In this document: one piece after another, positions 1 to 64,000 of the stretch | Position numbering within the stretch: position 1 is the stretch's first letter | Layout: every line of letters begins with the position of its first letter | NCBI GenBank assembly: GCA_963716925.1 | Contig: CAVQUX010000015.1 | Span: 426,964-490,963 of the forward strand | Direction of reading: 5' to 3' | DNA from: an uncultured Acidobacteriota bacterium | Lineage (GTDB): Bacteria; Acidobacteriota; Vicinamibacteria; Marinacidobacterales; SMYC01 | DNA: 64,000 bases | Notes under the pieces: generated by a model | Databases searched by the model: none | The model's input: only the letters and a program-made list of their open reading frames with translations | Told to the model about the DNA's origin: nothing | Translations under genes and position numbers: made by a program

Positions 1-8
1 GTGCGACG

Positions 9-512
9 ATGGCGAAGAAGCGATCGAAACCGACCGAGAAGGGGGCCGCGGAGCCGGAGGCCAGCCGGCCCCACGTGCCCGGGTATGGAATTCCGAAGAC
101 CGCGAAAGGGATGCTCCCCTGGTCGCACGCGGACGAAAGACTCGCTCGTTCCCTTCACTACTGGGTGGCCACGACCTCCAGAGACGGTCGTCCCCATACG
201 GTCCCGGTGTGGGGCGTCTGGGTGGACGGCGCCGTCTGTTTCGGAGGCGGGCCGGATACCCGCTGGTCGCGGAACCTGAAGGCCAACCCCAAGGTCGCCG
301 TGCACCTCGAGAAGGGCGACGACGTGGTGATTCTCGAAGGCGATGTCGACCGGGTCGAAGAGTCCGATGGCCCTCTGGTCGCCCGGGTCCAGGACGCGTA
401 CAAAGCCAAGTACGGGATGCCTCACCCGCCGCCGTTCTGGGTGCTTCGTCCCAGGGTCGCCTTCGTCTGGGACAAGGACCTCCGTTCGGCGACGCGCTTC
501 CGGTTCCCTTAG
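9..512 (+). CDS. Pyridoxamine 5'-phosphate oxidase-like (split-barrel flavin/F420-binding) protein
   Basis: YWVATTSRDGRPHTVPVW and RNLKANPKVAVHLE match PNPOx-like family motifs. Confidence 0.85.
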   Translation: MAKKRSKPTEKGAAEPEASRPHVPGYGIPKTAKGMLPWSHADERLARSLHYWVATTSRDGRPHTVPVWGVWVDGAVCFGGGPDTRWSRNLKANPKVAVHLEKGDDVVILEGDVDRVEESDGPLVARVQDAYKAKYGMPHPPPFWVLRPRVAFVWDKDLRSATRFRFP

Positions 513-533
513 AGCGGGATTCAACGATACGAA

Positions 534-564
534 CGCAAAGGCGCGAAGGCGCGAAGGCGCAAAG
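534..564 (+). repeat. Intergenic 8-bp tandem repeat (CGC[A/G]AAGG)x~4
   Basis: cgcaaagg-cgcgaagg-cgcgaagg-cgcaaag read directly. Confidence 0.8.
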
Positions 565-629
565 AAGCAAATAAGAAACTTCCTCGTGGAATCCTCCTTA
601 CTTCGATTCTGGTAGACTCGGCGCGGTCC

Positions 630-2711
630 ATGGTCCCCGCACCGCTTCTTCCCGTGCTCGCGCTCCTTTCGGTTCTGCAGCGGGAGAGCCTCCCGCCGAT
701 CGCGGCCGGTCCCGCGGATCCGGTGTTCACGACCTACGCCGCGCCGCTCTCCCGGTCCCGGTATCTCGTCGATGAAGCCTGGCACCTCCGCTTCCATGAT
801 TCGGGGAAGCCCCTCGCGCTCACGTCCGACAGCGCCGGAGAGTGGGGGATCGGCTTCGAGCTCGACGGCGTCGTCGTGTACCAAACGGGGGACTATGCGC
901 GGCTTCCCGAGATCCGCCAGTCCTTCGCGTCTTTCGCCCGGTTCACGTTCGAGCCTTTCCACCAGGTGGCCGTGGATGCGGCGTTCGCCGTCTACGGCTC
1001 CCGTGAATCTCTTCTCGCCCTCGCGCTCACCAACGGGAGCGATCGGCCGAAGAAGCTTCGGGTCTTCGCGTTCGCGCTCTCCTCGGGAGCCCGCTTCTCG
1101 AGCGCGTCTCTCACGGAGGCGCGAGACGGTGTCTTCTTCGGGCACCAGGAGCCGCCGGACGCCATATCCGAATCCCCGCCTCCCGAATACGACGGCGTCC
1201 TTCAGGACCTGATTCTCACGGATACGAAGGCCTACTCCTTCGGAGGCTATCCGGGCGGCGAAGGCGCCATGCTGCACGAGCTCGGCCGGGGCCTCGAGAG
1301 CGGCGATTTCTCTTCGACCGCGAGCGCGCTCCTCCTCGTCGCCGAGGTGTCCCTTTCTCCGGGAGAGTCGAAGCCGTTCCGCGTGGTGCGCGCGGTGGCC
1401 CCCGCATCCGAGAGCCGCGATTCCCTGCTCTCGGCGGCGCGTCGCGCGCTCTCGGTCGCGACCGAGGATCTCGAACGGGAGGAGGCGAAGCTCTTCGCGA
1501 AAGCTCCACGACTCGCGCTCGATGCGAGAAAGGAGCTCATCTACCGGGGGGCTCTCTCTCTCGCCCGACAGTCGATGCTCCCTCCCGAGGGCCGCACCCT
1601 TTTCAACTACTACGTCTTCTCCCGCGAGCCCACCTGGAGCTGGGGGCATGACGGCCAGGTGTTCCACGAGAGCCTCTCGATGCTCGCTTACGCTCACCTC
1701 GATCCCGCGAGCGCCATGGATTCGCAGAGGATCTTCCTCGAGGCCCAGGAGCCGGACGGCTACATTCCGTACCGCATCGGCCCCTACGTGGTGCGCACTT
1801 TTCCCGTCGACGGAGAGAAGACGACCTCGGCGCCCTTTTACTCCTGGGTCAACTGGGAGGTCTATCGCATCGCGGAGGACCGCGTAGAGGCCAAAGCGTT
1901 CCTGGAGGACGCTTATCGCTCGGGCGCGGCCTTCACCGAGTTCCTTCTCGCGAACCGCGACCGCGACCGGGACGGTCTCCTCGAATGGGGAGGCCACGCG
2001 GTCCTGGAGTCGGTACGCGACTCCCTCGTCCCCATCTGGGATCTGCTGGGGGAGAACGACCCGAAAGCGCCGTCGCTCGTCGAGGCTCTGGATTTGAGCG
2101 TCATGGTCGTCCAGGAGATGCGCTCGCTCGGGGAGATGGCAGCGGAGCTGGGTCGCAAGGACGAGAGCGCCGCCTGGAGCCGGCGGGGGGACGATCTGGC
2201 GCGCCGGGTCGAAGAAACGATGTGGGACGAGTCGACGGGGTTCTACTACAACGTCGATCGCGACACCAACGCCTTCGTCACGCGAGGCGGGCTCGACCTG
2301 CGGCGCCAGGAGATCATCGGGTTTCTCCCCCTGTGGGCCGGAGTGGCGAGCCCGGAGAGAGCGAAGGCGCTTCTGGCGAAGCTCACCGATCCGGCCAAGT
2401 TCTGGCGGCGCTTCGGGGTCCCGACGCTCGCGGCCGACGACCCCGGCTACGAGCCCCAGATTCGAAGGTGCTGCCAGTGGAACGGCGCGGTGTGGCTCGA
2501 ATGGAACTACCTGGTGTTCTCCGGGCTTCGCCGATACGGCTACGAGGAGATCGCGAGGGAGCTCGGCGAGCGCATGGTGAATGCGGCGGCGGCTCAGCTT
2601 TCGCGAAACCACCGCTTCTGGGAATCCTACAGTCCCGACGAGGTCAAGCTCGCCTCGCCTCAGAGCTACATCTGGGACTCCATCCTGGCGAGAGTCCTCA
2701 TCGATCTCTAA
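630..2711 (+). CDS. Secreted (alpha/alpha)6-barrel glycoside hydrolase (GH63/MGH1-trehalase-like)
   Basis: Signal peptide; NRDRDRDGLLEW, MWDESTGFYY, WNGAVW and FWESYSP motifs. Confidence 0.8.
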   Translation: MVPAPLLPVLALLSVLQRESLPPIAAGPADPVFTTYAAPLSRSRYLVDEAWHLRFHDSGKPLALTSDSAGEWGIGFELDGVVVYQTGDYARLPEIRQSFASFARFTFEPFHQVAVDAAFAVYGSRESLLALALTNGSDRPKKLRVFAFALSSGARFSSASLTEARDGVFFGHQEPPDAISESPPPEYDGVLQDLILTDTKAYSFGGYPGGEGAMLHELGRGLESGDFSSTASALLLVAEVSLSPGESKPFRVVRAVAPASESRDSLLSAARRALSVATEDLEREEAKLFAKAPRLALDARKELIYRGALSLARQSMLPPEGRTLFNYYVFSREPTWSWGHDGQVFHESLSMLAYAHLDPASAMDSQRIFLEAQEPDGYIPYRIGPYVVRTFPVDGEKTTSAPFYSWVNWEVYRIAEDRVEAKAFLEDAYRSGAAFTEFLLANRDRDRDGLLEWGGHAVLESVRDSLVPIWDLLGENDPKAPSLVEALDLSVMVVQEMRSLGEMAAELGRKDESAAWSRRGDDLARRVEETMWDESTGFYYNVDRDTNAFVTRGGLDLRRQEIIGFLPLWAGVASPERAKALLAKLTDPAKFWRRFGVPTLAADDPGYEPQIRRCCQWNGAVWLEWNYLVFSGLRRYGYEEIARELGERMVNAAAAQLSRNHRFWESYSPDEVKLASPQSYIWDSILARVLIDL

Positions 2712-2714
2712 CCC

Positions 2715-5165
2715 ATGAACGCGCTGGCCCTGGTTCTCCTCGCCGCGGCCACCGTGCCTCGGTTCGAACGGCCGGCGAGCCCGATCGTTCTCGAAGGTCC
2801 GGCTCGGCCCGCGGCCTATCTCGAAGCCTCGGGAAGGCGCGCCGCGTTCCTCGGCCGGGAAGACGGAAGCTTCGAGGCCTGGGTCTATCCGATGAAGATC
2901 CTTCGCGGCTTCGAGCTCGCGTTCGAGATCGAGGACTATGCCTCCCCGATTCCCGGATCGAGCCTCGCGTCCCGCGTGGATGTCCGGCCCGAAGCCTCGA
3001 CGATCCGGTACGCCCACTCGTCGTTTACCGCCGACGCCACGTGGCTCGTCCCTCTCGAGGAGTCGGGCGGTCTGGTGCTGCTCGACGTCGACACCTCCGG
3101 GCCGCTCACGATCGAAGCCCGGTTCAGAACCGAGATGAGGCTCATGTGGCCTGCGGGCCTCGGCGGTCAATACAGCTACTGGGACCGGGAGCTCCGCGCC
3201 TACGTCATCACCGAGAGCACGCGCCGCCATGCCGCGATCGTGGGGTCGCCGCTGGCGTCCGATCCCCCCGAGCAGCCGGCGCACAACCTTCCCGACGCCC
3301 CCACCGCGATGAAGATCCCGATCTCGATCGAGACCGCGGCCTCGGGACTGGTGCCGATCGCGATCGCCGCGAGCGACGAGGGTCTCGACGGAGCCCGCGC
3401 GACGTACCGGCGTCTTCTCGAAGAGACCGAATCGCTCTACCGGGCCACGGCCGCCCACTACCTCCGTCTGAACGAGGAAATGACTCGCATCGACTCCCCG
3501 GACGACGATCTCGATCTCGCGCTCGAGTGGGGCAAGGTCGCACTCGACAAAGGGTTCGTCTGCAATCCGCGGCTCGGCTGCGGCCTCGTCGCCGGGCTCG
3601 GACCCTCGGGCCGGTCGGAGAGACCCGGGTTCGGCTGGTTCTTCGGGGGCGACGCCTTCATCAACGGCTGGGCGATGACCGCCTATGGGGATTTCGAGAC
3701 CGTGCGCGAGAGCCTGCGCTTTCTCGAGAAGCGCCAGCGCGCCGACGGCAAGATGATGCACGAGCTCTCCCAGGGAGCGGACTACATCCCCTGGTTCGAA
3801 AAGTACCCCTATGGCTACTACCACGCGGATACGACGCCGCTCTACGTCCTCGCGGTCTCGGACTTCGTTCGCGAGAGCTCCGACCTCGATTTCGCCCGCG
3901 AGATCTGGCCCTCGATCCGGAAGGCCTACGAGTACTGCGCCTCGACGGACGAGGACGGAGATGGTCTCATGGACAACACGCGGGCGGGCCTGGGTGCGGT
4001 CGAGACCGGAACGCTGCGATCGACGGACGTCCTGACCGACGTGTATCTCGCCGCGGCCTGGACCGCGGCGACCCGGGGCGCCTCCGAGATGGCGAGTGCT
4101 CTCGGCGAGCGCGACTTCTCGACCCAGGCGAGCGCGGCGCACGGCAGGGCCCTCGCCTCGCTGAACGGGCGCTTTCTCGACGACGCGGATCCCGGGATCG
4201 CCTTCGCGCTCTTGAAGAGCGGAACAGCGCAGCCGGAAGTGACGACCTGGCCCGCATTCGGTCTCTGGCGCGGTCTCTTCGAGCAGGGGCGGCCCGCCGT
4301 CGCGGCGGCGCTCGACGCCCTCGGCGGAAGCGGCCTCGGCGCCGACTGGGGCGCGCGCATGCTCTCGAACGAGAGCGCTCTCTACGATCACGAGAGCTAC
4401 AACAACGGCGCCGTATGGCCGTTTCTCAGCGGCTTCGCGGCCCTCGCGCTCTACGAGAACGAGCGCCCCCATGCGGCCTGGTTCTACATCGAGGGCGCGA
4501 AGTCGCTCGCGTTTCTCGAGGCGCGCGGCTACGTTCCCGAGCTCCTGTCCGGCGATCGTCTGAAGCCCGTCGATGCCGCCGTACCCCACCAGCTCTTCTC
4601 GACCTCGGGCTTCGTCTCGCCCCTTCTTCGAGGGCTCGTCGGGATCGCGCCCGGGAGGCTCAGCCCGCGCATCCCCCCGGGTTGGGATCGACTTCGGGTG
4701 GAGAATCTGCGCCAGGGGGGTGTCTACGATATCGATTGGTCCCGTCGCCGTTCGGGCAAAGAGACGATCGAGACATTTCGGCTCACTCCCCGGGCGGGGA
4801 GCGCTCTTCCCGACCTCGTCGTCGAAAGGAGGCTCCCGCTGGGAGCGAAGCTGCTCGGCGGGGGAGCGCCGTCCTTTCGGCCGAAGCCCGGACGGGAAGC
4901 TCAGACTCTTACGCTTCGCTACCGCGGCGGAATCGAGGTCGTGCCGCTGCACGAGCCCCTCCGTTCCGGCGAACGGTCCTCCCGCCTCCGCATCCTCGAC
5001 GAACGGCTCGAGGGCAGGACGTACGTCGCCCGGCTCGAAGGAAGAAGAGGACGGACCTATCGCCTGCGGGTTTTCGACGGGGCGCCGAGAGTCCTCGAGG
5101 TCTCGATTCCCGCGGGTCCGGGTGAATGGGGACCTCACGAGCTGCGGCTCACCGTCGAGGAGTAG
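2715..5165 (+). CDS. Secreted amylo-alpha-1,6-glucosidase / glycogen-debranching-like glycoside hydrolase
   Basis: Signal peptide; GFGWFFGGDA, HADTTPLY, DEDGDGL, SYNNGAVWPF and PELLSG motifs; 3 bp after the upstream GH. Confidence 0.8.
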   Translation: MNALALVLLAAATVPRFERPASPIVLEGPARPAAYLEASGRRAAFLGREDGSFEAWVYPMKILRGFELAFEIEDYASPIPGSSLASRVDVRPEASTIRYAHSSFTADATWLVPLEESGGLVLLDVDTSGPLTIEARFRTEMRLMWPAGLGGQYSYWDRELRAYVITESTRRHAAIVGSPLASDPPEQPAHNLPDAPTAMKIPISIETAASGLVPIAIAASDEGLDGARATYRRLLEETESLYRATAAHYLRLNEEMTRIDSPDDDLDLALEWGKVALDKGFVCNPRLGCGLVAGLGPSGRSERPGFGWFFGGDAFINGWAMTAYGDFETVRESLRFLEKRQRADGKMMHELSQGADYIPWFEKYPYGYYHADTTPLYVLAVSDFVRESSDLDFAREIWPSIRKAYEYCASTDEDGDGLMDNTRAGLGAVETGTLRSTDVLTDVYLAAAWTAATRGASEMASALGERDFSTQASAAHGRALASLNGRFLDDADPGIAFALLKSGTAQPEVTTWPAFGLWRGLFEQGRPAVAAALDALGGSGLGADWGARMLSNESALYDHESYNNGAVWPFLSGFAALALYENERPHAAWFYIEGAKSLAFLEARGYVPELLSGDRLKPVDAAVPHQLFSTSGFVSPLLRGLVGIAPGRLSPRIPPGWDRLRVENLRQGGVYDIDWSRRRSGKETIETFRLTPRAGSALPDLVVERRLPLGAKLLGGGAPSFRPKPGREAQTLTLRYRGGIEVVPLHEPLRSGERSSRLRILDERLEGRTYVARLEGRRGRTYRLRVFDGAPRVLEVSIPAGPGEWGPHELRLTVEE

Positions 5166-5236
5166 TCGCCGCTCCGGCGAAAGTCGGGGTCTCCTCCGGT
5201 TTTCCAAAGGAGGACCGATCGAAGTATGCTTCCGCC

Positions 5237-5749
5237 ATGGCTCGGCAGGTCCGCCGGTTCGGAGCGTTCCAGTTCGACCCGGAGACGGGGGAGCTCTTTC
5301 GGGGCGGCGAGCGCGTCTCGCTCCAGAATCAGCCCGCGCGTGTGCTGGAGCTCCTCACCCGGCGCCCGGGCGAGCTGGTGACGAGGGACGAGCTCCGCGC
5401 CGCGATCTGGGGCGGTGAAACGTACGTGGATTTCGATCGCGGCCTCAATTTCTGCGTGCGTCGGATCCGGATGGCGCTCGGGGACTCGTCCCGCTCGCCT
5501 CTTTACCTTCAGACCCTGCCGCGGCGGGGATATCGATTCCTCGCGCCGGTGACGCCGGGAGGCGTCAAGAGGTCCTCGACGCGGGCGGGTCTCCTCCGGC
5601 TGACCACCGCCGCGTTCGTTCTGGGGCTGGTCGGAGGAGCCGCACTGGCCGAGGACTACGGCCGCTCGAGCGTCCACCGCCGGCTCGTGGACTGGCTCCA
5701 CCACCACATGCTGGTCGCCGGCGAGCGTTGTCCCTGGGCAGGGGGCTGA
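5237..5749 (+). CDS. CadC-like winged-helix (OmpR/PhoB-type) regulator with C-terminal membrane anchor
   Basis: RFGAFQFD...PGELVTRDEL...IW...VDFDRGLN..IRMALGD...TLPRRGYRF, then a hydrophobic segment; ATG 5237 chosen. Confidence 0.88.
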   Translation: MARQVRRFGAFQFDPETGELFRGGERVSLQNQPARVLELLTRRPGELVTRDELRAAIWGGETYVDFDRGLNFCVRRIRMALGDSSRSPLYLQTLPRRGYRFLAPVTPGGVKRSSTRAGLLRLTTAAFVLGLVGGAALAEDYGRSSVHRRLVDWLHHHMLVAGERCPWAGG

Positions 5750-5822
5750 CTCACCCAGAACTCACCTTCGCCTCACCTCCTTCGGGACGGGAACCTCCGT
5801 AGATTCGGTCGGAGGTCAAGCC

Positions 5823-8264
5823 ATGTCCCTCGCTTTTTCGACCCTCGCCCGGGAACTTCGGATGGGGATGAGAGGCCTGATCCGGCGCCCGGCGCTCTTC
5901 CTCCACGGAGCGGTCACGCTCGCCGTCGGTTTCGCCGCGAACATGGCCGTCTTCAGCATCCTCGACTCTCTCCTGCTCCGGCCTTACCCCTTTCCCGGCC
6001 TGGAACGGCTGGTGCTGGTGAGGGAGGTCCGAGCGGGGAGCTCTCAAGAACAGTTGCGGGTCACTCCGGGAGACTTCCTCGACCTGTCGCTGAATATCGG
6101 CTCGTTCGAGAGCGTCGCGGCGTTCCGTTACGCGGAGCTGAACCTCGGCGGAGACGTCGTTCCCGAGAGCGTGCGCGGCTACTACGTGACGCCGAGCCTC
6201 TTCCCCCTCCTCGGCATCGAGGCCCGCGAGGGGCGCGTGTTCACGATGGACGAGGGACCGACCGGAGGGGCGCGCGTGGCGCTCCTCAGCCACGGACTCG
6301 TGGAGCGGCGCTTTTCCGGCAAAGCCGATGTCGTCGGCTCGGAGATCACATTGAACGGGGAGGCCCATACCGTCGTCGGCCTCATGCCCGAGAGCCTCAA
6401 CTATCCTCGTGCGGTGGACGTTTTCGTCCCGCTCGCTCTCGGCGCTGCGGAGCGGGTGGAGCGTGGCGCGCCCTCCCTCCAGGTCCTCGCACGCCTTTCT
6501 CCCGGGGTCGGGCTTCCGGCCGCGGTCTCGGAGCTCGACGCCTTCGGACGAACGCTGGCGGAGAGATACCCCGACTCCCATCGGGAGCGCAGCTTTCGCC
6601 TCCTTCGACTGCGGGAAGAGCAGTATCGCTATACGCTCCCCATGTTCGGCATGCTCCAGATCGCCGGCTTCCTGGCGCTCCTTCTCGCGGCAACCAACGT
6701 GAGCAACCTGGTTCTCGTCTGGCGCATGGGGCGAAGCCGGGAGCTCGCCGTTCGCGCCGCCCTCGGCGCCGGCCGCGGACGGCTCTGGCTGCAGTCGCTC
6801 GTCGAGTGCCTGGCTCTGAATGTAGCCGGGCTGCTCGCGGCCCTTCCCCTCGCCTTCTGGGCCGTGGAGCTGGTGCGAAACGCCATGCCGCAAGGGATCG
6901 CGACCTGGGTCTCGGGCTGGAGGGAGATCCGTCTCGGGGGGAACGCCGTCGTCCTCGGTATCGCGACCGCGGCTCTCGTGGCCGCGATCCTGAGCTTATC
7001 GGGAGCGGGACGCGTCGGCTCGATCTCGTCCGTCGCGTCCCTCCAGGGCGGGGTCCGCGGCACCGCGGGGCGGCGCAGCGCACGGCTCCGAGAGGCTCTC
7101 ACGGGGGCTCAGATTGCGCTCGCGTTCTTGCTTCTGTCGAGTGCGGTCTGGATGATCCGCGGATTCGGGGAGCAGGTGCGCGTGTTCGAACGGCTGGAGC
7201 CTCGCGGTGTCCTGACGGCTCGCGTAGCCCTCTCCCGGGAGCGCTTTCCCGAGGAGCGCGACCTCCAGAGATATTTCACCGCTGCCCTCGACGCGTTCGC
7301 CGAGATCCCCGGAGTCCAGGGCGTGGCGGCGGCGGCCAACCTCCCGGCGAGCAACGTCCCCAACGAGGAGGTCTTCTTCGAGATCGATGATCGAAAGCCG
7401 GCGACCGCGGCGGAGGTCCCGCGCTGTGACCTGCAGACGGTTGCGGGCGAGTTCTTCGACGTCTTTCGCGTAGAGGTCCAACGAGGCCGGGCCCTGCTCT
7501 CCTCCGACGATCGGGAGGCGGCGCCGGTCGCGGTAGTGAGCGAAAGCTGGGCCCGCCGGTATCTCGGGGGCGAGGAGACGCTCGGCCGTCGCGTGCGCTT
7601 CGGAACGCGCGAAGCCGAAGGTCCGTGGTGGACCCTCGTGGGCGTCGTCTCCGACGTCAAACAGAACTGGTTCGACCCGGAGCCGCGGCCCCTCATCTAC
7701 GTCTCGCACCTCCAGAACGCGAGGAATCGCATGAGCCTCGCCCTTCGGGGGACTGTCGACGGCTACGCCCTCGCAGAGGCAGTGCAGCGAAAGCTCGCAG
7801 AGATCGATCCCGGGCAGGCGCTCGCGGAGCCGAGGACGCTGGAAGACGAGATCGCGGACTCCCTGGCTCCGCTTCGCATCATCGGCATGCTGCTTCTGGT
7901 CTTCGCCCTGGTCGCTCTCCTTCTCGCCGTGACCGGAGTCTACGGAGTGGTGGCAACGTCCGTCGCCGAACGAACGCGCGAGCTCGGATTGAGGATGGCG
8001 CTCGGGGCGAGGCCTCGGGAGGCTCGCCGGGAGGTTTTGAGAGGGACTCTCCGTCTCGCCGTCGTCGCCGTGGGAGTGGCTCTCCCGGTCACCTTCGGAG
8101 TGAACGTCCTTCTCGCAGGGCAACTATTCGGCGTCGTGGTGGTGAGCCCCGTGACTCTGGCGCTGACGAGTGCGCTTCTGATCGCCGTCGCCGCGTTCTC
8201 CGCGTCGGTCCCGGCACGGGCGGCGACAAGGCTCGACCCCGTTCGCGCCCTTCGCTGGGAGTAG
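5823..8264 (+). CDS. ADOP-type duplicated ABC permease (MacB/FtsX)
   Basis: RSRELAVRAALGAGR and RTRELGLRMALGA repeats; C-terminal PARAATRLDPVRALR. Confidence 0.92.
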   Translation: MSLAFSTLARELRMGMRGLIRRPALFLHGAVTLAVGFAANMAVFSILDSLLLRPYPFPGLERLVLVREVRAGSSQEQLRVTPGDFLDLSLNIGSFESVAAFRYAELNLGGDVVPESVRGYYVTPSLFPLLGIEAREGRVFTMDEGPTGGARVALLSHGLVERRFSGKADVVGSEITLNGEAHTVVGLMPESLNYPRAVDVFVPLALGAAERVERGAPSLQVLARLSPGVGLPAAVSELDAFGRTLAERYPDSHRERSFRLLRLREEQYRYTLPMFGMLQIAGFLALLLAATNVSNLVLVWRMGRSRELAVRAALGAGRGRLWLQSLVECLALNVAGLLAALPLAFWAVELVRNAMPQGIATWVSGWREIRLGGNAVVLGIATAALVAAILSLSGAGRVGSISSVASLQGGVRGTAGRRSARLREALTGAQIALAFLLLSSAVWMIRGFGEQVRVFERLEPRGVLTARVALSRERFPEERDLQRYFTAALDAFAEIPGVQGVAAAANLPASNVPNEEVFFEIDDRKPATAAEVPRCDLQTVAGEFFDVFRVEVQRGRALLSSDDREAAPVAVVSESWARRYLGGEETLGRRVRFGTREAEGPWWTLVGVVSDVKQNWFDPEPRPLIYVSHLQNARNRMSLALRGTVDGYALAEAVQRKLAEIDPGQALAEPRTLEDEIADSLAPLRIIGMLLLVFALVALLLAVTGVYGVVATSVAERTRELGLRMALGARPREARREVLRGTLRLAVVAVGVALPVTFGVNVLLAGQLFGVVVVSPVTLALTSALLIAVAAFSASVPARAATRLDPVRALRWE

Positions 8265-8267
8265 CCG

Positions 8268-8492
8268 CTTCACGAGGCGGCTGGGCGCCCGCGTCGCCGC
8301 CGAGCGGCTCTCGGCCGAAAACTGACGGGTCTGGGGCTGGACCCCGGCTGCGCCGTCGACGGTCACTTCACGAACTCGTTTCGCCGCGAGGGGGGCATGC
8401 CACCGTCGCGGTTCAGAGCCCTCCTGGGCCGCGTCAAGCCCGCGCAAGATCCTTCGAGCCGAGCCTGGCCCAGGTTCCGTCGCCTACCTTGA
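8268..8492 (+). pseudogene. Decayed remnant of an AraC-family HTH C-terminus
   Basis: From 8322 reads LTGLGLDPGCAVDGHFTNSFRREGGMPPSRFR, resembling the AraC second-HTH signature; no start codon or N-terminal domain. Confidence 0.55.
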
Positions 8493-8607
8493 GGTAGCCG
8501 AGCCCGAGCCTCTCGTTGCCTCGAAACGTCCCGGCCGGTAGGATTGTGCCCGCCTTCGAAGGGAGCGAAGCAGAAGACTTCACAACTCGAAGAGCAGCGA
8601 CTGCAAC

Positions 8608-10884
8608 ATGGACTCCCAGAACACCCGGCAACGAATCTGCTTCGTCGTCCTGGTCCTCTGTCTCACCGCATCGGCGCGGGAAACGCTCGCCCAGTCCCGA
8701 CCGGATAGGCAGTCCGGCGACCCGGGCCCGAAGACGCTTGTCTCCACGTCCGCGTCGGTTGGCCGGCTCCAGGTCGTGGCGGAGGTGGCCGAGACCGCCG
8801 TCGTCATCGACGGCGCGCTCGACGATCCGGTATGGCAGCGGGCGAGCCCGGCGACGGGATTCGTCCAGAGCGAGCCCAGTACCGGAGAGCCCGCGACGGA
8901 GCGGACCGAGGTGCGGATCGCATATGACTCCGACAATCTCTACATCGGTGCGTACTGCTACGACAGCGAGCCCGATAGTCTCGTGGTCAACCAGATTCGG
9001 GAGGATTTCACCGTCGGGGATCAGGACAGCTTCGAAGTAATCTTCGACACCTTCGCCGACCGGCGGAACGGGTTCACTTTCATGACCAACCCCGGCGGAG
9101 CCCGCTCCGACGAGCAAATGGCCAACGAGGGGCGCGAAACGAACGCGAGCTGGGACGCGGTGTGGTTCGTCGCAACTCGGCGCGTAGCCGACGGCTGGAC
9201 CGCGGAACTCGCCATCCCGTTCAAGTCGCTGCGATTCGACCTCGAGACGGCGCCGAGCTGGGGGATCAACTTCGGCCGTCACCTCAGGCGCAAGAACGAG
9301 GTCGACTACTGGTCGCCCGTACCTCGCGCCTACGCGCTGAGCCGGGTGTCGTTGGCCGGGGACCTGGTCGGGCTTCCCGCCGTCTCGTCGGGGAAGAACC
9401 TGAAGGTGAAACCGTTCGCGGTAGCGAGCTCCGTTCGTCCCGCGGGGGAGGACGAATTCGGAAGCGATGTGGCCGGCGGGGTCGACGTAAAGTACGGCAT
9501 CACCCCGGCCCTGACGCTCGACGGCACGTTTCATCCCGATTTCGCTCAGGTGGAAGCGGACGAGCAGCAGGTGAACCTGACCCAGTTCAGTCAATTCTTC
9601 CCCGAAAAGAGAGAGTTCTTCCTCGAGAACTCCGGAATCTTCTACGTGGGCGACACCGCGCGGAACAGCCGCATCACCGCGACTCCTACCGCCGACACCG
9701 ATCTGCTCCTGTTCTTCTCCCGGCGCATCGGCTTGACGCCGGAGGGTTTCCCCATCCCCATCGTCGCCGGCGCCCGGTTGACGGGGAACCTCGCCGGGCT
9801 CCGGATCGGGGCGCTGAACGTCCAGACCGAGAGGACGGAGCGGGAGCCGGCGAACAACTTCACCATCGTCCGGCTGCGCCGGGACATCCTGAGAAACTCC
9901 GACGTAGGCGCGATCTTCATGACCCGCCAGTCGACGGACGACGGCTCGGACTACAACCGGGTCTATGGGCTAGACGCCACCCTCCGGCTCTTCGGAAACG
10001 CGGACTGGGCCTCGTACTTCGTCAGGACTGCGACTCCCGGCTTCACCGACGGCCAGTATGCGCTCCGGAGCACGATCAACCGCGAGGGGAACTTCTTCCA
10101 CATCAAGAGCGGGATCATGTTCCTCGGCGATCACTTCAACGACGAGCTGGGGTTCTATAACCGGATCGGGGTGCGAAAATATCTCCTCGACACCGGCATC
10201 CGGCCGAGGTTCGAATCACTCCAGCGCCGCGGAATTCGTGAAATGCACCCTCACGTCGTCTGGGACTACTTCACCGACCACTCGGGGACTATGGTGGCGA
10301 AGCGCCTCCACACGGGCTACAGCGTCTTTTTCAACAACGGCGGATTCACGGAGCTGTCGGTGAATCCCGAATTCCAGCTCTTGATCCAACCCTTCAAGAT
10401 TCATCCCGACGCGCCCCCCATCCCCGTGGGGGGCTACAGCTGGGTTCCCGTTCAACTTCGGTTCAACTCGGACCCGAGCCAGCCGGTCTCCTTCAACCTG
10501 ACGGGGATCTGGGGCGGTCTCTGGAGCGGAACGCAGAAGACCCTGCAGGCGACGGTCACCCTCCAGCCCAGTTATCGATTTCGCCTGTCGGTCGGGACCC
10601 AGCGTACGAACGCGAAGCTCGAGGTACCGGAGACCGAGTTCGTCAGCAGCATTTCGACCCTTCGCGCCAACTACTCGTTCTCCGCGAACATGTTCCTCGA
10701 TTCGCTCCTCCAGTACGACCGGGACCGCGACCAGGTCAACGTGAACGTCCGATTCAATTTCATGCACCATCCCATGAGCGATCTGTTCATCGTCTACAAC
10801 GAGCAGCGCTTCGTAACCGTGGAGGACCCGATTCCGACGGGACGGGGATTCATCGTCAAGTTCACTCAGCTGTTCTCGTTCTGA
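8608..10884 (+). CDS. CBM9/DOMON-like plus DUF5916 outer-membrane protein
   Basis: IDGALDDPVW, TEVRIAYD, GWTAELAIPFKSLRF, PDFAQVEAD and FFPEKREFFLE; C-terminal Phe. Confidence 0.85.
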   Translation: MDSQNTRQRICFVVLVLCLTASARETLAQSRPDRQSGDPGPKTLVSTSASVGRLQVVAEVAETAVVIDGALDDPVWQRASPATGFVQSEPSTGEPATERTEVRIAYDSDNLYIGAYCYDSEPDSLVVNQIREDFTVGDQDSFEVIFDTFADRRNGFTFMTNPGGARSDEQMANEGRETNASWDAVWFVATRRVADGWTAELAIPFKSLRFDLETAPSWGINFGRHLRRKNEVDYWSPVPRAYALSRVSLAGDLVGLPAVSSGKNLKVKPFAVASSVRPAGEDEFGSDVAGGVDVKYGITPALTLDGTFHPDFAQVEADEQQVNLTQFSQFFPEKREFFLENSGIFYVGDTARNSRITATPTADTDLLLFFSRRIGLTPEGFPIPIVAGARLTGNLAGLRIGALNVQTERTEREPANNFTIVRLRRDILRNSDVGAIFMTRQSTDDGSDYNRVYGLDATLRLFGNADWASYFVRTATPGFTDGQYALRSTINREGNFFHIKSGIMFLGDHFNDELGFYNRIGVRKYLLDTGIRPRFESLQRRGIREMHPHVVWDYFTDHSGTMVAKRLHTGYSVFFNNGGFTELSVNPEFQLLIQPFKIHPDAPPIPVGGYSWVPVQLRFNSDPSQPVSFNLTGIWGGLWSGTQKTLQATVTLQPSYRFRLSVGTQRTNAKLEVPETEFVSSISTLRANYSFSANMFLDSLLQYDRDRDQVNVNVRFNFMHHPMSDLFIVYNEQRFVTVEDPIPTGRGFIVKFTQLFSF

Positions 10885-10947
10885 TCGGGCTCTGCCAACC
10901 GAGGGAGCGCGAGCCCCCCTCTACGATCACCCGCGGGTCTGCCCGGG

Positions 10948-12252
10948 TCAGTCTCCGTAGCCCACGGTCGAGCGCGCGAACCGCTTGAACATCTCCGCGC
11001 GCCGGCGCTCCTCCTGCTGGCCCTCCGGGTCGATGCCCGGCTTCATGTCGGCGGTGAAGGGAAGGACGTAGGGGGGGAGCCGGTGCTCGTCCTTGAACAT
11101 CTGGGTGCGGACGTGCCCGACGGAGTGCTCGGCGCTCTGGCCGCTCATCAGGTAGGTGATCGTGGGAACGAGGTCGCGCCTCTGGACCTTCTCCGTCACC
11201 ACGTGGTTCTTCTTGAAGTCAGGGCCGATGGCCATGGTCCAGACGTAGTGGGCGTAGTAGTTCCCGGGGCTGTGGCCGAGCTGGCCGTAGATGTTGATCT
11301 CGTCGTCGCGGCCGCACTCCGGCCGCAGGATGAGGGCGGTGGTATCGCGGAGGTACGGATCCGCCTGCACTTCGGCCCACATCCTTCCGAGGAGCTCGTC
11401 GGTGGCCTTCACGTGCTTGATGTACTCCCAGTAGTCGGTGTTGTAGTCCCAGTAGCCGAAGTCCGCGTGGGCGTCGTCGAGCGCGAGGAGCTGCACGGTG
11501 ACGATCTTCGGCTTGAAGGCCTTCAGAATCTGCGGAACCATGTGGATCGCCTGCGCGTCCCCGTATTGAAGCTCCCGGTCGATGAGCGGCTCTCTGGTCG
11601 AGGGCGGGACATAAGACCGCCGGGCCATCACGTCCGCGATCCACTCTTCGATCTCTTTCCGCTCCTGTGCGGTGTGTCCGAGGCCTTTCTCGATGAGGAG
11701 ATCGAAGAGGTCTCTCGGGCTCGCGCTGTTCTTCTCGTAGAACAGCTTGTTCATCGTGAGAGACGTCGCGCCGACACCGATGCCGTAGTCCGCGTGGCGG
11801 CTGAAGTGCTTCACGTCGAACGTCCAGCCGCGATAGTAGGAAGCTCCCTGGAGCACCCAGAAGTCGCTCGCCGAAGCACCCGTCTTCTTGCGCACGTACT
11901 CGTTCAGGGTGGGGAACAGCGGGCGCTGGGTCGGGGGATCGATCCCCGTCATCATCTCGGTGTACATGTAGCCGTGGAGGTTCGCGGTGTCCCCGTAGTC
12001 CTCGGTGAAGAGCGTGCCCTCGGGGATGAGCTTCGTCTGGTAGGGGGCGTACTCCGGGTTGTCGACGACGTCTTTCTTCCGCGCACCGTTTCCGTAGATG
12101 ACGAAGATGAGGTGCTTGGTCTTGAAGTCGGGATTCTCGGGGAGGAGCATCTCTCCCATTCGCACCGTTCCTCGCTCGGCGCGGGCTTCGCGGGGCCAGA
12201 CGGCCGCGGCACCCATCGCCGCTCCGTACTTGAAGAAATCTCTTCTTTTCAT
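10948..12252 (-). CDS. Tat-exported alkaline-phosphatase-superfamily-like protein
   Basis: MKRRDFFK Tat motif; DDAHAD, D-ELLG..W, TALILRPECGRD and DLVPTI resemble the AlkP core. Confidence 0.6.
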   Translation of the reverse strand: MKRRDFFKYGAAMGAAAVWPREARAERGTVRMGEMLLPENPDFKTKHLIFVIYGNGARKKDVVDNPEYAPYQTKLIPEGTLFTEDYGDTANLHGYMYTEMMTGIDPPTQRPLFPTLNEYVRKKTGASASDFWVLQGASYYRGWTFDVKHFSRHADYGIGVGATSLTMNKLFYEKNSASPRDLFDLLIEKGLGHTAQERKEIEEWIADVMARRSYVPPSTREPLIDRELQYGDAQAIHMVPQILKAFKPKIVTVQLLALDDAHADFGYWDYNTDYWEYIKHVKATDELLGRMWAEVQADPYLRDTTALILRPECGRDDEINIYGQLGHSPGNYYAHYVWTMAIGPDFKKNHVVTEKVQRRDLVPTITYLMSGQSAEHSVGHVRTQMFKDEHRLPPYVLPFTADMKPGIDPEGQQEERRRAEMFKRFARSTVGYGD

Positions 12253-13691
12253 CGGCTCGCTCCCTCATTGCCCCGAGTGGGCTCGGTCTCTTTCTCGCCG
12301 TCCTCCTGGAGAAAGTTCACGGTGATTCCCGTGAGGATCTTCTCGCGTCCTTCGAAGTAGGTATGGAAGTTGTTCGCCTCGTCGGCGATTCCGAGGCGGA
12401 CCAGGCTCCAGACCCCGCGCTCCATGCTCTTCTTGATCTTGAACGTCGCTGACCAGACGTTCGGCTCCGGGATCTTCGACGGCCGGTTGAGGTCGACGAA
12501 GTCGCTCGCGAGCTTCACCTTCACCGCGTCGACGCCGTGGGGAGAGCGGACGTAGCCTTCGACCGCTTTCACTCCCGAGAGGTCGTCTTCGACGAGAGCC
12601 GTGACCGTGACCGACTCGCCGACGCGCGCTTCGGTGGTCGAAAGCGAGACCGCGAGAATCCGGGGAGGCTTCTTGTCCACGAGCGCCGGGTCCTGCGCGA
12701 CCCGGACGGCGGGAGCGTTTCGCAGCACCGCGTCGTTCTTCGAGAAGAAGTAGGCGGTGTTCCGGGCGTCGTCGGTCACGGCGATGCGCATCAAGCGCCA
12801 CTCCCCCCCCTCGTACCATTTGGGGATGGTGAAGTACCCCAGGAACTTCCCCGGCTCGCTTCCCTGGTGGACCATCGTTACCCGGATCCACTGCTCCTCG
12901 CTCGGCGAGATCCAGACGGCCTCGGCGTCGACCGGCCCGGAGACGTCGTCGGCGGCGTAGGCGGAGAAGCGAATCGCCTCGGTTCCCGCTCGGACCGAGG
13001 GCGTTTCGACCTCGACCAATCGAAGCTCCGGCGCGCGCAGGTCGACGCGGGGGTTGTCTTCCACCAGGAAGAACTTCGGCGTCCGATCCTCGTTGTCGAG
13101 AGGTTCGTGGAACTCGGCGCCGTAGCTCTGTCGTTTTCCCACTTCGTCGGAGATGGTGGCATAAGCCACGATGTAGCGCCCTCCGGGCGCGAACTTCGAG
13201 ACACGCCCCCGCCCCAGAAAAAGGGTCTTGTCGTCCTTGGAAGGCTCGAAGTTCACGTACATCGTCGCCGAGCCCAGGCGGCTGTAGCGCTCGCTGAAGA
13301 ACGTGGTGACGAACGGGAGAGTGTTCTTGTACGCGGAGGTGACCCGGGCGATGGCCCGGACCTCGTCGCCCGGGCCCACCTCGGGAGTGAGGATCTTGAA
13401 CTCGGTCAGCACGGGATAACGCTGCTCGCCCGTCAGCTCCGCCGCGGTGATCTGGAGATCCGGGCGCAGGTACTGGAACGGCTCGGGAACGGTGATCTCG
13501 GGCGGAGGCAGGATCTCTCCGTCCTCGAGGTCCTCGCACATGCAGCCGCTGGCGTTGAGAACGCCGTACTCGTTGAGCGTCTGGCCGAAGGGAACCCGCG
13601 CGGGCTTCTTGTCTTCTTCCTGCGCGAGCGCCGGGGTGAGCGCCGTCCCCACCAGTATCAGAATCGAGATTGTTTCTTGGATCGACATCAC
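12249..13691 (-). CDS. Secreted protein with three Ig-like repeats
   Basis: Signal peptide; repeated D..P...DD(V/L)SG...SP...G.W.L..I...D.A.N units; 4-bp overlap with the downstream gene. Confidence 0.7.
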   Translation of the reverse strand: MMSIQETISILILVGTALTPALAQEEDKKPARVPFGQTLNEYGVLNASGCMCEDLEDGEILPPPEITVPEPFQYLRPDLQITAAELTGEQRYPVLTEFKILTPEVGPGDEVRAIARVTSAYKNTLPFVTTFFSERYSRLGSATMYVNFEPSKDDKTLFLGRGRVSKFAPGGRYIVAYATISDEVGKRQSYGAEFHEPLDNEDRTPKFFLVEDNPRVDLRAPELRLVEVETPSVRAGTEAIRFSAYAADDVSGPVDAEAVWISPSEEQWIRVTMVHQGSEPGKFLGYFTIPKWYEGGEWRLMRIAVTDDARNTAYFFSKNDAVLRNAPAVRVAQDPALVDKKPPRILAVSLSTTEARVGESVTVTALVEDDLSGVKAVEGYVRSPHGVDAVKVKLASDFVDLNRPSKIPEPNVWSATFKIKKSMERGVWSLVRLGIADEANNFHTYFEGREKILTGITVNFLQEDGEKETEPTRGNEGASR

Positions 13692-13745
13692 GAGCTTCTG
13701 GATAAGCGAATTATCGAGCGCGGGTTCCGGGCTGTCAACGGGTCG

Positions 13746-14945
13746 TCAGGCCCCGCGCAGAGCTCCACGGAGTCTCTCGAGGAAGACGCGGTTCTCGTCG
13801 GGCAGTCCGACGGAGATCCGAAGATGGGTCGGCATCTCCCACGACTTCCCGTCGCGCACGTAGACCTTTTCGCGGGCGAGGGCGAGAACCACCGGCGCCG
13901 CCTCGCGCCCGAGATCCGCCATGAAGAACGGGGCCCGATGGGGAAGGCTCTTGACGCCGAGCGCCGAAAGACCGGAGCGCAGATAGTCGAGCCCGTCGTC
14001 CACCAGCTTCACGTAGCGGTCGACGTGCGCCTGGTCCGAGAGCGCCGCGAGCCCGCCGACGTTCGCGGCAGCGTTCACTCCCATGTCCAGGGTCCAGAGG
14101 AGCTTCAGAGGCTCGATGAGATTCGTGGGAGCGACGACGTAGCCGAGCCTCAAGCCGGCCATGCCGAACGCTTTCGAGAACGTGCGCGCCACGATGACCG
14201 GAGCACCCTTTTTGACCAGAGAGACGGAAGACTCTCCGTTCGGCAGGAAATCGACGTACGCCTCGTCCACCAGGAGCACCGCGTCGTCGGGGAGAGATTC
14301 GGAGAGATCCGCAATCGCCGCGAGCGGCAGGCTCGCGCCCGTCGGATTGTCGGGGTTGGCGATGTAGACCAGCCGTGTATCCCGGCCGATCGCCCGTTTC
14401 ATCCCTTCGAGATCGATGGTGCCGTCGGCCCGGAGCGGAACCTCGCTCACCTCGGAGCCCATCACCCGGGCGACTCCCGCACACCAGGAATAGGTGGGCT
14501 TCGCCAGCACGAGTCGGCCGCCCTTCCGGAGAAACGTCCAGGGAGCTATCTGCAGGAACTCGGTGGAGCCGCATCCCATCAGGAGGTTCCCGGCCTCGAC
14601 GCCGTTTCGCCGGGCGATCTCCTTCTTCAGCGGATCGACGTAGCTGTAGCGATTGGACTCCCCGAGGCCGTTCTCGAGGATCGCCGCGATGGCGCGGGGC
14701 GAGGGTCCGATGGGGTTCTCGTTGAAGTTGAGGCGAACCGAGCCCTCGGGAAAGGCGACGACGTCCTCCGTCGACAGAACGCTCTCGTCGACCTCGACCC
14801 GCGCAGCATCCTGAGCAGCGGCCATCCGCCGGAAGCCCACCGAAGCGCCCGCGGCGGCCATCGCCAGCGAGCGAAGGAACCGGCGTCGTGGAATCTCGGG
14901 GCCGTGGGGGTAGCAGCTCCAGGTTCGATCGAGATGGGTCGTCAC
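13746..14945 (-). CDS. Tat-exported HisC-like PLP aminotransferase
   Basis: RRRFL Tat motif; LNFNENP, NPDNPTG, VDEAY and RTFSKAFGMAGLRLGY. Confidence 0.88.
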   Translation of the reverse strand: MTTHLDRTWSCYPHGPEIPRRRFLRSLAMAAAGASVGFRRMAAAQDAARVEVDESVLSTEDVVAFPEGSVRLNFNENPIGPSPRAIAAILENGLGESNRYSYVDPLKKEIARRNGVEAGNLLMGCGSTEFLQIAPWTFLRKGGRLVLAKPTYSWCAGVARVMGSEVSEVPLRADGTIDLEGMKRAIGRDTRLVYIANPDNPTGASLPLAAIADLSESLPDDAVLLVDEAYVDFLPNGESSVSLVKKGAPVIVARTFSKAFGMAGLRLGYVVAPTNLIEPLKLLWTLDMGVNAAANVGGLAALSDQAHVDRYVKLVDDGLDYLRSGLSALGVKSLPHRAPFFMADLGREAAPVVLALAREKVYVRDGKSWEMPTHLRISVGLPDENRVFLERLRGALRGA

Positions 14946-14972
14946 GTCGTCCTCCCTCGGAGCCAGATAATA

Positions 14973-15734
14973 CTAGAGTCGGGCCCAGAGCGCTTCGCAG
15001 GCCGCCGCCGCTCTCATCTCGAGCTTCACGTCGACCTCGCCCGAGATCAGGGTCTCGCCGGGGTTGATCTCGACCGTCGCTTTCCTCCTCATCCGGGCTT
15101 CGACCACCGGACGCGCGATATAAGGAAAGACGCTGGTGGTGCCGATGGAGAACACGACGTCGAAGCCTCGCACGAGCTCGCGCTCCAGCGTCTCGACTTT
15201 GGCGAGGGGAAGGAGCTCTCCGAAGAGCACGACGTCGGGCCGGAGGGGCGCTCGGCATTCGGGACAGAGGGGCAGGGGCGCGAGGTTCGAGTAGTCCTCG
15301 ACGGTCGCCCTGTGGTCGCACGCGGTGCACAAGAGCTGGTGCACGTCCCCGTGGATGTCGATGACGTTCCTGGAGCCCGCCTTGCGGTGGAGGCCGTCCA
15401 CGTTCTGGGTCAAGACCCATACCCGCTCGAAGCGGCGCTCCGCCTCCGCCAGGATCGCGTGCGCGCGGTTGAAGGTCGCCCCCCGCGCCGAGGCCTCGAT
15501 CTGGTGGATATACTTCCAGGGGATGGCGGGATGGCGGCGCATCATCTCGCCCGAGAGGGCCTCCTCGATGGGCATCCCCTCGGGAGTGTCCGCCTCTTCG
15601 TAGAGTCCCCCGATTCCGCGGTACGTCGGAAGCCCGGAGTCGGCGGAGATGCCTGCCCCGGTGATGAAGAGAACGCTCGACGCCCCGCGGAGGTAGGACG
15701 CCGCGGTCTGGATCCCTCTCTCGTTCGCGTCCAC
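14973..15734 (-). CDS. cobB: NAD-dependent protein deacylase (sirtuin)
   Basis: TGAGISADSGLPTYRG, TQNVDGLH, IHG, CxxC...CxxC and RPDVVLFGE. Confidence 0.92.
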   Translation of the reverse strand: MDANERGIQTAASYLRGASSVLFITGAGISADSGLPTYRGIGGLYEEADTPEGMPIEEALSGEMMRRHPAIPWKYIHQIEASARGATFNRAHAILAEAERRFERVWVLTQNVDGLHRKAGSRNVIDIHGDVHQLLCTACDHRATVEDYSNLAPLPLCPECRAPLRPDVVLFGELLPLAKVETLERELVRGFDVVFSIGTTSVFPYIARPVVEARMRRKATVEINPGETLISGEVDVKLEMRAAAACEALWARL

Positions 15735-15789
15735 GAAGGGAGACTATCAAACTGGAAGTCTCCATGCCTCGGATGGACAATCGCTCCGG

Positions 15790-16290
15790 ATGAAGCTCCT
15801 GAGCGACGTCGACCGCGGGGACGTGACCCGGCTTCTCTCGAGGTTCGGGCTCCGGCTCGTCGAAACGCCGCCGGACGAAGAGATCCGCGGGAGCTACTGG
15901 GGCGGGTCGGAGGCTGGTCTCGTCGGGAACGAAGTCCACGCTCGCGCCGACACGCCGGTACATTCCATCCTCCATGAAGTGAGCCACTGCGTCTGCATGG
16001 ACCCGTCGAGGCGGGCCTCTCTCCGGCGCGACGCGGGCGGAGACGACCGAGAGGAATCGGCCGTCTGCTATCTGCAAGTCCTTCTATCCGACCTCCTCCC
16101 CGGCATGGGTCGCTCCCGCATGTTCCTCGATATGGACCAATGGGGCTACAGCTTCCGCCTGGGCTCGACGGAAGCCTGGTTCGAGAGAGACTCCGAGGAC
16201 GCCAGGGCCTGGCTTCTCGTCCACGATCTCATCGACCAGGACGGCGCGGTGATGTGGAAAGTCCGCGAGAGTTCCTGCGATAATGAATGA
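15790..16290 (+). CDS. Conserved hypothetical HExxH protein
   Basis: GSYWG and SILHEVSH motifs; coupled to the next ORF. Confidence 0.7.
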   Translation: MKLLSDVDRGDVTRLLSRFGLRLVETPPDEEIRGSYWGGSEAGLVGNEVHARADTPVHSILHEVSHCVCMDPSRRASLRRDAGGDDREESAVCYLQVLLSDLLPGMGRSRMFLDMDQWGYSFRLGSTEAWFERDSEDARAWLLVHDLIDQDGAVMWKVRESSCDNE

Positions 16291-17024
16291 ATCGCAGATT
16301 TCCAAATTCCTTCCCAGCGAGGTGCCCCATGGACAGCCCGGAGCCGGTGAGTCTGAGCTTCGACAAGGCGAGGTTCGACGAGAGCGGTCCGCAGTCGCTG
16401 AGCTGCGCGTTCTGCAAGCGCGACGTTTCCGGAACGTACTACGAGATCAACGGTCGGACGGCCTGCGAGGAATGCCGCTTTCGAGTCGAGAGCGAGCGCA
16501 GCGAGGGATCGTCTCTCGGAAGGGCGTTTCGAGCCCTGCTCGGCGGCGGCGTCGGAGGAATCGTAGGCGCCGGCATCTACTATGCGGTTCTCGCGCTCAC
16601 CGGATACGAGATCGGTCTCGTCGCGATCGTCGTAGGGCTTCTGGTGGGATTCGGAGTGCGCTGGGGCTCGGGCGGCAGGGGAGGGCGAAAATACCAGGCG
16701 CTCGCCGTCGCTATCACCTACGTCGCCATCGTCAGCACCCACGTGCCGTTCATCGTCGAGGAGGCCCGTAAACAGATGGAATCCGAGGCGTCGCCTGCGG
16801 TAGAGCCCGCAGTCGAGATGACCGCCGGGGCCGCCTTCTCGGCGCTCCTGATGCTCGTCCTCCTGTTGCTCGCGACCCCGTTTCTCGCCGGTATCCAGAA
16901 CGCGATCGGCATTCTCATCATCGGCTTCGCGCTCTACGAGGCCTGGCGGGTGAACGCCCACACGCCCCTTCATATCGAGGGCCCGCTCCAGATCGGAGCG
17001 CGCCCGAAAGAAACCCCCGTCTGA
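16287..17024 (+). CDS. Membrane protein with N-terminal CxxC..CxxC zinc finger
   Basis: CAFC...CEEC followed by about 4-5 TM segments; ATGA overlap. Confidence 0.75.
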   Translation: MNRRFPNSFPARCPMDSPEPVSLSFDKARFDESGPQSLSCAFCKRDVSGTYYEINGRTACEECRFRVESERSEGSSLGRAFRALLGGGVGGIVGAGIYYAVLALTGYEIGLVAIVVGLLVGFGVRWGSGGRGGRKYQALAVAITYVAIVSTHVPFIVEEARKQMESEASPAVEPAVEMTAGAAFSALLMLVLLLLATPFLAGIQNAIGILIIGFALYEAWRVNAHTPLHIEGPLQIGARPKETPV

Positions 17025-17980
17025 TGCGGTGCGCCGACTGCGGGAGTGAAATCGCTTCGACCCGGCTCAGCTGCCCCGTCTGCCACCGTCTCGTCCACCG
17101 CGAGGAGCTGGAGCGTCTCGCGAAGGAGGCGGAAGCGGCGCGCGGTCGCGACGAGCCCCGCGAGGAGATCCTCTCCTGGCGCCGTGCCCTCGAGCTCCTC
17201 CCTCCCGAATCCGAGCAGTCCCGCTCCATCGCCGCGAGGGTGAGCGAGCTCTCCCGCTTCGTGGAGGAGCGGGTGGAGCAGCCGAAATCCCCCTGGCGCT
17301 GGGCAGGAGTGGGTGCGGTCTTCGCGTTCATCGTAACCAAGGGGAAGTTTCTCCTCGCCGGTCTCACCAAGTCGGGCACGTTTCTCTCGATGTTCCTCTC
17401 CCTGGGCGTGTACTGGGCCGCGTTCGGCTGGAAGTTCGCCGCCGGATTGATCGCCTCGATCTACGTACACGAGATGGGACACGTCGCGGCGCTCCACCGC
17501 CTCGGTATCCGGGCCTCGGCCCCGATGTTCCTTCCGGGCCTGGGCGCCGTGGTACGCATGCAGCAGTATCCGGTCGACGCCCGGGAAGATGCCCGGGTGG
17601 GACTCGCGGGACCCATGTGGGGACTCGGGGCGGCCCTCGTGGCCGCCGCGGTCTATTTCTTGACTCAGGCGCCGATCTGGGGCGCCATCGCCCGGGTAGG
17701 CGCCTGGATCAACCTCTTCAACCTCCTCCCGGTGTGGCAGCTCGACGGCGGACGCGGCTTCCGCGCGCTCTCGAGAAGCGAGCGGTTCTGGGTGACGGGG
17801 CTCCTCGCGGCCCTGTGGTTCTGGACGAGGGAGGGTCTTCTCGTGCTCCTGCTGATCGTCGCGGGATTTCGAGCCTTCGGCGCCGAGCGCGGATCGTCGG
17901 GAGACCGCGTCGCCTTCGCCCAGTTCGTCGTGCTCCTGGCCGCGCTCGCGGCGCTCACCCTCATTCGGGTGCCGCTTTAG
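17024..17980 (+). CDS. Site-2 protease (M50) with N-terminal zinc ribbon
   Basis: CADC..CPVC, HEMGH, LAGP and NLFNLLPVWQLDG. Confidence 0.92.
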   Translation: MRCADCGSEIASTRLSCPVCHRLVHREELERLAKEAEAARGRDEPREEILSWRRALELLPPESEQSRSIAARVSELSRFVEERVEQPKSPWRWAGVGAVFAFIVTKGKFLLAGLTKSGTFLSMFLSLGVYWAAFGWKFAAGLIASIYVHEMGHVAALHRLGIRASAPMFLPGLGAVVRMQQYPVDAREDARVGLAGPMWGLGAALVAAAVYFLTQAPIWGAIARVGAWINLFNLLPVWQLDGGRGFRALSRSERFWVTGLLAALWFWTREGLLVLLLIVAGFRAFGAERGSSGDRVAFAQFVVLLAALAALTLIRVPL

Positions 17981-17989
17981 CGTCGCGGG

Positions 17990-18847
17990 CTAGCGGTTCG
18001 CCGTCGGCGAACGCTTCGGCTCGCCGGGCCAGACGGGGCTCGCAAGCTCGATCGACCAGACGGGACCTCCCGGGTAGAGAAATCCCCGGAACCGTACGAA
18101 CGTCGGCGCCTCGCCGTTGAGCATCCAGGTATGGAGCGGCGGCGGGTCCTTGCCGAAGAACTTTGCGAGAACCCCGGTCAACCCGGTAACCTCGATGTCC
18201 AGCAGATAGTGGACCGCCCGTCGAGAGATGCCGGTGATCGAGAAGGGCTCTTCGCCCCTGGTCGATACTTCGAGGCTCACGAGCCGCGGGTCAGGCGTGA
18301 ATGCGACCATGCTCACCGTCGTCTTCGCGGCGTCCGCCGCGATGTTCTTCAAGAGCGTGAAGAACATTCCGTTGTACAGGTCGAGGGGAAGCTCGAGCTT
18401 CCCCTCGAGCACTTTCTCTTCCCCGTCCGCGTCGGTGTGACGAACTTCGTATCGGCCCTCCCCGCGCTCCAGATCGGCCTCGAGCGGTTTCGGGAAAGAC
18501 GGCCCTTTTTGCACCAGGTGATAGCTCTCGAGAAGGAAGACGCGGTCCTGAGTGAAGGTCACGCGCTCGTCGTGGATCGAGCCGTCCCGGAAACGGAACG
18601 TGAGCCGACTCTCGATCCGGCCGCGCCGCGGGACCTGGATGAGGTCGCCCTCGGCCAACAAGTCGCCCTCGAGAGATCGGAGGACGAGAAACCCGTGAAC
18701 CACGCCTTCCATCTTCTGGACGGGAATCGGCTCGGCCGTTGCGCCCGTGCAGAGAGCAGTCCACAAGGCCATTCCGAGTAACAGTCGCTCACCCGTCATG
18801 AAAGCCAACTCGATTCGGCCGCGCACGAGCCAGTCTAGCAATGCCAC
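17990..18847 (-). CDS. Secreted hypothetical protein (start may be 18799)
   Basis: Signal-like N-terminus and typical codon usage. Confidence 0.7.
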   Translation of the reverse strand: MALLDWLVRGRIELAFMTGERLLLGMALWTALCTGATAEPIPVQKMEGVVHGFLVLRSLEGDLLAEGDLIQVPRRGRIESRLTFRFRDGSIHDERVTFTQDRVFLLESYHLVQKGPSFPKPLEADLERGEGRYEVRHTDADGEEKVLEGKLELPLDLYNGMFFTLLKNIAADAAKTTVSMVAFTPDPRLVSLEVSTRGEEPFSITGISRRAVHYLLDIEVTGLTGVLAKFFGKDPPPLHTWMLNGEAPTFVRFRGFLYPGGPVWSIELASPVWPGEPKRSPTANR

Positions 18848-18999
18848 CGGGTTGAACTGTTCGGAAACTCACTCCTAGTGGAAGATTCGCCTCGAATTAC
18901 GGGACTCCTGGTGGCGATCTACGGACGATCCTGCAGCCCGTCACGATCGCCAGAACCACCGTATCGGGGCTTGTTGTAGAGTATCGACACCATTCAGGA

Positions 19000-21045
19000 G
19001 TGCCCATGAGAATGAGAGAAGCCTTCGCCCGTCTCGTCCTAGCGCTCGTCGTCGCCGCACCCGCCGCGGCTCAGAAGATACCGATGACCCCCATCGATCT
19101 TCTCGAAGTCCCGGTTCTCACCGATCCCCGTCTCTCTCCCGACGGCAAGGAGATCCTGTTCGTTCTCGCCGAGGCGGACTGGAAAGCCAACGAGCGGGTG
19201 AGCCACATCTGGCGGGCCGGTGTCGCCGGGGAGAATCGCGTACAGCTCACCCGGGGGACGAAAGGCGAGTCGAGCCCGCGCTGGTCGCCGGACGGCAAGT
19301 GGATCGTCTTCGTCGCCGAGCGCGAGGGAGACGATGCGGCACAGCTCTACCGGATCTCCGCGGAAGGAGGAGAGGCGGTGCGGCTCACGAGCCACGAGAC
19401 GGGGGTCTCGAGCCCCTCGTTCTCTCCCGACGGGAAGACCCTGTACTTCCTCGCCGACGATCCCAAGAGCGAAGAGGAAAAGACGCGGGGCAAGCTCGAG
19501 GACGACGTCTTCGCCTTCGACGAGAGCTGGAAACACCGTCGCCTCTGGGCTCATTCCGTCGAGCAAGGAACGTCGAGGCTCCTCACCCCGGGCGATTTCA
19601 CCGTCCGCGAGTATCGGGTCTCGCGCGACGGAGGGAAGATTGCGCTCCACCGCGCGCCCTCTCCGCTCCTCGACGCCTCGGCTCAGGGCGAGGTCTACGT
19701 CGTGAGCGCCGACGGCGCCGGCATGGTGCGGCTGACCTCGAACTCCGTTCCCGAAGGCGGGGCCGAGCTGTCTCCCGATTCGAGCCGCGTCCTCTTTCTC
19801 GCGGACTCGAACGATCGCTTCGAGTTCTACTACAACCGGAATCTCTTCGTGGTCCCGGCATCGGGAGGAGCGGCGAAGCTCCTCCTTGCCGACATGCCGC
19901 ACGAGGTCACGGACGCGCACTGGTCGAAAGACGGATCGGCCATCTACTTCGTCGCCAATACCGGTGTCCGCGCCGAGCTGTTCCGCGTGGATCTCGCTAC
20001 CGGGAAGTACCAGGCCCTGACCGCGGGCGATCACGCGGTGGGCGAGTGGCGCTACGAGCCCGCGCTATCCACCCACGTCTTCGCCGTCGACGAGCCGGAG
20101 AACGCGGGAGACCTCTGGGTTCTCGAGTCGGATGCAGCGAAGCCCAGAAGGGTGACGACCGTCTACGGTTACCTCGCGAAGTTCGAGCTCCCTCGGGAGG
20201 AAGCGGTTCGCTTCCAGGGCCAGGATGGAGTCGAGGTGGAGGGAGTCCTCTACTATCCCCTCGGTTACGAAGCGGGCCGGCGCTACCCTCTCATCGTGCA
20301 TACCCACGGAGGCCCGCGCTCCTCGGACAAGTTCGGGTTCAGCGACTGGGGGAGCTACCCGCAGGTTTCGACCGCGCTCGGCTATGCGGTGTTCAAGCCG
20401 AACTATCGCGGGAGCACGGGCTACGGCGACGATTTCCTGCGGGGCATGGTGGGCCACTACTTCGAGCAGGCGCACCTCGACGTGATGGCCGGCGTCGACC
20501 ATCTCATCGCCCGAGGGATCGCGGACGGCGACCGGATGGTGAAGATGGGCTGGAGCGGCGGCGGGCACATGACGAACAAGATCATCACCTACACCGACCG
20601 CTTCAAAGCGGCTTCCTCCGGCGCCGGGGCGTCGAACTGGATCTCCATGTACGCGCAGAGCGACACCCGAATCCAGCGGACTCCCTGGTTCGGAGGGACG
20701 CCCTGGCAGGAAGACGCCCCCATCGACCTCTACTGGGGCCATTCGCCGCTCAAGGACATCTACAAGGCGAAGACGCCGACGCTCGTCCTCGTGGGCGAGA
20801 AGGACGAGCGGGTGCCGCCGCCCCAGTCCGTCGAGCTCTATCGGGCGCTCAAGGCGAACGGGGTGGAGACCCGGCTCTACATGGCGCCCCGAGAGCCCCA
20901 CGTCTGGCGCGAGCTCCGGCACGAGCTGTTCAAGATCAACGTCGAGCTCGACTGGTTCGAAAAGCACGTTCGAGGACGAACCTACGAGTGGGCGAAGCCG
21001 CCCGGAGACGGCGAGGTGAAGCCTTCTACGGACGGGATGCCGTAG
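19000..21045 (+). CDS. S9 family (prolyl oligo/acylaminoacyl) peptidase
   Basis: SPDG propeller repeats; HGGP, NYRGSTGYG, GWSGGG nucleophile, DERVP and EPH. Confidence 0.95.
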   Translation: MPMRMREAFARLVLALVVAAPAAAQKIPMTPIDLLEVPVLTDPRLSPDGKEILFVLAEADWKANERVSHIWRAGVAGENRVQLTRGTKGESSPRWSPDGKWIVFVAEREGDDAAQLYRISAEGGEAVRLTSHETGVSSPSFSPDGKTLYFLADDPKSEEEKTRGKLEDDVFAFDESWKHRRLWAHSVEQGTSRLLTPGDFTVREYRVSRDGGKIALHRAPSPLLDASAQGEVYVVSADGAGMVRLTSNSVPEGGAELSPDSSRVLFLADSNDRFEFYYNRNLFVVPASGGAAKLLLADMPHEVTDAHWSKDGSAIYFVANTGVRAELFRVDLATGKYQALTAGDHAVGEWRYEPALSTHVFAVDEPENAGDLWVLESDAAKPRRVTTVYGYLAKFELPREEAVRFQGQDGVEVEGVLYYPLGYEAGRRYPLIVHTHGGPRSSDKFGFSDWGSYPQVSTALGYAVFKPNYRGSTGYGDDFLRGMVGHYFEQAHLDVMAGVDHLIARGIADGDRMVKMGWSGGGHMTNKIITYTDRFKAASSGAGASNWISMYAQSDTRIQRTPWFGGTPWQEDAPIDLYWGHSPLKDIYKAKTPTLVLVGEKDERVPPPQSVELYRALKANGVETRLYMAPREPHVWRELRHELFKINVELDWFEKHVRGRTYEWAKPPGDGEVKPSTDGMP

Positions 21046-22027
21046 CCGGCGCTTCGAAGAGCGAGGCGAGGTCGAGGCGCTCGGCCTCGCCCAGCTGAAT
21101 CGAGAGCGCTTCCTCGGCGGGGTCGAGGTGCGCGGGCCTCCGCGGACCGAGGATTACCGCCGTGGTGCGAGGGTGGCTCAGCACCCACGCGATGGCGAGG
21201 GCCGCCATGCTGACGCCGCGTTCCCTCGCGCGCTCGCCGAAGGCCGCGATCGCGCGGAGGACGACGTCGTTCCGGAGGTGCGCGTAGGGCTCGGGCCGGA
21301 GCGTCATCCGCGAGCCCGCGGGGAAGCTGTCGGCGGAGGCGTACTTGCCGGTGAGCCAGCCCCCGGCTAGAGGACTGAAGGGGGTGAAGCCCAGGCTCTC
21401 TTCGGCACAGAGCGGAAGGACGTCGCGCTCCGGCGCGCGGTCGAGAAGGCTGTAGCCGTTCTGGACCCACTCGAAGCGGTTCACCCGGTTCCTCCCGCTC
21501 ACCCCGAGCGCCTTCGCGAGCCGGAAGCCCTCGATGTTGCTCGCGCCGATGTAGTGGATCTTTCCCGCGTGAATCAGGTCGTCGAGGGCTTCGAGGGTCT
21601 CTTCCAACGGCGTTTCCGGGTCGGGCTCGTGGATCAGGAACATATCGAGCGTTTCGATTCCGAGCCGCTTCAGACTGCGCTCCACCTGCCGCTTGAGATG
21701 ACGGCGCGAGAGACCGCGGTCGTTCGGGCCGTCTCCCACGGGGTTGAACGCCTTCGAGCTCACCAGGATCCGATCGACGACGCTCGCGTCCTTCGTCTTC
21801 AGCCACCGGCCGATGAACGACTCGCTTCGCCCTCCGCCGTAGGCGTCGGCGGTGTCGAAGAAGTTGACGCCCATCTCGAGCGCCCGGTCCATCAGGGCGA
21901 AGGCCTCGGTCTCGCTCTCGCCCTGCCCGTAGAAGCGGGGATCGGAGCCGACCCCGCCGAAGTTCCCGCAGCCGAGGCCCAGGCGCGACACCTTGAGACC
22001 GGTACGTCCCAGATTGCGGTGCTCCAT
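21026..22027 (-). CDS. Aldo/keto reductase
   Basis: LGRTGLKVSRLGLG, FDTADAYG, SLKRL, GKIHYIGASN and SPLAGG. Confidence 0.95.
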   Translation of the reverse strand: MEHRNLGRTGLKVSRLGLGCGNFGGVGSDPRFYGQGESETEAFALMDRALEMGVNFFDTADAYGGGRSESFIGRWLKTKDASVVDRILVSSKAFNPVGDGPNDRGLSRRHLKRQVERSLKRLGIETLDMFLIHEPDPETPLEETLEALDDLIHAGKIHYIGASNIEGFRLAKALGVSGRNRVNRFEWVQNGYSLLDRAPERDVLPLCAEESLGFTPFSPLAGGWLTGKYASADSFPAGSRMTLRPEPYAHLRNDVVLRAIAAFGERARERGVSMAALAIAWVLSHPRTTAVILGPRRPAHLDPAEEALSIQLGEAERLDLASLFEAPATASRP

Positions 22028-22079
22028 GTCGTCGAAATTCTAACTCTTTTGCCGTATCCTCTAGGAGACCCCTCCCAAC

Positions 22080-23549
22080 ATGCGCAATCTCATCCTGGCC
22101 GCCTGCGGCCTCGCTCTAGTCGCGCACCTCGCCCGGGCGGAGGAAAAGTGGCACGAAGCGTCGAGCGAGAACTTCGTCCTGATGACGAACGCCTCGCCGG
22201 AGCGGGCCGAGTCGATTCTTCTCAGCCTGGAGAGATTTCGAGCGGCGCTGGGCCAGGTGGTTCCGGAACTGAGGCGCTGGACCCCGGGCCGCACCCGGGT
22301 CTACGGGTTTCGCGACCGCGACAGCCTCGAGCCTTTCCTTCCGCTTTCGGCGCCTTCGGGCCCGAAGGTCGCGGGATACTTTCGAAAGGCAGCGTCTCAG
22401 AACGTGATCGTCCTCGACCTCACCGGAGGCATGCCCGCTTTCGAGCGCACCCTCTTTCACGAGTACGTGCACCTGGTGCTGAGCTTGAGCGAGCGCGACC
22501 TTCCTCTCTGGTTCGAGGAGGGACTGTCCGAGTTCTACGCCGGCGCGCGCCTCGACGAGAACGAGGCCGAGATCGGCGTTTCCGACCCTCGACACCGGGC
22601 CCTGCTCTCGCGGCTTCCTCTCCTGCCCATGGAGGAGCTGCTTTCGCTCGAAGAGTCCGGCGGCTCCGGCGCGCTCTTCCATGCCCAGTCCTGGGCTCTC
22701 GTTCACTATCTGCTGGTCGAAGCTCCCGAGGGCCGGGAACGGCTGGCCCGCTTCCTCGCGCTCCACGAGAACGGAGGCGAGCTCGTCGCCGCCTTTCGCG
22801 AGGCCTTCCGCTCGGAGCCGGCGGCGATGCAGCAGGCTCTCGAGGAATACGTGAGACGGAATCGATGGTCGGGAATCGAGCTCGAGCTCTCCCCGGAAGG
22901 CGCGGGCTCGGCAATCTCGAGACGACTCTCGAGGGCGGAGGTCCAGGAGCGCTGGGGCGAGCTCTTCCTCGCGACCTCGAGGTTGCGGGAGGCCCGCGTC
23001 TGTCTCGAGGAGGCGGTGCGCCTCGATCCCGATCAGGGAACCGCGTGGGAGGCGCTCGGCTTGCTGGAGTTGGAGGAAGGGGATTCCGCGGGGGCGGAGA
23101 TCCACTTGAAGAAGGCGATCGACCTCGACTCCGCGAGCGCTTCCGGACTCTTCCGGTACGCGGAGATCCTGCTCGCGGATCGCTCCCGCCGCAGGGTCGC
23201 CTTCATCCCCGCCGCGGTGGCCGCCGAGGCCGCTTCGGCCCTGAGGCGAAGCCTCGCTCTCGAGCCCTCGGGCCGCGCGGCCTCGGAGCTTCTCGCTTTT
23301 CTCTACCTGGTGCGCGGCGAGCGGCTGAACGAAGCGGAAGCGCTCGTCGACACGGCGCTCGCGATGGCTCCGGACGACCCGCCGCTTCTCTTTCTCCGGG
23401 GCCAGCTCCTGGCGAAGCGGGGGAGATACGAAGAGGCGCGCAGGAACCTGAGGCTTGCGATCGAGGCTTCGGAGGATCCGCAATTGCGGGCGGAAGCGGA
23501 GGCGTTCCTGGCCCGCATGACCGACGTGGAGCGGGCTCCCGGCAGGTGA
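22080..23549 (+). CDS. Secreted gluzincin-like (DUF1570/MA) domain plus TPR protein
   Basis: Signal peptide; FHEYVHL...PLWFEEGLSEF; C-terminal TPRs. Confidence 0.82.
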   Translation: MRNLILAACGLALVAHLARAEEKWHEASSENFVLMTNASPERAESILLSLERFRAALGQVVPELRRWTPGRTRVYGFRDRDSLEPFLPLSAPSGPKVAGYFRKAASQNVIVLDLTGGMPAFERTLFHEYVHLVLSLSERDLPLWFEEGLSEFYAGARLDENEAEIGVSDPRHRALLSRLPLLPMEELLSLEESGGSGALFHAQSWALVHYLLVEAPEGRERLARFLALHENGGELVAAFREAFRSEPAAMQQALEEYVRRNRWSGIELELSPEGAGSAISRRLSRAEVQERWGELFLATSRLREARVCLEEAVRLDPDQGTAWEALGLLELEEGDSAGAEIHLKKAIDLDSASASGLFRYAEILLADRSRRRVAFIPAAVAAEAASALRRSLALEPSGRAASELLAFLYLVRGERLNEAEALVDTALAMAPDDPPLLFLRGQLLAKRGRYEEARRNLRLAIEASEDPQLRAEAEAFLARMTDVERAPGR

Positions 23550-23616
23550 TGCTCCTCGCGCTCATCCCCGCGATGCGATTGCGATTCGGGCGGGCGAGTT
23601 GCTAGAGTTCCGAGCC

Positions 23617-24183
23617 ATGTTGAGAGCTGTCTGCCTCCTGTCCGCCACGATTTCGATGCTCGCCACGGCCTCGGGCACTCTCTTCGCCCAGAGGCTCGTC
23701 ACCCCGCTCGGGTCGAAGCTCGAGCCGCTCGTTACCGACTTCAACGCCCAGTCGAGCGTTCCCCAACTCCTCGTCATTCTTTCTCCCACTTGAGGGAACT
23801 GCCAGGCGGGCGCCCGTGTGGTGCAGAAGGTTTTGAGCGGGATCGACGACGACTCTCTACGGGTTTCCATCGTCTGGACGGCGGCGCTCCGGAACGACAC
23901 TTATGAAGAGGCGGTCCGCTCTCGGGAGCTCGTACCGGACCGGCGGGTCCGACACTACTGGGACGGAGCGAACGCCGTCGGAACTCTCGTCGCGCCGGTC
24001 ATCGGGACCAAGATGCAGATGGCCTGGGACGTTTATATCGCGTACGCGAAAGGGGCGAAGTGGGAAGCAGGCGCCGCGCCGCCGAAGCCGGCGGGCTGGC
24101 TCCATCAGAAGCTCAGCGAAGACCCGAAGCGGAGAATGGACGAGTCTACGCTCGGGGCGATGCTTGCAGAAGTTCTGAAGTGA
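23617..24183 (+). CDS. Exported thioredoxin-fold selenoprotein (UxxC); in-frame TGA at 23791-23793
   Basis: Track ORFs 23599-23793 and 23818-24183 share one frame; readthrough gives LLVILSPT-U-GNC-QAGA; SECIS-like hairpin follows. Confidence 0.82.
23799..23826 (+). promoter_or_regulatory. Candidate bacterial SECIS hairpin
   Basis: CTGC/GCAG, CA/TG and GCGG/CCGT stems; GCGC apical loop begins with G, 16 nt after the UGA. Confidence 0.65.
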
Positions 24184-24214
24184 GCGGCGAAAACTCCCCC
24201 CTTCTCGCCCGGGC

Positions 24215-25288
24215 TCAGCGCGGATCGGCCGGGAGGGTGCCGGGAACGACGGGATAACCTCGTTCCGTCCATACCAGGAACCCCTCGTCCAGGACTGCCG
24301 TAGCCGGGAATCCCATCTCGCGGAGCAGGTCCACCACCTCGCCCGAGGCCGCGTGCGGGCACGCGCAGTAGGCGACGATCATCGTTCCGTCCTTCGGAAG
24401 CTTATCCGCCAGCGCGCTCACGTCGTAGTAGGGAATGGGAACCGCTCCCGGGATGTGCGACGCGATCCAGTCCGACGTCGGCCGCGCATCCACCAGCACC
24501 ACCCGGGCTTTCTCGTCGAGAGCCGCCTTGAGATCGTCCGCGGCAAGGTAGCGTCCCTCCCGCAGCTGGAACTCCGGCCGCGGACCGTCGGGGTGAAGGA
24601 GCGGCTCAATCGCTGCCGGGACGCTCCCGACGGGCCGCAGCGGCTCGATCGGCTGTGCCCAGGTCCGGATGAAGGCCGTCACCGCCGCAATCTGCTCCGG
24701 AGGAAGACGCCGTCCAAAGGCGATCATCTCCGTGCCTTCTCTGCCCTCGCGGATCGCGTGCTGGACGAAGGCATCGCTCGCGCTCGCCAGGAATCGGGAG
24801 TTCGAGAGGGTCACCGCCTCGACACCTTCGCCCCTGACTCCGTGGCAGCGCGCGCACTCCTCCGCGTAGACCTCGCTCCCGCGGGCGGCGTCGCCCGTCA
24901 CCGGATTCGAATCGAGCGCCAACGGAGCCACCGGGCGCTGCCGCCTCAACCACGCCGCGATCGCCCGTATCTCGTCGGGCTCGAGCGGGCCGCCCAGCTC
25001 CGATCCGAAGGCGGCCATCGCCGTGCCCGGCCGTCCGTAGGCCGTCGAGTCGAAGAGGAACTCGTCCGAGGCCGTCGAAAGGAACGACGGTGATACCAGC
25101 GAAGGCGCATTGTCGGCGGCATAGCCTGTCCCGTCCGATGCGTGACAGAGCGCGCAATACCGCTGGTACAGAGCGCCGCCGTCGTGGCCCGCCCCGGCTC
25201 CCTGGGGATAGGCGTCGGCGATCACGAGAATCGCGATTGCGCTCGAGGGAACGAGACGCCAGCTCCATGCGTTCATTCGTGTCCTCAC
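24215..25288 (-). CDS. Diheme c-type cytochrome fused to a rhodanese domain
   Basis: Signal; CALCH and CARCH, each with a distal Met (GTAM, GTEM); LVDARP..SHIPGA...YCACPH. Confidence 0.88.
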   Translation of the reverse strand: MRTRMNAWSWRLVPSSAIAILVIADAYPQGAGAGHDGGALYQRYCALCHASDGTGYAADNAPSLVSPSFLSTASDEFLFDSTAYGRPGTAMAAFGSELGGPLEPDEIRAIAAWLRRQRPVAPLALDSNPVTGDAARGSEVYAEECARCHGVRGEGVEAVTLSNSRFLASASDAFVQHAIREGREGTEMIAFGRRLPPEQIAAVTAFIRTWAQPIEPLRPVGSVPAAIEPLLHPDGPRPEFQLREGRYLAADDLKAALDEKARVVLVDARPTSDWIASHIPGAVPIPYYDVSALADKLPKDGTMIVAYCACPHAASGEVVDLLREMGFPATAVLDEGFLVWTERGYPVVPGTLPADPR

Positions 25289-25572
25289 ACCACCCGCACG
25301 AATCCGCCGCGGAAGCGGCGAGAAAGCGGCGTCGGGACGTCGGGAAGGCTCGAGAACGGTCGGATGCCATGGCGTCTTTCTCCTTACTCGGCGACATCAT
25401 AGATCTCCTGAAGTCCAGCGCAGGCGAGTCTTCCGTTCGCTCGACGGATGGCCAAGGCCGCCCCATCCGTTGAGAGTGAAAAGCCGACTCTCGAGACGAG
25501 ACTTCGTGTCGCGAGCCGCGGCGCCCATCGTGTAAGCTGGAGCGCGGTAGTGCGAAAGGAGGGCGCTCGAGC

Positions 25573-25869
25573 ATGACCGTCCGTGCGCGCGCGGTGCCTA
25601 CGGGGTTGATCGAGAACGACCGGGTCATCGTAACCGAGTGGCGCTTCGCGCCCGGGGCGGAGACGGGTTGGCACGTGCACGGCCACGACTACGTCGTCGT
25701 GCCGCAGACCGACGGGAGCCTGCTTCTCGAGACGAAAGAGGGGGCCCGGTACTCCGAGCTGCGTGTCGGCCGGCCCTACTTCAAGAACGCCGGTGTCGAG
25801 CACAACGTCGTCAACGCGAACGAGCACGAGCTCGTATTCATCGAAGTGGAGCTGAAGGCGGCCCTCTAG
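25573..25869 (+). CDS. Cupin domain protein
   Basis: GWHVHGHDY...GVEHNVVN. Confidence 0.88.
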   Translation: MTVRARAVPTGLIENDRVIVTEWRFAPGAETGWHVHGHDYVVVPQTDGSLLLETKEGARYSELRVGRPYFKNAGVEHNVVNANEHELVFIEVELKAAL

Positions 25870-25898
25870 TCGGAAGCTCCAAGGAGGACGCGGAATCG

Positions 25899-27599
25899 AT
25901 GGCATCTCGACGGCGGGAGCGAACCCCTGACCAACGCGGGAGGAAGACCGCTCCGAAAGCGAAGGTCGGACGCGAGAGCGCGCGGGGTCCAGCCGCAGCG
26001 GAGAGGCGCGTGCTCTGGCTGCCTCTGGCGGCGACGCTCGGGCTCGCGCTGCTGTCTTTCGTACCCCGGGTGCAGGAAAGCCCGGTCGTGACTCGATCGT
26101 TCTGGGCCGCGGCCGCGGTTCTGGCCTTGTGGCAGGCCGCGCTGTTCCTGCGGCTCAGACAAGAGGGCGAGTCCAAAACCCGCATCGCTCGTGTCGAGCT
26201 CCGCCGGCAGCACTATATTCAGGCGGCGGTCCAGCTCTCGGTCTACGCCTACTGGGGATATCACTGGCGCCCGGTCTATGACTACGCCTGGCTCCTGGTG
26301 GGCCAGCTCTTGTTCGCCTACGCCTTCGACATGCTGCTCGCCTGGTCGCGACGGGAGACGTACGTCCTCGGCTTCGGCGCGTTTCCGATCGTCTTGAGCA
26401 CCAACCTGTTTCTGTGGTTCCGGGACGATTGGTTCTACCTTCAGTTCGTCATGATCGCCGTCGGGTTCCTGGGGAAGGAATTCGTTCGCTGGAGCCGCGA
26501 CGGGCGCCGGGTCCACATCTTCAATCCGTCCGCCTTCTCTCTCTCGTTGTTCTCCCTGGTATTGATCGCGACGGGTACGACGGACCTCACCTGGGGCCGG
26601 GAGATCGCAACCACCTTGAGTCTCGCGCCGCACATCTATCTCTTTCTGTTCCTGATCGGCCTGGTGGTCATGTACTTCTTCTCGATCACTCTGGTGGCCG
26701 GGTCCGCGGCGGCGGTGCTGTTCGGCGCGAGCGCCCTGTACTCGGCGGCGACGGGGGTGCCCTATTTCATCGATTCGGAGATTCCCACCGCGGTGTTTCT
26801 CGGATTGCACCTGCTCGTTACCGACCCGTCGACGTCGCCGCGAACGCCGCCAGGCAAGCTCGTCTTCGGCGTGCTGTACGGCCTCGGCGTGTTCGTCCTG
26901 TACGCGCTGCTCGGAGTGGCGGGAGCGCCCACCTTCTACGACAAGCTTCTCTCCGTGCCCCTCTTGAACCTGAGCGTTCGAGGCATCGATCGTTTCGTAC
27001 GCGCGTTTCAGGACACCCCCGTGGTTCGTTTCGCCCTCGGTTGGGAGCCCTCCCGGGCGAACCTGGCCCAGATGGCCGTCTGGGCGGTTTTCTTCGGCGT
27101 CATGACGAGCGTCGGGGCGACCGACGGGACGCACCGTGGTGACACGGTTCCGTTCTGGGAGCAGGCCTGTGCCGAGGGCCGCCGGAACGCCTGCGAGCGC
27201 TTGCTGCAGATCGAGTCGACGTACTGTGGGGACAATTCCGGATGGGCCTGTAACGAGCTCGGCCGTCACTACAGGGAGGGAATGGGGACGGCCGCGGACG
27301 CCGAGCTGGCGCTCGGTTATTTTTCGCGAGCCTGCGAGCTCCGGTTCCAGGCCGGCTGCGTCAACCTCCTGGCTCCTCGGAGTCTCAGACGGGCCAACCC
27401 GCGCGCCTTCGATCTCCGATTGTTGCTCCGCGAGGGCGGCCCGAATCTGATGGAGATGCCGGAGCCGGATCTCTACGCACGTGCCTGCGACCATCGATGG
27501 ACCTTCGCGTGCCAGAGAGCCGCGGGCGTCGAGTCCGAGGGAGGATCTCAGCGTGACAACGCCAAAGGACCCGCTCGAGCCTCCGGCGTCCCCGAGTGA
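25899..27599 (+). CDS. RnfD/NqrB(UnbU)-like membrane protein with C-terminal Cys-rich Sel1-like repeats
   Basis: HIFNPSAF and LLVTDPSTSP; about 11 TMs; ACNELG...YFSRACE..GC; RBS aaggagg before ATG 25899. Confidence 0.75.
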   Translation: MASRRRERTPDQRGRKTAPKAKVGRESARGPAAAERRVLWLPLAATLGLALLSFVPRVQESPVVTRSFWAAAAVLALWQAALFLRLRQEGESKTRIARVELRRQHYIQAAVQLSVYAYWGYHWRPVYDYAWLLVGQLLFAYAFDMLLAWSRRETYVLGFGAFPIVLSTNLFLWFRDDWFYLQFVMIAVGFLGKEFVRWSRDGRRVHIFNPSAFSLSLFSLVLIATGTTDLTWGREIATTLSLAPHIYLFLFLIGLVVMYFFSITLVAGSAAAVLFGASALYSAATGVPYFIDSEIPTAVFLGLHLLVTDPSTSPRTPPGKLVFGVLYGLGVFVLYALLGVAGAPTFYDKLLSVPLLNLSVRGIDRFVRAFQDTPVVRFALGWEPSRANLAQMAVWAVFFGVMTSVGATDGTHRGDTVPFWEQACAEGRRNACERLLQIESTYCGDNSGWACNELGRHYREGMGTAADAELALGYFSRACELRFQAGCVNLLAPRSLRRANPRAFDLRLLLREGGPNLMEMPEPDLYARACDHRWTFACQRAAGVESEGGSQRDNAKGPARASGVPE

Positions 27600-28512
27600 C
27601 GCCAGAGGGCTTGCGGTCATCGCGGTCATCCTCGCTGCCGTGACCGGATGGTTGTCTTCACAACGGCCGGAGGGTGCGGCGGAGGCGGCGGCTTCCATCG
27701 CGTCGGACATCCCGGCTATCCCGGGGTTCCGTCCCGACGCCTGGTTCCTCCCCGACGAGGGTCTGCTTGGATTCGTCGAGATTCCGGCGGGGCCGTTTCG
27801 AATGGGAAGCGATACGAAGGTGGATCCACGCGCCTTCGACAACGAGCGATGGTCGGCGTCGAGCGACCAGGGCATCGTGGACCTCCCGGTCTTCTACATC
27901 GGTCGCTACGAGGTCACGGTCGCGCAGTTCCGCGCGTTCGCCGAGGCGACCGCCTTCCGCGCCGACGCGCAGGCGCTCGGAGGGCGACCGGACCATCCGG
28001 TCGGGTTCGTGTCATGGCCGGACGCGCTGGCTTACTGCCGATGGCTCGAGGCCAGGCTGCGGGAATGGCCGCACACTCCGCCGCAGCTGAGAGGCTTGCT
28101 GGACGAGGGCTGGCGCGTGACGCTGCCGTCGGAGGCGCAGTGGGAAAAAGCGGCGAGGGGGACCGACGGACGGATCTTTCCTTGGGGGGATGAGCCCCGG
28201 GAGGATCGCGCGAACTTCCGAGGCACGAGCGCGAAGCCCGTCGGCAGCTTCGCGTGCCCGGAGTGTCCTTTCGACCTGTCCGATATGAGCGGGAACCTCT
28301 GGGAGCTGACGCGAAGCCCATATCGGCCTTACCCGTACGATCCGACCGGCGACAACCTCGATCTCGATGCGGATGCCCTCTGGGTCATGCGCGGCGGATC
28401 GTACGGCGACACCGAGCAGAACATCCGCGCCGCCATCCGTGGCGGCGTGGACCCGGGCGCGCGTCGTCCCTTCATCGGATTCCGCGTCGTTCTAGGCCCC
28501 GGGGAGCCGTGA
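27553..28512 (+). CDS. Formylglycine-generating enzyme (SUMF1/FGE-sulfatase) domain protein
   Basis: GPFRMGS, YEVTVAQF, PV..VSW.DA..YC.W, LPSEAQWEKAARG, DMSGNLWE, RGGS and IGFR. Confidence 0.9.
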   Translation: MTTPKDPLEPPASPSDARGLAVIAVILAAVTGWLSSQRPEGAAEAAASIASDIPAIPGFRPDAWFLPDEGLLGFVEIPAGPFRMGSDTKVDPRAFDNERWSASSDQGIVDLPVFYIGRYEVTVAQFRAFAEATAFRADAQALGGRPDHPVGFVSWPDALAYCRWLEARLREWPHTPPQLRGLLDEGWRVTLPSEAQWEKAARGTDGRIFPWGDEPREDRANFRGTSAKPVGSFACPECPFDLSDMSGNLWELTRSPYRPYPYDPTGDNLDLDADALWVMRGGSYGDTEQNIRAAIRGGVDPGARRPFIGFRVVLGPGEP

Positions 28513-28550
28513 CCCCGCTCGCTGCCTTCGGCGGGCATTCGCGAAGAAGA

Positions 28551-28579
28551 ACCGCGGAGCGGTCACTCCGCTCCGCGGT
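28551..28579. terminator. Perfect 12-bp hairpin between convergent genes
   Basis: accgcggagcgg-tcact-ccgctccgcggt. Confidence 0.65.
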
Positions 28580-28594
28580 CGCTTGCGGAAACCG

Positions 28595-29059
28595 TCAGGC
28601 CACCTTGACCTCGATGGCCTTGGGCTTTGCTTTCTCGGTCTTGGGCAGATGGACGAACATCAGCCCGTCCTTGAACTCCGCCTTGACCTTCGTTTCGTCG
28701 ACGTTGTCGGGAACGACGAAAGTCCGCAGGAACAATCCGTAATAGCGCTCCATCCGATGGAACTTCCTGCCTTTCTCTTCCTTTTCCTTCTTTCGCTCGC
28801 CCTGCAGCGTGAGGACGCCGTCCTCGACCCACACCTTGACCTCTTCCTTCTTCACCTCGGGGATCTCCGCCTTGATGAGGTACTCGTCGACGGTCTCGGT
28901 GATATCGACCATCGGCGACCAGTCGGGATTGGTCAGAGATTCTCGAGTCAACTCGGAGGGGCGGCCGAGACCCGGCCGGCCGAGTCCGACGAACATGCGA
29001 TTGAGACGGTCACCCATTTCCTCGAGCTCACGATAAGGATCCCAGCGTATGAGATTCAT
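28595..29059 (-). CDS. Hsp20/alpha-crystallin small heat-shock protein
   Basis: MNLIRWDPYREL, WSPMVDITE, LTLQGER, ERYYG.F.R.F and AEFKDG; RBS ggagg. Confidence 0.95.
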   Translation of the reverse strand: MNLIRWDPYRELEEMGDRLNRMFVGLGRPGLGRPSELTRESLTNPDWSPMVDITETVDEYLIKAEIPEVKKEEVKVWVEDGVLTLQGERKKEKEEKGRKFHRMERYYGLFLRTFVVPDNVDETKVKAEFKDGLMFVHLPKTEKAKPKAIEVKVA

Positions 29060-29152
29060 GGATGCCTCCTTCCGAGGGTTTCCAGGTCTGGCTGGGGGCG
29101 GCCCTCGGGTCCGTCCCACACCCAAAGTCCCCTATTCTCAATATTCACAGAG

Positions 29153-29167
29153 GCAAGAACCGTTCCA
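29153..29167 (-). promoter_or_regulatory. Sigma-54 promoter upstream of hsp20
   Basis: Minus strand TGGAACGGTTCTTGC with exact GG-N10-GC spacing. Confidence 0.6.
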
Positions 29168-29411
29168 GAAGTGCCCCGACGTAACCCCTTCCTCGTTTGG
29201 CAGTTCGCGCGAGGGGTCCGATGAGGAGCGCGCTAGAGCACGCAGGCGTTGGGGCAAACGACCCGCCCGGACCGCCCTCGACACCGGAGAGGGGTCGACG
29301 ACGCGCAGCGACTTGTCACTGACCGGGGGTGTGTTTTTCCGGTTCTAGCCGCACTCCGGAGCACACCAGTTCAGCGCCAAGATCCCCTGTGAAGACGAGG
29401 AATCCGCCCTT

Positions 29412-31553
29412 TCAGTGGTGAGTCGGTTTTTTCTCGTCCTCGGGACCAGGAAGCGCCATCGCCGCCAGGCCGTCCTCGAGCTGGACGAGCACGTACTGTC
29501 TGCCGTTGTGCACCCAGCTCGACATGCCATACCCCGTCTCGCCGGGAATCTTGACGGCCCCCAGGCGCTCGCCCGTGCGTTTGTCGATGCCGAAGAGGTT
29601 CCAGGTCCCGTCGCTGGTTTGCCCGGCGGTGATGAGCAAGGTCGGGGTCACCACCATCACCGGAAATCCGCGGCGACCGGGGTTGGTCGGGACACCGGGT
29701 ACACCCTGGAGCAGCGGATGATTCTTGATGGCTTCCTGGTCTTCCGGGTCTGCATCGCCGTTGGGAACTACCCAGAGATGCTCGCCGGTGTTCATGTCGA
29801 TGGCGGTGATGCGTCCCACGGGACCCTTCCAGATGGACAGACCGTCCAACTTCGCCTGGTCCGGGCGAGTCGGCCCGCGGCGCCTTGCCGCAGGCCCCGC
29901 CGCGCGGGACCACTCGGAGTGCGTCGTGCCCGTCGGCCTGGTCTCGGTGTCTCGCGGGGAATCCTTTCCGTGCATGAGGGTGTACGTCGAGCAGCCGTCG
30001 CTCGATGCGACGTAGATCACGCCCGTCAACGGGTCGGCCACTGCGGGACTGTAGATGTTGGCGCCGCCGCCCCCTCCCGGACACGCGAGTCCGGCGCCCG
30101 CCCAGTTGGCTTCCTGGCTATCGAAGACGACAGGCGGGTTGAACAACGGCACGAAGAGGTTGTTTGCCTTGGCGTAGTCGAGCACCTTCTGCCGGATCTC
30201 GGGCGAGTAGTCGATCAAGTCTTTTTCCTGCCGTCCCTGCAGCTCGAACGGCGCCGGTTTGGTGGGGAAGGGTTGGGTGGGCGACAGCTTCTCGCCGGGG
30301 ACGCTCGACGCGGGAACGGGCTTCTCGGGGATGGGCCAGATCGGCTCTCCCGTCTCGCGGTTCAGCGCGTACAGGAACCCCTGCTTGGTGGCCTGGAAGA
30401 CGCCCTTGATCTTCTTCCCGTTGACGGTGACGTCCATCAGGACCGGAGCCGTGGGCGTGTCGTAGTTCCAGATGTCGTGATGGACGAACTGGTAGTGCCA
30501 CTTTCGCTTGCCGGTCTGGACGTCGAGCGCGATCAAGCTGGTGCCGAAGAGGCCGTCCCCCGGACGAAAGCCTCCGTAGTAGTCGATGGTGCCGCCATTG
30601 GTCGGAATGTAGACAAGTCCAAGCTCCGGGTCGGCCGACATCGGCGCCCAGGACGAGACGTCCCCCGACCATTTCCAGGCGTCGTTCTCCCAGGTCTCGT
30701 GTCCGAATTCTCCGGGACGCGGAATGACGTGAAACTTCCACTTGAACGCCCCGGTGCGGGCGTCGTAGGCGAGGATGTCTCCGGGGACCATTTCCTTTCG
30801 GGTCTGTTCGTAGCCCTGCTCGGCGGAGTTTCCCACCACCACCACACCGTTGACCACGATCGGCGGTGAGGAACTGGTGATGTACCCGATCTCGAGGGGA
30901 ATCCCCTGGTAGGGGTCATAGGGTTTTTTCCAGTTCTGCCACTGACCCCAGTCCTGGATCAGATCCCACACGAGGTCGATGGAACCCGACTTCGGAAACC
31001 CGGGGATGCCCACGGGCTTGCCCCAATTCTCGAGGGGCTGTCCCGTGTCGGCGTCGAGAGCGTGCAGAAAGAAGGCCGGCGTCGTGATGTACACCACCCC
31101 GCGCCCGTCGATCTCGGCGTAGGCGATCCCTTTCCCGTAGCCCTTCCGCATCGAGTACTCGTAGCGGAAGGTCTTGGGCTCGGTGAAGCTCCACAGCAGC
31201 TCTCCCGTGGCCGGGTCGAGGGCGATGACGTGCCGGCGTTCGCCGGTGACCGTGATCAGCTTGCCATCCACATAGCTGGGAGTCGCACGGGGGGTGCTGG
31301 GGCCGAAGCTTCCGGCGTCGAACCGCCAGGCGACCTTGAGGTCCTTGAAGTTGGACGCGTTGATCTGATCGGCCGGCGTATACCGCGTATGCCACGCATC
31401 CCCCCCCAGGAAGGTCCATCGCCCCTCCTGGGTTCCTGGCCCCTGAGCCTTGCTCGTCATGGGCAGGCAAACGAGCCCGCCGAGTGCTAGCGTGAGCCGA
31501 AGCAAGGTTGGCAGGTGCATAGACCGCCCGCGCTGGTCGTTACCCATATTCAT
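29412..31553 (-). CDS. PQQ-dependent (glucose/quinate-type) dehydrogenase
   Basis: [37 protein letters not shown] and [11 protein letters not shown]. Confidence 0.9.
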
Positions 31554-31775
31554 CTTCCCTTCACTCCGAAAGAGCTCGAGCCGAGAAACGGCACAGCCCA
31601 CGGTGTGGCGCCACCGTACGGCATCCGATGTAGCTCGAGATCGACTACCGGCCCAAAGAATCTCACAGAATCCCAATAATATCCGAACAGCCGGAACGGA
31701 GGGGCATTGTATCGCGATGACTCCCGCCGTTCGAGCCCTTTGGGGATGGCTACGACCAGGAGCGATCGAGCCCGC

Positions 31776-34442
31776 TCAGTCCAGGTGGAGAGTGGTCTTG
31801 GGGTCCAATCCCGCCGCCCGGCGCGCGGGCACGGCGCAGGCGAGGAGCACCGTCGCCGTCGAGATCGCGACGGCTACGAGAATCGCGCCCGGCTCCGAGG
31901 GAGAGGTCTCGAACAGCACCGTCGTCAGGAACCGCCCTCCGACGATCGCGCCCACGACACCGAGAAAGCCGCCCGCCATCGCGAGCCGAAGACCGCCTCC
32001 GAGGACGAGAGCGAGGATGCTGCTCCGATCGGCTCCGAGCGCCATGCGGAGTCCCATCTCGCGCTGTCTCTGGCTGACGCTCTGGGCGACGACCCCGTAG
32101 AGACCGATTCCGGCGAGAAGGAGAGCGACGGCCCCGAAGACCGTCATGACCACGGCGCTGAAGCGATCGTGCGCGAGGGAGCTCCCCGCGAGCTCCGACA
32201 TCGTCTGAAGGCTGTGAACGGGCTCGCTCGCGTCGATCGCGAGAACGGTGGAGCGCACGACGGGGGCGAGCTCCAAAGGCGACGAGCCCGGAGCCACTCG
32301 AATCACGAGGTTCATCGGAAGGTACGGGTTTTGCGCGTGGGGGATGTAGGCCTCGGGCGCGGGTCGGCTGCGGTATCCATCGAACCGGGTGTCGCCGGCG
32401 ACGCCTACGACTTCGTACGCGGCGTGATAATCCTGATAATCCAGGATCAGCCGCCTTCCAACGGGGCTCTCCCCGGGCCAGGTGCTCCGGGCCATCGTCT
32501 CGTTGACGATCAGGACCCTGGGTTTGGTGCGGTCGTCGCGTTCGTCGAAGAGGCGTCCTTCGAGAAGGGGAATGCGCATCGTCTCGAAGTAGCCGATCGT
32601 GGTCATCCTCAGCCGCACCCCCGGGCCGCCACCCTCCGGTCTCGGCTCTCCGTCGCGCCAGAACGGCCGATCGAAATCGACGTCGACCGAGTCCATCGGG
32701 AGCGCCGTAGACCCCCCGGCGGCCTCGACACCGGGAAGCGAGCGGATCTCGGAAAGAAGCGCCGTGTAATAAGGATGCGCGCCCCCCTTTCGGTACTTGT
32801 CGTCGTCGAGACGCATCCGAACCACGAGGAGATTCTCGGGGTCGAACCCGGGATCGACGCTGAGGACGCGGGTGAAGCTTCGCAGGAACAGCATCGTTCC
32901 CACGAGAAGGACGACGGAGAGAGCGATCTCGGAAACCACGAGTGCGCTTTGAAGCCGAAGACGCCGCCGGTCGAGGGAGACGACGCCTCCCGAACCCTTG
33001 AGGCTCTCGGATGGGGCGGAGGTCGCGCTCTGGAACGCGGGCGCGATCCCGCTCAGGACTCCGGCGGCGGCGGATGCGACGAGCGCGAACGAAAGGACCT
33101 GCCCATCGAGTACGGTCTCCTCGATGCGGAAGATGCCTCCCGGCTGCAATCGAACCAGGAGCTCCACCGCCGCCCAGGCGATCGCGACCCCGGCGAAACC
33201 CCCTGCGAGCGCCAGAAGCACGCTTTCGAAGAGCAGCTGCCGAGCCAGCCTCCCGCGGGAGGCGCCGAGAGCGGTTCGGACGGCGAGCTCGCGGCTGCGG
33301 GCGGAGGAGCGCACGAGGAGGAGACCGGCGACGTTGGCGCAGGCGAGGAGCAGCAGGAAGAGAACTGCGCCCGCGAGAACGAGGAGCGCCGGTTCTGCAG
33401 TTCCCACGAGAACTTCTCGAACCGGCACGAGAGCGACGCTCCAGCCTCGATTGGTCGCGGGATGCGCCGCCGCGAGGGCTCTGGCGATGGCCTCGATCTC
33501 CTCCTGCGCTTCGGGCAGTGAGACTCCAGGTGTGATGCGCGCCGCCGCCTCCAGGAAGCGCCAGTCGCGAGGAGGGCCGGAATGATGTGCGTAGTCCCGC
33601 TCGAAGTCCCACGGCTTGAAGAGCTGCACTTCGCCCTGGAGCGTCCCTGGAGTGCGGAACGACGCGGGCATCACCCCGAGGACGCGCCACGAAGCATCCT
33701 TGAAGCGGACGTCCCGCCCGACGATCGACTCCTCCCCTCCGAAGCGCCGCTGCCAGAGCTCGTAGCTCAGGAGCGCGACCCGTTCTCCCGAGGCCACCTC
33801 GGCGGGCCCGAACGTACGGCCGAGCAGGGGCGCGACTCCGATCGCCGCGAAGAAATCGGCGGTGACCATGGCGCTCGGGACTTCCTCGGCGTCGTTTCCG
33901 GAATCCCCGAGAATCGTCGTGTGCTCGATCCACCAGGCCGCGACTTCCGAGAGGCTCCGGCTCTCGCGCCGCCAGTCGAGGACGTTCGCGGGGGAGGGTC
34001 CATGCCGTTCACCGGCCTCTTCCTGCACCTCGAAGAGATAGACGAGTCTCTCCGGCTCGGGATAGGGGAGGGGGCGAAGGAGCACCGCCTCGATCACGCT
34101 GAAGAGCGCGGTCGCGGCGCCGATCCCGACGGCGAAGGTGATGGAGGCGGTGAGAACGAAACCCGGCCGCTTCACGAGGCCGCGAACGGCCTGACGGAAA
34201 TCCTGCGAGAAGGAATCCCAGCGCCAGGCCTCCCGCAGATGCCAGAGGGCGTGGGGGACCGCCCCTCCGCTCCGCCGAAGGAGCCGGAGCGCGTCGCGGG
34301 TATCCACGTCGCGCTGAAGTCGATGGGTGAGCTCCGCCTCCCATTCCTGCACCCAACGCGCGCGCTCGTCCCGCGGGACCAGGAGCGACGCCGTCCGCAC
34401 CAGCGCCCGGGTGAGGTCGACGAGGAGACGCTCCGGCCGCAC
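31776..34442 (-). CDS. ADOP-type duplicated ABC permease
   Basis: LLLACANVAGLLL..RSRELAVRTALGA, RQREMGLRMALGA and PARRAAGLDP. Confidence 0.93.
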   Translation of the reverse strand: MRPERLLVDLTRALVRTASLLVPRDERARWVQEWEAELTHRLQRDVDTRDALRLLRRSGGAVPHALWHLREAWRWDSFSQDFRQAVRGLVKRPGFVLTASITFAVGIGAATALFSVIEAVLLRPLPYPEPERLVYLFEVQEEAGERHGPSPANVLDWRRESRSLSEVAAWWIEHTTILGDSGNDAEEVPSAMVTADFFAAIGVAPLLGRTFGPAEVASGERVALLSYELWQRRFGGEESIVGRDVRFKDASWRVLGVMPASFRTPGTLQGEVQLFKPWDFERDYAHHSGPPRDWRFLEAAARITPGVSLPEAQEEIEAIARALAAAHPATNRGWSVALVPVREVLVGTAEPALLVLAGAVLFLLLLACANVAGLLLVRSSARSRELAVRTALGASRGRLARQLLFESVLLALAGGFAGVAIAWAAVELLVRLQPGGIFRIEETVLDGQVLSFALVASAAAGVLSGIAPAFQSATSAPSESLKGSGGVVSLDRRRLRLQSALVVSEIALSVVLLVGTMLFLRSFTRVLSVDPGFDPENLLVVRMRLDDDKYRKGGAHPYYTALLSEIRSLPGVEAAGGSTALPMDSVDVDFDRPFWRDGEPRPEGGGPGVRLRMTTIGYFETMRIPLLEGRLFDERDDRTKPRVLIVNETMARSTWPGESPVGRRLILDYQDYHAAYEVVGVAGDTRFDGYRSRPAPEAYIPHAQNPYLPMNLVIRVAPGSSPLELAPVVRSTVLAIDASEPVHSLQTMSELAGSSLAHDRFSAVVMTVFGAVALLLAGIGLYGVVAQSVSQRQREMGLRMALGADRSSILALVLGGGLRLAMAGGFLGVVGAIVGGRFLTTVLFETSPSEPGAILVAVAISTATVLLACAVPARRAAGLDPKTTLHLD

Positions 34443-34444
34443 GG

Positions 34445-34765
34445 TTACCTCGGCTCTTTGACGACCTTCGCGAGCGAGCGCGCGAGGTCCTTGTAATGAT
34501 CGAGGGCTTCGGCGAGCCGCTCCCGGCCTTCGGAGGTGACCTCGTAGTAGCGGCGGGGAGGCCGCTTCTCCTTCTGAGCGATGCGCGCGTTCTCCCAGCG
34601 GGACTGCACCAGCCCGTCGCGCTCCAGGCGGGAGAGAGCCGGGTAGACGGTGCCGCTCGGAAGCTCCGTCTCGTCCATGATGTCGAAGCCGTGGCCGACT
34701 CCGCGGGCCACCGCCTCCAGGATCTGGATCTGCACGTTCCCCAGAGCTCGCTGCCGCCGTTTCAT
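34445..34765 (-). CDS. PadR family regulator
   Basis: HGFDI...GTVYPALSRLE..GL...W...RRYYEVT; directly upstream of the ADOP gene. Confidence 0.93.
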   Translation of the reverse strand: MKRRQRALGNVQIQILEAVARGVGHGFDIMDETELPSGTVYPALSRLERDGLVQSRWENARIAQKEKRPPRRYYEVTSEGRERLAEALDHYKDLARSLAKVVKEPR

Positions 34766-34776
34766 CGCTACCTATG

Positions 34777-34791
34777 TAGACTATATATCTA
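34777..34791. promoter_or_regulatory. AT-rich imperfect palindrome, candidate PadR operator
   Basis: tagactatatatcta about 12 bp upstream of the padR start. Confidence 0.45.
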
Positions 34792-34817
34792 GACGACCGC
34801 TCCCGGCAACGGAAAAA

Positions 34818-36686
34818 TTACCCGGAGGGCTTCGGCTTTCGCGGGCGTCCTCCCGGGGGGCGCTCCGAGATCTTGCGGTCGGCGTAGGCGGCGACTTCCA
34901 CCACCTGCTCGAGCGGCTCCTCGAGCCTCGGATCCTGGCTCGAGCGGAGCACGACCTCTTTCGCGAAGAGGAGAGCCAGGTAGCGGAGCTTCGTCGCCGG
35001 CCTCGCCGAGCTCGCCCGGTAGTCCGGGTGGCCGCTGTTGACCTGCCAGCGGCCGTCGTGAAGGCGCGAGCGCCAGGAGGCGCCGGGAGCGTCGACGAGC
35101 TCGGGCTCGGGAATCCCCTCGTTCGCGCTCGAGGGGAGGGTCTCCACGACCGCGACCGGCGCCGCCGCCGAGGCTTCGTTTCCGGTCGCGCGCTCCCTCG
35201 CGTGGACGGAAAGAATCCCTTCCCCGGGGGAGTCGGACGCGGCGACAACGACGCGGCCGGGATCGTTGCGGACGCTTCCGACCGGCCCCCAAATCTGCCA
35301 GGCGAAATCGACGCCCTCGACGATCTTCCTCCCGGAGGCATCCCTCGCGTTCGCGCGGACGATCCTCTCGCCACCGGTCTCGACTACGACGCGAGTCGGC
35401 GAGATCGACACCGTCGCGAGTGGGCCCGGAGGAAAGAGCTCCGCGGTGTCGGCTCCGGACTCGCCGGGCGCTACGTCTTCCTCGGCGGGCTCGGCGGAAG
35501 CGTCCTCGCCCGGTGCGGCGCCGTCGACGCCCGCACCCTCTGTCTTCTTCTCCGTCGGGAGCATGGTGTAGCTCGGCCTCTTCCGATAGAAGTCGCGGAA
35601 CGCCCTCTGCAGATCCCGAATGAGGTTCTGATCGATCGTCTCCGCGCGCTCGCGGTCCTTCGTCTCCAGGATCGAAATCAGGAGCGGCTCGACCCGGAGG
35701 AGCGCCTGCGCGAACGCATGGGCCATCTCGTCGGGAACGACGCCGCGCCGGCTTCCGGGCGCGACGCGGAGCTCGGGGAAATCCACCATCCCGGTGAGGC
35801 GGGTGTCCGTCCAGGGCTCGCGATCGAGGCCGATCGCCGAAAGCTCGGAGAAGCTCTCGGTCACCAGGGTTCCCGCCGCATAGACCGCGAGCGGCCGGGC
35901 GGCGTCTCCGTTGGAGAGATCCCCCGCGAGGTAAATCTCGAGCTTCACCGGAGCGTGGCCGGGGATCGCGATCGTGCCCAGTCCCTCGAGACGCTCTCCG
36001 AGAAACCGGGGCGGCTTGACCCGGAGCTTCTTGGGGGAGCGGCCCCGGGCCATCTTGTCCTCGATGGTCACTTCGACCGGACGCATCAGAAGCTGTCCGC
36101 GCAGCTCCGACGCCAGGTAGTCGGCCGCCCTGCGGGCGCCGACCGCGGTCGACGCCTCCTTCGCCAGGCCGACGACCACGACCTCCGTGAAGCGATCCTC
36201 GAAAGCCAGCTTTCCGCGGAGAGGCTCGATCTTGTACTGGGGCCGATCGCGATAGAGGACGAGCCGGAAGGCCTTCTGACCCGGCATCGAGGTGCGAATC
36301 TCGAGCATCGCTCCCAGGCTCCAGAAGCCGAGAAGGCCGATCCCGTACTGGCCCTGGGTCATCAGCTGAAGCCGCTCCCTCGGGGTGAGGGAGCGCTTGC
36401 GGCTGTGCCCGATATGGGTCGCGATGTAGCGAAGGGCGTCGGGCCTCTCGAGCTCGGGAATCACGCCCTCGCCATCGTCCTGGATCTTCAGGCAGGGAAT
36501 GCCCTTCTCGCGTACGCGAACGAGACGGACGTGGCGGGCGTTCGCGTCCAGGCTGTTCTGGACGAGCTCCGCGAGCGCTTTTCTCGGATCGGGCTGGCTC
36601 AGGGCGAGCCAGCGCACGAGCTCGAACGGATCGTGGACGCGCACCTGCCCTTCCTCGACGGCGGATTCTCGCGGCTTCCTCGCCAC
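34818..36686 (-). CDS. GHKL (MORC/Hsp90-like) ATPase with internal Ig-like domain
   Basis: ALAELVQNSLDA, IQDDGEG, HSRKR and GQYGIG; later VSISP..ARDASG...FAW and VNSGHPDY. Confidence 0.85.
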   Translation of the reverse strand: MARKPRESAVEEGQVRVHDPFELVRWLALSQPDPRKALAELVQNSLDANARHVRLVRVREKGIPCLKIQDDGEGVIPELERPDALRYIATHIGHSRKRSLTPRERLQLMTQGQYGIGLLGFWSLGAMLEIRTSMPGQKAFRLVLYRDRPQYKIEPLRGKLAFEDRFTEVVVVGLAKEASTAVGARRAADYLASELRGQLLMRPVEVTIEDKMARGRSPKKLRVKPPRFLGERLEGLGTIAIPGHAPVKLEIYLAGDLSNGDAARPLAVYAAGTLVTESFSELSAIGLDREPWTDTRLTGMVDFPELRVAPGSRRGVVPDEMAHAFAQALLRVEPLLISILETKDRERAETIDQNLIRDLQRAFRDFYRKRPSYTMLPTEKKTEGAGVDGAAPGEDASAEPAEEDVAPGESGADTAELFPPGPLATVSISPTRVVVETGGERIVRANARDASGRKIVEGVDFAWQIWGPVGSVRNDPGRVVVAASDSPGEGILSVHARERATGNEASAAAPVAVVETLPSSANEGIPEPELVDAPGASWRSRLHDGRWQVNSGHPDYRASSARPATKLRYLALLFAKEVVLRSSQDPRLEEPLEQVVEVAAYADRKISERPPGGRPRKPKPSG

Positions 36687-36761
36687 GGCGGAACCTTAGC
36701 ACAGCCTCTCGAGAGCCTCCCCCTTGCGGCGGCGGCCGGAAACACGTTAGCTTCCCCGCTC

Positions 36762-37730
36762 ATGCGGAGTTTCTTCTTAATAATGTTGATGTCTTCGAGC
36801 GCCCTCGCCGGCCAGGATCGAACCTATCGCTACCTGCACCTCGACGTGTTCACCGACCAGGTGCTCACCGGGAATCAGCTCGCGGTGTTTCTCGCGCCTG
36901 CGGGTCTGAGCGCCGAGGAGATGCAGCTCATCGCCCGCGAGATGAACTTCTCGGAGAGCACGTTCGTGCTTCCCCCGGAAGCCCAGGGGACCGACTTCCG
37001 GGTGCGCATCTTCACGCCGAGAAGCGAGCTCGACTTCGCCGGCCATCCCACCATCGGGACCGCGTTCGCGCTCGCGCGCGCGGGAAAGATCGCGCCCTTG
37101 CAGAAACGCGTGGTTCTCGGGGAGGGAATCGGTCCCGTGCCCGTCGATCTGGAGTGGAAGGGGCGGGAGCTCGACTTCGCCTGGATGTACCAGCTCGAGC
37201 CCACGTTCGGGAAGACCATCGAGGACCTGGGAGCGGTGGCGACGGCGCTCGGAGTCGAAGCCAAGGACGTCGAGGCGTCGGGCCTCCCGGTGCAGGAAGT
37301 CTCCTGCGGAGCGACGTTCCTCTTCGTTCCCATGGCCACCCGTGCCGCCGTGGATCGCGCCGCTCTCGACCGCGCCGCGATGGGAAGCCTTCTCGAAAAA
37401 CTCGAAATGCAGCGCCGCGGCGTCTTCATCTTCTCGAAAGAGCCGGGCGGTGACGACGCCACCGTCTACAGCCGCATGCTCAGCTTCGGGGGAAACGAGG
37501 ATCCGGCGACGGGGAGCGCGAGCGGTCCCCTGGGCTCCTATCTCGTGCACCACGGCGTCGTTCCCAGGGAAAAGGCGGGCGCGATCCTGAGCCGCCAGGG
37601 TGTTGCGATGGGCCGCCCGAGCCGGGTCCACGTCGCAATCGGTCTGGAGGGAGACGCCATCAAGGAAGTTCGCGTCGGAGGCGCTTCCGTTTTCGTGGGC
37701 GAGGGCACGATAGAGCTCGGCTCGCGTTGA
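36762..37730 (+). CDS. PhzF family isomerase/epimerase
   Basis: DVFT..GNQLAV, EMNFSESTF, RIFTP.ELDFAGHPT and EDPATGSA. Confidence 0.93.
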   Translation: MRSFFLIMLMSSSALAGQDRTYRYLHLDVFTDQVLTGNQLAVFLAPAGLSAEEMQLIAREMNFSESTFVLPPEAQGTDFRVRIFTPRSELDFAGHPTIGTAFALARAGKIAPLQKRVVLGEGIGPVPVDLEWKGRELDFAWMYQLEPTFGKTIEDLGAVATALGVEAKDVEASGLPVQEVSCGATFLFVPMATRAAVDRAALDRAAMGSLLEKLEMQRRGVFIFSKEPGGDDATVYSRMLSFGGNEDPATGSASGPLGSYLVHHGVVPREKAGAILSRQGVAMGRPSRVHVAIGLEGDAIKEVRVGGASVFVGEGTIELGSR

Positions 37731-37794
37731 GCTCGACGATCGAACGTCCCGTGTGACGCCGGTCACCACCTGGCGTCAAGCGTCGTGGTAAACC

Positions 37795-39168
37795 ATGAGG
37801 GTCCCGGGAAAATCACGTCCGCATTTCGGAAGGACGAAACTCTTGAAGAGCTATTGGCGTTACGTCCTGTTCTCGATGCTCGGAGCCGCGGGACCCCTGG
37901 CGGCGCAACTCGCCGCGCAGGTTCCGTCGCCCTTCGAGTCCGACGCAGTGCAATTGCGCCGGCCATCGCGGCCCGTGCTCCAGTCGCCGTTCGGGATCAT
38001 TACCACGCCCCAACCGAGCTACGTCTGGACCGCGGTGAGCACGGCCACGGACTATCTCCTCCGGGTCAACGGACCGTCGGGCAAGGTCACGGAGGAATCG
38101 TACGAAGCGGCCGCAGTCTGCTCGGGCTCCACCTGTGCGGTAGCGCCCGCCACGACTCTCGCGAGCGGCGCTCATACCTGGTGGGTGCGGGCGTCGAACG
38201 AGGCGGGTGTCGGGTGGCCGAGCGCCCGCGGCAAATTCACCGTGCAGCCCCAGGCAGGCACCGACGCCTACTTCCCGCCCGGAGCCGTCTGGTATCAGGA
38301 CGTGAGCGGCGCCGCCCTCGACCCGCAGTCGAGCCAGGTCATCTCCTGGCTCCAGGGCGCGGGCGGCTGGGGCCTCGGGCGGATGCAGATCGATTTCTCC
38401 ATCGAGGTCTTGACCGCGAGCGCCGGAACTCCTCTGCGTTCCTTCATTCCCACGCAGGATCACTTCAGTCCGGATTGCGACGTCGCTCCCGTACCCCTGC
38501 CGCCGGGAGGCGCCCTCGAAGGAGAGAGCGGCTACGAGTGCGCGAGCGACGGAGACTGCCATCTCATCGTGGTCCAGAGGTCGGCGAACCGCCTCTACGA
38601 GATGTGGCGGGCCAACGTGATCGGGGACGCGTTCTTCGGGGGATGTCTCGCGGTCTGGGACATGGCGCGGGTCTACGGACCCGGAGGCCGCGGCGAGAAC
38701 TGCACCAGCGCGGACGCCGCCGGCTATCCCATAGCACCGCTCCTTTTCAGCGCCGACGAAGTCGCCCGGGGCGAGATCCCGCACGCCATCCGCTTCATTC
38801 TTCCCAACAGCCGAATCCGCGACGGTGTCTACGTCCATCCCGCCACCCATTCGACCGGGGCCGCGAGCGGTCCGTCCTCCTCGCCTCCCTATGGAGCGCG
38901 ATTCCGCCTTCGTTCCGACTTCCCGCTGAACACGCTTCCGAACGAAGCCGCCCGGGTAGTCGCCCGGGCGCTCCAGCGCTACGGCATGTTCCTCGCCGAC
39001 GGAGGCAACGTCGCGCTGACCGCCCAGAGCGATCGCTTCACCGCCGCCAAGTGGACGGGACTCCTCGGCGCGCGCGATCTCCAGGCGATCCAGGTGAGCG
39101 ATTTTCAGATGATCGACGGCGGAGCGCGCATCCCGTACACCGGAGACTGCATCCGCATCCAGGACTAG
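37795..39168 (+). CDS. Secreted hypothetical protein (FN3/Ig-like N-domain plus conserved DGDCH/YEMW/HAIRF domain)
   Basis: Signal-like region; WWVRASNEAG; SADAAG; YGMFLADGG. Confidence 0.75.
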   Translation: MRVPGKSRPHFGRTKLLKSYWRYVLFSMLGAAGPLAAQLAAQVPSPFESDAVQLRRPSRPVLQSPFGIITTPQPSYVWTAVSTATDYLLRVNGPSGKVTEESYEAAAVCSGSTCAVAPATTLASGAHTWWVRASNEAGVGWPSARGKFTVQPQAGTDAYFPPGAVWYQDVSGAALDPQSSQVISWLQGAGGWGLGRMQIDFSIEVLTASAGTPLRSFIPTQDHFSPDCDVAPVPLPPGGALEGESGYECASDGDCHLIVVQRSANRLYEMWRANVIGDAFFGGCLAVWDMARVYGPGGRGENCTSADAAGYPIAPLLFSADEVARGEIPHAIRFILPNSRIRDGVYVHPATHSTGAASGPSSSPPYGARFRLRSDFPLNTLPNEAARVVARALQRYGMFLADGGNVALTAQSDRFTAAKWTGLLGARDLQAIQVSDFQMIDGGARIPYTGDCIRIQD

Positions 39169-39184
39169 ACCAGATCGGCCCGCA

Positions 39185-40378
39185 TCAGGACAGAAACCAC
39201 GGCCGCACGGTGATGCCGTTTCTCACGTAGCTCTCGGCTCCGGCGTAGACGAGGACACCGCTCTCATTGGGATTCCCGGGAAGATCGAGCCAGAAGCGAA
39301 GACCGTCGAAGGCATCGGAGGCAAGGGTCAATCCAGACTTTGCTTCGATCGGCAGCAGCCGGCTTCCCAGGTCGGCCAGAGCGTCGATCTCGTGCCCCGA
39401 ACGGTCCTTCCAGAAAAAGAGCGGTGCGTCGCGACCTAGGTTCTCGAAGGCCTTGATGATCTCGGCGACGACGTAGCTTTCGAAGATGGCGCCTCGAAGA
39501 GGATGACGCTCGAGCGTCGACGGGTCCGGAATGCCCAGGAGATAACAAGCGAGCCCGGTATCGAGGAAATGGAGTCGAGGAGTCTTGCGGAGTCGCTTTC
39601 GGAAGCTCACGTGATGGGGAGAGAGGATGGTTACGATGAATCCAATCCGCAACGCGGTCAACCAGTGCTTCGCCGTCGGCTGAGTAATGCCCGCGTCGGT
39701 CGCGAGGGCGGAGAGATTGAGCTCCTGGCCGGTCCGGGCTGCCACGAGTCTCATGAAGCGCTCGAAAGAGTCGAGGTCGACGACTCGCAAGACGTCGCGC
39801 AGGTCTCTCTCGACATAGGTTCTCTGGTAGTCGGCGAGCCACTGAGTCGGGTCGAGCTCCACATCGTGAATCCGCGGGAAGAATCCGCCCCAGAGGGTCG
39901 ACCATAGCGCCGCATCGGGGGGCTTCGGATCTTCGAGCACTGTATCCAGAACGGTCGGATCCAGGGGATCGCGGCCAAAGAGCTCAGTGGATGCCAGGGG
40001 AAGAAGGTGGAGAATCGCCGTGCGGCCTGCGAGGGATTGCGACACCCGCTCCATCAGGAGGAGGTTCGAGGAGCCGGTGAGGATGAAGCGGCCGGGCGAT
40101 GGGTTTTCGTCCACAGCGACCTGAAGATAGGAGAGCAGCTCGGGCGCGCGCTGCACCTCGTCGAGGATGACGGATCCGGGGAACCTGGCGAGAAACGACA
40201 GAGGGTCCTCGATGGCGAATTTCCTCTCGTCGGGTCGCTCGAGCGAGACGTAGGCGTGCGCGGGGAACGCTTGACGCACCAATGTCGTTTTTCCTGACTG
40301 TCGGGGCCCCGTCAGGGTAACAATGGGCATTTGTGCCGCGCGCTGCCGTAGCTGTGGTGCGATAGCCCGGGGAAACAT
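39185..40378 (-). CDS. AAA_14 ATPase with DUF4143 (PD-(D/E)xK-like) C-terminus
   Basis: GPRQSGKT, ILDEVQR, LTGS, SLAGR, DTGL and EID...IEAK. Confidence 0.92.
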   Translation of the reverse strand: MFPRAIAPQLRQRAAQMPIVTLTGPRQSGKTTLVRQAFPAHAYVSLERPDERKFAIEDPLSFLARFPGSVILDEVQRAPELLSYLQVAVDENPSPGRFILTGSSNLLLMERVSQSLAGRTAILHLLPLASTELFGRDPLDPTVLDTVLEDPKPPDAALWSTLWGGFFPRIHDVELDPTQWLADYQRTYVERDLRDVLRVVDLDSFERFMRLVAARTGQELNLSALATDAGITQPTAKHWLTALRIGFIVTILSPHHVSFRKRLRKTPRLHFLDTGLACYLLGIPDPSTLERHPLRGAIFESYVVAEIIKAFENLGRDAPLFFWKDRSGHEIDALADLGSRLLPIEAKSGLTLASDAFDGLRFWLDLPGNPNESGVLVYAGAESYVRNGITVRPWFLS

Positions 40379-40415
40379 CGACTCTATGCTACTGTGCAGT
40401 ATGCCTATATACAAA

Positions 40416-41735
40416 TTAAAAATCTAATTTTGAATTTGAGTTTGCCAGCCCGAGGGACCAGGCCCTAAGGGGAAGCCCGACTGCCGCTAGACCGAGGGCA
40501 TAGAGGCTGTTTCGTGTGTCGCCGGCGATGGCCCCGACGAGGAAGATGCCCGCTCCCGCGGCGACGAGAATCGCCGAGGCGGGATAACCCCAGGCCCGGA
40601 ACGGACGCGGCAGCTCCGGCTCCCGCCGCCTCAAGACGAGCAGAGCGATGCAGCAAACGAAATAGTTCGAGGCGAGAAAGAAGGACGCGATGGCGACGAG
40701 CTTCTCGAAGGTGCCGCTCGCCGCGAGGAGCATGGCGCCGGCGGCGGTCACCAGCATGGCGACGACCGGCGTTCCGCCTTCGCTCACCTCGGCGGCGGGC
40801 GACCACCGGGGGATGTCTCGGCTCAACGCGTAGAGGATTCGCGTTCCCACCATGAGGATGGCGTTCAACAGGGGAAAGAGCGAGATCAGGGAAAGGAGCG
40901 TCACGAAGCGCTGGCCGCCGGGACCGAAGACGACCTGGGCCGCGTCGGCCGCGGGAAGCTTGGAGCCGGCGAGCTGCGACAACGAAAGGACGTGGAGAAG
41001 GGCGAGGTTCACCAGAAGGTAGACGACCACGACGATCGCGACTCCGCCGATCATCGACCGCGGCAGGTTCTTCGCGGGGTCGCGATCCTCCTCGGCGAAA
41101 TAGAGGGCGCTCTGCCAGCCGCCGTAGGTGATGGTCACCGACTGAAGAGCGATGACCACGGCGAAGAACAGGCTCCCCGGACGGGCGATCTCGCCGGGCG
41201 CGGTCACGCCGGCGTGGCGGAGGCAGGCCGCGACCAGCGCGAGAAACGCGACGAACTTGACCAGGCTCGTGATCTCCTGGGCACGGCTCGACACCTTGAG
41301 ACCCATCCATTGCAGGAGTACGAAGACCAGAAGCGCGGCGAGAGCGATGGGAGTCACCCCGAGGCCCGACAGCTCGGGAACGAGTGCGAGCGAGAATTCT
41401 CCGGTCGCGATCGAGATGTACCCGAGAACGGCGCAATAGGTCACCCAGTCGGTCCATCCGGTCAGGAACCCGAAGCGCTCTCCGAACGCGCGCCGTGAAT
41501 AGACGTAGTAGCCTCCCGTCCGGGGAAGCGAAGTCCCGAGCTCGGCGAAGCAGACCGCGCCGACGAGCGTGTAGAGTCCGCCGAGCGTCCAGACGGTGAG
41601 AATCAGCGTGCGGCTCCCGAGCCCCGCCGCGACGGTGCCGGGCGTCCGGAGGATCCCTACGCCGATCGTGCCGCCGAGGATCACCGCGAGGCCGAAGGTC
41701 AGGCCGAGGATGCGGAGAAGGGGACGCTTGGGCAT
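40416..41735 (-). CDS. APC family amino-acid permease
   Basis: GGTIGVGI, AELGT..P.TGG.Y, YGGW and LRRREPELPRPFRAWGYP. Confidence 0.92.
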   Translation of the reverse strand: MPKRPLLRILGLTFGLAVILGGTIGVGILRTPGTVAAGLGSRTLILTVWTLGGLYTLVGAVCFAELGTSLPRTGGYYVYSRRAFGERFGFLTGWTDWVTYCAVLGYISIATGEFSLALVPELSGLGVTPIALAALLVFVLLQWMGLKVSSRAQEITSLVKFVAFLALVAACLRHAGVTAPGEIARPGSLFFAVVIALQSVTITYGGWQSALYFAEEDRDPAKNLPRSMIGGVAIVVVVYLLVNLALLHVLSLSQLAGSKLPAADAAQVVFGPGGQRFVTLLSLISLFPLLNAILMVGTRILYALSRDIPRWSPAAEVSEGGTPVVAMLVTAAGAMLLAASGTFEKLVAIASFFLASNYFVCCIALLVLRRREPELPRPFRAWGYPASAILVAAGAGIFLVGAIAGDTRNSLYALGLAAVGLPLRAWSLGLANSNSKLDF

Positions 41736-41836
41736 GGGTCGAGTCTATCGCGTACATTTGCCGGACTCATGCGCAAAAACGCGCTCCCCGAGCCGAGCGC
41801 TCCGCGCAAGTCCAATGAAACAAAGGAGGATGCGAC

Positions 41837-41852
41837 TGGCGCGGTCCTTGCA
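41837..41852 (+). promoter_or_regulatory. Sigma-54 promoter
   Basis: TGGCGCGGTCCTTGCA near-consensus -24/-12, followed by RBS ggaggt and ATG 41879. Confidence 0.7.
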
Positions 41853-41878
41853 CGACTCTGGCTTGGAGGTGAGCCGCC

Positions 41879-42343
41879 ATGGACCGAATCGACGTGTTCC
41901 GTGAAGCCCTGAAAGAAAGGGTATGTAGTATCTGCTTCGATCGCAACGACGACGGCACGTGCGAGCTCCCCGAAGGGCGGGTTTGTGCCATCGAAGCGCA
42001 CCTTCCCGAGATCGTGCGAGCCGTCGAAAGCGTTCACAGCTTCGACCTGACGCCCTACGTCGAGGGCATTCGCACCCAGGTTTGCCCCAACTGCAGTCAG
42101 GACGAGGCCGGGCGCTGCGCGTTCCGGGAGAGCTTCGACTGCTCGGTCGACAACTTCCTGCTTCTGGTCGTCGATACGATCGAGGACGTCAAGACGGCAG
42201 GAGAGCGAGAGAGCCCCGGCATAGACCAGTTCCGGGGAGGCACGCTCCCACTCATTGGGAGAGAGCGCGTTCCTGCACCTGGGAAAGGAGCCGGTCCAGA
42301 TCCTTGCGCGAGAAATAGCGCCCGTTCGCGACGACGGCGTTGA
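41879..42343 (+). CDS. Small protein with duplicated Cys-rich (CxxC-C-C) metal-binding module
   Basis: RVCSIC..GTC...C and QVCPNC..GRC...C; strong RBS. Confidence 0.75.
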   Translation: MDRIDVFREALKERVCSICFDRNDDGTCELPEGRVCAIEAHLPEIVRAVESVHSFDLTPYVEGIRTQVCPNCSQDEAGRCAFRESFDCSVDNFLLLVVDTIEDVKTAGERESPGIDQFRGGTLPLIGRERVPAPGKGAGPDPCARNSARSRRRR

Positions 42344-43646
42344 CTTGGCGCGTGTTTCGGATGTCGTCGAGCGGGTTTCGATCGAGGAGAACCAGGTCGG
42401 CGAGCTTTCCCTTCTCGATGGATCCGAGGCGGTCTTCCATTCCCAGAAACCGCGCGGGGTTCGAGGTCGCCGTCCGAAGGGCTTCCGCCGGAGTGAAGCC
42501 CGCCTCGACGAAGAGTTGAAGCTCCTCGTGCAGGCTGAATCCGGGGAATACGTAGACTCCCGCCGCGGTGTCGGTGCCGGCGAGAAACGGAACCCCCGCG
42601 CGGTGCATTTCGGAGACCAGCTCGAGCTCCTTCTCGACGAATCTCCTTCTCGTGGCCAGGTCGTCCACGTTGAACTCGTGGACGATCTGATCGGTGAACT
42701 TTCTCCAGGTCCCGGTCTTCCAGGACAGCGGTGCATACTTCGCGAGGGGATCGCGGTCGAGATCCCGCTCTTCGATCAAGGCTCCGCCCCGCTCCCACAC
42801 GAGGGTCGGACATTGCCAGGTCTCGTTCTTTGCGAGGAGCGCTACGAGCTTCGTCGCGCGCGCCGCGTCGAAGCTCTCGAGGAACTTTCCGGGTCCCTTG
42901 CCCCCCTCGAGGAACTCGTCCTCCCGAGTAGAGCTGCCTTCGAAGATGCCGATGAGATGCTCGAAGCTCTTCTGTCCCGAATCGGAAGCTTCGGCGGCGC
43001 GGACCGCGTCGGGTACGTGTCCGGCGAAAGGAATGCCGAGTCTCCCGGCTTCGTCGGCAATCGCGAAAACCGCGTCCCTGGGTATCAACGACTGTAGCTT
43101 GATGAAGTCGGCGCCGCGGCGCTTCAAGTCGCGCACGGCCCTTCGGCCGTCTTCTGGATTCGAGACGGCGATCGAGCTGGGGAAGCGCGGCTCGGGTCCA
43201 TCGAGCATCTCTCCGGAAACGACGAGCCGGGGCCCGACGATGTCCCCCCGCGCGATCTCCATGCGCCACCGAAGCAGCACGTCGAGATCTCCCCCCATGT
43301 CGCGGATACCCGTGACTCCGTTCGCGATGAAGAGCGGAAGGGCGATCTCACGCCCTCCGGGGAACCAGTCTCCAAAGATGGTATGGACGTGCATGTCCCA
43401 TAGCCCGGGGATCAGAAACTTGCCCGCGGCGTCCACGACCCGTGCCCCGGCCGCGGGGGCGATGGTGTCGCTCTTTCCCACCCGCGCGATTTGGTCCCCT
43501 TCGACGACGACCGTCATGCCCGGAAGCACGAGACCCGCGGCGACGTCGACGACGTTGACGTCTCGAAGAACGAGCGTGGCCCGAGGCGACGACTGCCGCG
43601 GGATCGATGACAGGAGAACCGGGAGAAAGAACAGCAGCATTCTCAT
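42252..43646 (-). CDS. Secreted amidohydrolase family protein
   Basis: PGLWDMHVH, GVTGIRD, GADFIK, FEH, AGTD and GKLADLVLL..NPL. Confidence 0.93.
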   Translation of the reverse strand: MRMLLFFLPVLLSSIPRQSSPRATLVLRDVNVVDVAAGLVLPGMTVVVEGDQIARVGKSDTIAPAAGARVVDAAGKFLIPGLWDMHVHTIFGDWFPGGREIALPLFIANGVTGIRDMGGDLDVLLRWRMEIARGDIVGPRLVVSGEMLDGPEPRFPSSIAVSNPEDGRRAVRDLKRRGADFIKLQSLIPRDAVFAIADEAGRLGIPFAGHVPDAVRAAEASDSGQKSFEHLIGIFEGSSTREDEFLEGGKGPGKFLESFDAARATKLVALLAKNETWQCPTLVWERGGALIEERDLDRDPLAKYAPLSWKTGTWRKFTDQIVHEFNVDDLATRRRFVEKELELVSEMHRAGVPFLAGTDTAAGVYVFPGFSLHEELQLFVEAGFTPAEALRTATSNPARFLGMEDRLGSIEKGKLADLVLLDRNPLDDIRNTRQVNAVVANGRYFSRKDLDRLLSQVQERALSQ

Positions 43647-43685
43647 TCCGCGGATCCTTCGCCATCCCCGTCCCATCGTCAACGA

Positions 43686-43715
43686 TTGAACCGCGAATTT
43701 CATCCGGGTATAATT
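43686..43715 (+). promoter_or_regulatory. Sigma-70 promoter overlapped by a palindromic operator
   Basis: TTGAAC-N17-TATAAT; aatttcatccgggtataatt imperfect palindrome; GTG 7 nt after the -10. Confidence 0.65.
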
Positions 43716-43720
43716 ATTTC

Positions 43721-44347
43721 GTGGTGAGAGTCGGCGCGAGCGAACGAGCCCAGGTCCGCTGCACCGCTTTCCAGGGTTCCCGACGGATCGCGTCAGGCGA
43801 GCTGGTGCGGGTGGCGCGGTCTGCGAAAGACGCCGCCGATCGAGATCCCTCGTCCTCCATCCTCATCTTCGACGACGAGACGAGCGAGCTCATCGAGGTG
43901 GACTTACGCGGGACCCGGGCCGACGTCGTGAGGCGGCTCTCGAGCGGCGAGCCGCATTCCGCAACACCGGAAGAGCGGCGCCGAGGACCCGGACGCCCGA
44001 AGCTGGGGGTGGTGGCTCGGGAGGTGACGCTTCTTCCGCGCCACTGGGATTGGCTGAACAGCCAGAGGGGCGGGGCGTCCGTCGCGCTCCGCCGGCTGGT
44101 GGACGAAGCGAGACGGGCGAGCGCGGGAGCGGATCGAAATCGCCGCTCCCAGGAGGCCGCGTACCGGTTCCTGTACGCGATGGCGGGGGACCGGGCGGGG
44201 TTCGAAGAAGCCACCCGCGCGCTCTTCGCCTCGGATCGCGATCGTTTCGAAAGCCACACGAAGGAGTGGCCCGCGGATATCCGGAATCATGCCCGCATGC
44301 TGGCGGCCGGTGCGTTCGAAGCATCGCCTGCGGTGCTCGAAGAATGA
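43721..44347 (+). CDS. DUF2239 family protein
   Basis: GRPKLGVVAREVTLLPRHWDWL..GGASVALRRLV and FEEATRALF. Confidence 0.9.
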   Translation: MVRVGASERAQVRCTAFQGSRRIASGELVRVARSAKDAADRDPSSSILIFDDETSELIEVDLRGTRADVVRRLSSGEPHSATPEERRRGPGRPKLGVVAREVTLLPRHWDWLNSQRGGASVALRRLVDEARRASAGADRNRRSQEAAYRFLYAMAGDRAGFEEATRALFASDRDRFESHTKEWPADIRNHARMLAAGAFEASPAVLEE

Positions 44348-44676
44348 GCTCACGAAAGCGGGCGCTCCAGGAGTACAAGTCTCGTACGCCCGCCCGGGGC
44401 GCGTTCGCGGTGCGCTCCCGGACGACGGATCGCGTCTGGGTCGGCGCGTCCCCCAATCTCGATGCGGCGCGCAACCGCATCTGGTTCATGCTCCGGAGCG
44501 GGAGCCATCGCGACCGCTCCCTCCAGGCCGAGTGGGACTCGAACGGAGAGGCATCCTTCGGGTTCGAGGTTCTCGAGACGCTCGACCCGGACGTCGCTCC
44601 GATGGCTCTGACCGATCTTCTGAAAGAGAGGAAGAGTCACTGGGCGGAGCGTTTGGGCGCCTCGACGTTGCTCTGA
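44344..44676 (+). CDS. GIY-YIG-like small protein
   Basis: GAFAVR...VWVG.SPNL..NR..F.L..GSH...LQAEW...FEVLE; ATGA coupling. Confidence 0.8.
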   Translation: MSSRKRALQEYKSRTPARGAFAVRSRTTDRVWVGASPNLDAARNRIWFMLRSGSHRDRSLQAEWDSNGEASFGFEVLETLDPDVAPMALTDLLKERKSHWAERLGASTLL

Positions 44677-44805
44677 CCCCCAAGACTTCCGCCATGCCCG
44701 AATCGGCTCGTGGCGGTGATCGGCTGTGCTCGGCGTATTTCTAGGTGGGTGCTGTCAGGACGCCGCCTGACGCTCCAACGAAACGAAACCGAAGGAGGAA
44801 GAACC

Positions 44806-45634
44806 ATGACCACAACCACAACCACGAACACGGACATCGACGCCCTCAAGACCCGTCTCAAGGCGACCTGGATGGACGGCAACTACGACCGTTTCTCGCG
44901 ATTCATGGAGTCGAGCGCCGTGGAGTTCCTGGATCGGTTGGGCGTCGAGCGCGGAGCCTCGTTGCTCGATGTCGCCTGCGGCTCGGGTCAACTCGGCCTC
45001 ATCGCCGCGCGTCGAGGCGCCAGGGTCACCGGGGTCGACATCGCCACGAACTCCATCCAGGCTGCGCGGGGCCGTGCGGCCGCGGAGGGACTCGACGCGC
45101 GCTTCGACGAGGGGGACGCCGAGGTACTGCCTTACCCGGATGCGAGCTTCGACGTGGTCGCCAGCATCTATCGGCGCGATGTTCGCTCCTCGCCCAGAAC
45201 GGGTGGCAGCGGAGCTCGTGCGCGTGTGCCGTCCGGGTGGGAGAATTGCCATGGGCAACTGGACCAAGGAAGGGTTCATCGGGAAGATGTTCAAGACCTT
45301 CGCCCGTTTCATCGCGCCCCCGGGCATGCCCTCTCCGGTCCTCTGGGGAGACGAGAGCGTCGTACGCGAGCGGTTCGGCGCCGGTGTCTCCGACCTGCGG
45401 CTGACGCGCGTCAGCTACCGGTTCGACTACCCGTTCGCGCCGGCGGAGGTGGTGGAGTTCTTTCGCGAGAACTACGGGCCGACGACGCGGGCGTTCGCGA
45501 CACTGGGGGAAGCCGACCGGGCAGCGCTTCGCGCGCAGCTCGTGGATCTGTGGACCTCACACAACCAGGCCGGCGGGCTCGCCCGGACGACGGTCGACGC
45601 GGAGTATCTCGAGGTCGTCGGGGTTCGCGCGTAA
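44806..45634 (+). pseudogene. Class I SAM methyltransferase, frameshifted near 45170 (or sequencing indel)
   Basis: LLDVACGSG...FDVVASI in one frame; GAMFAPRP...VCRPGG in another. Confidence 0.85.
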
Positions 45635-46094
45635 GGCGCATTCGCTGGTTGTAAGTTCTGGCGACACTCTACAGTTCTGCCTTCTATCCAGTTGTCTTAG
45701 TCCAAGATAGTTGCGAGGTTCCGCACGCTCGTCCTGAGAGGATGTCGGATTCCTTGACGAGAGCGAATCGTCGATCGTCTGCATCGCCGCCGCAAGTGTT
45801 TCTACAGGAGGGGGATACGCCCCGCAGCTGCTCCGGAACGTGATTTGCAGCGGTTCCGGGTCGACAGAGCGATTCTTTAGAACTTCAGCCCACCTCTGAT
45901 GGATCGCGCGTCTCGGGATTCCGTCGCGCCCCCTTGGGTGCCTCGGACTCCGGGAACTCATGCACCGAAAGAAGCCACACCCGTTCCTCCAAGAGGTGAT
46001 TCATGAAACCGCATTGGCGCCGAAAATCCACCCGTACGTCAGGACCGCACGTGAGGCTCGGCCGCGACAGGGAATGAATTAAGGAGTACACCTA

Positions 46095-46859
46095 ATGAGA
46101 ACCCAAGCTCAAACCCGAATGCTCTCGTGCGCGGCCACGCTTTTCCTGGTGCTGGCCGCGGCCGTACCCGCTCGCGCCGTGCCCTTGATTGTGAACGGCG
46201 GGTTCGAATCCGGGTTCAACGGTTGGATTCTCGCGGATGCTGTTGGAAGCGACGGGACCTTCTTCCTGCAGTCCGGCACGGCGAGCCCGATCAACGGTGA
46301 CCCGGTCCCCGCCCCGCCGGGCGGCGCCATCGCCGCCATGACGGACGCTCAAGGTCCGGGGAGTCACGTGCTCTATCAAGACTTCTTCGTGCCTGCCTCG
46401 CCGGGCACCGCTCTGCTCACTTTCGAGTTGTTCATCGGCAACCGCGCCGGGGAATTCGCAACTCCTTCTCCCGCCTCCCTGGATTTCAGCACCCCCGCGC
46501 TGAACCAGCAGGCGCGCGTCGACATCCTGCGCGCGGGAACCGACCCGTTCACCGTGGCAGCCGCCGACGTGCTCATGTCCCTGTTCCAGACCAACCCCGG
46601 CGACCCGCTGATCTCGGGCTATGCGTCTCATAGCGCCGACCTCACCGCGCTCCTGAATGCGAATGCGGGCCAGACGCTGCGAATCCGCTTCGCCGAAACC
46701 GACAACCTGTTCATCTTCCAGCTCGGCGTAGACAACGTAGGCCTCGAGACCCTGGCGGTCGTCCCCGAGCCCGCCTCGTGGATCCTTTTCGCCACCGGCC
46801 TCGGCGCCCTGCTCATTTTCCTGGGTCTGGCATCCTCAAGAATTCATCGAGGGTCGTAG
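46095..46859 (+). CDS. PEP-CTERM surface protein
   Basis: Signal peptide; NGGFE; VPEPASWILFATGL plus TM and basic tail. Confidence 0.88.
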   Translation: MRTQAQTRMLSCAATLFLVLAAAVPARAVPLIVNGGFESGFNGWILADAVGSDGTFFLQSGTASPINGDPVPAPPGGAIAAMTDAQGPGSHVLYQDFFVPASPGTALLTFELFIGNRAGEFATPSPASLDFSTPALNQQARVDILRAGTDPFTVAAADVLMSLFQTNPGDPLISGYASHSADLTALLNANAGQTLRIRFAETDNLFIFQLGVDNVGLETLAVVPEPASWILFATGLGALLIFLGLASSRIHRGS

Positions 46860-46865
46860 CCAAAG

Positions 46866-47104
46866 ATGGCCTTCAAGAGCAAGGCCCAACGGCGGAAGTT
46901 CGCGGAGCTCCTCGTGACGGGCAAGATCACGCCCGAAGCCTACGAGCGATGGAATCGCGAAACGGGCGCGCCGAGCTCCCGGAGCGAGTGAAGCCGAAGC
47001 GTAAACGAGGTACGACTCGCAAACCGCGACGCAGGTCCCGAGCGAAGTCGACGGGGAGACCGAAGCGACAGGGGAAGAATCGTTCCGCACTCCGTTCGAA
47101 GTGA
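46866..47104 (+). pseudogene. Small basic conserved-looking protein split by a frameshift near 46968
   Basis: MAFKSKAQRRKFAELLVTGKITPEAYERWNRETG continues as AELPERVKPKRK in another frame. Confidence 0.6.
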
Positions 47105-47177
47105 ACAAGACGGGCTGGCCCGCGGTCCCAGCCTGCAGTGGTACGATGGAGTCCCTGCTTATCGTTGGGACGATCCC

Positions 47178-47645
47178 ATGGCGTGGCGACAGCTGCACCG
47201 TTGGCTCTACCGAGGCGGCCGACCGAATCCGATCGCTCGGCTTCTCAATCGTTTCTGGGCCGCTGTCCACGCCCGTGGGATCGCGCCCGGCTATCTCGTG
47301 ACGCTGGAAGTGACCGGGCGCCGATCGGGGCGCAGGATTTCGTTCCCGCTCGTGATGACGGTTCTGGACGGAGAGCGGTTTCTGGTCTCGATGCTGGGTA
47401 CGGAAGCGCAGTGGGTCAAAAACGTCAAGGCCGCCGACGGCCATGCTGTCCTCCGCCACGGCCGTGCGGAGCAGGTGCGCCTCGAAGAGATCGCAGTCGC
47501 GAAGCGGGCTCCGGTGCTGAGGGTGTACCTGCAGCGAGCGCCCGGGGCACGGCCCCACATTCCCGTCGGCAAGGACGCGCCACTCGCCGAGTTCGAAGCG
47601 ATCGCGCCGGCGACCCCGGTCTTCCGCGTGCTTGCCGCGCGCTGA
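47178..47645 (+). CDS. Deazaflavin-dependent nitroreductase family (DUF385) protein
   Basis: LEVTGRRSGR..P and WVKNVKA. Confidence 0.85.
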   Translation: MAWRQLHRWLYRGGRPNPIARLLNRFWAAVHARGIAPGYLVTLEVTGRRSGRRISFPLVMTVLDGERFLVSMLGTEAQWVKNVKAADGHAVLRHGRAEQVRLEEIAVAKRAPVLRVYLQRAPGARPHIPVGKDAPLAEFEAIAPATPVFRVLAAR

Positions 47646-47689
47646 CGAGCCCTGACGCTGATTCTCGGCCGTGATAATTTGAGACCGCA

Positions 47690-48376
47690 ATGCACTTCCG
47701 TCACTCCGAGATGCTTTGGCAGGAGTTTCCGCAACTCAAGCCTGCGATCCTGGTGCTCGACCGCGTCGAGCCCATCGCCGATCTGGGGAGGCGGCTCGAG
47801 CCCTGGCTCCGCCGCGCGCGGGAGCGCCTGGAGAAAGGACCGGAAGGAGAGATGCCGGAGATCGCGGCGTGGCGGCGGGCCTACTCACAGATGGGCTTGA
47901 AGCCGACACAGTATCGTTCGGCCGCGGAGGCGCTCCTCCGTCGTTTCAAGCGCGAGGGAGAGCTGCCGCGCATCCACCCGGTCATCGATCTCTGCAACGC
48001 CGTCTCACTCGCGTTCGCTCTTCCGGTCGCGGTCTTCGACCTCGATCAAGTGGACCAGTTCCTGGAAGTACGCCACGCCCGGGGTAACGAGACGTACCTC
48101 GCGTGGAGCGGCGAGATCGAAAATGTTCCGGAGGGTGAGGTCATCTTCGCCGACGCCGCCGATCAGGCGCATGCTCGACGGTGGACTTTCCGCCAGAGCC
48201 GCAAGTCCACGTTTCGCCCCGAAACCCGCCGCGCCCTCGTCGTCGCGGAGGGATTGCACGCATCGGCGGACGCGGATGTGCGGGAGCTCCTCGACGCTCT
48301 GGACCAGGAGCTCACCGGAGGCTCGGCGGATAAGTGCGCGGTCCTCTCGGCGGCGTCACCGACGCTATCGTTTTGA
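47690..48376 (+). CDS. Stand-alone B3/B4 (tRNA-editing) domain protein
   Basis: WRRAY..G.KPT.YR..EALLRR..LP.I.P.ID.CN.VSL and RRW..RQ. Confidence 0.9.
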   Translation: MHFRHSEMLWQEFPQLKPAILVLDRVEPIADLGRRLEPWLRRARERLEKGPEGEMPEIAAWRRAYSQMGLKPTQYRSAAEALLRRFKREGELPRIHPVIDLCNAVSLAFALPVAVFDLDQVDQFLEVRHARGNETYLAWSGEIENVPEGEVIFADAADQAHARRWTFRQSRKSTFRPETRRALVVAEGLHASADADVRELLDALDQELTGGSADKCAVLSAASPTLSF

Positions 48377-48457
48377 GACGGTCGCGTCCTCGGACCGAAG
48401 GGATAGCGCACGACGTTGGCCGTGCGCTATCGCAGGCTGGCGCCCTTACGGGTGAGG

Positions 48458-48931
48458 CTACTTCTTGTCGAAGACCACCACGTTATCGACCGCCTGGCCC
48501 TTGGCGTTCGTCCCCTTGTTGGTGACGGTCATCGTTTTTCCGTCCTTCGAGACCTCCCGCTTCGAGGTGAGGACCACTTTGCCCGCTTTCTTCTGCGTGG
48601 CTTCGACGGTATGAGCGTCGACTTTCTTCAGCGAGATGGTATCGATATCCGGCGAGCCGGTGACGGGATAGTCCTTGCCGTCGAAGTTGGCGGTGTACTG
48701 GGTGAGCGTCGGCTTTCCGTCGGCATCGATCCCTTTCGCGGTGTACTTCACGCCCGCTCCCGAAGGCTCGTACGTCCGCGTCTGGCTTTTCGGCGCTGGA
48801 CCCGGGCTGAACTTCGATTTCGCGACGTTGAGCTCCCAGGTTCCCATCATTGGATCGGTGGTCTGCGCCGAGACTCCTTGGGTGTATAGCAAGACGCCTA
48901 GCGATGCTCCAAGAATCGATAGATGCTTCAT
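48458..48931 (-). CDS. Secreted lipocalin-like beta-barrel protein
   Basis: Signal; GTWELNVAKS, DGKDYP and VSKDGKTMT; RBS aaggag. Confidence 0.8.
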   Translation of the reverse strand: MKHLSILGASLGVLLYTQGVSAQTTDPMMGTWELNVAKSKFSPGPAPKSQTRTYEPSGAGVKYTAKGIDADGKPTLTQYTANFDGKDYPVTGSPDIDTISLKKVDAHTVEATQKKAGKVVLTSKREVSKDGKTMTVTNKGTNAKGQAVDNVVVFDKK

Positions 48932-49219
48932 TGGACTCCTTCTTGTTGGTTCCGGGGCGATGCGCGGAGTCGAAGGCGCGCGCAGGTGGCGCAAAGGTTG
49001 AGGTAATCGACGGGAGGCAGACTCTGCAAGGATCGCGCTGAGCGCCCGATCGGACGTCCGCGCGCGGCACCGGAAATGAGTGCTTATCATACCGATCGGC
49101 AGCCGGAGTTTCAAATCGCACGGTCCGCCCCCCGCATCCGACGACGACACTCTGGAAAAGGAACGAAGGTTGGTGGCGCGGGCGGGAGTTGGCCCCGCAT
49201 TGACGGCCTGTGCCGCGGC

Positions 49220-50192
49220 TCAGTAGACGTCCAGATCGCGGCCGACGACGACTTGTCCCGAATAGCCCGACATTTCGCTCAGCACGGCCGCCGGCGTCGA
49301 CCGCTCGGCGTCGACAGCAGGTCGCAGGGACATCGAGGCGTGGTAGAGAATCAGCAATCGTGGCTTGGCCTGCGTGGCGAGCTCGGTGAGCTGCGCCGTC
49401 GTCGTGTGGAATTGCGCGGCATAGCCTCGGAAATCCTGGCGTTTGGCGAGCCACTCCAGCGTCAGCACCTCGTGAATCAACACGTCACATCCGTGGCAGG
49501 CGTCGATCGTCGCCTGCGTCGGATTGGTGTCGCCCGAGATGACGATGCTGCGGTCGGGCGTGTCGAATCGGTATCCGTAGCTTTCCATCGCGTGCTTCGT
49601 CGGGAAGGCCGTGACGGTGACGTTGGCGTCCTTGTAGACGACGCCGGCGCGGATCTCGTGCGCGTTCACGGCATGGCCCTCGGGAAACGCGCCCACTGAA
49701 TACGGCTGCGGTCCTTCGTCCGCGTCTCGAAGTCGGCGCTGTACGCTTCGAAGAGATGCTCGGTCATCGCCTTGATTCCCGCGGGACCATAGACCTCCAA
49801 GGGGACGCGCCGTCCGATCACCCAGGGCGTGAGAATCAGGTCCGGGTATCCGACGGTGTGATCGGAATGAAGGTGCGTCACGAAGACGACCCGCAGTTTG
49901 ACCGGTTCCAGCGCGGGGATTCCCCGGTCGACGACCGCGGACTTCGCACGCCGTACGACTCCGGCGCCGATGTCCACCAGGTACGGCGTGCCGTTCACGA
50001 CGACCGCCGTCGCCGGTCCTGACCGATCGGGGTCGGCGGGAGGATTTCCGGTGCCAAGTAGCACGATCTGCGTCTGATTCGGCTCGGCCGTTGACGTCTG
50101 GCGCTCGGCGGAAAGCTCGTCGTGACAAGGACGACCGAACCGAGGACCGCTTCGCACAGTACCGCTTTTGGAATTCGTCTTTGATTGGGCAA
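49220..50192 (-). pseudogene. RNase Z-like MBL-fold hydrolase with frameshifts near 50115 and 49695
   Basis: LLGTGNP, THLHSDH, ISGDT, DVLIHE and LYH spread over three frames. Confidence 0.82.
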
Positions 50193-50392
50193 TGGGGTGA
50201 GGCAGGGGCCGAGGAGTCAATGAGCCGAAGCCTCCCGGCCCCGTTTTTCTGGATGGTTGCGTCATCCTCTCCGTCTCGATTAAGCTACCCACAGAAATCT
50301 AGGAATTCGTAAGGTCACGCCTTGCCATAGTCGCCAAAGCCGACGGGCAGAACTTCATGGGATCCACCGGTTCGGCATTAACCGGGGGAACC

Positions 50393-51244
50393 ATGACACG
50401 CTATCTCGGAATCGTGGCGATGCTTCTATTCTTCGCTTCGAGCTTTGCCGAAGCGAGCGCCATCCTCTTAGGGGACCGCAGGGTGGTTTTCGGAGAGGCG
50501 CGTGCCACTTCGAATGATGATGGCGATCTGGAATTTGACCGCCTAGAACCATCATCTGAGTTCGCACCTTTCAACGAAACCGCTACCTTCCAGGCCACAG
50601 TGGGAGACACAGGCTCGCAAGGAATCGCCAGCCAGAACAGTTCCGTAACTACAAGTCTGATTACCGGTAGTGGAGAGATGGACTACAGTGCGTTTCTTGC
50701 TGGGCAGGCTGAAGTTGAAAGGGCAACCGCGCACGCAGCGTCGAACTTCGACATCGGTTTCATTTTGACTACGCCGCACACGTTCGATTTTTCGGGCCTC
50801 ATGTCGATCGAAGCGAGCCTAAGAGGCAGTGAAGCCGATGGATTTCTCGGTCTAATTGGTCCGGTTGGCTTCGGCTTCCAACTGTTCGCAGTTCCGGGAT
50901 CACTGACTTCTTTGCCTGTCACCCAATCCGGAAGACTTACGCCTGGGAGCTACGTGTTGTTCGCTGGCTTTAGGGGTTCAGCCAATACGGACAGCAGCCT
51001 GGGGTTGTCGACGAGCAGTGGTGGTGGAGATTGGGCCTTCGAGTTTCGACTTAATGAGATCACGGGTGTGCCCGAGCCCACATCCCTATGGCTCCTGGCT
51101 CCGGTCGTTTCCGGAGCGCTCTTCAGGAAACGCCTGTCGTCCAACCCGGCACGTTTCCCCTTCGTCGGCACCACGAATAGCCGGTCCGCGGCTCTCAAAG
51201 AGAGCAGAGGTCGTTCGTTCCTGGTGACTCGGTGGATGAAGTAG
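50393..51244 (+). CDS. PEP-CTERM surface protein
   Basis: Signal; VPEPTSLWLL..FRKR; lower GC than the flanking core genes. Confidence 0.8.
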   Translation: MTRYLGIVAMLLFFASSFAEASAILLGDRRVVFGEARATSNDDGDLEFDRLEPSSEFAPFNETATFQATVGDTGSQGIASQNSSVTTSLITGSGEMDYSAFLAGQAEVERATAHAASNFDIGFILTTPHTFDFSGLMSIEASLRGSEADGFLGLIGPVGFGFQLFAVPGSLTSLPVTQSGRLTPGSYVLFAGFRGSANTDSSLGLSTSSGGGDWAFEFRLNEITGVPEPTSLWLLAPVVSGALFRKRLSSNPARFPFVGTTNSRSAALKESRGRSFLVTRWMK

Positions 51245-51462
51245 GCGCTCGCCTTCCAGCGTGCTCGACTCCTCCAAACTAGAATGCACTCCATGATGGA
51301 GAAACGCGGTTCCGTCCGTCTAAAGGAGGAGTTGTTAATAGGCAAAGTACTATCAGCTTGGTGGAGATAGGTGGGGTCAGAATGCTGGAACGGCCCCTTC
51401 GCAGTTTGGATAAACCCAGAGGGCGCCTTGGCGGGAAAAGTAAATACCGGAGGGTAACGCCA

Positions 51463-52986
51463 ATGAGAATACTCTTGCTCGCGGTCCTGGGCGCGTTTCC
51501 CCTCAATGCCGCCGCAGAGATCCAGATCATCTCCGCGACGTACGGTCCCAATTGCGGGGCGGCGCACGACAACGCCAGAGATGCCGTCGCGGCGGCGTGC
51601 AACGGTCAGAAATCGTGCGTTTACACGGTCGATTACCACGTGCTAGGCGACCCGGCTCCGGGCTGCGCCAAAACCTTTGTGGCGGAATGGACTTGCGCCA
51701 CAGGCGCCCGACAGCATCGACAAGAGCTGCCGTCCGAGGCCGGCCTCGGCTCGCAACTGAAGCTCGCCTGCGGACTTGGCGCGATCGCGGGCAGTATCGT
51801 CGCCAACCCGAACGAGAACGATACTGCCGCACAGGCTGCGGCAGAATGGATTGTGCCGCCTACGCCAGAGACTCCGGTAGTAGAGATTCTGCCTCCCACG
51901 CTAGAGATAACCGCAATCAACCCCTCCCAACCGATCTTTAATGCCCCTTGGGGTGTTCACTTTCGGTTAATCAACAACTGGCTCGCTCGGAAGCCGTTGA
52001 CGGGCTGGCTCGAGGCAGTCGCCTACGATTCGTCAGATCCTGTGAAAGCACATGCGATCGGTGGGCAAAGCTACCCCATCGCGGATTTGCAGGTGGATCA
52101 GGTCGCCGAAGGTGATCTTGTCTTCTTGACTACCTCTTCAATCGGGAATGGGTATGTGGAGCTGACGTACTTCAATATCTCCTCGGGCTATTCCCCAGCT
52201 CCACGCTCATCGGATGGCGTCCTTCCTGATGTTCCACCTGATGTGAAGGCGGAGCTACTGGGCAGCGGCAATGCGGGAGCGCTTTCCACGGCAAGGTCAG
52301 ACGTCGTCGTGGTTCCCTCCGAGTCCGAGAAGTTCGCGGTCGTTTTCGATTTCGACACGGACAGCTGTTATCCGTCAGCTGCGGTGTCCGATGAGGGAAT
52401 CGTGAATCCCGGACTCTCAGTAAATGACTGGGGCATCACCTCGGGGTGTCGGCAGGGGGGTCAACTGGAAAAAGCCAAGACGTATTACCGCAAAGAATCC
52501 ATTGGAGACTACAGCGTCCATATGTATGCGCTTTACTTCATGAAGGACAAGGCCGCCGATAGTGTCAGCGGCCATAGACATGACTGGGAGTTTGCACTGG
52601 TCTGGACAATTAATGGCGCGATCACTCATGCGAGCTACAGCCACCACGGCGACGTCACCACGCAAGCGAGATCCGAACTCTATTTTGATCTCGACGCAGA
52701 GGACCATGTCAAAATCGTCTACCACCATGATGGTGCCTTGACTCATGCGATGCGGTTCGCGGGCAAAGACGAACAGGCCGAGAACCATCTGGGTCGTTGG
52801 GTGACACCGACCTTAGTTGATTGGCACACCATGACGGAGGAACTCCGGCGCAAATTCAACGAACATGATTTCGGGGAGGCTAATTGCTCGTTCAACGACT
52901 CAAACTTTCCTGAAGAGATCGCGAAGTCGCCTCCGCCGGGCTACCCGTCCGGGGCTGACTGGAAAGCGGCCGCTAGGAACCCATGA
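51463..52986 (+). CDS. Secreted SUEL/rhamnose-binding lectin domain fused to an NPP1 (Nep1-like) domain
   Basis: IISATYG..C...CNG..SC....LGDPAPGC.K; C-terminal DSCYPSAA, MYALYFMKD and the GHRHDWE heptapeptide. Confidence 0.88.
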   Translation: MRILLLAVLGAFPLNAAAEIQIISATYGPNCGAAHDNARDAVAAACNGQKSCVYTVDYHVLGDPAPGCAKTFVAEWTCATGARQHRQELPSEAGLGSQLKLACGLGAIAGSIVANPNENDTAAQAAAEWIVPPTPETPVVEILPPTLEITAINPSQPIFNAPWGVHFRLINNWLARKPLTGWLEAVAYDSSDPVKAHAIGGQSYPIADLQVDQVAEGDLVFLTTSSIGNGYVELTYFNISSGYSPAPRSSDGVLPDVPPDVKAELLGSGNAGALSTARSDVVVVPSESEKFAVVFDFDTDSCYPSAAVSDEGIVNPGLSVNDWGITSGCRQGGQLEKAKTYYRKESIGDYSVHMYALYFMKDKAADSVSGHRHDWEFALVWTINGAITHASYSHHGDVTTQARSELYFDLDAEDHVKIVYHHDGALTHAMRFAGKDEQAENHLGRWVTPTLVDWHTMTEELRRKFNEHDFGEANCSFNDSNFPEEIAKSPPPGYPSGADWKAAARNP

Positions 52987-53009
52987 TCGCTGCTCGGTGC
53001 TCACCGTCT

Positions 53010-53433
53010 TCAGTGACGATACTCGCGACCAGGAGCTCGCCCCGGGGTAACGAAGGCGGGCCGCCTCGAGTTTGGTGTCCTCTTGTTCCGAAAGAGGCCG
53101 CCGGTCTATTACGCGTTCGATCTCCTCTGGTGGGACGGTGCGGACCTGGGCGACTATCCGCTCTTAAGGCGGAAGGAGTTTCTCAGGGGGCGACTACCTG
53201 CAGAGTCCGAGAAGATTCTCTTCGCCGATCATGTTGAGGAAAAAGGGGTCGAGTTTTTCGGCAAGGTGTGCGCAATGGATCTCGAGGGAATCGTCGCGAA
53301 GCGGAAGATGTCACTCTATCGGGACGGAACGCGCTGGCTAAAGATCCGAAATCCGAACTACAGCCAGAAGGAGGGGCGGAGAGAGCTGTTCGAGTCGCGG
53401 CGGACACGGACAGAATGGGCGGTCCTAAAGTAG
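53010..53433 (+). pseudogene. 5'-truncated ATP-dependent DNA ligase fragment
   Basis: YYAFDLLW, PLLRRK, EGIVAKR and WLKI motifs; KxDG motif I absent. Confidence 0.8.
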
Positions 53434-53487
53434 CTGATTGAAGACAGTTGGATTGCCGCCGTAGAATCTCGCGAAGGAGCCGTTCCC

Positions 53488-56104
53488 GTGATCGGCCGCA
53501 CCCTATCTCACTACAGGATTCTCGAGAAGCTCGGCTCAGGCGGGATGGGAGACGTCTACCTCGCCCAGGACACAGAGCTTAAACGCGACGTAGCGCTCAA
53601 AGTGCTCCCGCCGGAGCTAGCGGAAAACGAGGAGAGGCGAGCCCGGTTCAATCGAGAAGCGCGAACCGTCGCCGCGCTGAACCATCCGAACATCGTCACC
53701 GTGTACTCCGTGGAGGAGGCCGAGGGCATTCACTTCATCACCATGGAACTTGTCCGGGGGAAGACGCTATCGGAGCGGATCCCCAAGGGAGGCCTCTCCT
53801 TGGAGAGATTCTTCAAGATTGCCATCCCGCTTGCCGACGCCGTCGCAGTGGCTCACGACCATGGGATCATCCACCGCGATCTGAAGCCAGCCAATGTGAT
53901 GCTGACGGAAGACGGCCGGGTCAAGGTGCTCGACTTCGGTCTGGCTAAGCCGACGGCGGGTCTCTCGAGCGGTGACGGCGCTGCGAGCGAACTACCGACG
54001 GCGGCGAGGACTACGGAGGGTGTGATCGTGGGGACGGCGAGCTATATGTCCCCGGAGCAGACGGAAGGAAAGACGATCGATCCTCGCTCGGACATCTTTT
54101 CCCTCGGGGTGGTTCTTTACGAGCTTGCCACGGGGCAGCGCCCCTTCCGCGGCGACAGCGCGACCGCCGTTCTCTCGTCCATTTTGAAGGACACACCTGT
54201 TTCGGTGATGGAGCTCAAGCCGGAGCTGCCCTCCGAGCTCTCGAAGATCGTTCGGCGTTGCCTCGTCAAGGATCCGGAGCACCGTTACCAGAGCGCCAAG
54301 GACGTCCGCAACGAGATCGAGGAACTCAAGCAGGAAATGGACTCAGGAAGCCTGGTAGCCTCCCAGCGTCCGACGGAGGTCCGTCGGTCGGGACCGGTCA
54401 TCGCCGTACTCGGGCTTGCAGTCGTGTCGGTGGTGTTTGCGGCGTGGTTCCTGTCGCGCCCCCGGACGAGGAGCGTGCCGCGACTCGTGCACCCCGTGCA
54501 GCTCACGTCGGCTATCGGCGTCGAGGACCATCCCACGTGGTCTCCAGACGGGCGCATGATCGCTTATGAATCTCAGCAGAGCGGAAACTGGGACCTCTGG
54601 GTCACTCAAGCAGAAAAAGGACAGCCCGTTAACCGAACCGCTGATTTTCCCGGATTGGATCGCCGCCCGAGCTGGCACCCCGATGGCTCCGCCATCGCGT
54701 TCGTCTCCGAGAGAGAGGGGGGCGGCTGTTTCGTGTCGCCGGCAGTAGGCGGCGAACCGCGTCGAAGACAGGCTACTAGGCGGTTTAATTCAGTGCCGCA
54801 GTGGTCATCGGATGGCCAGGAAATTGCGTGTCTCGTCCGCGAAGACCCTGGGACGGACCTCGACATCCGCAATGTCTCGACACAGGAAGTGAGGCGCCTG
54901 CGCTTCTCCGGTCTGATAGACACGCCTTTCGACCTGAGCTGGTCTCCCGACGGTCGTTTTTTCGCATACGTTGACGCCGTCGATGACGCTTCGGACGTGA
55001 CGTTCGTCCGAGTGTTACGGATGGCCGACGGACAATCGTACCCCATGACCGACGGCCGTACGAAGGACCGCAGCCCGAGCTGGTCCGCCGATGCCCGGGC
55101 TCTCTACTACGTCTCGAATCGTGGTGGGAGCATGGACCTCTGGCAGCAATCCCTCACAGCGGACGGCGAGCCCGAAGGCGCGCCCCGGCCCGTCACGGTG
55201 GGAATCGATATGCGAAGCGCGGTTTTCTCACCCGATGGGGCGATGCTCGCTTATTCCCGCGGTCGGCCAGTGGCGAACCTCTGGCGGGTCTCTATTCTTC
55301 CCGGACGTCCCGCGACCTGGAAGGACGCTACCCAGCTTACATTCGACCAAGTCACCGTGGAGTTCATGGACGAGTCCCCAGACGGGAAATGGATCGCAGT
55401 GAACTCCGATCGCAAGGGGAACCATGACGTGTGGATCCTTCCCGTGGAGGGGGGGGACATGCGCCAGCTCACGCTCGACCCGACACCGGAATGGAAGCCC
55501 ACCTGGTCTCCAGACGGGAAGTACCTTGCGTTTTACGCCTATCGCAATGGAAACCGTGATATCTGGATCATGCCAGCCGAGGGGGGAGCCTGGCGTCAGG
55601 TGACGAGGGACGAATCGGACGAGTATAACGAGCGCTGGTCTCCCGACGGTCTCAGCCTTGTGTTCCAGAAGAACAGGGACATATGGAAGATCTCCGTTGA
55701 CGGCACCGAAGAGGTTCAGTTAACGGTTGATCGTGCTATCGATGCCCGTCCCGATTGGTCGCCCGACGGCAAGTGGATTGTGTTCGATTCCGACCGAACC
55801 GGGTCACGCCGCCTTTGGCGAGTCCAAGCGGAAGGGGGCGACGCCGAGCCTCTCACGAAGGGTCCCGGCTTACGGCCTTTCTTTTCGAACGATGGAAGGC
55901 GTGTCTTTTTCGAGGGCGACGGGGAACGGAACCGGGAATTTTTGGGAGCTTTCTCTGGAGGACGGGGAGGAGCGCCCTGTGACCGATCTTCGTGGAAGGC
56001 AGGGGGAACTTCTTCGCCATTCCGTCTCTCACGACGGGAAATCGCTCTACTTCACCTGGAGCGAGGACCTCGGCGACATCTGGGTCATGGATGTCGTTCA
56101 ATGA
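53488..56104 (+). CDS. Ser/Thr protein kinase with TM and TolB/PD40 repeats (frameshift near 55930)
   Basis: [25 protein letters not shown] and YMSPEQ; WSPDG repeats; last blade lies in frame 55727-56104. Confidence 0.93.
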
Positions 56105-56477
56105 TTGACCGAATCCCCACTCCAGGGTCGTCGAGGAGGTTAGCCGAAGAGGGATAGGTCGAGAGCGAACTAGCACCGGTCCCCGTACCCTCGCAGAACA
56201 GCGTCGGGTTGGTCCTTCGCAGTTTCAGGCCCACGAAGAGGCCCACTTGAACAGCTTGAAAGCGCGCCCTTTGCGCGAGAGTGGTCCTTGGGACGCCGCA
56301 GTTTCATGATCCGAATGTAGATGACAAGGGCCAGCGTGCTATCAAGCCATCTAGCCGCCTCCCGATACAATGGTCCCAGGCCCACGTCTAGCCAACTCTA
56401 TTGTCGCCAGAACTAAAGACTGGGCCATCCCGGTGGTCCAACCAGGCCCAGACGGAATCCATCTCCGGTGCGCCCCT

Positions 56478-56674
56478 CCCCCAAGAAAATCTGGGGGTGT
56501 GTGAGAGCTAAATCTCTCCTCCTCACTCTCCATCTCAATCGTCACACCCATAATTACTTTAGAGGGGGTACCCCCTATAGCAGTTCCGGGTTGTGTGCGT
56601 CTTCAGTCCCTTCTCCTCTCTCTCCTCTCTCTACTCACACAACCCTGTTTGGTTTAAGGGGGTGGGTGGGACAC
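56478..56674. repeat. Two tandem ~91-bp quasi-palindromic units (A 56478-56568, B 56571-56662) joined by AGGGGGTACCCCCT
   Basis: Each unit reads CCCCC-N10-12-GGG(G/T)TGTGTG-pyrimidine tract-CACAC(AA)CCC-N12-14-GGGGG. Confidence 0.8.
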
Positions 56675-56800
56675 GCCGACCACATCGGACGAAGTCGGGT
56701 TCTTGGTTCTCATAAGGTCCACTCGTGTGGGAACCTCTCCGGGGCGGACATTCTAGTACTATTTCACCGGTCGCGTTCCGACCGAAAACTGGAGGTATCG

Positions 56801-57241
56801 ATGATTTGGACCGCTCTTCTCTCGCTCCTCGCAGCCGCGGGAGCCGCGCAGCAATCCACGGTGAATGAGATCGAGAAGATCGAGGTCGTCTTCAACGGGG
56901 CGTACGAGCGAAACGAGCTCGACGCCTACTTCTCCTACTTCGCCGATGACGTCACGATGTGGTTCGAGAGCGGGAGGGTGAATCTCGCCGACTACAAGAA
57001 AGACTGGTACGCGCTCATCAAAGGAGGCGGCGGCGTCGAGAAGAACGCGCTCTCCGACATGCGCGTGCAGGTCTCGCCGGGCGGAGAGACCGCCATCGCC
57101 ACATACAAGTTGGATGTCCTCACCCGGCAAGCCGACGGAAAAAAGACCAAAGAGCAGGCCTACGAGACCGACGTCTGGTTCAAGCGCGATGGGAAGTGGA
57201 AGCTCGCTCACGCTCACTACAACTCGAAAGTGGTGCCCTGA
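56801..57241 (+). CDS. Secreted NTF2-like (DUF4440/SnoaL) protein
   Basis: RBS ggagg; signal; TDVWFKRDGKWKLAHAHYN. Confidence 0.88.
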   Translation: MIWTALLSLLAAAGAAQQSTVNEIEKIEVVFNGAYERNELDAYFSYFADDVTMWFESGRVNLADYKKDWYALIKGGGGVEKNALSDMRVQVSPGGETAIATYKLDVLTRQADGKKTKEQAYETDVWFKRDGKWKLAHAHYNSKVVP

Positions 57242-57378
57242 AGAAGGACGCTCGACTCTCGGACATCCTCGACCGGCTCCCTTCTCGCTCGAAGCGCACC
57301 GAGGCGGAACGGAAGCAGGGGCGCGGATTCGAGACGCCCTGATTACAAACTGCGTTCAGCCGGGTGGCACCGCCTCCA

Positions 57379-58882
57379 TCAAGAGTGCAAGCGCTTTCGA
57401 CAGAGCTTCGGGGCGCGGTATGTGACCTTGACTACCGCTTCGCCCGGTTCAGCACCTTTGTAGTGTCCGAGGCGTACGACCACGAGGCTGTGCGAAGGAA
57501 TGATGATGGTGTACTGGCCTCCCGCTCCCTGCATGGAGTACGCCTCCCTGGGAATCGGGAACGCGTCCGTTCCGTTGATCCAGAAGAAACCGCCGTAGAC
57601 TGGCCTTCCGTCTGCGGCCCACGCCGGTGCGACCGTGCTTACGAACTTCGTGTAGCCCTCCGGGAGGATCCGCTCCCCGTTCCAGACGCCGTCCTGGAGA
57701 TAGAGATTGCCGAGCCGCGCCCAATCTCTAGCCGATCCGAGCTCGTAGCCCTGGAGTAGGAAGTTCCCGTAGGGGTCGGCCTCGACTACCATGTTGCGGA
57801 TCCCGATCTTGTCGAAAAGCTCGCGCCGCGGAAAGAAAGATACTCCTCGCCCCTTCCTTCGACTCCGAGCCGCACGAGGTAGTTGATGAGCACGGGGTCG
57901 CAGTTGCGGTAGCGTCCAACGGTGTTCGGCGGCCACTCCTGCGGCCGGGTCGCGGCCCAGGAAAATGAGTTGGCGCCGCCGGTATAGAGGTAGAGGTGAT
58001 CGGGGTAACCGAGGGATGGATCGAGTCCGGGCTCGCCGGGCGCGGGGCATCGCAACCCGCTCGACATCCGGAGGATATCCTGAATCTTGATTTGTGCCCT
58101 CGGGATCCCCTCCTCCTGCCATTCCGGAATCGGCGCCGGTTGCTCGAGCTGATAGACGCCTTTCAGGATCATCATACCCATGAGCGTCGCCGTGAGGCTC
58201 TTTCCCATCGACCAGCTTTCGAGCGGCGTGTGCATGTCGATGCCGTCCGCGTATCTCTCGCCGATGAGGCGGCCCTTCCAGGTGACGACGAACGCGGCGG
58301 TCATTTCAAGAGACTCGAACGCGGCGTCCACCGCCGCAGCGACTTTGGCGGCGTTGAGCTCTGCGCGGAGAGGCTCCTCGGGGAGCAGATCCCCCATGGG
58401 CCACGGAGTCGTCGCGGCGTCGGGAAGAGTCGACGTGAGCTTCACCGGCGTGTAGTGGATGGAGTCCTCGCCTTTGGCAAGGGCCACACAGCCCTGGTCT
58501 CCCAGGTACTTCGCGGTGCGCACGACGCCGGTATCGAGCGTCAGGTGAACCGCCTTGTTCTCGCGGTCGATGCGCTTCTCCGTCACGTGCTTGCGTTCCT
58601 CGTACGGGCCAGTGAAATAGCCCACGTTCTCCGCGCGAAGTCGGGGTCGAGACCGGTGATGAAGACTGCCGAGCAGAGGGTTTTGGCAAAGCCCGCCGTG
58701 TGGTGCTCGAGCGCGTCTCCCGGAGGAGGTGTGTACTCTGTCTTCAGCTCGAGCGGCTTCGCACGAGCGATGAGCGCTTCGTCAGAGCCGGGCGGGGGAG
58801 AAGCGACGGGCTCGGCGGGCGGTGGACCGCCGCAGGCGGCGCAGAGGATGAGCACGATTCCCAGGAACGTAGCGCGTCTCAT
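57379..58882 (-). pseudogene. Lipoprotein serine hydrolase (beta-lactamase class C-like), frameshifts near 58634 and 57830
   Basis: LCAAC lipobox; SWSMGKS (SxxK), LRMSSGL, Y.N, ARLG.LYLQDG.W and GAGGQ across three frames. Confidence 0.85.
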
Positions 58883-59002
58883 GTCGACCTCCGGGGTGGA
58901 TTCTATTGATGTCGCGCGGATAAATCGACGACGGTATCCAGACCCCGCAGGAACAACCCGAGGACTCACACTCTGCCCGTAGCGGATCGAGGGGACAGGT
59001 CA

Positions 59003-59106
59003 GGGTACCCCCTATAGCGATTCGGGGTTGTGTTCCAATTCCCGATATCCATCTCTCCCTCTCTACTCACACACTCCTGATTGGTTTAGGGGGGGCGGGT
59101 GAACAC
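59003..59106 (+). repeat. Third quasi-palindromic unit (C), an imperfect direct repeat of 56566-56674
   Basis: Shares gggtaccccctatagc..ttc.gggttgtgt...ctctctactcacaca..cctg.ttggttta.ggggg. Confidence 0.85.
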
Positions 59107-59229
59107 CAGGCTGATCGACTGCCGTCTGATCTCGCGGCCGGTTTCGCAGGCCAGTGCCGGGAGTTCTCCGCAGGATTTTGATGGATTAGAAAAGTAGGGT
59201 CGCCCTCGGGATGGAAACAAGTGAGCCTT

Positions 59230-59420
59230 AAGGTGCGTCCCAACGATTTTGTGGTGGAGCAGCTCGGGAACAACGCGGCTCGCTGCTTCGCACGAGGAAC
59301 AGAGTCCGCGTCCTTTGCAGGAAAAGGCAACCGGAACTCGGCACGAACGACGAACAGAAAGGAGAGGTCCGAGTAAGCCCCAAGCTTGAACCGGGAAAGG
59401 TTCCCTATGATACAGAAATC
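59230..59420 (-). mobile_element. Decayed IS91-family (rolling-circle) transposase zinc-binding domain remnant; boundaries approximate
   Basis: VAFSCKGRGLCSSC matches the IS91 Zn-domain motif (L/V)AFSCKxRxxCPSC; Y2 catalytic domain not seen. Confidence 0.65.
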
Positions 59421-59462
59421 GCCTCGTCAGCTGGGTGCCGCATCTCGCGGAGTTCACCCCTT

Positions 59463-61250
59463 ATGCGTAATCCGGAGCTTCTAATCCGAGCCGAGGACAG
59501 AAGATCCGTTTCTTTTCCCTCTCGAAAAAGAACTCACTTCGATCGGTCGGTCAAATCAGAACGACCTTACTCTCGTCGACAACCAACTCTCTCGCCATCA
59601 CGCGGAGATTCGAAGAGAAGGGGGGCGGTACTGGTTGAGGGATTCTCGCCAGTCGCTTCGGCACAGAGATCAACGGGAATACCATCCGGGAAAGTGTTCT
59701 CCTCCAAAACGGCGACGTAATTAAGCTCGGCAACATATCCATCCGATTCGTGGCCGGATCTTCTGACGCTGTCGTGCTGGGACCTTTCGGTGATGATGGC
59801 GGTCAGTTCTCCGGGCGAGATCAAGCAGACGACACGGGGTCTTGGCTCTGGGAAGGCACCGACTGCCTCGCAGCTCGGAGTCCCTGAGCCGAGGGTGACG
59901 CGGCCCGAAGCATCGGGTACCCAAATCTGGCGGAACGTGCTCGACGCAATAGCGGGGCCGATGCGAAAAATGGGCTCGGCGACTCGCAAGCGAAAGCTGA
60001 TGGTGAGCGTCCTCAATCAAGCCAGCGTCGCGCTCGCTCAGGGCTTCTCGATGAAGGAGTTCCTGGAACATCTCCTCGAATTGCTCCAAGAGGCGATGCC
60101 AGCAGATAGAACTGCATTCGTAGAGATCCGCGACGAGGAGCCTCGGATCCGGCTACGAGCGGTTCGCGTGAGAGAAACTGGTCTGGATTCACAGTTCCGG
60201 CTCGCTCACTCGATCTCCTGCGCGTCTTGGCTCACGCTGGAAGAGGCACCGTTTCTTACGAGCGGCCGATCGAAACACTTCGTCAGCGGTGCCATCCAGG
60301 ACTTCCTGGCAGCGATCGGTGCTCGGTCCGCAATGTGGGCTCCCTCCGGACTAGCGAGAGGTTGACTGGCCTCCTTTATGCCGACACCGTCGGGGGAAAG
60401 GGCGTCTTCACGGAAGGCGACCTCTCGCTCCTGACATCGCTCGCCAACCTCGCAGCTGTCAAGATCGAAAATGCGATGTTGTTCGAGCACATAGCTGAGA
60501 AGAAGAGGATGGAGCATGAGCAGGCGGTGGCTGCTGAAATACAGCGGAGTCTCCTTCCGGTAGTGCTCCTAAGCTCCCCGATTGGGACTTCGCGGGCACC
60601 AACGAGCCCTGTTACAGCATTGGAGGCGACTACTACGATTTCGTCCCGAGGTCGCAGGGTCGCCTGGCTTTGGCACTCGGAGATGTGTCGGGGAAGGGAA
60701 CAGGAGCAGCGTTAATGATGATGGTCCTTGGGACGACCGTGCGGGCTTGTTCCGAGCAAGAAGGCGATGTCGCTTCCATCATTGCACAGACGAACCGGGT
60801 GATGTGCCGGAACACGCCTACCCACGCCTTCGCGACCTTCTTCCTTGGAGATTCTTACCGAGCTCATGCGAACTTCGTTACGTGAATGCTGGGCACATCC
60901 CACCCATTGTCCATCGCGCGCGTGATGGAGATGTCCTGCGACTGGAAGAAGGAGGGCCCGTGCTCGGGCTCTTCGAGGAGTCCGTGTTTCAGGTCGGCAC
61001 TGTTCGGCTCGAACCCGGTGATTTACTTGTAGCGTTCACAGACGGTGTCAGCGAGAGTTGGAGCGATGACGAGGTGGAGTTTGGCGAAGAGAGGGTCATT
61101 GATGTGATTCGCAGGAACGCCGCACTCCCTTCCGGCGAATTGGTTGAAAATATTCTGGGAGAGGTAGACGAGTACATCGTGGAGCTCACCCCACTGACGA
61201 CCGGACGCTGATCGTCGCGAAAAGATGTTCACCCGAAATGGGAGACGGGT
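59463..61250 (+). pseudogene. FHA-GAF-PP2C (SpoIIE) phosphatase with multiple frameshifts
   Basis: IGRS..NDL...SRHHAEI..GT.ING (FHA); GLLYAD...F...DL.LL..LANLAA..IENA (GAF); GGDYYD, GDVSGKG, NAGH and FTDGVSE in shifting frames. Confidence 0.82.
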
Positions 61251-61522
61251 GAAGCATTCGATAGCCCCCGCGCTTCGGTCCCTTACGATTCTCGACTTTG
61301 CGCATTGACGGACGCTCTCGACGCTCGAGTTCGGGGTGCTGTCCGGGGTAAGTGACGAAGATATTCGCCTGGCGAACCGTCGGACAACCCGGACGGCCTC
61401 TTCTCCTCTAGAGAAAGGAAGAGAGAAAGGAGAAGAAGAGATAGTGCCCAAGGACTTCGGAACTGCTGTCCAGGCCGTCCGACGGACAGACGGCGTCGCG
61501 CACGAGAAACCGCTGTTCGCAT

Positions 61523-62110
61523 TCAGCTCTGGCGTTTTCTCCTGTACCCGACGATGTGCACCAGCCCCCATCCGAGCACGAAGAGCATGGAGGGTTCGGG
61601 AATAAAGAGGATTTCGTTGAGGCCGAACGCTGGGCTGACTCCTGATGCTCCTCGACCCTGGTACTCCATCCGTAAACGAGCCCACTCCGTGTCGACTGAA
61701 GCAAACGGAATGATGATGGGCTTTGGATAGTTGGGTGTGTCTCCTGGTAGGCTCGCAAGCGTAGTCCAGGTGCCGTCGAATCCGTCCGTGGTGTCGGAGC
61801 TCCACTGCACGTCGAGTTCCCCGGCGGTCCAGACATCAAGCGGGTTGATAAACCACAGGCCCACCGCCTGGAGCGACGTGGTGGCCTTGAAGTGGTACGC
61901 GAGGATGTTGACAGCTCCCAGCGGGATGTCGTTCACGCCATGCCACTGTGTATCGAGATCTCTGTCGATCGTGCGCTCTGGGCCTGCGGGGAACGGACAG
62001 GTTGTGCAGTAGTCACCGGTGACTGTGATCAATTCAGGCGGGATGACGGAAGCGGTGGCGTTGGCTGCTACCAGTACGCCGATGATGCCGAAGACAAGTT
62101 GCGTCCGCAC
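61523..62110 (-). CDS. PEP-CTERM protein with discoidin/F5-8-like domain
   Basis: GTG start after an RBS; IDRDLDTQW; IPEPSMLFVLG..YRRKR. Confidence 0.8.
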   Translation of the reverse strand: MRTQLVFGIIGVLVAANATASVIPPELITVTGDYCTTCPFPAGPERTIDRDLDTQWHGVNDIPLGAVNILAYHFKATTSLQAVGLWFINPLDVWTAGELDVQWSSDTTDGFDGTWTTLASLPGDTPNYPKPIIIPFASVDTEWARLRMEYQGRGASGVSPAFGLNEILFIPEPSMLFVLGWGLVHIVGYRRKRQS

Positions 62111-62132
62111 AACCTGGTTCCCCTTTTTTCGG

Positions 62133-62741
62133 TCAACGGCGGGAGCGACGAAGACACCCAACAAACCCCATGGCCAGAAGCAGTGCCAAGCCGGGCTCTG
62201 GAACCAGGTCCACTGTGAAATTGTCGAAGCTGAACCCGTTTCCTGCGACATAGACAACGGAGAAGGGATCGCCCGCCGCCAGGAAGATATCGCCGAGAGA
62301 CTGCAATCCAGTGCTGGTGATGTCGATGCTCGGCTCGCCGGTGATGTCGATTCGTCCCTCGTCCAATGAGCCGAAGATGGATACCGAGAGGTTCCTCAAG
62401 ATCACATCGCGGTCAAACACGATCTGAACCGATTCCCCCGTACAGCCGCCGTCGATCTGGGAGGACTCTTCCATCCCTCCGCAGGTCGTGTTGACGACGT
62501 TGATGCCGAAGGACGAGGCGGTTCGATTCAGAAAGAGATCCCGCAGCGGAGGTTCGTTGAAGGTCGATGGCAGCGCGGTGAGCGTCGCTGTCAGCCCATC
62601 CTCGGTCAGGCTGAACGAGTTCACCTCGTCGACGTTCTCGATCTCCGGCGCTCGGAGGTCGAAGAAGATCGGCGCGGCGAATGATGCGGAGGGGATCAGC
62701 AAACCAAGGGCGAGAGTAATGCGAGTGAGGACGGTCTTCAC
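62133..62741 (-). CDS. PEP-CTERM surface protein
   Basis: RBS aaggagg then GTG; signal; VPEPGLALLL...LRRSRR. Confidence 0.85.
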   Translation of the reverse strand: MKTVLTRITLALGLLIPSASFAAPIFFDLRAPEIENVDEVNSFSLTEDGLTATLTALPSTFNEPPLRDLFLNRTASSFGINVVNTTCGGMEESSQIDGGCTGESVQIVFDRDVILRNLSVSIFGSLDEGRIDITGEPSIDITSTGLQSLGDIFLAAGDPFSVVYVAGNGFSFDNFTVDLVPEPGLALLLAMGFVGCLRRSRR

Positions 62742-63095
62742 AGCAGCCTCCTTATTCGAAATCGCCTGCCGAACGGCATTGGGGGCTGCCGCGAATAGGC
62801 TTGCAGTATTACTTCCTTCCTTTTGCCAACGGGTCAACGGAGTACCTGTCAAAGTTGACGACCGCCGATTCATAGAAGCATCGAGACGGTCCCCTCGCAA
62901 GCCCCTTCCGCAACTCCGGTGTCGCCACCGGGGGCGGTTCCCGATACGGCATAGGAAAATTCCTGATGAATTTGTAGGCGTCTAACTGTGTTGGTGGAAA
63001 ATTGCCATTTCTTTGGCTGGGCAGGTGAAATCCTTTCTCCAATCCGTCATATACAGAAGAGACCTCGAGAGAACGCGTAAATAACCCAAGACGAC

Positions 63096-64000
63096 ATGAC
63101 ATCTAGGCACAAGGCCACACCCACGCGAAGACGTTCGCCGCACACTCCGGGAATTGCGTCGGCGGTCGCGCGGGGTCGCGCGCAGGCGGAAGAGATTGTC
63201 GCGTTCCGCACTAAGCAACGGAGGAAGCGGGCGCGCGTCATCGCTGCGCACCCGGCCTTGGGGCAGGACCTTCAACCACGCCGAATCCCGGCGCGCACGC
63301 TCAGCGCTTTAGGGCCCCGGGGGTCCACCGGCATCCTGATCGCCGAAGGTGACTCCTGGTTCGATTACCCGATGAATGACGTCTTGCGCGTGCTTGAGGA
63401 CGACCATGGCTACGATGTCGAGTCCGTGGCCCACTGGGGCGACTGCGTCGAAGACATGGCGTATTCCGGAGGACAGTTCGAGGAGTTCGCGCGTCGACTG
63501 GAAAAACTACTACGCCGGGGCCGCGTCCCTGACGCGATACTCATCTCCGGCGGAGGCAATGACATCGCAGGAAAAGAGTTTGCAGTGATCCTGAACCACG
63601 CGGCCTCTGGGCTTTCCCCTATCAATCAGGACGTGGTGCGCGGAGTAGTCGATGTGCGCCTCCGTGACGCGTACGCCTTCTTGATCGGTGGCCTGACACA
63701 GATTTCCCGGCGATATCTCAACCAGCCGATCGAAACCCTGATACATGGCTACGACTACCCAGTGCCAGATGGGCGCGGGTTCTTGGGAGGCTGGGGGCTA
63801 TTTCCAGGCCCGTGGCTGCAGCCCGGTTTCCGTAAGAAGGGTCACTCGGACCCATCTAGCAACGCTAGAGTCATGCGACAACTCATCGACTCTTTTAACG
63901 AGATGTTGATGAAGGTCAGCGCTGCCCCGCAATTCGGGCACGTGCACTACGTCGATCTACGCGGGACTCTGGCGACGGATGAAACATACAGGGAGGACTG
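63096..64000 (+). CDS. SGNH/GDSL hydrolase family protein (runs off the window; absent from the ORF track)
   Basis: Open frame from ATG 63096 with IAEGDSWFDYP, ISGGGND, HGYDY and YVDLRG. Confidence 0.85.
   Translation, partial: MTSRHKATPTRRRSPHTPGIASAVARGRAQAEEIVAFRTKQRRKRARVIAAHPALGQDLQPRRIPARTLSALGPRGSTGILIAEGDSWFDYPMNDVLRVLEDDHGYDVESVAHWGDCVEDMAYSGGQFEEFARRLEKLLRRGRVPDAILISGGGNDIAGKEFAVILNHAASGLSPINQDVVRGVVDVRLRDAYAFLIGGLTQISRRYLNQPIETLIHGYDYPVPDGRGFLGGWGLFPGPWLQPGFRKKGHSDPSSNARVMRQLIDSFNEMLMKVSAAPQFGHVHYVDLRGTLATDETYRED

Follow-up and report, generated by a model that had tools for sequence, protein, structure and literature searches.

Three repeat units, A, B and C, in the window (i.e., the whole stretch of 64,000 nucleotides of DNA analysed here) are probably copies of a repeat block that lies at the 3′ end of the gene for an MCM-like ATPase-wHTH protein of small mobile elements, and are likely to be replication origins orphaned by loss of the helicase and the integrase. 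A first-pass annotation of this DNA had favoured sites of recombination, or hairpin sites, belonging to a hitherto undescribed cassette system, with iteron remnants of a satellite element, or the ends of a decayed rep gene, as a fallback. It is the fallback that gains support, as homologous units overlap the 3′ end of genes for such ATPase-wHTH proteins.

Structure of the repeat units

The units and the features that connect them are the following:

56478..56568, no strand: unit A, with a left arm at about 56478-56501, a pyrimidine tract and an inverted right arm at about 56543-56567
56571..56662, no strand: unit B, with arms at 56571-56595 and 56638-56662, perfect 10-bp inner boxes and a 38-nt pyrimidine loop
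59008..59095, no strand: unit C, with arms at 59008-59032 and 59070-59094
56563..56576, no strand: 14-bp palindrome, where the right arm of A meets the left arm of B
56663..56700, no strand: tail of about 40 bp, common to the A+B pair on another contig (C6) and weakly to C

Each unit comprises two opposed arms of about 25 bp (a C-run, a TAAA-like element, a spacer and GGG(G/T)TGTG), which flank a pyrimidine tract. The first-pass annotation had placed the units at these coordinates, and much of what it described is found: the boxes of B are a perfect inverted pair with symmetric 12-nt spacers; the palindrome between A and B is perfect at 14 bp and cannot be extended to 16 bp; B and C are imperfect direct repeats (78% identity over 92 columns), with 2,340 bp separating B from the start of the C repeat; and the tract is strand-biased, the loops being 74-89% pyrimidine on the + strand, with an AT content of 47-54%. 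The similar box that had been seen in all units holds in part: the inverted boxes are real, but the box of A is of the GGGGTGTG type and not of the GGGTTGTG type found in B. The tail extends from the same side of the unit as the ATPase gene does in intact elements. Unpaired third arms also exist, as do half arms and three-arm arrays (arm catalogue). A pattern derived from the units matches the window only at the places of A, B and C, and has no match in 100 shuffles.

In the source genome of the window (G000, of which C6 and C14 are other contigs), a second A+B pair with the tail is present on C6 (79% identity over 224 bp). A profile of the five units, run on the 8.3 Mb of this genome, matches these five alone (the next match has E 8), and eight of the nine matches to an arm search allowing at most 2 edits fall within them. 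Mis-assembly, which the first-pass annotation had named as a possible undoing of its reading, is unlikely to account for the units, because their pairwise identities are 58-83%, the A+B tandem is also present in a related genome (G002) and a contig of an unrelated sequencing run bears a similar right-arm/B-left-arm junction.

Integron attC sites are imperfect inverted repeats that have two boxes in each arm, a strand bias and the cores RYYYAAC/GTTRRRY, and they sometimes flank genes in direct orientation. The units resemble attC sites and CALIN arrays in being imperfect inverted repeats with two nested boxes and spacers in each arm and a strand-biased loop, and genes are flanked by direct-oriented units here and in two relatives (G013 and G006). 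Folding as single-stranded DNA, which had been proposed as a check, is significant in B (z -3.7/-3.4), but A (-1.4/-0.9) and C (0.0/-1.1) fold no better than shuffles. Covariation of the arms over 20 sequences does not go beyond shuffles either (score 0.086 vs a shuffled mean of 0.088, and reached by 253 of 500 shuffles). The attC cores are found in none of the three units, no recombinase adjoins the loci of the source genome and no tyrosine integrase lies near them, the genes between B and C are convergent, and the homologous units overlap coding ends of the ATPase. The lead reading of the first-pass annotation, taken here as attC-like recombination sites that work as single-strand hairpins in an unknown cassette system, is therefore very unlikely. 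The absence of arm covariation, the folding of B alone and the unpaired third arms fit putative protein binding sites better than a hairpin.

None of the units matched an Rfam covariance model, the sole chance match (E 8.6) lying outside them. REP/REPIN elements have a GTAG-type tetranucleotide with a short palindrome, a high copy number and a RAYT nearby. These were considered and rejected: there are five copies of the unit in 8.3 Mb, and the tetranucleotide matches are the CTCC/CTAC of the pyrimidine tract.

Surroundings of the units in the source genome

The features around the units in the window are the following:

50000..64000, no strand: left-hand portion of an island of low GC content, at least 56 kb long and reaching the contig end
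53488..56104, + strand: Ser/Thr kinase-PD40 gene, which has a frameshift close to the 3′ end and stops about 370 bp before A
56801..57241, + strand: NTF2/SnoaL-like (DUF4440) gene, with a 79% identical paralogue on C6
57379..58882, - strand: serine hydrolase (PF00144) gene in several frames (pseudogene or long-read indels), with an 81% identical paralogue on C14
59129..59339, - strand: truncated IS91-like transposase fragment, zinc-finger region, ending about 33 bp from C

Kinase gene ends also precede several other orphan units. The NTF2 and serine hydrolase genes, which had been taken for the cargo of a cassette bounded by B and C, are convergent, and their paralogues elsewhere in the source genome have no adjoining units. 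They are paralogue copies in a low-GC island and not a demonstrated cassette.

The GC content of the island is 58-62% in the window and goes to 46% beyond it, compared with a genome mean of 65%. A Pfam scan of the ORFs in the window from 42 to 64 kb and in the next 39 kb (i.e., up to the last 3.5 kb of the contig) turned up cargo genes and a single IS3-type transposase, with neither an integrase nor a helicase among them; a tRNA is likewise absent from the scanned part of the island. The sole tyrosine integrase on the contig of the window is more than 400 kb from the locus and C6 has none; the nearest tRNA genes are about 240 kb and about 97 kb from the two loci of the source genome, and no att piece was found near either locus. 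The proposed check for empty sites and circular junctions also gave the cassette reading no help: in four DNA sequencing runs, small shares of which barely cover the units, there was no B/C or circular junction and no empty site.

The earlier claim that C lies next to an IS91 zinc-finger fragment holds for its position and for the resemblance of the fragment to IS91-like copies elsewhere in the source genome, but the fragment has no Pfam match of its own. The ORFs of the IS91-like copy on C6 match Zn_Tnp_IS91 and Y2_Tnp (Pfam), and the downstream end of an IS91-like element there is about 70 bp from the B of the C6 pair. Both loci are at most 200 bp from IS91-like pieces, which together with these margins make up 0.12% of the genome. 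The units resemble IS91 family ends (oriIS/terIS) in that IS91-like fragments abut both loci; they differ in that the intact IS91-like copy has its own, unlike downstream end, and other IS91 pieces of the genome are without any unit.

Orphan units in related genomes

The first-pass annotation had suggested a search for copies across the genome and its relatives, and such copies exist: in addition to the pair on C6, units are present in eight other genomes of the order (Acidobacteriota, Vicinamibacteria, Ca. Marinacidobacterales). When A+B was compared by BLAST with 60 relatives, the sole match was of low complexity, and the homologues came from profile searches alone. Among 54 other genomes of the order, 8 gave a match with profile R1; this count includes one in G007 (E 0.004) that was then dropped for its different boxes and repeat type. 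Profile R2 added G018. G007 is excluded from alignments A2 and A5 and from the tRNA count given below; A5 is also without the degenerate second units of G013 and G006. The unit-bearing genomes (nine, with the source genome included) span two families. In 100 genomes that belong to the class but not to this order, no unit was found among 27 scored candidates per genome. Many copies are truncated or degenerate, and their flanks differ.

Six of the nine loci in relatives are at most 6 kb from a tRNA or tmRNA gene, against a background of 6.2% of the bases of the source genome, in a count where kin are not independent, four of the six are tRNA-Met, and one miss (L040) covers 1.5 kb on each side. 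Broken remnants of tyrosine integrases lie at the tRNA in four of the loci; in G013 and G002, these remnants share 54-70% identity with the integrase from an ATPase element in G583. Two orphan units have a tRNA/tmRNA on one side and, on the other, an exact copy of 41 or 27 bp from the end of that gene, with 7-9 kb between the two; both of these att-bounded islands have a unit but no ATPase.

The recombinases next to the units, which were to be tabulated according to the first-pass annotation, reveal no partner: in the neighbourhoods of the relatives there is neither a dedicated recombinase nor a transposase in common. MITEs are characterized by a target-site duplication, an empty-site allele and a cognate transposase with the same ends. 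As dispersed elements of about 90 bp with inverted ends, present in 1-5 copies per genome and in transposase-rich regions, the units might be seen as MITEs, or as isolated ends of transposons whose terminal inverted repeats are bipartite, and the IS91-like pieces at both loci of the source genome would suit this. However, the transposases vary by locus (IS256, IS3, ISL3, IS110, IS91), the copy number is low, half arms and three-arm arrays exist, and arms lie inside coding ends of the ATPase, so that such an identity is highly improbable.

In G013 and G006, direct-oriented units are found at gene-length spacing, and one 401-bp downstream region common to these two genomes is preceded by a different repeat block in the same slot. 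Units at times abut or replace other repeat blocks, which are of the GTGAC type (L067/L068) or the GGGTCCCA type (G013). Copies without helicase are oddly common within one order, often directly after kinase genes.

This frequency, the proximity to kinases and the swapping with other repeat blocks leave room for modules that act in trans. The helicase-less copies would then still be functional, as origin-plus-cargo modules (non-autonomous mini-satellites) replicated or amplified by the MCM-like Rep of a helper, and B, the cargo and C would form a real module. The persistence of units without ATPase in nine genomes of two families speaks for this, as do the spacing and the exchanged repeat block in G013 and G006 and the two att-bounded islands. 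Yet the helper ATPase is in no searched genome of the order, many copies are truncated or degenerate, flanks differ, the integrase remnants are broken, and the four runs, barely covering the units, gave neither circular junction nor empty site. On balance, the modules are an unlikely explanation.

Units linked to ATPase genes

A first strict pattern had no match in viral or genome collections, two further patterns had none in viral contigs, and plasmids searched with the pattern gave one chance match. A looser pattern found four genome loci, none of them new, and seven metagenome loci, of which three are linked to an ATPase, two are orphans beside kinase genes and two are unrelated. L071 and L073 match the pattern but have no outer arms, no pyrimidine tract and no R2 score, and were dropped.

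In L069, L070 and L072, an intact gene for an ATPase-wHTH protein of 412-465 aa (mutual identity 57-61%) ends at the unit or runs into it, and an arm begins inside the last codons, past a conserved W-x-W-L motif. In L072, the order is a 30-bp piece of tRNA-Ser, a MerR-type HTH, an Xis-like HTH (phrog_66), the ATPase and the arms. A profile made from the units of these three loci only, when run on the source genome, recovers A on C6 (E 3.6e-9), A (4.4e-8), B (2.9e-7) and C (0.012); B on C6 scores E 9.6, and nothing outside the five units matched.

Among the 120 ATPase proteins listed, 18 have the translated arm as their C-terminal end; with the same pattern, which was defined after the C-termini had been inspected, none of 521 internal windows matched, and 3 of 12,000 shuffles did. 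The minus strand of C translates to PLNQSGVC, which resembles the arm encoded in the C-termini of the ATPases. In distant relatives of the ATPase, the unit is present in 0 of 21 sources. A remnant of the ATPase C-terminus is absent from 17 orphan flanks (best E 0.69), and the idea that the tails are remnants of ATPase coding sequence is unsupported by this search.

The ATPase and its family

The ATPase comprises about 420 aa, with an invariant Walker A, a KEL motif, DGxG, GATT and a conserved arginine, followed by a lid and a winged helix. Sequence searches of Pfam, PHROG and PDB name the ATPase domain no further than weak AAA matches: there is no match to MCM in Pfam, and none of the AAA domain to sequences in PDB, the solved Rep and Cch included. 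A structural model from 87 sequences has a pLDDT of 92 and a pTM of 0.90 (an earlier model, from 3 sequences, had a pLDDT of 39 and was unusable). With this model, the top Foldseek matches are MCM subunits (best E 2.9e-8, TM 0.42-0.47, 10-15% identity); nearly all the matches listed are MCM subunits, with another AAA+ ATPase (2r44) at rank 14. The predicted fold best matches MCM helicases, at a TM below 0.5. Structure neighbours in the Atlas bear Toprim, Prim-Pol or DnaG zinc-ribbon domains, and two genome matches have a primase fusion. A distant relative in G485 is joined to an AEP primase (hhalign probability 98.9); the close family has no fused primase.

The family has at least 136 members at E <= 0.001 (120 listed), and the named hosts are Acidobacteriota and Binatia. 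The ATPase occurs in 2 of 401 genomes of the phylum, 3 of 401 of the class and 7 of 137 of another class; a search of 39 genomes found it in two, the same as already found. In G583 and G485, the order of genes is tRNA, integrase, Xis and ATPase, and in G305 the ATPase adjoins terminases. In G800, a close ATPase (E 5e-125) has an Xis-like HTH on one side and an integrase on the other, and about 190 bp downstream there is a single arm-like box (5 edits). Viral contigs, GenBank phages and plasmids gave no ATPase of this kind. Neither did the source genome and 54 other genomes of the order (four candidates scored per genome in the 54), and since the 17 orphan flanks hold no C-terminal remnant, the direct parent of the copies in the source genome has not been found.

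Comparison with satellite replication origins

According to PMC9371898 and bioRxiv 10.64898/2026.10.17.759575, the origin of SaPIs is situated directly after rep; its iterons, which face each other across an AT-rich region, are bound by the C-terminal winged helix of Rep; Rep2 is the SF6/MCM-like prototype, and pri-rep fusions occur in SaPIs. Helicases that act at SaPI/PICI-type origins are AAA+ proteins of the SF3 or the SF6/MCM-like kind. The present system is like SaPI/PICI in the position of the candidate origin after the gene of a putative AAA+ helicase with a C-terminal winged helix (in L069, L070 and L072 only, not in the window copies), in the opposed repeats on either side of a central tract, in the primase-fused relatives, and in having integrase and Xis in the same element. 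PICIs and other phage satellites combine an integrase and att sites with the replication module and depend on a helper phage. Of such features, G583 and G485 have integrase, Xis and tRNA, G800 has integrase and Xis, and the orphan loci of relatives have integrase remnants or att duplicates; the loci of the source genome have none.

The systems differ in their repeats, which here are bipartite arms of about 25 bp, 2-4 per block, and in SaPIs 6-12 penta- or hexamers over about 300 bp, and in the centre, which here is purine/pyrimidine-biased and in SaPIs AT-rich. Furthermore, the first arm lies here within the last codons of the ATPase gene, the ATPase is without a sequence match to solved Rep/Cch structures, and the window copies are without rep and int.

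Cryptic integrated elements of Thaumarchaeota bear MCM or Cch-like helicases (PMC6563490). Like the present ones, these elements, and SCCmec with Cch, are small and integrated, and they combine an integrase with an AAA+ replication protein of the MCM type. The differences lie in the Acidobacteriota host, an ATPase without Pfam MCM match and a candidate origin without genes. The literature searched, with most subscription papers outside it, contains no description of the element or of the ATPase family in Acidobacteriota.

Opposed repeats directly after the gene of what would be a self-loading helicase, as in the SaPI type, make orphaned origins the most likely identity of the units. By analogy with SaPI Rep/ori, whose layout is matched, the ATPase would form a self-loading hexameric helicase, with its winged helix binding the arms, in duplex form, to the left and right of the strand-biased tract; the helicase would open the DNA at the tract between the arms, and replication of the excised circle would start there. 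Among the points against an origin are that the loop is not AT-rich and that the loci of the source genome have no tRNA, att piece or integrase nearby.

The arms could also bind the ATPase-wHTH protein for autoregulation, packaging or the initiation of transfer, rather than for replication. The loop composition would agree with this, as would the close family without fused primase and the moderate scores of the MCM fold, with other AAA+ ATPases close behind. It is nevertheless quite improbable, given that relatives are fused to primases and that the position directly after the gene is the SaPI rep-ori layout.

If the units are orphaned origins, deletions and IS91-type rearrangements would have removed the rep and int genes in the source genome, as the truncated IS91 pieces at both loci suggest, and the origin pieces that remained, beside cargo unrelated to them, would stem from at least two elements. 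The arrangement of B, cargo and C would then be a mosaic and not a precise cassette, and the copies in the window are most likely inert relics.

Biological meaning

Since the copies in the window are most likely relics, their own interest is limited. It is doubtful that the origin of this family of MCM-like helicases has become a stand-alone, swappable cis module that is fired in trans by passing helpers; if this were true, helpers would amplify and shuffle neighbouring genes (kinases, NTF2 proteins, hydrolases), and B-cargo-C would be one such unit.

The wider meaning lies in an unnamed bacterial family of MCM-like ATPase-wHTH proteins, with at least 136 members, which is tied to a candidate origin of about 90-180 bp. 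This would be a compact candidate system for testing how helicases load themselves in bacteria other than Staphylococcus; its arms are long and bipartite, and its tract is biased to purine/pyrimidine instead of being AT-rich. In Vicinamibacteria, the unit is also a marker of decayed tRNA-targeted islands.

Gene context of the repeat units

The region of contig 15 from 477000 to 533265, reaching the contig end, is a low-GC island in which GC content falls to 46%, and its cargo includes two-component systems, a P-type ATPase, cytochrome c, glycogen genes and an RND pump. Coding sequences here are in many cases broken across frames, reflecting either decay or long-read errors. Genes in its left part, which lies within the window, include:

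51358-52986, + strand: 542-aa protein of the low-GC island with a weak SUEL-type lectin match and, at E 3e-43, a domain of the necrosis-inducing protein family NPP1
53083-53433, + strand: fragment covering the C-terminal part of a PF01068 domain (ATP-dependent DNA ligase)

Ser/Thr kinase genes, of PD40 or TPR types, repeatedly end just before orphan units, i.e., copies that lack an ATPase gene (window 53488-56104; loci L027, L030, L067, L068 and L029). The genome contains some 15 IS91-like pieces; at locus L001 (2040-4030 and 12660-12875), an IS91-like element with a split tnp carries duplicated pieces of neighbouring genes (the GGT 3′ end and the 5′ part of a dehydrogenase), and unit B there is adjoined by a tnp-less copy of the downstream end of this element.

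Other repeat blocks

The slot occupied by the unit in G006, a relative of the same order, holds a GGGTCCCA-type repeat block in a second relative, G013, and the 401-bp region downstream is common to both, with 88% identity (L028 4200-4080 and 2460-2230; L031 6231-5090). At another site in G013, a GGGTCCCA-type block and a unit directly abut. In two metagenome loci (L067 2230-2460; L068 30-285), a GTGAC-type inverted-repeat block abuts one side of the unit, and an additional direct-repeat arm lies on the opposite side. In a third relative (G007, L017 1460-1585), a repeat of unit-like architecture with different boxes (GGGGATGTG type) is sited between core genes, and is possibly an origin relic with another specificity.

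The ATPase-wHTH family

The MCM-like ATPase-wHTH proteins (approximately 420 aa) form an unannotated family with 136 matches (P0001-P0120; L069, L070, L072, L089), found in small integrative elements, without a fused primase and without an MCM Pfam match. Primase-ATPase fusions of 826-846 aa occur at L082 (9070-11454) and L083 (9052-11550), each with its own inverted repeat and pyrimidine tract at the 3′ end; terminase genes adjoin one of the two. In genome G814 (L101 7079-8900), a member of the ATPase-wHTH family is represented by a C-terminal fragment adjoined by two tRNA-His genes, and this locus is another decayed element.
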